This document shows positions 1 to 25,126 of a stretch of 25,126 bases of DNA, piece after piece. Location: the NCBI GenBank assembly GCA_005789925.1, contig SXWG01000156.1:1-25126 (forward strand), written 5' to 3'. The notes below the pieces were generated by a model. That model was given only the letters and a program-made list of their open reading frames with translations. It did not search any database and was not told the origin of the DNA. The stretch's first letter is position 1, and the number at the start of each line of letters is the position of its first letter. The position numbers and the translations under genes are program-made. The DNA comes from Actinomycetota bacterium. GTDB lineage: Bacteria > Actinomycetota > Acidimicrobiia > Acidimicrobiales > Ilumatobacteraceae.

Positions 1-131
1 ACAGGCCAAGGACCCTTGAGTGCTGCACCATTCACAAAGTGCCCCTCGGGCACCGGCATCGTTTGATCGGTACGACCAGGCAGCGCGTCGGCTGCACTCA
101 CAACCTGAGAAGGCTTTTTGGCGAACAGCAT
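1..131 (-). CDS. msrA: Peptide methionine sulfoxide reductase A, N-terminal part (runs off the left edge; not in the ORF track)
   Basis: Manual translation from ATG 131 gives MLFAKKPSQVVSAADALPGRTDQTMPVPEGHFVNGAALKGPWP. This matches the N-terminal arm of long-form MsrA (ADALPGR...MPV...H.VNG). A TAACCT -10 box lies 6 nt upstream. The catalytic GCFWG motif would lie beyond the window. Confidence 0.85.
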   Translation of the reverse strand, partial: MLFAKKPSQVVSAADALPGRTDQTMPVPEGHFVNGAALKGPWP

Positions 132-155
132 GGCCCAAGGTTAGGGCCATGCTGT
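125..155. repeat. Perfect 12-bp inverted repeat ACAGCATGGCCC-AAGGTTA-GGGCCATGCTGT
   Basis: Arms are 125-136 and 144-155. On the minus strand the 7-nt loop reads TAACCTT and one arm contains the msrA ATG. Confidence 0.9.
138..143 (-). promoter_or_regulatory. -10 element (TAACCT) of a leaderless msrA promoter
   Basis: TANNNT followed by 6 nt and then ATG 131, the same geometry as about 10 other genes in the window. Confidence 0.65.
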
Positions 156-185
156 CGCGCTGTCACTGTGGAGGGAAGAACTTCT

Positions 186-1031
186 CTAGGCGGCAGCGTT
201 CACTTGCGAACACTTGGCCCTTGCATCCGTCAAGGACACACCCTTATCCATATAGCCGAACACCCATTGACAGAAGTCAGTTCGAATGTAGATGTTCGAG
301 ATACCGGCCAAGACTGACGTCATTTCGCTCTTTGACTTGTTCGACTGCAGTGCAGAGCACACTGAGGCAGGAACGTACGCACCTGGCGACGGCATACAGC
401 GGCCCGACGACGAGAATTCACTTGCTGTACGAACAGGAACATAGAAATTCGCATCGGACACGGTCGGCATGTTCATCGTCGATGATGCCAACGTTGACGT
501 CGGTGCAACACCCACTGGTGCTGCTGTCCCATGAGGAACTGTTGACTGTGTAGTTTTTGCCGTCGTATTGGTGGTCTTATTGCTTCCAGTACGTGGCGTG
601 TCATCTTCATCGTCCTCAGCACTCACATCCGGAATGAACTTGACCATATAGGTCTTGCTTGTAAAGGCTTTTTCTTTCCCTTGCTTGACAGAAGTGGCGC
701 GATAACTTATTGAGCCGTTTCTCCAGTTGTCGTCCTCGTCATAAGGCGAAATCTCCCACGAGGCGACTCCCGATTTTGTCGTCGCCTTCTTTCCTGTCCT
801 CCAGGTCTTCCCCGTCATGTATTGAAAAACAATTGATCGAGCTGGGGCACTGGGCTTGACCGTCACAGTCATCGTGCAATCGTCATCTGCCTCGGTCTCA
901 TCCATCTTGAGGTCCTTGCAGCTGCCCGACAAAGCGACAGTGATTGTCTGATGAGCCGCCTGGGCCAGGCTTGGCAGTCCTATCCACGCCAATGTCGCCA
1001 CCAGTCCGGTGGCCAATAGCCGCTTCTTCAT
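186..1031 (-). CDS. Secreted hypothetical protein, 281 aa (signal peptide, beta-rich domain, acidic/Thr-rich linker, Cys-containing C-terminal domain)
   Basis: MKKR plus a hydrophobic core and an AQA-A signal peptidase I site. GGGGAGAG RBS before ATG 1031. Linker DDEDDD...TTNTTAKTT. Six Cys. No family recognised. Confidence 0.8.
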   Translation of the reverse strand: MKKRLLATGLVATLAWIGLPSLAQAAHQTITVALSGSCKDLKMDETEADDDCTMTVTVKPSAPARSIVFQYMTGKTWRTGKKATTKSGVASWEISPYDEDDNWRNGSISYRATSVKQGKEKAFTSKTYMVKFIPDVSAEDDEDDTPRTGSNKTTNTTAKTTQSTVPHGTAAPVGVAPTSTLASSTMNMPTVSDANFYVPVRTASEFSSSGRCMPSPGAYVPASVCSALQSNKSKSEMTSVLAGISNIYIRTDFCQWVFGYMDKGVSLTDARAKCSQVNAAA

Positions 1032-1041
1032 GACACTCTCC

Positions 1042-1067
1042 CCTTGTAGGTCGTACGGTCTACAAGG
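1042..1067. repeat. Inverted repeat CCTTGTAG-N10-CTACAAGG over the predicted TSS/5'UTR
   Basis: 8-bp perfect arms at 1042-1049 and 1060-1067, abutting the RBS. Confidence 0.7.
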
Positions 1068-1071
1068 TCAG

Positions 1072-1099
1072 ATAGTACAGCGTATGGCGCAGGGGTCAA
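1072..1099 (-). promoter_or_regulatory. Housekeeping-sigma-type promoter TTGACC-N16-TACTAT for the secreted protein gene
   Basis: -35 at 1099-1094 and -10 at 1077-1072, in the 90-nt intergenic gap. Confidence 0.6.
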
Positions 1100-1121
1100 C
1101 CCGGGGAAGACCAGGAAGGCC

Positions 1122-2363
1122 CTATCGGCGGGCCAGGTGGGAACGCTGGAGCTTGAGAAGGTCTCTGTCTCCCGGCAACAGCCGGAGTCCGGCCGTGGTT
1201 GAGATCATCAGTGCATCGATGTCTCCGTTGTCTTCTGCCCATGTGGCAACTTCATGAGCCGCGGCGATTGCTGTTACGACAAGTCTGGTGGTTGAACCAT
1301 CGAGATCGGGCCACGAATAATTGGTGCCAGCAAAGGGTAAATCGCGTACCCCTTGAAGCGCCGAAATGACATCATCTCGACCATTCAAAGGATCACTGAG
1401 GAACTTCTGTCTTTTTTGCACGAGCAGATCAAAATCTGAGCAAATGAATTCCGATAGAGGTAATTCATCAGAGAATGTGATCGGCAGACATTCATCACTT
1501 GCCCCAGCACTAATTTCACCTAGTGCTCTCCTGAGGTCTGAAACAACAGTCGAGAAGGTCGCATCTGTGCAGTTCATGTCCCACATTGCTGTTCGCGCTG
1601 CGGAGCGCCGCATGCGGTCACGGTTGAGAACGAGCCATGTCAGTAGTTCAAGTGCGCGCGCCTTTCGGAACGTTGCGGTGTTCCCTACATTATTTTCTAC
1701 TAGCGGATATCCGTACAGGCGAACAAGAACCATCCTGCGATTCACGTCGACTGTGTCGACAACAAGTTGCTCTTTGGTGTCAACTTCTTCATATAGCCGT
1801 GTCACGCGCGCATTGAGTTCTGGGGTCAGCTCAAGTTTCTTGTCCTCGGTTGACACCAACAACATCGCTGTCTCCACTGATTCCGGTGACAGACGCACCG
1901 GCATCTTCTCCGGGCTTGCTTCCAAGAGCTGTGCGTGTCTGAGCATTCGAATTCTGGCGAGCACCACGGATGCCGACAAGAGCCCCGTCACTTGCTCGAT
2001 GTGTGGTGATTGCCTTTGCATCTCAGGTTCACTTCGAGAACTTCCCGTGATCCGTAGGACACTCACCACCGAAGCGAGTCCGACCAGCGTCAACCCCACC
2101 AGGGTCCTTCCGCGAGCCTCTCTCATCGCGCCAGCAAGACCATGAACAGAAACGAGGTGGCTCACCTCGACAAACACTCTTGCTGCGACGATCAATATTC
2201 CCACCGAGACGGTGCCAGTGACCAGGCTGTCTTCCACACGTCCACTTTCCAGCAGTCGCTTCACTGATTCGCCAAAATCAGTGGTGAAAAGAACCAGCAC
2301 GGATTTGTAGAGAAGTGGAATCCAAGTGAGGACCCAGACGAGGGAAAGGACTGTGCGTCTCAT
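1122..2363 (-). CDS. Membrane-anchored SARP/BTAD-like transcriptional regulator (Tad-locus associated)
   Basis: About three N-terminal hydrophobic segments. The C-terminal part (LYGYPLVE...RALELLTWLVL...RTAMWD...VVSDLRRAL...SDFDLL...ALQGVRDLPF) resembles the winged-helix plus BTAD of AfsR/SARP-type proteins. ATGA overlap with the upstream TadG-like gene. Confidence 0.65.
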   Translation of the reverse strand: MRRTVLSLVWVLTWIPLLYKSVLVLFTTDFGESVKRLLESGRVEDSLVTGTVSVGILIVAARVFVEVSHLVSVHGLAGAMREARGRTLVGLTLVGLASVVSVLRITGSSRSEPEMQRQSPHIEQVTGLLSASVVLARIRMLRHAQLLEASPEKMPVRLSPESVETAMLLVSTEDKKLELTPELNARVTRLYEEVDTKEQLVVDTVDVNRRMVLVRLYGYPLVENNVGNTATFRKARALELLTWLVLNRDRMRRSAARTAMWDMNCTDATFSTVVSDLRRALGEISAGASDECLPITFSDELPLSEFICSDFDLLVQKRQKFLSDPLNGRDDVISALQGVRDLPFAGTNYSWPDLDGSTTRLVVTAIAAAHEVATWAEDNGDIDALMISTTAGLRLLPGDRDLLKLQRSHLARR

Positions 2364-2746
2364 CGCCCCACCTGCGGTGATGCGGAGCGTGTCAATGAGA
2401 ACCGTTTCCCTGACAAACCAACGAGTTGAAGGGTCTCGAACTTCACGAAATGAGTGACACTGACTGCGACGACGGTGTCGCTCACCTTGACCGTGCCGGT
2501 CACTCCCTCACGCCGGAGCACCTTTAGCGCGATGCGTCGGGCTTCAGCCCTGTCAACTTGGGCATCGTTAGACCTGATTGCCGTCACCTGTTGTGCTCCG
2601 GCACGAGCAGCATTCCCCGCGACATCGGCAAGGCGTGCATACTCAGCAACAAGGTGCCCAGAATCGAACGAAAAACCGACAAGAGAAATGAAGAGCATCC
2701 CCAACCCGGCCACGAAAGCAGACAACGAACCCCTTTGAGAGTGCAT
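2360..2746 (-). CDS. TadG-like pilus assembly protein / minor pilin, 128 aa
   Basis: Start corrected to ATG 2746 (GGAGAG RBS, 1 nt after the upstream stop). Sequence MHSQRG|SLSAFVAGLGMLFISLVGFSFDSG...AGNAARAGAQ is a typical Tad N-terminal motif. Confidence 0.8.
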   Translation of the reverse strand: MHSQRGSLSAFVAGLGMLFISLVGFSFDSGHLVAEYARLADVAGNAARAGAQQVTAIRSNDAQVDRAEARRIALKVLRREGVTGTVKVSDTVVAVSVTHFVKFETLQLVGLSGKRFSLTRSASPQVGR

Positions 2747-2747
2747 C

Positions 2748-3158
2748 TCAGCTCTCCCCACGAAAGATGTAGGTGTCAAAGACTTCGAAGGACGTCGCAG
2801 TCACCGACTTTGACCCAAGATTCATCGGACCAGCTCCTGTGTGTGGAAGATGACACCGCGCCCAGACGCGAAGGCCCCGCTGACCCTCGTGTATCTGCAC
2901 TGTCGCTGAATATTCAAGATGCAGACACTGGATGTCGAAGTCTCGACTCGATCGCCGCAGCACCATCTCTGAAGTTCTCACCGCACGTGACGGAGCCACT
3001 TGTGAGCCAGCACGGGCGGCGGCATTGACTACTTGATGAAGATTCGCCGACGACGTCGGAATCCAACCTGCGAGCGCGACGAGAGAGAGCAACGCGACCA
3101 ATGCTGGGATGAGAAGCACTGCCTCGGCACTTGCAGAGCCGCGTTCAAAAGATTTCAT
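2748..3158 (-). CDS. tadE: TadE-like minor pilin
   Basis: ERG|SASAE prepilin motif (G-1, E+5), a hydrophobic helix, and AARAGS. Confidence 0.8.
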   Translation of the reverse strand: MKSFERGSASAEAVLLIPALVALLSLVALAGWIPTSSANLHQVVNAAARAGSQVAPSRAVRTSEMVLRRSSRDFDIQCLHLEYSATVQIHEGQRGLRVWARCHLPHTGAGPMNLGSKSVTATSFEVFDTYIFRGES

Positions 3159-3559
3159 CGCTGAGACTCTGGAATGAAGTCTTCGATGGGCTTCTCAATG
3201 GTGCGTGAGACCACGTCGTCCACCCATGGAAGCACACGAGCATTCTTCAGATGTACCCGCACAATCACCGATCGTGGGTGAATGCTGATTGAAGGTGGTC
3301 CCGCAAGCCGCACGCCGATGTCATTTGACAAGTCCTCAAGTGCATTTAATGCGATCACGAAGTCACGACCACCAGCACCATGTGGCTGTACGACAATCTC
3401 AGCAGTCCGCTCGGCGAGCAAGGCTGCAGATCGAGATGCATACATTGTCAGAACCAATTGACACATGCCGAAGAGAACAAGCAACAGCAGCGGGAGAAGC
3501 AGCATGACTTCCACAGCTGCTTCTCCCCTGTCGCCGTCGTCGCGTGTTGTCTGACTCAT
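3155..3559 (-). CDS. tadE: TadE-like minor pilin
   Basis: DRG|EAAVEVMLLLPLLLLVLFG prepilin motif. ATGA overlaps on both sides. Confidence 0.85.
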   Translation of the reverse strand: MSQTTRDDGDRGEAAVEVMLLLPLLLLVLFGMCQLVLTMYASRSAALLAERTAEIVVQPHGAGGRDFVIALNALEDLSNDIGVRLAGPPSISIHPRSVIVRVHLKNARVLPWVDDVVSRTIEKPIEDFIPESQR

Positions 3560-3750
3560 CCGAGATTGAGTCGATTTGCTTTGTCCTTGATACGAGTCGA
3601 CAGTGTCGCTCCCACCGCAATCGCAAGTGCGATGAGTGCTGCGGCCATGACGACTGTCGTGGCACTGACTTCACCTCGCTCTCGATCCACTTCCAAGGAA
3701 CTGGTGAATCTGATCCAGTAGTACTGAATGTATTGCTTGAAGTCGCTCAT
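3556..3750 (-). CDS. Flp-type major pilin candidate, 64 aa
   Basis: Start corrected to ATG 3750, behind a strong AAGAAAGGAAA RBS. Leader ends in ERG, followed by a hydrophobic helix and a short basic tail. It lies between tadC and tadE. Confidence 0.75.
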   Translation of the reverse strand: MSDFKQYIQYYWIRFTSSLEVDRERGEVSATTVVMAAALIALAIAVGATLSTRIKDKANRLNLG

Positions 3751-3793
3751 GTGAATTTCCTTTCTTGTTGTCTCTCTATACGGAGATCTCTGA

Positions 3794-4486
3794 TCACAAC
3801 ACTCCGAGAGTGTTGGCGTAAGCCGGGTAACCGAGCAGGAGAATGAAACCCATGAAGAGAAGCACCATCGGAACTCCCATGCGCTCGGTCTGTTGCGCCG
3901 CATCGTGTTCGATCTGAGCCATTGAGCGCACCCGGAGGCTGGTTGCTTTCGCTGCCAAGGACTGACGTATCCGAGCGCCGTGTTCTCCCGCCAGCTGCAG
4001 TGAATTCGCGACGTCTACGAGTGCATCAACGTCACACATCTGCCCCACGTCTCGGAACTTGCTCCAGAGGTCGACTCGTTCAGTGCGTGCAGCGGCCATC
4101 AACTCGCGAAAAAGATCGAAGCACCACCCGTCACCCGAATCTCCCGCGGCGACGAAGGCTGACTCGATACCTGCTCCACCGGCAAGAAGGATGTTCACAA
4201 GGTCCAAGAACGCAGCGAAGGAATGCTCAAGTTGTTTACGGCGAAGTCGAGCACGGGCCTTGAGTCGCCGAGCCGGCTCGCAGCTTCCGAGGTACACAAC
4301 AGCTGCCGCAGACAAAACCGCCACGAACGGCACAACATTGAACAGATTTGTCATTCCTACGACCAGGACCGCCGCGCAGATAATTGAACCCACGGTCCAT
4401 ACCGTCACTTCAGCTGCATGCAGTTCAGGCGAATATCCGAGAATCTCGAGATCGGTGAGAGGGGCTTCACGATGGAACTGCATCAT
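3794..4486 (-). CDS. tadC: TadC-like platform protein (T2SSF family)
   Basis: AFLDLVNILLAGGAGIESA...SLQLAGEHGARIRQSLAAKA...MGVPMVLLFMGF. Start is ATG 4486 or 4483 after AAAGGTGAG. Confidence 0.85.
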   Translation of the reverse strand: MMQFHREAPLTDLEILGYSPELHAAEVTVWTVGSIICAAVLVVGMTNLFNVVPFVAVLSAAAVVYLGSCEPARRLKARARLRRKQLEHSFAAFLDLVNILLAGGAGIESAFVAAGDSGDGWCFDLFRELMAAARTERVDLWSKFRDVGQMCDVDALVDVANSLQLAGEHGARIRQSLAAKATSLRVRSMAQIEHDAAQQTERMGVPMVLLFMGFILLLGYPAYANTLGVL

Positions 4487-5195
4487 GCTCACCTTTCGCC
4501 ACAAATCTCACTGGTGCTTGAACTCGAGCCATCTTTGTGAGGAGCCACAGAGCTGTCGCAAACAGGGCACATAGGAAGATCAGCACGACAGCACCATCGG
4601 GAGTCGTAAATGGCTCCAGATATGACCTATTGAAGACGATCAGTCCGCAAATGAACACCGCCACGGAACCGATGACAATGCGTACAGAACTTCGCACGCG
4701 TGCACGACTGACCCAGATACGTAGGTTCATCTTGCTTTCTTCGCGCGCACAGTCTGCTAACTGGCTGAGGAGACTTATGAGGTCTCGAGACTGAAATCGT
4801 GTCGCTGTCACGAGTGCTGCCACAACAAGGTCACTCTGTGAAGTTGCGAGTGTGGCGGCAAACTGAAGGAGCGCACGCTCTGCCCCGAGATACTTTGTGT
4901 CGGCTGCCAACCGCTCGACTTCATGCTTGATTGCTCGCGGAGCAAGTTCGCCAGAGGCCATGATGGCTGACTCAAGCCCTCCTGCGGCACCAAGGGAATC
5001 GCGAAGTTGCTCGGTCCAACTAGCGATGGCCTCGTTGATCTCGTTTGGCGCTGGTCGTCGCCTTCGACTGTGGGCAGAATCTTCCGTCCGAGTTGGACGA
5101 CTCAAGAAATGCAAGGCCACCTTGTCCAGAGGCACCAAGAGGCGTAGCCCGGTTCCTACGACCAATCCGGCACACATCAACAAAAGAGTGCTCAT
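4467..5195 (-). CDS. tadB: TadB-like platform protein (T2SSF family)
   Basis: WTEQLRDSLGAAGGLESAI...DLVVAAL...SRARVRSSVRIV...YLEPFTTPDG. Start corrected to the ATGA overlap at 5195. Confidence 0.85.
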   Translation of the reverse strand: MSTLLLMCAGLVVGTGLRLLVPLDKVALHFLSRPTRTEDSAHSRRRRPAPNEINEAIASWTEQLRDSLGAAGGLESAIMASGELAPRAIKHEVERLAADTKYLGAERALLQFAATLATSQSDLVVAALVTATRFQSRDLISLLSQLADCAREESKMNLRIWVSRARVRSSVRIVIGSVAVFICGLIVFNRSYLEPFTTPDGAVVLIFLCALFATALWLLTKMARVQAPVRFVAKGEHDAVPS

Positions 5196-6499
5196 GAGAA
5201 CCAACGCCGTGAGTCAAAGCCGTGATCTGCCAGAAGTTCAGAAGTGGCTCCACGCATCGCTGCAAAAGGTTGGACAGGCGTCGTGTGAGAGAACAGTTCG
5301 TTGGAAATGATCGAGTTTCCATCGGCATCAACTACCTCACGAATTGAAGAGATTCGACGCTTGCCATCCATGACTTCGATGTGAACGACGAAATGAAGTG
5401 CACTTGCGAGGAGCAAATTCACCGTCTCGGTGGGAAGACCCGAAGATGCCATCGACACATACGCGGCAAGCTTTGGGAACACCGAGCGTGTGGAGTCCGC
5501 ATGCATCGTGCACATTGACCCGTTGTTCCCCTGACTCATCGCCAGAATCATCGGAAATGCTTCAGCTCCCCGCACTTCACCGACGATGACTCGATCCGGG
5601 TCCATTCGTAAGGCCATGCGGGTGAGAGCTGCCAAGTCAATCTCGCCCGATCCTTCAATGTTCGCCTCGCGTGACTGAAGCGCATCGTGGTCAGGGTGGA
5701 GATGAGCGAATTTGTCAATGCCTAACTCATAAGCATCCTCGATGGTGACGATTCGTTCAAACGGTGGGACTTCGTTCATCAGGGCACGGAGGAGAGTTGT
5801 CTTCCCGGAACCTGTACCTCCCGCGATGACTATGTTGCGGCGTGCGCGAACTGCTGCTGCCAAAAACGAGGACAATTGCTCAGTGAACATTCCCGACCGC
5901 ATCAGGTCGCTCAGATTCGACTGATCGAACTTGTGACGTCGAATCACCATCGATGGGTGTGTTGACACGTCCATAGTTGCAAACATCCTGGATCCATCTG
6001 GCAGCTGAAGATTTAGCTCGGGATGCCCTGTGTCAAAACGCCGCTCTGTCCGCGTCAGTCGGGTGGCTGCTCGACGTATGAGATCGATGAGTTCTGCGTC
6101 ACTATCGACGATTGGAGCCACCTGCTCGCGGTGACCATCTCGGTACTTCAACCAGACGGGGTTCGCTCCGCGAACGTGGATGTCGCTTATGTCGTCATTC
6201 TCCAGAAGTGGATCCAGCCGTCCGAGGCCGAGCACGAGCGAAACCGCTTCACTCACAAGTTTGTCCTCGTGGTGAGTGAGCAACACTCCTTCTATCGATG
6301 ATCCGTTCAGACGAAACTTGTCTAGCTCTGACTTCGCAGCAAGCATCGCCACCCCGTGCTCTGACGCCACGCTGGTACCGAGTGAACCCGTACGACTGAT
6401 CTCCAAGTGACGGTCGGCTAAAGCTGCACCGATACTGCGACTCAGATCGTCAACCAGACGTGCACGCGCCCGATCATTGTCCTCTCGCGAAGTTCTCAT
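5192..6499 (-). CDS. cpaF: TadA/CpaF pilus assembly ATPase
   Basis: Walker [10 protein letters not shown], Asp box [24 protein letters not shown] (Walker B), and His box TMHADS. Confidence 0.95.
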
Positions 6500-7110
6500 T
6501 GCTTCTGTCCCACTATCGCGAGGTGCACTGAATCTGCTGTGGCCATTTCTGCAGCGAATTGTGACGGCACACGAAGAGTGACAACGGCCTTCGGTTGAAA
6601 CTCGCTTGGAAGTGCGACCGCAGAAACACTCGCACTGGGCTTGAGAGACAATGTTTCGACCCGCCCATCAGGGCGCTGAATTCGGACAGTGACAATGACG
6701 CTATGGCCGACTGTCACTGCCGGTGGGTACTGACCGTCCTCCAGTGCAACTGCAACAAGCGCTTGACTTGATGTTAGTGACGCATCTGGTCGCGTGAGAA
6801 GTGCCATGGGAAGTGGTCCGGGCTGTGCGACATCGCTCAGGACAACCAAGCCAGACAGATTCGAGGATTCGGAAGCATCGACAAACTGAGAAGCTGTGCT
6901 TTCTGGAACCTCGAATATGTCGAGATCTTCCACCGTTAGGACATGCCCAGATTCAAGTGGTCGGGTAGTACCTGCCACCTTGACTAGTGCGCTGGCATCA
7001 TCACGAAGAGCAAGGGCAGCAATGCCACCACCAAGCACGAGCGTAAGGCCCAGGAGTGTTTCAGGTCCGCGCCGGACACCCTTGGACAGCGCTAATACGC
7101 GCAGAGACAT
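6496..7110 (-). CDS. SAF-domain protein (CpaB/RcpC-like)
   Basis: One N-terminal TM followed by RPLESGHVLTVEDL (SAF-like) and AVALEDGQYPPAVTVGHSV. ATGA overlap with tadA. Confidence 0.7.
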   Translation of the reverse strand: MSLRVLALSKGVRRGPETLLGLTLVLGGGIAALALRDDASALVKVAGTTRPLESGHVLTVEDLDIFEVPESTASQFVDASESSNLSGLVVLSDVAQPGPLPMALLTRPDASLTSSQALVAVALEDGQYPPAVTVGHSVIVTVRIQRPDGRVETLSLKPSASVSAVALPSEFQPKAVVTLRVPSQFAAEMATADSVHLAIVGQKQ

Positions 7111-7229
7111 AGAAGTTGACCCCCATCATTGAACTTTGTCTCCCAAGTGTGTGGCGTCCGACAGTAACGATGGCAGAGAGCGATTACCAGTCGCCCCTCA
7201 ATCTTTTTTGCAAGAGCCTTTCAGCCCAA

Positions 7230-8126
7230 TCAACCAGAGGTTGTTGGTTCCTCTGCGGGGGCTTCCTCTTCGGTGCCTTCGGTGCCGTCACCGGAGTCTT
7301 CATTGCCCGCGGGCCAGATGCGTGGCCACAGTTCTTCATACGAGGGGACCTCGCACTCCACGTCTGATGTCACAACTTCGGCTTGGGTCTCGGTCTTGGC
7401 GCTGGCGGCCACTTCTGCACGAGCCAAGTTTCGCATCGTGCTCAACACACCGAACGCTGTGCCGAACTCGTTCTGCTGTGCATTGACGGTCTCATACACC
7501 GCTTCATACTGTGTCTCGTCGGTGATGTAGTCCTTGATCAACACAAGAGCGGTGTCCCAAGTGTCAAGGAACACATACAGCTTGTCCACGCACTCGAGCA
7601 CCGGATCGGCAGAGAGCACGGTCGCTTTACCAATTGACGTCGACAACTTAAGACGGTACTCCTTGTAACTGTCAGCGCGACCTTCCTCGTCTTTCAGTCG
7701 TTCGCCGAACTCTGAGCCTTCGGTTCCGAGATCTTGGTCGCGCACAAAGGACCACAGTGAGTCGACACGCGTCGACAACAAGTCAACGGAGACAGATAGG
7801 TCAGCGAGAGCTTCTGTCCAGATGCCGGTCATGGTTTCAAGGCGCGTCGCACGACGCTCTTCTGCTGCACTGTTCTGTCCCGACCGCAACGTGGCGAATG
7901 CACCCGCATATGCGACGAGCGCCGAAGAGAACACTGTCGCAAACGCAACGATGAACTCGGACGACTTGAAGAACGACTGCTTTGATCCATCCTTGTTGCG
8001 CTTCCTGCGTCGAAGAATCCAAAAGCGACGGCCGGCCTTGCCAGTTGAGATGCCCTCTGGCTCCACCGAATCTGCCGTCGTCGGTGGTTCTGGAATTGGA
8101 AGTTGGCCGTCCCCCGCGTCACTCAC
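7230..8126 (-). CDS. Single-pass membrane hypothetical protein, 298 aa
   Basis: Start corrected to GTG 8126 (TACTGT -10 box 7 nt upstream), which removes the overlap with map. Basic cluster RRRKRNK precedes the TM IVAFATVFSSALVAYAGAFATL. A helical domain and an acidic tail follow. Confidence 0.7.
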   Translation of the reverse strand: MSDAGDGQLPIPEPPTTADSVEPEGISTGKAGRRFWILRRRKRNKDGSKQSFFKSSEFIVAFATVFSSALVAYAGAFATLRSGQNSAAEERRATRLETMTGIWTEALADLSVSVDLLSTRVDSLWSFVRDQDLGTEGSEFGERLKDEEGRADSYKEYRLKLSTSIGKATVLSADPVLECVDKLYVFLDTWDTALVLIKDYITDETQYEAVYETVNAQQNEFGTAFGVLSTMRNLARAEVAASAKTETQAEVVTSDVECEVPSYEELWPRIWPAGNEDSGDGTEGTEEEAPAEEPTTSG

Positions 8127-8187
8127 GCATTCAACAGTAGACCGGTTGGGCAGAGCCACCAGATTCCGCCGTAGCCTGAGAGACACT

Positions 8188-9162
8188 GTGACGACAATTC
8201 CCGACGTGCTTCCCGCCTCGAACGACCCCTGCTGGTGTGGCAGCGGTCGTAAGTACAAGCGGTGCCACAAAGGTTCTGAAGGACGCATTCAGCCTGGTGT
8301 CGTCAGCCCGATGCGACCGGTGCCAGGCCACATTGCAACGCCGCATTACGCCGACACTGGCGTCGTGAAGCGCACAGATGAAGCGCGTGTCAGAGCACCA
8401 GAGGTCATCGAGCGAATGCGTCACGCCGGGGTCATGGCCGCCGACATACTTCGTCGCGCCGGCGAAGTGGTGAAACCCGGTGTTACCACTGAAGAGATCG
8501 ACATTTTCGTGCACGACCTCACCATCGAATGTGGTGCATACCCGAGCCCGCTCAACTATCACGGGTATCCGAAGAGCGTGTGCACCAGCGTGAACGAAGT
8601 CATCTGCCATGGCATTCCCGACTCTCGCGCTCTTGAAGAAGGCGACATCGTGAACCTTGATGTCACCGTCTTCCTGAATGGTGTGCACGGCGACACCAAC
8701 GCAACGTTTCCGGTCGGCAGCATCAGCCAGACAGACGCCGATCTCATTCGCATCACCGAAGAATGCATGTGGAAAGGCATCGAGGCCGTTGTTCCAGGAC
8801 AACCCATCAATGAAATTGGTCGCGCCATCGAGAACCATGCGAAGCAGCACAAACTGGGTGTGGTTCGTGCCTTCATCGGACACGGCATCGGTGAGAACTT
8901 CCACACCGACATTCAGGTGCTCCACTATTTCGACCCGCGACACACGATGGTCATGAGGCCAGGAATGACGTTCACGATCGAGCCGATGATCACTCTCGGC
9001 ACATGGCAGCACCGCATGTGGGATGACGAGTGGACAGCGGTCACCTCTGACGGCAGCCGCACAGCGCAGTTCGAGCACATGGTCGTGGTCACCGAGACCG
9101 GCGTCGAGGTGCTCACCGCAGGGCCAGGAGCTGTGTCTCCCAGTGCCCCGTGGAAGCGGTAG
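8188..9162 (+). CDS. map: Type I methionine aminopeptidase with N-terminal SEC-C zinc motif
   Basis: [57 protein letters not shown]-terminal [16 protein letters not shown]. Start corrected to GTG 8188. Confidence 0.95.
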
Positions 9163-9185
9163 TAGTTAGCCGTAGCGTTCCGGTC

Positions 9186-10118
9186 GTGATTCGTCCAGAG
9201 GACGCCGCGCGATACATCGCCTTTGATCGCACCGAATGGGCCGACCTTCGTGCATCGACGCCTCTGACCATTCGCGAGCGCGACCTCGCGGAACTTCGCG
9301 GCATCAACGAGTACATCGAGCTAGACGAAGTCGCTGCCGTGCACCTACCAATCACGCGGCTTCTCAACTTGTATGTGAGTGCCACTCAGAACCTGCACAA
9401 GGTGTCGTCCACATTCCTCGGCACGATCGCACCGAAGGTTCCCTACATCATCGGCGTTGCCGGGTCAGTCGCCGTGGGAAAAAGCACGTTCGCCCGAATC
9501 CTCCAGGCGCTACTTGCACGATGGCCTGAACACCCGAAAGTCGACCTCATCACCACTGATGGTTTCTTGCTCCCGAACCAAGTGCTGCTTGATCGCGGCA
9601 TCATGAATCGCAAAGGTTTTCCCGAGAGCTACGACACCAAGCAATTGTTGCAGTTCCTTCGTGAGGTCAAAGGTGGCGCCCCGGAGGTCTCGGCACCGGT
9701 GTACAGCCATGTTCTATATGACATTGTTTCCGAAGCTGAAGTCGTCATTCGTCAGCCCGACATTCTCATTCTCGAAGGACTCAACGTGTTGCAGGTCGGC
9801 GCCGAGACAGATGAGTTCGTGTCGGACTACTTCGACTTCTCGATCTACATCGACGCCGACGAAGGCCACATTGAAGACTGGTACATCGACCGTTTCAAGA
9901 CCTTGCGTGAGACGGTGTTCAAAGATCCAAACAGTTTCTTTCGAAACTACGCACACCTCAATGAAGACGAAGCGATTGAAATCGCACGCGGCATCTGGCG
10001 TGACATCAACGGCAAGAACTTGTCTGAGAACATCGAGCCGACGAAGGCTCGCGCGTCACTCGTGGTTCAAAAAGGACACGACCACCGCGTGACCGGAGTG
10101 CATCTGCGCAAGCTTTAG
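9186..10118 (+). CDS. coaA: Type I pantothenate kinase
   Basis: [45 protein letters not shown]. Start is GTG 9186, 7 nt after TAGCGT. Confidence 0.97.
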
Positions 10119-10477
10119 CGATGAATCGCGTTCAGGTAGTTGTACACGGTGATTCGTGATACTCCCATCGCGTCTGCCACGTCTTCCACTGCTCGGCGCA
10201 AAGTAAACGCCCCGAGCTCGTCGAGCAAACGAATGGCCTTTTGTTTGTCGTTACGTGACAGTCGCGAGAGTGGGCCGCCTAGTTCGCGTTCAACCGAGTC
10301 AATGAGGCGATCAAGCGCACCATGAAGTGGTGGAAGTCGCACGAGTGCGACGGTCTTTCCTTCCCACTGAATCGGAATGTCAGCTGGTTGCTGGTCATCT
10401 GACGACACAATCTGCGCACCGAGTGCAGCAAGCATCGGACTGATGGCTGCGAGGAGGGGGTGTTGAGCAGCGTCCAT
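10115..10477 (-). CDS. Helix-turn-helix protein with YheO-like C-terminal HTH
   Basis: [43 protein letters not shown] matches the YheO C-terminal HTH pattern. ATG directly follows the upstream TAA. Confidence 0.8.
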
Positions 10478-10720
10478 TTATTCGGGTCGTTCCGCATGGA
10501 CACTGACGTGAGTCGCACCGTTTTTGTAGGCGGCATCAAGCAAGGCTGCGACAGCGGTCGCGACCGACTCGCTTGGCGCTGAGAACGTGGAGCCGAACGG
10601 ACCGAAATCGACAGCGAAACCGAGCGCCTCAACAGCAGCAACAGCAGCTGTCACGTGCGGACCCGGCTCACCTTCGATGAACGGTTCGATGGTGAATTCA
10701 ACGTCGATATGTCGAGCCAC
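10478..10720 (-). CDS. Small thiamine-binding-protein-like (ferredoxin-fold) protein, 80 aa
   Basis: VEFTIEPF...DFGPFGSTFS...GATHVSV resembles the YkoF/thiamine-binding family. Leaderless TAGCAT-6nt-GTG start. Confidence 0.6.
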   Translation of the reverse strand: MARHIDVEFTIEPFIEGEPGPHVTAAVAAVEALGFAVDFGPFGSTFSAPSESVATAVAALLDAAYKNGATHVSVHAERPE

Positions 10721-10729
10721 GTACTGATG

Positions 10730-11257
10730 CTAAGCGATGACCGCACGGTAACTCACCAGCCGAGGCAGAACCAGCGCGAGAGTGTCTGGAAGAAAGTTCT
10801 TCGCGGTGAGCCACTCGACGAGATGATGTGGCTTCACCCACTCCGCCCTCTGCACTTCACCGTCAGCGAATTGAAAGGGTCCGTTGTGAACAATCGAGTA
10901 ACACCAGGCGAGTAACAACGCAGATTCGTCGTCGTAGGCACCACTACCAAGTGGCTGCAAGATGGCGCTGTCGATGCCCAGTTCTTCCGCAAGCTCGCGA
11001 TGCGCCGCCGCCTCGGGATCCTCCCCAGGTGCGATGACTCCACCGACGGCACAATCCCACCACTCGGGCCAGAGATCCTTGTGCTCTGCGCGCTGATGGA
11101 TGAGCAGGTCTCCGTCATCAGAAAGCACCGCGATGAACACCGAGCGGTGGCGCAAGTTCTCGCGACGCATCTGTGCGCGTGTGACGAGACGAAGAACATT
11201 GCCACTGCGATCGACTTCTTCGACCATTTCGGCTTCGGCGCCCTGCCTTGCTGACAT
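10730..11257 (-). CDS. Nudix hydrolase (YfcD/IDI type-1-like)
   Basis: Nudix box GGVIAPGEDPEAAAHRELAEELGI, plus VDRSGNVL, RHRSVFI and QRAEHKDLWP. Start is uncertain (11263, 11257 or 11227). Confidence 0.85.
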   Translation of the reverse strand: MSARQGAEAEMVEEVDRSGNVLRLVTRAQMRRENLRHRSVFIAVLSDDGDLLIHQRAEHKDLWPEWWDCAVGGVIAPGEDPEAAAHRELAEELGIDSAILQPLGSGAYDDESALLLAWCYSIVHNGPFQFADGEVQRAEWVKPHHLVEWLTAKNFLPDTLALVLPRLVSYRAVIA

Positions 11258-11279
11258 GGGCATGTGCCTACCATTGGGC

Positions 11280-12554
11280 ATGGCTAAATCCTCGGAGACC
11301 GGCAGCACCGACAGCGTGCGCGAGCGACATGGGGCACCGGTCGGCGTGCTCGAGCAGGCCTCTGACGTGTTCGACCAGACAGTCGCTTTGCGCCGCAATC
11401 TGCATCGCTGGCCAGAGTTGGGCAACGACCTGCCAAAGACTCGCGAGCAGGTGATGGAGCAGATTCAACACCTCCCCCTCGACATCACGTTGCACTCGAC
11501 CACAAGTGGCATCGCGGCGATGTTGACAGGTGACAAGCCTGGTCCGACGGTGTTGCTTCGCGGCGACATGGACGCATTGCCAATGCCTGAGGACACCGAC
11601 ATCGATTTCAAGTCGAACGTGGACGGCATGATGCACGCCTGTGGTCACGACCAACACACCGCCATGTTGGTCGGTGCAGCCAAGGTGTTGTCTGCGCGCA
11701 AGTCCGACATCGCGGGACGCGTGTTGTTCATGTTCCAACCCGGTGAAGAAGGCTTCGGCGGTGCCAATTACATGTTGGATGAAGGCATCTTGGATGTGCC
11801 TCATCTCGCCGACGGATCCGAGTCACCCGTCACGGGTGCATTCGCGTTGCATGTGTCGACCAACATTCCGAACGGAATGCTCGCCATCAAAGGTGGTCCG
11901 ACGATGGCTTCGAGCGACACCTTGTCGATCACCATCACAGGAAGAGGTGGTCATGCCAGTTCGCCGCACTTCGCACTCGACCCCGTCCCTGTCGCCTGCG
12001 AAATCGTGCAGGCACTTCAAATCATGGTCACGCGCCGACTCGATGTCTTCGACCCGGGCGTCGTCACCGTCACCACAATCAGCGCCGGCACCGCGAGCAA
12101 CGTCATTCCAGAGTCGGTCGTAATCAAAGGCACCATTCGCGCTGTAAGCGAAGGAACGCGCAACAAGATCCATGACAACATCCGTCGTCTTGCTGAAACC
12201 ATCGCAGCAGCACACGAGATGACTGCCAACGTCGAACTTGGCTGGGGTTACCCCGTCACCGTGAACGATGCAGACTTCGCAGACTTCGCATTCGATGTCG
12301 CAACTGCACTGGTGGGTGACAAAGCCGTCATCAAGATGCCGGCACCTGTCATGGGCGCTGAAGACTTCAGCTACGTGCTGAACAAAGTGCCGGGCTCGAT
12401 GATGTTCCTTGGTGCGTCACCAGATGGCGTCGACCCACGCACGGCCCCACCGAACCACAGCAACCGCGCAGTGTTCAACGAAGCCACGATGAAGAACGGT
12501 GTTGCGATGTACACCTCGATGGCGTTGCGCCACCTCGGTATTCCGTTGTCCTGA
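11280..12554 (+). CDS. M20 family amidohydrolase (Acy1/HipO-like)
   Basis: RRNLHRWPELG, LRGDMDALP, MHACGHD, FQPGEEG, GRGGHAS, MGAEDFS, PNHS. Start corrected to ATG 11280 (TACCAT 5 nt upstream). Confidence 0.92.
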   Translation: MAKSSETGSTDSVRERHGAPVGVLEQASDVFDQTVALRRNLHRWPELGNDLPKTREQVMEQIQHLPLDITLHSTTSGIAAMLTGDKPGPTVLLRGDMDALPMPEDTDIDFKSNVDGMMHACGHDQHTAMLVGAAKVLSARKSDIAGRVLFMFQPGEEGFGGANYMLDEGILDVPHLADGSESPVTGAFALHVSTNIPNGMLAIKGGPTMASSDTLSITITGRGGHASSPHFALDPVPVACEIVQALQIMVTRRLDVFDPGVVTVTTISAGTASNVIPESVVIKGTIRAVSEGTRNKIHDNIRRLAETIAAAHEMTANVELGWGYPVTVNDADFADFAFDVATALVGDKAVIKMPAPVMGAEDFSYVLNKVPGSMMFLGASPDGVDPRTAPPNHSNRAVFNEATMKNGVAMYTSMALRHLGIPLS

Positions 12555-12559
12555 CTCGG

Positions 12560-12994
12560 TCAACGACCTGAGTGTCCGAAACCACCACCGCGGTCATTGC
12601 CGCCAAGTTCATCAACAACCACCCAGTCCACGTCTTCCACTTTCTGAATGACGAGCTGGGCGATGCGATCACCTCGTGACACGCGATACGGCCGTGTCGG
12701 GTCTGTGTTCAACAGCACCACTTTCAATTCACCGCGATAACCAGAGTCGATCAAACCGGGTGCATTCACCACACTGATTCCGTGGTTCAACGCAAGACCA
12801 CTGCGTGGCAACACGAACCCTGCATACCCCTCAGGCAGCGCGATGGCAATACCCGTGGGCATGAGCAGTCGTCCACCAGCTGGCGCAATGACACCGTCGT
12901 TGCGCGCATGCAGGTCAGTTCCGGCATCGCCATGACTCGCAGTGCGTGGCAAAGGCAGGGATTCATCGAGTTGCTTGATGTGAACCGCGACCAT
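12560..12994 (-). CDS. dut: dUTP diphosphatase
   Basis: DAGTDL, PRSGLA, GLIDSGYRGE, GDRIAQL and a C-terminal Gly-rich motif V. Start is ATG 12994, 7 nt after TAGCGT. Confidence 0.96.
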   Translation of the reverse strand: MVAVHIKQLDESLPLPRTASHGDAGTDLHARNDGVIAPAGGRLLMPTGIAIALPEGYAGFVLPRSGLALNHGISVVNAPGLIDSGYRGELKVVLLNTDPTRPYRVSRGDRIAQLVIQKVEDVDWVVVDELGGNDRGGGFGHSGR

Positions 12995-13054
12995 TGCCCT
13001 CACGCTAGGCATTCCAATCCCTTCTCTCCCAGACCAGCGACCTAGATTGTCTGG

Positions 13055-13597
13055 GTGCTGATTTGGATGGACCTAGAGATGACCGGTCTCAATCCAGAAG
13101 TGCACACCATCGTCGAAATCGCCACCATCGTCACCGATGACGAGCTGAACGTGGTGGCCGAGGGGCCCGATCTTGTCATTCATCAGCCCGATGATGTGCT
13201 GGCTCACATGGAACCGATCGTTGTCGAGATGCACACCAAGTCGGGGCTGCTCGAGGCCATCAAGACGTCGACCATGTCCTTAGATGAAGCCACTCGCCTG
13301 ACGCTCGATTTCATCCGTGAACACAGCCCAGAGCCGAACAAGATTCCGCTGTGTGGAAACTCGATTGGCACAGACCGGCGCTTCCTTGCCAAGTACATGC
13401 CCGACATCGAACACTGGTTGCACTACCGGTGCGTCGACGTCTCGAGTGTGAAGGAACTCGTGAAGCGTTGGTACCCAGGTCTTGAACATGCACGCCCATC
13501 GAAGGGTGGCACGCATCGTGCACTCGACGACGTCAAAGAGAGCATCAGCGAGTTGCGTTTCTATCGCGACAAGATCTTCAAGGAGAAGAAGTCGTGA
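13055..13597 (+). CDS. orn: Oligoribonuclease
   Basis: WMDLEMTGL, LCGNSIGTDRRFL, HYRCVDVSSVKEL, HRALDD (DEDDh). TAGATT-6nt-GTG start. Confidence 0.97.
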   Translation: MLIWMDLEMTGLNPEVHTIVEIATIVTDDELNVVAEGPDLVIHQPDDVLAHMEPIVVEMHTKSGLLEAIKTSTMSLDEATRLTLDFIREHSPEPNKIPLCGNSIGTDRRFLAKYMPDIEHWLHYRCVDVSSVKELVKRWYPGLEHARPSKGGTHRALDDVKESISELRFYRDKIFKEKKS

Positions 13598-14646
13598 GTA
13601 CCGAAGCCCCTCGCCCGTTGAAGCAAGAACAGATTGAAGCGACTGACGAAATCACCGAGGTCGCGCCGGGAATCTTGCGCACCATGTTGCCGATTGACTT
13701 CACCGGACTCGGTCACGTGAACATGTATGTGCTCGAAGATGAGCGTGGCGTCGCGGTCGTCGACCCCGGTCTTCCGAACAAAGAATGTTGGGTCGCCATC
13801 AAGCAGCGTCTGAAGAACATCGGCGTGCCGATGCGCCGTGTGCATTCGATTATCGTCACGCACAGCCACCCAGATCACTTCGGCGGTGCAGAGCGCATCC
13901 GAGACAAGTCGGGTGCCGACGTCGTGGCACACCGATTGTTCCGTTCCTGGTGGAACCCCGACGAACCAGGCGATCTCGATCCTGAGGAACTGGCGCTCTA
14001 CAGTGCGCGTCCACGTGAGCACGTCCCGTGGGGTGGCCCCGACATGGAGATTCCCTGGAAGCGACGCTTCCCGATGAACATCATCCGCCCACCGCACCGC
14101 ATGGTTCCCATGCCCACGCCGTCCATTCGTCTGCGTGAGCATGACACCATCAAGTTCGCACGACGTGAATGGTTCGCTATTCACACGCCTGGTCACACCG
14201 AAGACCACCTGTGCCTGTTCGATCCCGAAGAGGGCGTGCTCATCACTGGCGACCATGTGTTGCCCACCATCACGCCACATGTGCCCGGTTTGTCAGCATC
14301 AGATGACCCACTCAGCATGTTCTACGCGTCACTGGACAAGGTCGGTCAACTCGGTCAGCAAGTGAAGGTCGCATTGCCCGCACACGGCAACCCGTTCCAC
14401 GACATCACCAAGCGCACCGAAGAAATCAAAGAGCACCACGACGACCGCCTGCAGAGGTTGCGCGACGCCTCGAACACGCTCAATCGGCCTGCATCAGTGA
14501 TGGAGTTTGCCACCTATCTGTTCTCGCCTCGCGCCCAAGGTCCGATGGCACACAGCGAGACCTATGCCCACCTCGAGCATCTGCGCCTTCGTGGCGAATT
14601 CGAGTGCCGCAACAAAAGCGGCATCCTCGAATACGTGTTGGCGTAG
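13594..14646 (+). CDS. Metallo-beta-lactamase-fold hydrolase
   Basis: THSHPDHFGG, TPGHTEDH, GDHVLPTITP, PAHG. GTGA overlap with orn. Confidence 0.9.
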   Translation: MSTEAPRPLKQEQIEATDEITEVAPGILRTMLPIDFTGLGHVNMYVLEDERGVAVVDPGLPNKECWVAIKQRLKNIGVPMRRVHSIIVTHSHPDHFGGAERIRDKSGADVVAHRLFRSWWNPDEPGDLDPEELALYSARPREHVPWGGPDMEIPWKRRFPMNIIRPPHRMVPMPTPSIRLREHDTIKFARREWFAIHTPGHTEDHLCLFDPEEGVLITGDHVLPTITPHVPGLSASDDPLSMFYASLDKVGQLGQQVKVALPAHGNPFHDITKRTEEIKEHHDDRLQRLRDASNTLNRPASVMEFATYLFSPRAQGPMAHSETYAHLEHLRLRGEFECRNKSGILEYVLA

Positions 14647-14657
14647 GTCGTCAGCGC

Positions 14658-15449
14658 TTAGCGCGCACCGAACCACATCCCCGCTTGCACAATCGTGTCT
14701 GCCTCAACAAGCAAAACGACTTCTTGTGGCGACATGTCGAAACGGTGCACATCGACTTTTGCAACTGGTGTGATGCCGTCATGATGTTCCACCACGAAAC
14801 GCACGTTCTCGCGTAAGTGTCGGCTTGTGAGCAATTGCTCTTCCATGATCTCCCAGTACGCGGCGTTATTCATATGTTCCAGCGCATCGAAGTCCGAGAA
14901 GCGTGTCACCCACTGTGATGTCGAATGTAACGCCCCACTTGCTTGCACCACACTCGGCTTCACAACATGGCGTGCACCAACAACGCGGCCACCTGTTGAT
15001 GTCCCCCACACCTGATGAAGTGTCGGTGTGAGTTCTTTCGGCCGCATCGTCTTCATGTCGATGTGCACCCACAGTGCTGACGCATCGACCAGCACGCGAC
15101 CAGATTCATCGACCATCTGAGTGCGTCGCTCAGCCCAGTGCGACCCGAGACCAGCGACCCACGTCGCGAGCGAGAGGCGCTGAAGATAGGTCGGAAACGA
15201 GTGAACGTCGATCAGCGTGCGTCGCACCACCCATCCGTGCAGATCGTTACCGACGACTCCCGTGTCTTGACCGTCGTCTTTAGCGATGTCCTGCAGATAT
15301 CGAGCAAGGGAATCAAGTCGGCACCGGCCTCCAGGGCTTGCATCACCCAGACGGATAGGTCGTGTTGCTCGAAATAGCCGACCAGCGACCGGAGGTGCCA
15401 CGCAGTCGAGGGCGGCCACTTTGTCGTACAAGGTCACGACCTCGACCAT
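14658..15449 (-). CDS. Acyl-ACP thioesterase family (double hot-dog)
   Basis: IRLGDASPGGRCRLDSLARYLQDIA, WVVRRTLI, RFSDFDALEHMNNAAYW. Start ATG 15449 is likely but not certain. Confidence 0.85.
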   Translation of the reverse strand: MVEVVTLYDKVAALDCVAPPVAGRLFRATRPIRLGDASPGGRCRLDSLARYLQDIAKDDGQDTGVVGNDLHGWVVRRTLIDVHSFPTYLQRLSLATWVAGLGSHWAERRTQMVDESGRVLVDASALWVHIDMKTMRPKELTPTLHQVWGTSTGGRVVGARHVVKPSVVQASGALHSTSQWVTRFSDFDALEHMNNAAYWEIMEEQLLTSRHLRENVRFVVEHHDGITPVAKVDVHRFDMSPQEVVLLVEADTIVQAGMWFGAR

Positions 15450-15473
15450 AGAGCCCCACCTTCCTCCTCGCAC

Positions 15474-15490
15474 CCCTTGTGCCACAAGGG
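15474..15490. repeat. 17-bp palindrome CCCTTGTG-C-CACAAGGG, with a further half-site CTTGTGG at 15500-15506
   Basis: Read directly, in the divergent intergenic region between the thioesterase and the whiB7 leader. Confidence 0.7.
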
Positions 15491-15505
15491 TTTGGCGAGC
15501 TTGTG

Positions 15506-15546
15506 GAAAAACCGCTTGCCAGGGCTGACAAATGTGTGGTTAGGTT
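15506..15546 (+). promoter_or_regulatory. WhiB7/WblC-type promoter: A-tract GAAAAA, -35 TTGCCA, long spacer, -10 TAGGTT
   Basis: GAAAAA at 15506-15511, TTGCCA at 15516-15521, a 19-nt spacer, and TAGGTT at 15541-15546. An AT-rich box just upstream of -35 is the known WhiB7 AT-hook site. Confidence 0.65.
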
Positions 15547-15554
15547 GACACTTC

Positions 15555-15740
15555 ATGAGTTCAAACGCCGCTGCAAAAACCTTCTGGTCCACGGGTAGCC
15601 CCGTGGTCTTTGCTGCGCGCGCATTTTCCTATGCCGTGGCCTTTACGACCGCGACGTATGCCATGTGGTTTACCAAGCCGATGGCAGCGAAGCATTCGAA
15701 TAAGCGCACCGCCCGGCACCTCACGAAGGCTCAGATGTAG
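15555..15740 (+). CDS. Leader peptide (uORF) of the whiB7 attenuator, 61 aa
   Basis: ATG is 8 nt after the -10 box and the stop is 26 nt before the terminator stem. Contains 14 Ala and no Asp/Glu. Four of five Phe codons are TTT, atypical for this genome. Confidence 0.75.
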   Translation: MSSNAAAKTFWSTGSPVVFAARAFSYAVAFTTATYAMWFTKPMAAKHSNKRTARHLTKAQM

Positions 15741-15762
15741 CGAAAAGCTCCATACAAGCCGC

Positions 15763-15799
15763 AGAGGCCGCCGGGTTCCACGAACCGGGCGGCTTTTTT
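15763..15799 (+). terminator. Intrinsic terminator/attenuator between the uORF and whiB7
   Basis: Stem GCCGCC-G-GGTTC / GAACC-G-GGCGGC (15767-15793) with a CAC loop, followed by TTTTTT (15794-15799). Confidence 0.9.
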
Positions 15800-15838
15800 G
15801 TTGCCCACATTCACCTTCACACACAGAAAGCAGACACC

Positions 15839-16189
15839 ATGTACACAGCAATCAACAAAGAAATCGGCGGAGTCGCACTCCGTGAAGAGCCGGCACGTTT
15901 GTCGGCTCTGCGCTGCAGCGATGGCAACGGAACGTTGTCGTACCTCTTCTTCTCTGAGGAATACGTCGACATTCAGCGTGCCAAGGCGATCTGCGCCAAA
16001 TGCACATCTGCACGTGACTGCCTGCAAGGCGCCCTCGAACAGCTCGAGCCGTGGGGCGTTTGGGGAGGTGAGTTGCTCGAGATGGGACGCATCGTGGCAG
16101 TGAAGAAGCCACGAGGACGTCCACCCACAAAATCGCGCCCGGTCATCGAGATCGACGAGGTACCCATTCCTCGTCACCTCGTAGCCTGA
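15839..16189 (+). CDS. whiB7: WhiB7/WblC-like Fe-S transcription factor with AT-hook
   Basis: Four Cys (C-x25-C-xx-C-x5-C), EPWGVWGGELL turn, and C-terminal KKPRGRPP AT-hook. Confidence 0.88.
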   Translation: MYTAINKEIGGVALREEPARLSALRCSDGNGTLSYLFFSEEYVDIQRAKAICAKCTSARDCLQGALEQLEPWGVWGGELLEMGRIVAVKKPRGRPPTKSRPVIEIDEVPIPRHLVA

Positions 16190-16193
16190 CCAT

Positions 16194-16778
16194 GTGAGAA
16201 TCCGTCGGAATCTCCTTGTCTGGTCGACCGTGGCGGCACTTGTCGTCGCCATCGTCGGGGGTTGGCTGTTCAGCTCGGCCTCCGACGACGGCGTCGACGC
16301 CAATCTCACGAACCCGGGTGTCGTACAAGACCCCACCATCGGCACTAATGCGGTCTCACGTGGCGAGCAACTACCCGCAATCAATCTGCCCTCCGTGGCA
16401 ACGGGCGAGATGACCGCGATCTTCCCTCAGGGCCGCCCACTCGTCATCAACTTCTGGTTCTCCACCTGCGAGCCCTGTCGTCGTGAAATGCCGGCACTGC
16501 AAGATGTCAACCAACAACTGTCGGGCAAGGTCGACGTCATCGGCGTGAATCCGAATGACACTGCCGATGTCGCCGCACAATGGGCCGCTGACATCGGGGT
16601 TACCTTCCCGCTCTACACCGACCGCGATGCGGAACTTCTCACCAAAGTGGGAGTCGGCACCATGCCCACCACATTGTTCGTGTCCACTGACGGCGTCGTC
16701 GTCGACACCCATGCTGGTGAAATCACTGCCGACGAATTGCGTGCTGCCATCACCAAGAACTTCGGCATCAAGGCGTGA
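16194..16778 (+). CDS. TlpA/ResA-like membrane-anchored thiol-disulfide oxidoreductase
   Basis: N-terminal TM, VINFWFSTCEPCRREMP (CxxC), and MPTTLFV. TAGCCT-6nt-GTG start. Confidence 0.9.
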   Translation: MRIRRNLLVWSTVAALVVAIVGGWLFSSASDDGVDANLTNPGVVQDPTIGTNAVSRGEQLPAINLPSVATGEMTAIFPQGRPLVINFWFSTCEPCRREMPALQDVNQQLSGKVDVIGVNPNDTADVAAQWAADIGVTFPLYTDRDAELLTKVGVGTMPTTLFVSTDGVVVDTHAGEITADELRAAITKNFGIKA

Positions 16779-16781
16779 ACC

Positions 16782-17633
16782 ATGGAAGGTGATTTCGCCT
16801 ACAGCTTCATCCTCGGTGTACTTGCTGCCGTGAACCCATGCGGCTTCGTGTTGTTGCCGACCTATCTCTTGTACTTTCTTGGTCTTGAGAGCCATCGTGA
16901 ATCGACACAGACCGCGTCACTTCGTCGTGCGCTCACTGTCAGCGCGGCAGTGAGTGGCGGTTTCATCGCGGTGTTTCTCGTGGTCGGCATCATCACGCGC
17001 TTGTTCACCACTGTTCTCTCCGACAACGCCAAGTACGTCGGGCTCCTTGTTGGTGTAGTGCTCACCGTGATGGGTGTGGCGATGCTCACTGGGTGGAAGC
17101 CGACGTTCTTGCGACCATCAATCACTGCGGATCGTGACACCACCGTCCGGGCAATGTTCGTGTACGGCATCGCCTACGCGGTTGCATCAATCGGATGCAC
17201 CATCGGTCTTCTCACCACGGTCGTACTCGGTTCAGTCGGCCGCCACGGATTCGCGTCGGGCGTCGCAAGCATCGTGCTGTACGGCCTGGGAATGGCACTC
17301 TTCGTCACTGCACTCACCGTCACACTTGCCAGCGCGCAACGAGGGCTCCTCACATTTGCACGCAACAGCATGCGTCACGTCGACAGAGTGTCCTCGGTGT
17401 TCATCACGCTCGCAGGCCTGTACCTCACGTGGTACTGGTACGGAGCAGTCACAGAACGAGCGGCAGGTTCGATCACTGGCACTGTTGATGATTGGCAATC
17501 GTCGGTGACGTCGTTTCTACAAGATCAAGGTGCGTGGCGACTTGCCAGCGTATTCACACTGATCGTGGTCATCGCACTCGTCACGGTGCGAGTCGCGACA
17601 TCGTCCACGAATCGCGATCGCGAACGTATCTGA
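16782..17633 (+). CDS. ccdA: CcdA/DsbD-type cytochrome c biogenesis membrane protein
   Basis: AAVNPCGFVLLP and ASIGCTIG (the two conserved Cys), multiple TMs, adjacent to the TlpA-like gene. Confidence 0.85.
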   Translation: MEGDFAYSFILGVLAAVNPCGFVLLPTYLLYFLGLESHRESTQTASLRRALTVSAAVSGGFIAVFLVVGIITRLFTTVLSDNAKYVGLLVGVVLTVMGVAMLTGWKPTFLRPSITADRDTTVRAMFVYGIAYAVASIGCTIGLLTTVVLGSVGRHGFASGVASIVLYGLGMALFVTALTVTLASAQRGLLTFARNSMRHVDRVSSVFITLAGLYLTWYWYGAVTERAAGSITGTVDDWQSSVTSFLQDQGAWRLASVFTLIVVIALVTVRVATSSTNRDRERI

Positions 17634-18216
17634 ACCGGTCGTGCAAGCGGCTTGGCCGACCTTGCCAGAACTCAATCGACACGGGGATGAGACGCCATCC
17701 ACCCCAATTCTCTGGGCGCGGAACCTCTTTGCCTTCGAAACGAGCGGTCATGTCGGCCACCATTGATTCCAATTCGTCACGGTTTGCGAGCACCTGGCTT
17801 TGTGGTGACGCCCACGCACCGATCTGTGACGCGCGAGGACGGCTGGCGAAATAATCATCGCTCTCAGCCGCCGACACCTTCATGATGTTTCCTCGCACGC
17901 GAACCTGACGATGAAGATCAAGCCAGGCGAACACAGCTGATGCCACCGGATTTTCCTCCAGCTGGGCACTCTTTGCGCTGTCATAGTTGGTGTAGAACAC
18001 GAAACCGCGTTCATCGGCTGCGCGCGCAAGAACGACACGTGCATCAGGGGCACCCAAGGCATCGACCGTCGACAGTGTCATCGCGTGTGGTTCAGCAATA
18101 CCGGCCTCTTCGGCCTGTGAGTACCACAGGTTGAATTGCTCGAATGGGTCACTGTTCAGGTCACCGATGTCGAGTCCAGCAGTCTCGTACTGAATACGAC
18201 GGTCGCGGATGCTCAT
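17581..18216 (-). CDS. pdxH: Pyridoxamine 5'-phosphate oxidase
   Basis: AMTLSTVD, ARVVL, FYTNYDSAK, RQVRVRG, SRPRASQIGAWASPQS, EFWQGRPSRLHDRFRY. Confidence 0.96.
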   Translation of the reverse strand: MSIRDRRIQYETAGLDIGDLNSDPFEQFNLWYSQAEEAGIAEPHAMTLSTVDALGAPDARVVLARAADERGFVFYTNYDSAKSAQLEENPVASAVFAWLDLHRQVRVRGNIMKVSAAESDDYFASRPRASQIGAWASPQSQVLANRDELESMVADMTARFEGKEVPRPENWGGWRLIPVSIEFWQGRPSRLHDRFRYVRDRDSWTMSRLAP

Positions 18217-18229
18217 GTGTCGTTGCTCA

Positions 18230-19522
18230 TCACTTCGCAGTGATCGACGTGGCTCCGCGCATGTACGGCACGAGAACCTCAGGGATGCGCACGGACCCGT
18301 CTGGCTGGCGATGGTTCTCGCAGATCGCTGCCCACACGCGTGGCACGGCGAGTGCAGAGCCGTTCAATGTGTTGGCGATCTCGGTGCCCTTCTGCCCGTG
18401 TCGCTTGAAGCGAATGTCGGCACGACGGGCCTGATAATCGCTGAACCAGCTCACCGAGCTCACCTCGAGCCACGCATCGCAACCTGGTGCGTACACCTCG
18501 ATGTCGAAACTGCGGTGGTGGCTACCACCCATGTCGCCTATGCAGATTTCGATGATGCGATACGGCAACTCGAGCGCAGTCATGAGTGCCTCAGCACGCG
18601 ACACCAACTCCTGAAGAAGCTCGGGAGCTTGCTCAGGTGTGGCCACCGCGAGAATCTCTACTTTGTCGAATTCGTGTGCGCGCAACATGCCCCGTGTGTC
18701 GCGACCAGCAGAACCCGCCTCACGGCGGTAACACGGGGTGTACGCCATGAGCCGTGCAGGAAGTTGCGCTTCGTCGAGGACTTCACCGGCATACAGCGAG
18801 GTGAGTGGAACTTCGGCAGTCGGGATGGTCCACAAGTCGTCGCGCTCGATGGCGAATGCATCGTCGGCGAACTTCGGTAGATGACCCGTCGCAGTCAGCG
18901 TCGCGGTGGTGACAAGAGATGGGGGCCGAATCTCTTCGAATGCATCGGCGTTGCGATCGAGTGCGAACTGACACAAGGCGCGAGCCAACGTGGCACCGAG
19001 TCCGCGCTGCATCGTGAACATGGCACCAGAGATTTTTGTGGCACGTTCGTTGTCGAGAATGCCGAGTGCGGTCGCCGTCTCCCAATGCGGCACACGCTGG
19101 TGGTCGCCAAAGGTGGCTGGCATGTTGACAGGACCCTTCACGACCGGGTTGTCTGCATCAGACGCACCATCGGGAGCGTCGACATGAGGCATGTTCGGAA
19201 TGCGAAGCATGACTTCACGTAACTGGCCCTGTAGCTCGTCGAAGTCGACCTGCAGTTGTCGCTCGGTGTCGCCGAGAGCACGGCTTTCAGCCATGACAGC
19301 CTCGGCCTCGTCGTTCTTACCCGCCTTACGCAAGCCACCGACCTGTTTTGACAGATCGTTCACTCGTGCACGAAGTGCGTCGCGCTCTGCAGTGAGGTCG
19401 CGCAGCTTGGTGTCGAGTGCGACGGCGGCGTCGATTTGTGCCGACACCTCGGCCTTGCCTCGGCGCGCCAGTGCCGTGCGCACTGCATCGAGGTCACTGC
19501 GCAGCAGACGGACATCAATCAC
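18230..19522 (-). CDS. serS: Serine--tRNA ligase
   Basis: Start corrected to GTG 19522 (MIDVRLLR; TAGCCT 7 nt upstream). N-terminal coiled arm, IPTAEVPL, YRREAGSAGRDTRG, HEFDKVE, EVSSVS, LNGSALAVPR. Confidence 0.97.
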   Translation of the reverse strand: MIDVRLLRSDLDAVRTALARRGKAEVSAQIDAAVALDTKLRDLTAERDALRARVNDLSKQVGGLRKAGKNDEAEAVMAESRALGDTERQLQVDFDELQGQLREVMLRIPNMPHVDAPDGASDADNPVVKGPVNMPATFGDHQRVPHWETATALGILDNERATKISGAMFTMQRGLGATLARALCQFALDRNADAFEEIRPPSLVTTATLTATGHLPKFADDAFAIERDDLWTIPTAEVPLTSLYAGEVLDEAQLPARLMAYTPCYRREAGSAGRDTRGMLRAHEFDKVEILAVATPEQAPELLQELVSRAEALMTALELPYRIIEICIGDMGGSHHRSFDIEVYAPGCDAWLEVSSVSWFSDYQARRADIRFKRHGQKGTEIANTLNGSALAVPRVWAAICENHRQPDGSVRIPEVLVPYMRGATSITAK

Positions 19523-19582
19523 GTCGATGAGGCTAGCGGTGGACTGTGTTGTTGACCGTGCCAGTTTCGTAGTGTGAGAAGC

Positions 19583-20488
19583 GTGTCTGGTGTGGTCGTT
19601 GAAGATCTCGTCGTGTCGTACGGCGACCTTCGAGCAGTCGACCATGCAAGTTTCACGGCTTCGCACGGTGAAGTGACCGTCATCCTCGGCCCGAATGGTG
19701 CGGGCAAGACCTCAACAATCGAGGTCTGCGAAGGCTTCCGCGTCGCCAGTGCAGGCAACGTCTCCGTTGCAGGTCTCGATCCGATTCGTGACCACGCACA
19801 GCTCACCCGAAAGATGGGCGTGATGCTGCAAGGAAGTGGGGTATACCCCAGCTCCCGTGTGCACGAGATAGTCCGTCTCTATGTCGACTTGTATGACAAA
19901 GGTGCCTCAGCAGCTGCTCTTGTCGACCAGGTCGGTCTTGGCCATCGCCGTGGCCATAGTTGGAAACGTCTATCAGGTGGAGAACAACAACGACTGTCGT
20001 TGGCACTCGCTCTCGCTGCGGTCCCCGAAGTCGCGTTCTTGGATGAGCCGACAGCAGGTGTCGACGTGTCGGGCCGCCAAGACATCCGTCGCATCGTGGC
20101 TGATCTTGCCGCTACTGGCTGTGCGGTAGTGCTCGCCACGCATGAACTTGACGAAGCAGAACGCATCGCCGATCGCATCGTCATTTTCCACCACGGCCGT
20201 GTCGTTGCAAACGGGACACTCGCTGAACTTCGTGCCGGCAACGATGGCCTGCGTTTCTCTAGCTCACCCGCTTTGGACGACAGGGAACTTGCCCGACATC
20301 TCGGTGCTGAGGTGACTCGTGGCGCCGACGGTCACTTCGTGGTGTCCGCTGACCCGACTCCGTCACTTGTTGCGCGACTCAGTCAGTGGTTGGCCGATCA
20401 TTCACTTCCACTGAATGACCTGCGCACCTCTGAGACGCTCGAAGCAATCTTCCAACGCATCGTCGATTCGATCGGAGACGGACGATGA
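19583..20488 (+). CDS. ABC transporter ATP-binding protein (ABC-2/DrrA-like exporter)
   Basis: GPNGAGKTS, LSGGEQQRL, FLDEPTAGVD, ATH. Start is GTG 19583, 7 nt after TAGTGT. Confidence 0.93.
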   Translation: MSGVVVEDLVVSYGDLRAVDHASFTASHGEVTVILGPNGAGKTSTIEVCEGFRVASAGNVSVAGLDPIRDHAQLTRKMGVMLQGSGVYPSSRVHEIVRLYVDLYDKGASAAALVDQVGLGHRRGHSWKRLSGGEQQRLSLALALAAVPEVAFLDEPTAGVDVSGRQDIRRIVADLAATGCAVVLATHELDEAERIADRIVIFHHGRVVANGTLAELRAGNDGLRFSSSPALDDRELARHLGAEVTRGADGHFVVSADPTPSLVARLSQWLADHSLPLNDLRTSETLEAIFQRIVDSIGDGR

Positions 20489-21228
20489 AGCAATGGCGCG
20501 CCCAGACATTGGCCGAGTTGCGTCTTCTCGCTCGCAACGGTGAGCAGCTACTTCTCACAATCGGCATACCCGTGTTGCTTCTCGTGTTCTTCTCCGTCGT
20601 CGACGTGTTGCCGACCGGAGAGGGCGATGCGATTGACTTTCTCCTACCAGGGGTGCTCGCCATCGCGCTCATGTCGACAGCAATGGTCAGCCTTGGCATC
20701 GCCACTGGTTTCGAACGCTCATACGGGGTGTTGAAACGACTCGGCGCCACCCCGCTTGGTCGTCCTCGATTGATCGCCGCGAAGGTCGCCAGTGTCGTGA
20801 GCGTGCAGGTCTTTCAATTCGTCGTTCTCGCCATCATCGCCGCATTGCTCGGTTGGTCTGCGAGCGACATGAACATCGCAGCCCTTCTCATCGGTTTTCT
20901 CTTCGGCACAGCCAGCTTCGTGGGCATCGGCTTGCTGCTTGCCGGAACACTTCGAGGCGAGATCAACCTCGCAGCCCAAAACGGCTTGTACCTATTGATG
21001 TTGTTGCTGAGCGGAATGATCATCGATGCCGACTCAATGCCTGCCGCGCTCAACTCACTCGCAACTGCCTTGCCCTCTGGCGCGCTCGCGACGATCTTCC
21101 GCACTGCGACGGGCCATTCTTCTGACGCACTTGCCGGCCCCACCATGGTTCTCATCGCCTGGTCTGCCGCGGCATTGACTCTCACAGGTCGCAACTTCAG
21201 TTGGTCGCCGAGCGACTCGCGCCGCTGA
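20485..21228 (+). CDS. ABC-2 type permease
   Basis: ELRLLARNGEQLLLT, FERSYGVLKRLGATPLGR, six TMs. ATGA overlap with the ATPase. Confidence 0.9.
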   Translation: MKQWRAQTLAELRLLARNGEQLLLTIGIPVLLLVFFSVVDVLPTGEGDAIDFLLPGVLAIALMSTAMVSLGIATGFERSYGVLKRLGATPLGRPRLIAAKVASVVSVQVFQFVVLAIIAALLGWSASDMNIAALLIGFLFGTASFVGIGLLLAGTLRGEINLAAQNGLYLLMLLLSGMIIDADSMPAALNSLATALPSGALATIFRTATGHSSDALAGPTMVLIAWSAAALTLTGRNFSWSPSDSRR

Positions 21229-21229
21229 G

Positions 21230-21697
21230 TCAGAGGTCTTTGCGCATCACGTCGACGCGGTGATGACCCAGCGCACCGACACGAACGTGTACCCAGCCAT
21301 GACGGGCGTACCACTCACTTTGATCATGGGTGTACAAGAACAACAACGCCACCCCAAGCCGCGCGGCTTCACCTTCGACATGTTCGAGCAATGCATTGGC
21401 GACCCCACGTCGCCGGGCGTCGGGGCGCACGAACAGCGCCGCCAACCATGGCCCTGGCTCTGTTGCATCTGGTAGTTCGTCGTCTGACACCAATGACGCT
21501 GTGCCGACCACTTCGTCGTTCAGCCACGCCACGTACACGAACGGAAGCTCGTCGTCTGATTCATCAGACTCAGCAACAATCTGCAGGTAGGTGTCAGGGG
21601 TGTCGGCGGGAAATGAGTTATGCCATTCTGCGTAGCTCCACGTCGCCACGACATTGCGGACGTCGGCGTCGGGCGGAATGCGCCCGCAATGAATCAT
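21230..21697 (-). CDS. GNAT family N-acetyltransferase
   Basis: WLAALFVRPDARRRGVANALL (acetyl-CoA-binding motif A) and LFLYT. Confidence 0.88.
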   Translation of the reverse strand: MIHCGRIPPDADVRNVVATWSYAEWHNSFPADTPDTYLQIVAESDESDDELPFVYVAWLNDEVVGTASLVSDDELPDATEPGPWLAALFVRPDARRRGVANALLEHVEGEAARLGVALLFLYTHDQSEWYARHGWVHVRVGALGHHRVDVMRKDL

Positions 21698-22623
21698 CGT
21701 GGTTCTGGTGCGGCCTTCACGCGACTGAAGGCTTCTTCGACGTCTTTGTACAACAAGACATCGTCAGTACCGACGATCTCTGCGTCTGATGGTGCTGAGT
21801 TCGGCTTGTACGACTGACGATCATTGAAGCCACCCATGAACTTCTTAAAGAACAGATAGATGATGACGAACCACATGAAGACTGATCCGCCCAGTTTCAT
21901 GATGCCGCCCGCCGCTTGCTGGTCAGACAACACCGAGACGCCCCACACGCGCACCGGAATGTCGTAATGGTCGTACACCGACCCTTCCGCAAACGTGAGC
22001 CACCCGGCTGGGACGGTGGGCACAAGTGACATCGCGAACATGTAGATCATCATTCCGCCGACCGACATACGAAGTTCCTGCGCAGGGCCACACACGGGCA
22101 ACCACATCAAGAGCGCTGAGGTCACCACCAGCACATGCACTCCGTAGTGCAAAGGTCCGTTGCTGGCACTCGCATTCACAATGCCCGGAATATGCGTGAT
22201 CATGACCACCAAATTGAAAAGTACTCCTGCGATGGCGGGACGGGCGAAGAATCGCACGACTGTGTAGGTGCGGGCATTCCCGACCAGCAATCTGAACAGC
22301 CACTCTGGGATGGCAAGCAAGGCGAGCGGCGGCACGAAATACGAGAGCGACATGTGTTGCACCATGTGCACCGAATACAGGTACTCCTCCGAGATGTCGT
22401 GCACCGGCCAATCGGTCGTGCCCCACAGCAGCAACATGGCGAGCACGAAGTAGGACACCTGGCGACGCGTGACGATGTTTCCTTCAGGTGCAAAGCGAGG
22501 GCCGATGACCTTCACTGCGTATGTGTACGCCCCAAAGAGGAATGCAATGAGCACCCACACCTCGATGTGGAGCTGGAAGCGCCACGGGTCTTGACTCACC
22601 TGTTCGGCGGCTGCGCGAAACAT
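21694..22623 (-). CDS. ctaG: CtaG-type (caa3) cytochrome c oxidase assembly factor
   Basis: DWPVHDISEEYLYSVHMVQHMSL, HIP, HYGVH, DQQAAGGIMK. Multi-TM, within the cta cluster. Confidence 0.85.
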   Translation of the reverse strand: MFRAAAEQVSQDPWRFQLHIEVWVLIAFLFGAYTYAVKVIGPRFAPEGNIVTRRQVSYFVLAMLLLWGTTDWPVHDISEEYLYSVHMVQHMSLSYFVPPLALLAIPEWLFRLLVGNARTYTVVRFFARPAIAGVLFNLVVMITHIPGIVNASASNGPLHYGVHVLVVTSALLMWLPVCGPAQELRMSVGGMMIYMFAMSLVPTVPAGWLTFAEGSVYDHYDIPVRVWGVSVLSDQQAAGGIMKLGGSVFMWFVIIYLFFKKFMGGFNDRQSYKPNSAPSDAEIVGTDDVLLYKDVEEAFSRVKAAPEPR

Positions 22624-22646
22624 GGCCTATCTCCGTTCGAAGGGAA

Positions 22647-22961
22647 CTACGAAAAGAATTGAAACGTCGCAAGCGCCGCGAAGTAACAACCGAGTGCCAA
22701 CACGAGGCCGGCGTAGAACATGAAGCTGAAGAGCTTGTTGTCGAACTTCAAATGCATGAAATACGACACGACAATGATGAACTTCGCCACCATCATGATC
22801 ATCAATGACGGCATGAAGAACGGACCAAAATCCACGTAATACGTGGACACTTCGAGCGCAGTGATGACAGCGAGGATGATCGCGACTTTGATGTAGCCAC
22901 CATCAGTGAGACCGTGCTGTTCGTGCTCGGTGTGTTCTGCGTGTTCGGTAGCCGTTGACAT
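22647..22961 (-). CDS. ctaF: Cytochrome c oxidase subunit IV (prokaryotic)
   Basis: YIKVAIILAVITALEV...AKFIIVVSYFMHLKFD, three TMs. Confidence 0.85.
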   Translation of the reverse strand: MSTATEHAEHTEHEQHGLTDGGYIKVAIILAVITALEVSTYYVDFGPFFMPSLMIMMVAKFIIVVSYFMHLKFDNKLFSFMFYAGLVLALGCYFAALATFQFFS

Positions 22962-22984
22962 GGTTGCTGAGTGTCCTTCCGAGG

Positions 22985-23599
22985 TCAGGCGGGGATGAGG
23001 TAGACGAGAGTGAAGATGATGATCCAGACGACATCCACGAAGTGCCAGTAGAGACCCACGATCTCAACTGACTCTGCTTTGTCGCGGGTCACACGATTCT
23101 TCTGGATGATGCTTCGGGTGACGAGCAACATGATGACTCCGACCGTCACGTGCACGCCGTGGAAACCAGTGAGGGTGTAGAAGCTCGAGCTGAAGAGGCT
23201 CGTGGTGAAGCCCAGTCCTTCGCGGTAAAACGCGGTGAACTCATACACCTGGCCACCAACGAAGGTTGATCCGAGAAGAGCGGTCACGAGAAGCCACAAG
23301 TTTGTCTGCTGATCATTTCGACGCTGGGCGGAACTGACCGCCAACACCATTGTGAGCGACGACATGAGCAATACGAAGCTGCTGACAGAGGTGAACGGAA
23401 TGTCGTAGATCTGGTTCGGATGAGGGCCATTTGCCACGCGACCGCGATACAGCATGTAGGTGGAGATGAGCCCACCGAAGAGCAGGCACTCTGAACCGAG
23501 GAACAACCACATCGCAAGTTTGTTGTTCGACAAACCCGTCGAGGTGACATGGGCGCCATGGCCGGCGTCGTGTGCTGCGTGCACTGCTGTGTCAGCCAT
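22985..23599 (-). CDS. ctaE: Cytochrome c oxidase subunit III
   Basis: WLFLGSECLLFGGL, LLMSSLTM, FYTLTGFHGVHV, LYWHFVDVVWIIIF. Start corrected to ATG 23599. Confidence 0.95.
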   Translation of the reverse strand: MADTAVHAAHDAGHGAHVTSTGLSNNKLAMWLFLGSECLLFGGLISTYMLYRGRVANGPHPNQIYDIPFTSVSSFVLLMSSLTMVLAVSSAQRRNDQQTNLWLLVTALLGSTFVGGQVYEFTAFYREGLGFTTSLFSSSFYTLTGFHGVHVTVGVIMLLVTRSIIQKNRVTRDKAESVEIVGLYWHFVDVVWIIIFTLVYLIPA

Positions 23600-25126
23600 G
23601 GCTCGCCAACTCCTTCGACGCTCCACCTGCAGGCGGGTCATAATCCGAGTCCTCCGCGACAGATGGCTCCATGACCCATCCGAACGAGGACAAGAGCACG
23701 ACGGCTGCGCCGACGACCATCACCGGAACGCCGTAGAGCACGCCGAGACCGAGAACTCCGACGCCGATTGCCAACAAGAGCGGCCAGTACGAAGCAGACG
23801 GCAAGTGAATGTGGCTCTCGGCGTTGGCCTCTTCGTTGCGAACGATTTCTTCGCCGGTCGCGATCGCCTTCATCATGTGCGTCGCCTCATCCTCCACATA
23901 CTTGCGATGGAAGAACTCGTCGAGGTGATGCACGGTCGGGATGCGGTCGAAGTTGTGTTCCTTCGGTGGGCTCGTGGTTATCCACTCGAGCGTGCGTGCA
24001 TCCCACGGATCAAGCGGTGCCTGCTTGCCCTTACGTGCTGTTTGCACCATGTTGATGAGGAAGAACAACACTCCGAGTGCGAGCACGAACGAGCCGACCG
24101 AGGCGATCATGTTCCAGAAGCCGATGTTGAAGAAGCCTTCACCTGCGCGGGCTTCAGTCCACACGTACATACGGCGTGGCTGACCTTGCAGACCGAGAAT
24201 GTGCATCGGACCGAAGGTCATGTTCATTCCGATGAACATGAGCCAGAAGTTCCAGCTGCCCAACTTCTCGTTCAGCATCTTGCCGAACATCTTCGGCCAC
24301 CAGTAGTAGAAGCCAGAGAAGAGACCGAACACCATTCCACCAAACAACACATAGTGGAAGTGGGCCACGATGTAATACGTGTCGGTCTGTTGCGTGTCAG
24401 ACGGTGCAACCGAATGGGTGACACCAGAGAGACCACCGATCGTGAACAACACGACGAGACCAATGGCGAACTTCATTGCCGTGGTGAACCAAATCTTGCC
24501 ACCCCACATAGTGAGGGTCCAGTTGAAGATCTTCACTCCCGTTGGGATGGCGATCGCCATCGTCGCGATGGAGAAGACTGCCACCGACACCGGTCCGAGA
24601 CCTGCTGCGAACATGTGGTGAGCCCACACACCGAAACCGACAAACCCGATTGCCGCACCAGAGAACACGACGAACGGATACCCGAACAGCGGCTTACGTG
24701 AGAACGTCGGCAGCACTTCGGAGATGATTCCGAAGGCCGGAAGAATGAGCACGTACACCTCGGGGTGTCCGAAAATCCAGAACAAGTGCTGCCAGAGCAA
24801 TGGGTCCGCGCCTTGTGAAACGTCGAAGAAGGTGGCGCCAAAGGACCGTTGGAACATGAGCAGCACCAACGCCACGGTGATGACCGGAAGCGAGAACACC
24901 AGCAGGAACTGCACGACGAGGATCATCCAGGTGAACACCGGAAGCTTCATCATGGTCATACCAGGAGCGCGCATGTTCAGCACGGTCACGATCAGGTTGA
25001 TCGAACCGATGAGCGAACCGAGACCTGCGATCTGAAGGCCGAGGGTCCAGAAGTCGACACCATTGCTCGGTGAGAACACTGGTCCTGAATTCGGCGCGTA
25101 CATGAACCAACCACCGTCTGCGGCAC
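23592..25126 (-). CDS. ctaD: Cytochrome c oxidase subunit I, A1-type (5' end beyond the window)
   Basis: WIFGHPEVY, VWAHHMF, AHFHYV, GQPRR. The reading frame stays open to the window edge (AADGGWFMY). Confidence 0.97.
   Translation of the reverse strand, partial: AADGGWFMYAPNSGPVFSPSNGVDFWTLGLQIAGLGSLIGSINLIVTVLNMRAPGMTMMKLPVFTWMILVVQFLLVFSLPVITVALVLLMFQRSFGATFFDVSQGADPLLWQHLFWIFGHPEVYVLILPAFGIISEVLPTFSRKPLFGYPFVVFSGAAIGFVGFGVWAHHMFAAGLGPVSVAVFSIATMAIAIPTGVKIFNWTLTMWGGKIWFTTAMKFAIGLVVLFTIGGLSGVTHSVAPSDTQQTDTYYIVAHFHYVLFGGMVFGLFSGFYYWWPKMFGKMLNEKLGSWNFWLMFIGMNMTFGPMHILGLQGQPRRMYVWTEARAGEGFFNIGFWNMIASVGSFVLALGVLFFLINMVQTARKGKQAPLDPWDARTLEWITTSPPKEHNFDRIPTVHHLDEFFHRKYVEDEATHMMKAIATGEEIVRNEEANAESHIHLPSASYWPLLLAIGVGVLGLGVLYGVPVMVVGAAVVLLSSFGWVMEPSVAEDSDYDPPAGGASKELASHG

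Follow-up and report, generated by a model that had tools for sequence, protein, structure and literature searches.

Does a freshwater actinobacterium of the class Acidimicrobiia control a WhiB gene with the ribosome-sensing leader that is associated with whiB7 and wblC? Intrinsic multidrug resistance of mycobacteria has WhiB7 as its central switch, and the question arises from a stretch of 25,126 nucleotides (contig SXWG01000156.1 of assembly GCA_005789925.1, the whole of it here called the window), in which a WhiB gene is preceded by a short open reading frame and a GC-rich hairpin. From comparative analysis of the locus we consider it very probable that the window contains the whiB7/wblC gene of a freshwater member of the Acidimicrobiia, with an attenuator leader that senses the ribosome, whereas for the inducing signals, the autoactivation and the binding of SigA we reason by analogy from the family.

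The source is a metagenome-assembled genome (MAG) of 1.5 Mb, 63% complete and with 58.5% G+C. The named public records nearest to it are MAGs from freshwater that carry the labels Acidimicrobiaceae, Ilumatobacteraceae, Acidimicrobium sp. or Actinomycetota, and the DNA runs that contain the window stretch are metagenomes of freshwater, rivers, estuaries and reservoirs, which bears out the guess of an environmental acidimicrobial host made in the original prediction. All the elements listed there (A-tract, -35, -10, 61-codon uORF, GC hairpin with T6, and WhiB) were found in their places, and the features considered in this work are the following:

15506..15511, + strand: A-tract GAAAAA, 4 nt 5' of the -35 hexamer, candidate WhiB7 AT-hook site (sequence, genus alignment)
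15516..15521, + strand: -35 hexamer TTGCCA (sequence; aligns with the conserved sTTGAc of the genus)
15537..15546, + strand: -10 region, TGG plus TTAGGT (15540-15545) or TAGGTT (15541-15546) (conserved GTGGTTT(C/G)AT block, genus alignment)
15555..15740, + strand: uORF of 61 codons plus TAG (15738-15740), Ala/Thr-rich, with its start about 8-9 nt past the -10, without Shine-Dalgarno sequence (ORF list, genus comparison)
15589..15606, + strand: hairpin CCACGGG-N4-CCCGTGG within the uORF, with a T-rich stretch after it, possible pause hairpin (inverted repeat, genus alignment)
15709..15722, + strand: predicted antiterminator 5' arm (GCCCGGC plus CCTC), 5-10 codons before the stop (MFE fold, inverted repeat)
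15728..15760, + strand: predicted apical antiterminator hairpin around the uORF stop codon (folds)
15766..15799, + strand: predicted intrinsic terminator, GC-rich stem-loop plus T6 (15794-15799) (folds, inverted repeat)
15825..15830, + strand: Shine-Dalgarno-like AGAAAG, 8 nt before the whiB7 ATG (sequence; aligns with GAAAGGAA in genus relatives)
15839..16189, + strand: predicted whiB7/wblC orthologue, 116 aa (Pfam Whib, PDB match, tree)
16194-16778, + strand: ResA/TlpA-like thiol-disulfide oxidoreductase (Pfam/NCBIfam matches)
16782-17633, + strand: membrane protein with a faint DsbD_TM match (Pfam/NCBIfam matches)

The hallmarks of class V Wbl proteins are four Cys, an EPW triplet, G(V/I)WGG and an AT-hook of the KRPRGRPRK type, and the EPW triplet is needed for binding to SigA region 4 (PMC6282962). 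Members of this class are induced by antibiotics that target the ribosome, and they activate resistance genes. The WhiB ORF of the window matches Pfam Whib with 45 bits, against a cut-off of 23.6, and its residues C26, C52, C55 and C61 (C-Xn-C-X2-C-X5-C, of the [4Fe-4S] cluster type) are invariant in nine orthologues. Residues 70-77 read EPWGVWGG, a motif present in 94/94 of the AT-hook orthologues examined, and the AT-hook KKPRGRPPTK occupies residues 89-98, with RGRP invariant among orthologues. A C-terminal extension of the EVPIPxHLVA type is present in 66 of these 94 proteins. In a sequence search of the PDB the best match is M. tuberculosis (Mtb) WhiB7 (E 1.1e-17), with WhiB3 at E 1.8e-5; no WhiB7-specific model matched the protein in the NCBIfam search.

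The source genome encodes five Wbl paralogues, the other four of which have no AT-hook. We placed them in a tree with those of four Acidimicrobiia relatives, five further families, a Mycobacterium-like genome (7 Wbl), a Streptomyces-like genome (11 Wbl) and the PDB fragment of Mtb WhiB7, one very long row being taken out beforehand; the labels Mycobacterium-like and Streptomyces-like were assigned from the number of Wbl paralogues and from near-identity to Mtb WhiB7 or to the known end of WblC. In the resulting tree of 54 rows, all 13 AT-hook rows, the Mtb WhiB7 fragment among them, fall on the same side of a branch that has support 97/99.9, and the four other paralogues of the source genome are placed elsewhere. 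This branch, together with the PDB match, agrees with the earlier assignment to the WhiB7/WblC clade, and on these comparisons we regard the protein as a WhiB7/WblC orthologue.

A generic E. coli-type sigma-70 scan of the window did not report the promoter, because it falls outside the 16-18 nt spacing and TATAAT rules of the scanner, and the terminator was missing from the list of hairpins that the generic scanner returned for the window, our guess being that its single mismatch was the cause. Both elements were therefore judged by comparison and alignment. The parts conserved in 20 leaders of the same genus are the -35, the TGG with its hexamer and, 3-4 nt 5' of the -35, an AT-rich tract. 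The tract aligned with the A-tract of the window is of the type TTTCATTAATTCA in 17 other genus members, and that of the window is weaker than in most of its genus relatives. It is a candidate site for the WhiB7 AT-hook in autoactivation, AT-hook binding at such a tract being taken from the family (PMC6282962). At the -10 position the alignment has GTGG followed by TTTCAT, TTTGAT or TTAGGT. The original reading of this promoter, TTGCCA-N19-TAGGTT, holds in that both hexamers and the 19-nt spacer are present, but in the light of the alignment the -10 appears better read as TTAGGT, preceded by an extended-type TGG and separated from the -35 by 18 nt. With TTAGGT as -10, transcription would start within ~3 nt of the ATG, and we therefore infer that the uORF is leaderless or nearly so. 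The uORF ATG lies 8-10 nt past the -10 hexamer throughout the genus alignment, with no Shine-Dalgarno sequence, and RNA contigs from two independent libraries begin at 15570 and 15578, which is consistent with a near-leaderless uORF.

The comparison of genus leaders argues that the uORF is a translated frame. It is open in 15/15 non-redundant leaders, versus 1/15 for each of the other frames, its ATG and stop position are conserved in the alignment, and its indels are of 6, 9 or 15 nt, every one divisible by three. The encoded peptide contains 23% Ala, versus 10.9% in the long ORFs of the genome (p 0.005), and 13% Thr, versus a background of 6.3%, and Ala plus Thr account for 28-41% of the genus uORFs. 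Known whiB7 uORFs are reported to contain 25-40% Ala (Poulton 2023, 10.1101/2023.06.02.543512), the value of the window being just under this range. The dN/dS of 0.64 in the uORF frame is only weakly separated from the 0.76 and 1.16 of the shifted frames, indicating weak constraint on the peptide, and for this reason it was not used as main evidence; a weak peptide constraint fits a leader in which translation and composition outweigh sequence. The exact peptide is absent as a called gene from a collection of 15 billion proteins, in which the WhiB protein is present under generic names (WhiB family regulator), so that annotation does overlook the uORF, as had been anticipated.

A frame so strictly conserved could also belong to a functional small protein, such as a membrane peptide, followed by a leaky terminator that sets the gene ratio with no sensing of translation; a hydrophobic Ala/Thr/Phe/Val stretch and the conserved basic end MW..P..KH.NKR..R would both suit such a protein. 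Against this, the dN/dS is barely under that of a shifted frame, the peptide has no match in Pfam or NCBIfam and is not called as a gene, and the uORF peptides of different families cannot be aligned with each other, even as the spacing from uORF to terminator stays fixed. In addition, the codons of the basic motif are also those of the RNA arm CCCGGCAGCC/CCCGGCGGCC, a copy of the terminator 3' arm. We consider a small protein very unlikely as the explanation of the frame.

Returning to the leader as an attenuator, we found that its predicted terminator is formed by an inverted repeat (15767-15778 / 15782-15793) that is 92% complementary over a 12-bp stem, with a fold energy of -29.8 kcal/mol (z -3.2). 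The possibility that the GGCCGCCGGG stem is a generic terminator of this genome was rejected, its core being found in 3/48 terminator-like hairpins; the other two belong to a single bidirectional terminator, one on each strand, which lies between convergent genes on contig C13. The unconstrained minimum free energy (MFE) structure of 15553-15812 is not this terminator but an antiterminator that sequesters its 5' half, through the pairs 15711-15717/15770-15776, 15719-15722/15764-15767 and 15728-15731/15757-15760. The segments 15709-15716 and 15785-15792 form an inverted repeat with 100% complementarity. The arm is conserved in the genus as CCCGGCAGCC and occurs as CCCGGCGGCC/T in other families. 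It copies the terminator 3' arm, and from this follows the conserved basic end of the peptide, of the type KR..RRL/P.

When 15720-15753 is masked, as it would be by a ribosome at the stop codon, the leader takes the terminator fold, and masking of the early or middle uORF leaves the antiterminator fold in place. RNAalifold on the genus alignment returned a near-invariant terminator and little covariation, the apical hairpin being misaligned by MAFFT, and it was replaced by folds of the individual sequences. In the 16 genus and family leaders so folded, the apical hairpin has at least six different stem sequences with the pairing kept, and in 16/16 it carries the stop codon at its apex, 16 nt past the arm. 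The constrained folds, the conserved apical hairpin and the fixed offset from arm to stop thus support the idea that the antiterminator would be blocked by a terminating ribosome. When less of the 3' flank is included in the fold, 68/77 leaders, that of the window among them, have the terminator as their MFE structure, and an equilibrium test of the switch, which discriminates weakly, found the terminator disrupted in 9/77 leaders versus 1% of shuffles (~12 times). As the terminator is already the MFE structure in most leaders, the switch would have to be kinetic, as in other attenuators.

We then have to ask how far this arrangement extends beyond a single locus. A whiB7 orthologue was found in 22/24 genomes of the same genus and in 12/16 other families of the order, and the class-level statistics were obtained from 74 further Acidimicrobiia loci. 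A terminator-like hairpin lies within 440 nt 5' of whiB7 in 69/71 cases, versus 2/68 and 2/68 for the control windows. In 62/63 this hairpin is preceded by an ORF of 20 codons or more that stops 18-33 nt short of it, versus 142/1260 shuffles (11%). The upstream region is complementary to the terminator 5' arm at p<=0.05 in 32/73 loci and at p<=0.01 in 21/73. For the loci with significant complementarity, the distance from the end of the arm to the end of the stop codon has a median of 18 nt and is 16-21 nt in 26/31 loci; an offset of 18 nt is roughly as far as a ribosome extends when its A site holds the stop codon. The expectation that uORF and terminator would recur upstream of acidimicrobial orthologues was thus supported, and these counts argue that the geometry of the leader is kept across the whole class.

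The conserved geometry bears also on the notion of a switch made of RNA only, with a ligand, a protein or a tRNA as its signal, in which the open frame would be incidental. Constraint at the RNA level does exist: in the hairpin at 15589-15606 the stem bases CCACGG/CCGTGG, with a loop of N4-6, are invariant in 22/22 genus leaders, synonymous third positions included, and the encoded residues vary between the window and its relatives despite the fixed stem bases. The two alternative structures, moreover, come out of folding alone. However, an RNA-only switch does not predict a frame open in all 15 leaders, indels in multiples of three or a stop codon at a median of 18 nt from the arm, nor that the uORF should end 18-33 nt before the hairpin so much more often than in shuffled sequences. 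Rfam gives no family for the window leader at E<=10, and none at E<=0.1 for leaders of the Mycobacterium-like genome, the Streptomyces-like genome and two other families. We give this explanation very little credence. Within the translation-sensing leader that we favour, the intra-uORF hairpin is possibly a pause hairpin. The generic terminator scan flagged this same hairpin.

Downstream, the stop codon of whiB7 is separated by 4 nt from the start of the resA-like gene, and the order and strand whiB7-resA-like-DsbD_TM-like are the same in 23/23 genus loci and in ~60/81 other loci with a whiB7 match, a linkage conserved across the class, suggesting that the two redox genes are probably co-transcribed with whiB7. 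The RNA data consist of assembled contigs, in which RNA 5' and 3' ends and local depth are not visible, and none of them extends as far as the promoter or the upstream gene, which is divergent. In run X17 a leader contig (15578-15832) has a depth of 88 and an ORF contig (15901-16067) a depth of 5.3; in run X15 the two contigs are similar in depth, 3.8 for the leader and 6 for the ORF, which counts against attenuation. Overall the depths are compatible with a leader that is transcribed and that may often end prematurely. The pattern of X17, an abundant leader contig, a gap and then an ORF contig, could also be expected if the hairpin terminated constitutively or acted on RNA stability, with whiB7 transcribed from a separate promoter downstream. 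Yet the T-tract and the whiB7 ATG are a mere 39 nt apart, an interval in which the scan found no promoter-like site, the X17 leader contig runs past the T-tract to 15832, and an arm complementary to the terminator is positionally conserved across the class, all of which makes a second promoter a scarcely credible source of the whiB7 transcript.

Taken together, the features suggest the following mechanism for the attenuator. The promoter, with its A/T tract at the -35, would start transcription a few bases before the uORF ATG, and the A/T tract would be where the AT-hook of WhiB7 acts together with SigA for autoactivation. When translation of the uORF is smooth, the leading ribosome would arrive at the stop codon, cover the arm at 15709-15722 and melt the apical hairpin; the terminator at 15766-15799 would then form, and most transcripts would end before whiB7. 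If the ribosome stalled early, owing to ribosome-targeting drugs or to a shortage of charged tRNA, the arm would instead pair with the emerging 5' half of the terminator, and RNA polymerase would read into whiB7 and probably into the two redox genes too.

How novel is such a leader? Attenuation of whiB7/wblC through a uORF is established in Mycobacterium and Streptomyces (PMC11550727; 10.1101/2023.06.02.543512), the Streptomyces wblC leader having been described by Lee, Lee and Roe 2022, to the extent that this study is cited in PMC11550727. WhiB7 is widespread in actinobacteria (PMC4255298), and according to a recent preprint the alanine-linked circuit is perhaps peculiar to Actinomycetales (10.1101/2025.10.10.681568). 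In the library of papers searched, none joins WhiB7 with the Acidimicrobiia. Among 301 genomes of the phylum, the only tally here that includes three unpublished genomes (G041, G088 and G160), with weak matches, strong matches (E below ~1e-17) occur in nearly all Acidimicrobiia sampled and in several other families. Of 20 leaders inspected, 18 from other classes and two from other families of Acidimicrobiia, 15 have a strict terminator-like hairpin, and in 13 of these 15 the uORF stop lies 22-33 nt before it. The same combination of WhiB7, hairpin and uORF is present in the Mycobacterium-like genome, the Streptomyces-like genome and five further families, with terminator stems that are alike among the sampled leaders (GGCCGCGGA, GGCCACGGA, GGCCGCCGG). 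As the leader occurs in most of the sampled genomes of other classes, the architecture is phylum-wide rather than an invention of one lineage. Thus, the original prediction was right that the architecture is present in the Acidimicrobiia, but the novelty that it attached to this finding is modest, with WhiB7 widespread and the leader found in most of the other-class genomes sampled.

The significance of the locus lies, in our view, in the organisms that keep this leader. Its geometry is retained in the Acidimicrobiia, including abundant, genome-streamlined freshwater plankton that are non-pathogens. To our knowledge, such plankton are not known as producers of antibiotics. This conservation argues that the circuit may be an ancient, general sensor of translation stress or of amino-acid supply in the phylum. 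In addition, about 100 natural variants of the leader become available for sorting out which features are essential, be it the spacing, the arm sequence or the composition of the uORF. For annotation, the locus is an example in which uORF and attenuator both escape notice and the gene receives only the generic name of a WhiB family regulator.

We also put forward, as a tentative proposal that we hold to be somewhat less than even in likelihood, that the whole leader dates to the common ancestor of Acidimicrobiia and Actinomycetes, given its fixed geometry, in which the end of the stop codon lies ~18 nt past the arm and the terminator starts 22-30 nt further on. The streamlined freshwater genus would then carry a variant with a leaderless uORF, an invariant early hairpin that may synchronise RNA polymerase and the first ribosome, and an attenuator that gates an operon with extracytoplasmic thiol-reductant genes (ResA-like and DsbD_TM-like). 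If this were true, translation stress would be tied to the maintenance of envelope redox.

Among the known systems, the mycobacterial whiB7 leader (M. tuberculosis, M. smegmatis and M. abscessus) has its parts in the same order as the window: an AT-rich box at the -35, an Ala-rich uORF, an antiterminator over the 3' end of the uORF, an intrinsic terminator and whiB7. The spacing is also close to that of the window, with the stop 23-24 nt before the hairpin in Mycobacterium-like genomes and an arm that ends 16 nt before the stop in one of them, and a basic motif of the KRR type is found at the end of the uORF in both mycobacterial and window leaders. In contrast, the uORF peptide of the window cannot be aligned with the mycobacterial one, its 23% of Ala is accompanied by an enrichment in Thr, and its host belongs to a different class, the Acidimicrobiia. 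The uORF of the window is, unlike the mycobacterial one, apparently leaderless and carries an invariant hairpin near its beginning; the terminator stem is GGCCGCCGGG in the window and GGCCACGGACCC in mycobacteria, and in the window whiB7 is trailed after 4 nt by the resA-like and DsbD_TM-like genes.

The Streptomyces wblC gene follows the same logic of uORF, antiterminator and Rho-independent terminator as proposed for the window. In Streptomyces-like leaders the complementarity of arm and terminator has p 0-0.035, and the stop lies 23-27 nt from the hairpin. The terminator hairpin is there situated 270-320 nt 5' of the WblC core, whereas the window has 39 nt from T-tract to whiB7 ATG, and Streptomyces WblC is without the C-terminal EVPIPxHLVA extension. 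A more distant likeness is that to the trp, his and pheA attenuators of enterobacteria, in which the position of the ribosome on a leader ORF also picks between antiterminator and terminator, as it would in the window. Unlike these, the present leaders have no run of a single regulatory codon, their ORF is long (52-61 codons), and what they control is the gene of a transcription factor, whereas in trp, his and pheA it is a biosynthetic operon.

The whiB7 gene of the window is flanked on both sides by genes that recur next to it in related genomes, as follows (window coordinates).

14658-15485, minus strand: acyl-ACP thioesterase gene (Pfam Acyl-ACP_TE), divergent from whiB7
16194-17633, same strand as whiB7: gene for a ResA/TlpA-like thiol-disulfide oxidoreductase, then a membrane protein gene

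The ResA/TlpA-like gene is separated from whiB7 by only 4 nt in the window, and the order whiB7, ResA/TlpA-like gene, membrane protein gene, all on one strand, is found in 23 of 23 loci from the same genus, as well as in about 60 of the 81 non-genus loci with a whiB7 match. This short gap and conserved order suggest that the attenuator may also gate envelope thiol-redox genes. The membrane protein shows a faint match to DsbD_TM (E 0.064). On the upstream side, the thioesterase gene adjoins whiB7 in 20 genus loci and in 22 others.

Within the uORF itself, we identified a further hairpin:

15589-15606, inside the uORF: CCACGGG-N4-CCCGTGG, then a T-rich stretch

Its CCACGG/CCGTGG stem bases do not vary in 22 genus leaders, synonymous positions included, and the residues encoded there do vary, reading STGSPVV in the window versus TTATAVA in most other genus leaders. 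This element may act as an RNA polymerase pause hairpin, giving the first ribosome time to catch up.

In larger-genome members of the same family, two whiB7-like genes lie about 1 kb apart, apparently as tandem duplicates, and some of these organisms carry a third copy elsewhere. The pairs (genome:contig:positions) are:

G131:C1:679967-681201, paired whiB7-like genes
G311:C9:536671-538086, paired whiB7-like genes
G322:C1:4345961-4347347, paired whiB7-like genes

The Acidimicrobiia-type whiB7 locus was also found in publicly available MAGs whose record titles read Bifidobacterium breve, Bifidobacterium sp. or Bifidobacteriaceae (loci L038 and L062, CAMDVC010000072.1 and CAMAYS010000030.1, and also L056, L095 and L108), with protein identities of up to 70%; these records are probably mislabelled as to organism.

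One subgroup among the whiB7-like orthologues (loci L061, L073, L075, L076, L079, L082, L083, L100, L085 and L103), several of them from records labelled Ilumatobacteraceae, has CGRP (as in KRPCGRPPK) or GGRP as the AT-hook core instead of RGRP, the first Arg being lost and the GRP core retained.

Past the AT-hook, the Acidimicrobiia WhiB7 proteins have a C-terminal extension (residues 96-116, window 16125-16189), in which the motif (E/D)(V/I)P(I/V)PxHL is present in 66 of 94 proteins (from among the window and loci L006-L115), and which is absent from the Mycobacterium-like and Streptomyces-like orthologues compared. The final residue is Ala in 92 of the 94 (VA, SA, TA, IA or AA), and also, with two exceptions, in the WhiB7 orthologues sampled from other classes, an ending that resembles a C-terminal degron.

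Follow-up and report, generated by a model that had tools for sequence, protein, structure and literature searches.

In the attenuation model for whiB7-type leaders, which goes back to Burian & Thompson (2018) and to Lee, Lee & Roe (2022), complete translation of a short upstream open reading frame (uORF) leads to transcription termination, and impaired translation leads to antitermination. The whiB7 uORFs of ten actinobacteria contain 25-40% Ala, the only residue reported to be enriched, and in M. smegmatis the starvations that induce whiB7 are dictated by the composition of the uORF (Poulton et al., 10.1101/2023.06.02.543512). The same study showed that induction by Trp starvation was blunted when the M. 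smegmatis uORF lacked its single Trp codon, that loss of the uORF start codon raised basal expression and that the hits of the screen covered genes for 18 of the 20 amino acids. The Ala content of the uORF has also been tied to trans-translation and tmRNA (Majstorovic et al. 2025, 10.1101/2025.10.10.681568). In Streptomyces coelicolor, the wblC leader is described by Lee, Lee & Roe (Mol Microbiol 117:179) as a uORF riboregulator with a conserved antiterminator/terminator, which responds to translation inhibitors and amino acid starvation.

A uORF of this kind was found at 15555-15740 of a stretch of 25,126 nucleotides (contig SXWG01000156.1, positions 1 to 25,126, hereafter the window). The source is a metagenome-assembled genome (MAG) of 1.5 Mb, 63% complete and 57% G+C, and the host is an uncultured freshwater lake actinobacterium of the acIV group, labelled Ilumatobacteraceae. 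The gene downstream of the uORF encodes a protein that matches the WhiB domain (Pfam PF02467, E=1.5e-11) and is the only one of the five Wbl paralogs of the genome to have an AT-hook. Close relatives of this protein come from lake and river MAGs labelled Ilumatobacteraceae, Acidimicrobiaceae, acIV or simply Actinomycetota, and the gene was present in 32 of the 36 species sampled from the same genus. The same module was recovered from 97 related loci that yielded 66 distinct leader peptides. In the window it runs from AT-rich DNA through a -35 and a -10 element to the uORF, a candidate antiterminator strand, a Rho-independent terminator and whiB7. In the 97 loci, the AT-rich DNA is followed by a -35 element (TTGnnn), a spacer of 17-18 nt ending in TGn, a TTnnnT -10-like hexamer, 8-10 nt (mostly 9), an ATG without a Shine-Dalgarno sequence, a uORF of 45-63 codons and the terminator. 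A uORF and a terminator in front of an AT-hook WhiB gene is the layout of the whiB7/wblC leader, so the uORF probably encodes the leader peptide of a ribosome-mediated transcription attenuator of this type. The first-pass annotation had already taken the open reading frame for a whiB7 leader, an assignment that is backed by the layout, by the WhiB domain and AT-hook of the downstream product and by the relatives. An Rfam scan of 15000-16400 at E<=1 matched no family, and the 61-residue peptide matched nothing in NCBIfam or Pfam. The features of the locus are listed in the table.

Table. Features of the whiB7 leader region in the window.
Feature	Position	Strand	Basis or remark
A-rich stretch just 5' of the -35, candidate WhiB7 AT-hook site (autoregulation)	15505..15513	+	sequence; orthologs at the same place
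-35-like hexamer TTGCCA	15516..15521	+	counterpart of the TTGACn/TTGCAA conserved in the alignment of 97 related loci
TGG, then -10-like hexamer TTAGGT	15537..15545	+	18 nt 3' of the -35, 9 nt 5' of the uORF ATG
uORF, 61 codons plus TAG, probable whiB7 leader peptide	15555..15740	+	ORF translation; frame kept in all relatives
Hairpin P1 inside the uORF (codons 12-18), then U-rich sequence including a TTT codon	15589..15606	+	fold, alignment
Trp codon W38	15666..15668	+	conserved in every relative
Arg codon R51	15705..15707	+	directly 5' of the antiterminator strand; invariant in 26 aligned uORFs
Candidate antiterminator 5' strand GCCCGGC	15711..15717	+	can pair with GCCGGGT 15770-15776, the terminator 5' arm (partial-transcript fold)
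Rho-independent terminator: 11-bp interrupted GC-rich hairpin (15767-15793, about -20.6 kcal/mol), then T6 (15794-15799)	15767..15799	+	
whiB7 ortholog, 116 aa	15839..16189	+	WhiB domain, EPWGVWGG motif, C-terminal RGRP AT-hook

The locus resembles the mycobacterial whiB7 leaders in that a uORF and then a Rho-independent terminator lie 5' of an AT-hook WhiB7 gene, and in that the uORF is rich in Ala, a stall within it being proposed to cause antitermination. The M. smegmatis uORF carries a single Trp codon and, similarly, one Trp codon is invariant here. There are also differences. Ala makes up 23% of the peptide (12-27% in the relatives), at or below the 25-40% reported for the other actinobacteria, and the enrichment extends to Thr and the aromatic residues, where Poulton et al. 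found it for Ala only. The Trp is invariant across the family, while the M. tuberculosis uORF has none. Furthermore, there is a strong bias toward the codons TTT, TAT and AAT, the clade representatives that were counted have a fixed tail of 11 codons, unlike the published cases, and the host is a streamlined planktonic member of the Acidimicrobiia whose genome measures about 2 Mb. The S. coelicolor wblC leader, a uORF riboregulator with a conserved antiterminator and terminator, is the same kind of element as that proposed here. However, no similarity to that leader was found in either the peptide or the RNA sequence, and hairpin P1 and a stop-codon hairpin carried by the sister clades are lineage-specific here.

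A generic sigma-70 scan called no promoter, the -35-like TTGCCA included, and it also missed the main terminator because the hairpin has an internal mismatch. The positions of the promoter and terminator were therefore set by comparison with the relatives. In each of the 66 distinct relatives, 8-10 nt (usually 9) separate the -10 element from the ATG, and a Shine-Dalgarno sequence is missing. Both the short, fixed distance and the missing Shine-Dalgarno sequence point to leaderless or near-leaderless initiation, with transcription probably starting at the uORF ATG or a few bases upstream. RNA contigs from four libraries give a weak hint in the same direction, none extending 5' of 15570, although contigs give no true ends. 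The AT-rich element upstream of the -35 has a single A5 run in the window and is weaker than the ATTAAATC-like DNA of most relatives. By analogy with the mycobacterial WhiB7 promoters, it is a candidate site for the AT-hook.

The leader as a whole was more structured than shuffled sequences (z -3.3). Hairpin P1 was paired in 100% of cells in an alignment of 20 species, with compensatory changes at 2 of its 6 pairs. Together with the U-rich sequence that follows, it may act as a pause element for RNA polymerase. The terminator hairpin, which starts about thirty bases 3' of the uORF stop, was 97% paired with 2 compensatory pairs in the 20 species. A candidate antiterminator was seen in partial-transcript folds, in which each transcript was folded only up to the terminator loop. 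The 5' arm of the terminator paired with a uORF segment ending 15-19 nt before the stop in 12 of 12 representatives of the genus; three of these folds had a portion of the arm paired with a distant segment as well. Within the genus, 91% of the antiterminator cells were paired and no compensatory change was seen, because both strands are invariant there. Between genera, the arm variants GCCGCC, GCCGCT and GCCGTC are accompanied by matching changes in the uORF segment. The duplex of the window clade consists of 7 bp and a short second helix and does not surpass shuffled controls (z -1.2, with 23 of 200 shuffles reaching it), although the sister-clade duplexes are strong relative to shuffles (z -2 to -5.8). 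The C and G of the Arg codon beside the antiterminator strand were invariant in 26 of 26 family representatives, and a hand count placed this codon 11 codons before the stop in all seven clade representatives. When the window leader was folded at full length, the antiterminator strand paired with codons 26-28. This pairing is not conserved in the genus consensus; if real, it would narrow the sensing window.

These elements suggest how the leader could operate. A ribosome that proceeds unhindered through the last 11-14 codons as far as the stop would cover or sterically block the antiterminator strand, so that the terminator forms and whiB7 is off. When a ribosome stalls within roughly the first 47 codons, the antiterminator strand would instead pair with the 5' arm of the terminator, allowing read-through into whiB7, and WhiB7 presumably then boosts its own promoter. 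The route from stall to read-through is inferred from the mycobacterial and Streptomyces systems. The stresses to which such a leader responds would be set by the codons in the first part of the uORF.

In the classical leaders trpL, pheL, hisL and ilvL, a ribosome held at hungry codons decides whether the antiterminator or the terminator forms. The present leader would work in a similar way, and its stop codon likewise lies where a ribosome completing translation would mask the antiterminator strand. It differs in having no tandem run of a single regulatory codon: Ala, Thr and aromatic codons are scattered, one Ala triplet being the sole run. Moreover, the controlled gene is a regulator rather than a biosynthetic operon. 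A conserved anti-antiterminator (1:2) helix was looked for in the leader and was not found. The tandem codon run expected of a classical single-amino-acid leader of the trpL/pheL type is thus missing. The phenicol leaders of cat-86 and cmlA have 5-9 codons and specific arrest sequences and control translation initiation. They share with this locus a short leader ORF in which a drug-stalled ribosome switches, or here would switch, the RNA structure, whereas the ORF described here has 61 codons, is proposed to control transcription termination and contains no known specific arrest motif.

The composition of the window peptide is clearly atypical for its genome. The 61 residues include 14 Ala, 8 Thr, 6 Ser, 5 Phe, 2 Trp and 2 Tyr and neither Asp nor Glu, and Ala occurs in one run of three and two runs of two. 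As background, 984 long ORFs of the same genome were used, and nominal binomial probabilities were calculated. Ala accounts for 23% of the peptide vs. 10.8% of the background (p=0.004, or about 0.08 when corrected for 20 residues), the aromatic residues Phe, Trp and Tyr for 15% vs. 6.7% (p=0.018), Ala, Ser and Thr together for 47% vs. 24% (p=1e-4), and Asp and Glu for none vs. 11.4% (p=7e-4). TTT is used for 4 of the 5 Phe residues and TAT for both Tyr residues; genome-wide, 23% of Phe residues are encoded by TTT and 34% of Tyr residues by TAT, and 6 of 7 at an expected rate of about 27% corresponds to p=0.002. An empirical control consisted of 38,369 60-aa segments taken from the long ORFs of the genome. 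At least 14 Ala were found in 1.3% of these segments, at least 9 aromatic residues in 4.3% and no acidic residue in 0.7%. The first two features coincided in 0.018% and all three in none of the 38,369, a joint rarity that is descriptive rather than a test, since the features were chosen after the sequence had been viewed. The residue counts given in the first-pass annotation agree exactly with the translation, and its remark that TTT and TAT are uncommon nearby was borne out both genome-wide and in the adjacent whiB7 genes.

The composition was then compared across the orthologs. The 66 peptides contain 12-27% Ala (mean 19%), 6-19% Thr (mean 13%), 6-17% aromatic residues (mean 10.8%) and 0-6% Asp plus Glu (mean 1.7%). 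Each peptide was divided into the last 14 codons, or tail, and the remainder, termed the sensing part, the tail being the stretch over which a translating ribosome is expected to hide the antiterminator strand. The two parts differ markedly, with 24% Ala in the sensing part vs. 5% in the tail, 12.5% vs. 5.7% aromatic residues and 47% vs. 21% Ala, Ser and Thr; 27% of the tail residues are basic. The peptides were grouped into 22 sequence clusters, which share ancestry, so that the counts of clusters that follow are not independent trials. Relative to background, the sensing part was enriched in Ala (2.2-fold, above background in 22 of 22 clusters), Thr (2.4-fold, 22 of 22), Tyr (1.9-fold, 22 of 22), Phe (1.9-fold, 21 of 22), Trp (1.7-fold, 22 of 22) and Met (2.0-fold, 20 of 22). 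The depleted residues were Leu (0.2 times background, above it in 0 of 22 clusters), Gly (0.3, 1 of 22), Asp (0.3, 1 of 22), Ile (0.3, 2 of 22), Glu (0.01, 0 of 22) and Cys (0.04, 0 of 22). An alignment of orthologs had been proposed as a check on the Ala and aromatic enrichment, its absence from them being evidence against the sensor, and the clusters were found to keep it. The accompanying expectation that composition would be conserved without conservation of sequence was borne out in part: the composition is kept and peptide turnover is high, but there are islands of nucleotide conservation. It was also observed that Thr, which had not been weighed before, is as enriched as Ala in the uORFs of the family.

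A Trp codon lies 21-28 codons 5' of the stop in 66 of 66 distinct uORF peptides, the presence of Trp not having been used as a filter, and the ATGTGGT context of the W38 codon is invariant in the genus. In the uORFs of the family, Phe is encoded by TTT in 64% of cases, Tyr by TAT in 84% and Asn by AAT in 61%, so that U-ending codons read by wobble predominate for these three residues. The adjacent whiB7 genes, with the same GC3 (0.65), use these codons at 22%, 8% and 27%, respectively.

The possibility was considered that the conserved leader functions purely as RNA and that the ORF is not translated. The strong nucleotide conservation and the structure of the leader are what this idea would predict. 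However, the gaps inside the uORF alignment are 3, 6, 12, 15 or 21 nt, all multiples of three, while those between the uORF stop and the T-run are 1, 2 or 5 nt. The start and stop positions are kept across the 66 distinct relatives, the distances from the -10 element to the ATG and from the stop to the antiterminator are fixed in the relatives examined, and the Rfam scan gave no match. The frame-preserving indels and the conserved start and stop argue that the uORF is translated, and an untranslated leader is hardly credible. A reading of the uORF as a Rho-loading site, C-rich and G-poor, found no marked GC skew. Alternatively, the translated product could be a small protein with a function of its own, such as a membrane peptide whose basic tail lies in the cytoplasm, and this function would account for the composition: the middle is rich in aromatic residues, Ala and Val, acidic residues are missing and the C-terminus is basic. 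Yet a Kyte-Doolittle calculation by hand gave about 1.15 over the 19 most hydrophobic residues, where the cut-off is 1.6, with an Arg in the middle of the stretch, and the orthologs have Asp and His within it. A membrane peptide was ruled out on these grounds. The peptide has no Pfam or NCBIfam match, its position between the whiB7 promoter and the terminator is fixed in the 97 loci, and the ratio of nonsynonymous to synonymous change (pN/pS) is 0.75, compared with 0.28 for whiB7. A small functional protein of any kind is thus very improbable, and the leader peptide of an attenuator is the reading pursued here.

How far the composition of this leader peptide has itself been selected is a separate matter, since part of it may have been imposed by the RNA. 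The leader could be a generic sensor of translation stress, in which the richness in Ala, Thr and aromatic residues and the use of TTT and TAT are by-products of constraints from P1, the U-rich stretch, a conserved GCGCGCGC block inside the uORF that is constrained at the nucleotide level, and the antiterminator. The codon-position entropies of the uORF are flat (0.83/0.61/0.87), unlike those of whiB7 in the same species (0.47/0.34/1.20), and synonymous divergence, 0.63 in whiB7, falls to 0.40 in the uORF. Many conserved codons of the uORF, namely ACC, ACG, GTG, the TTT after P1, TAT, AAG and CGG, show no synonymous variation, which suggests that the RNA or the precise choice of codon is constrained. 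P1 encodes a Thr/Ala-rich stretch in most relatives. The high pN/pS together with the reduced synonymous divergence suggests that much of the conservation, and part of the Ala and Thr content, may be at the RNA level. Against a purely generic sensor, Ala is kept through 3-4 synonymous codons at alignment columns 23, 25, 27 and 39, P1 of the window contains no Ala codon while the peptide is still 23% Ala, and the enrichments and depletions hold across the 22 clusters despite the high peptide turnover. Experiments in M. smegmatis, moreover, showed that uORF composition sets the starvation response (10.1101/2023.06.02.543512). A generic sensor is consequently possible but somewhat doubtful. The composition is probably in part a by-product of RNA constraints, and selection on the peptide would then be less than first appears; whether it is specifically tuned to particular stresses is, in our judgment, evenly balanced. 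A sequence-specific arrest peptide was considered as well, in which the invariant Trp, together with the basic KH-x-NKR / TKRP segment, would slow or halt the ribosome from within the exit tunnel, as Trp does in TnaC or SecM. The aromatic residues would then be important as contacts of the nascent chain and not through hungry codons. The Trp of all 66 distinct uORFs and the invariant Arg are in keeping with such an arrest, as is the retention of the residue with synonymous change of the codon at the His, Asn and Arg positions of the basic segment, a pattern that one Ser position also shows. However, the genera differ in the spacing between Trp and Arg (11-17 residues), the Arg codon directly adjoins the antiterminator strand, which makes an RNA-level cause equally likely, and constraint on the peptide is weak overall. 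A stall in the basic segment would also cover the antiterminator strand and favor termination over induction. The macrolide-type +x+ motif was looked for in the window peptide and is absent. An arrest peptide is therefore improbable.

If an attenuator that senses codon supply is accepted, the likely inducers can be proposed. In the window as in all relatives, codons for Ala, Thr, Ser, Phe, Tyr, Trp and Met abound in the first part of the uORF and those for Leu, Gly, Asp, Glu, Ile and Cys are scarce, and the element should therefore respond best to matching shortages or drugs. The best inducers would be shortage of Ala, Thr, Met or the aromatic amino acids, and drugs that bind the peptidyl transferase center and arrest the ribosome after Ala, Ser or Thr. 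Chloramphenicol and linezolid arrest translation mainly with Ala in the penultimate position, less so with Ser or Thr, and the ribosome is released from arrest when Gly occupies the A site (10.1101/2021.06.17.448903, 10.1101/2021.08.10.455846, PMC9303264). Of 46 positions in the sensing part of the window peptide, 12 have Ala as the penultimate residue and 23 have Ala, Ser or Thr, where the proteome predicts about 5 and 11. These frequencies, together with the threefold depletion of Gly in the family, suggest that the leader should be very sensitive to both drugs, and responsiveness to phenicols and oxazolidinones is plausible from the composition. A more specialized proposal is that the whiB7 leader of acIV/Ilumatobacteraceae is a dedicated nutritional sensor, with the Trp codon as a compulsory checkpoint, wobble-read TTT, TAT and AAT codons as built-in slow steps, and a constant repertoire of codons for Ala, Thr, Met and the aromatic residues that leaves out Leu, Gly, Glu, Asp, Ile and Cys. 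We regard this as unlikely. If it were true, whiB7 would report mainly the supply of particular amino acids, rather than antibiotics, in streamlined and probably partly auxotrophic cells.

Limitation for aromatic amino acids had been put forward in the first-pass annotation as a possible new input, but sensing of Trp through a single Trp codon has already been published (10.1101/2023.06.02.543512). Given the Ala-rich uORFs and the Trp sensing described in mycobacteria, both Ala and aromatic sensing are known in kind, and no new mechanism is revealed by this locus, the link to Ala and the principle of aromatic sensing being already in the literature. The whiB7 uORF attenuator, which has been studied in mycobacteria and Streptomyces, is now placed in a very abundant group of freshwater bacteria. 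The 66 natural variants of the leader show that classes of codon are kept (Ala, Thr, aromatic and Met codons, U-ending codons for Phe, Tyr and Asn, and one Trp codon) while the peptide drifts. They provide a useful background for experiments on how uORF composition determines the range of stresses that induce whiB7, with the caution that part of the compositional signal stems from RNA structure.

RNA libraries contained contigs from the locus, which, being contigs only, define neither strand, ends nor levels. In one freshwater library, the contig covering the leader (15578-15832) had a depth of 88 and that covering the whiB7 ORF a depth of 5.3, a weak hint that fits attenuation without establishing it; in another library the two depths were similar. 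Outside the family, the promoter pattern and the simple terminator rule placed starts and terminators unreliably, and the quantitative statements made here apply to the family. Candidate uORFs were nevertheless seen in other families of the order and phylum, many of them Ala-rich, several with one Trp and some with C-termini of the RP-x-G type.

The leader peptide frame (uORF) ahead of whiB7 contains a self-complementary block, GCGCGCGC, that is shared by the leaders closest to that of the window and by distant genera of the family (leader loci L094, L119, L104 and L116). The remaining species of the window's genus lack the block through a 15-nt deletion. The base immediately preceding it differs in the transcripts: where the window has T, contigs of RNA libraries from two lake studies have G, and so do the leaders of the sister species L002-L004. 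The transcripts seen are thus those of close relatives and need not stem from the window strain itself.

The stop codon of the uORF sits inside a hairpin in the sister clades (L008, L014, L017, L005, L011 and their relatives; columns 193-214 of the leader alignment A2). Other genera also have a hairpin over the stop codon, built from a different sequence. In the A2 alignment, compensatory changes were found in 5 of the 6 pairs of the stop-codon hairpin, but just 69% of the cells are paired. The hairpin is absent or weak at window positions 15725-15760, and the window clade has no convincing version of it.

In a single species (L019, G022:C103), both the conserved ATG of the uORF and the usual promoter sequence have been lost, and the frame runs on from an ATG located further upstream; L019 may be a rearranged leader. 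A 4.8-Mb genome of the same family has two whiB7-like matches on one strand, separated by about 650 bases (G151:C1:679973-681201), in what looks like a tandem duplication. Candidate whiB7 uORFs from other families and classes (L134, L140, L135 and L142) are likewise Ala-rich, their starts and terminators being placed unreliably. In several candidate uORFs outside the family a lone Trp precedes a basic K-H/P-A-R-R-like segment, a hint that the pattern of Trp plus basic tail may extend beyond the window's family.

The downstream thiol-disulfide oxidoreductase gene starts 4 bases beyond the whiB7 stop and is followed by a hydrophobic ORF; redox or cytochrome-maturation genes may share a transcript with whiB7. 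On the upstream side, about 30 bases separate the whiB7 -35 element from the start of the thioesterase-like gene, if that start is taken from the listed ORF, which opens with the first GTG. The true start may be an internal ATG-Met 12 codons further in.

Features of the uORF and of the genes flanking whiB7 (window positions)
Feature	Position	Strand	Remark
Acyl-ACP thioesterase-like gene	14658-15485	-	PF01643/PF20791; upstream of whiB7 leader, opposite strand
Base differing in RNA contigs	15609		T to G, Phe19 to Val
GCGCGCGC block	15610-15627		encodes Ala-Arg-Ala(-Phe)
ResA/DsbE-like oxidoreductase gene	16194-16778	+	thioredoxin fold
Hydrophobic ORF	16782-17633		283 aa
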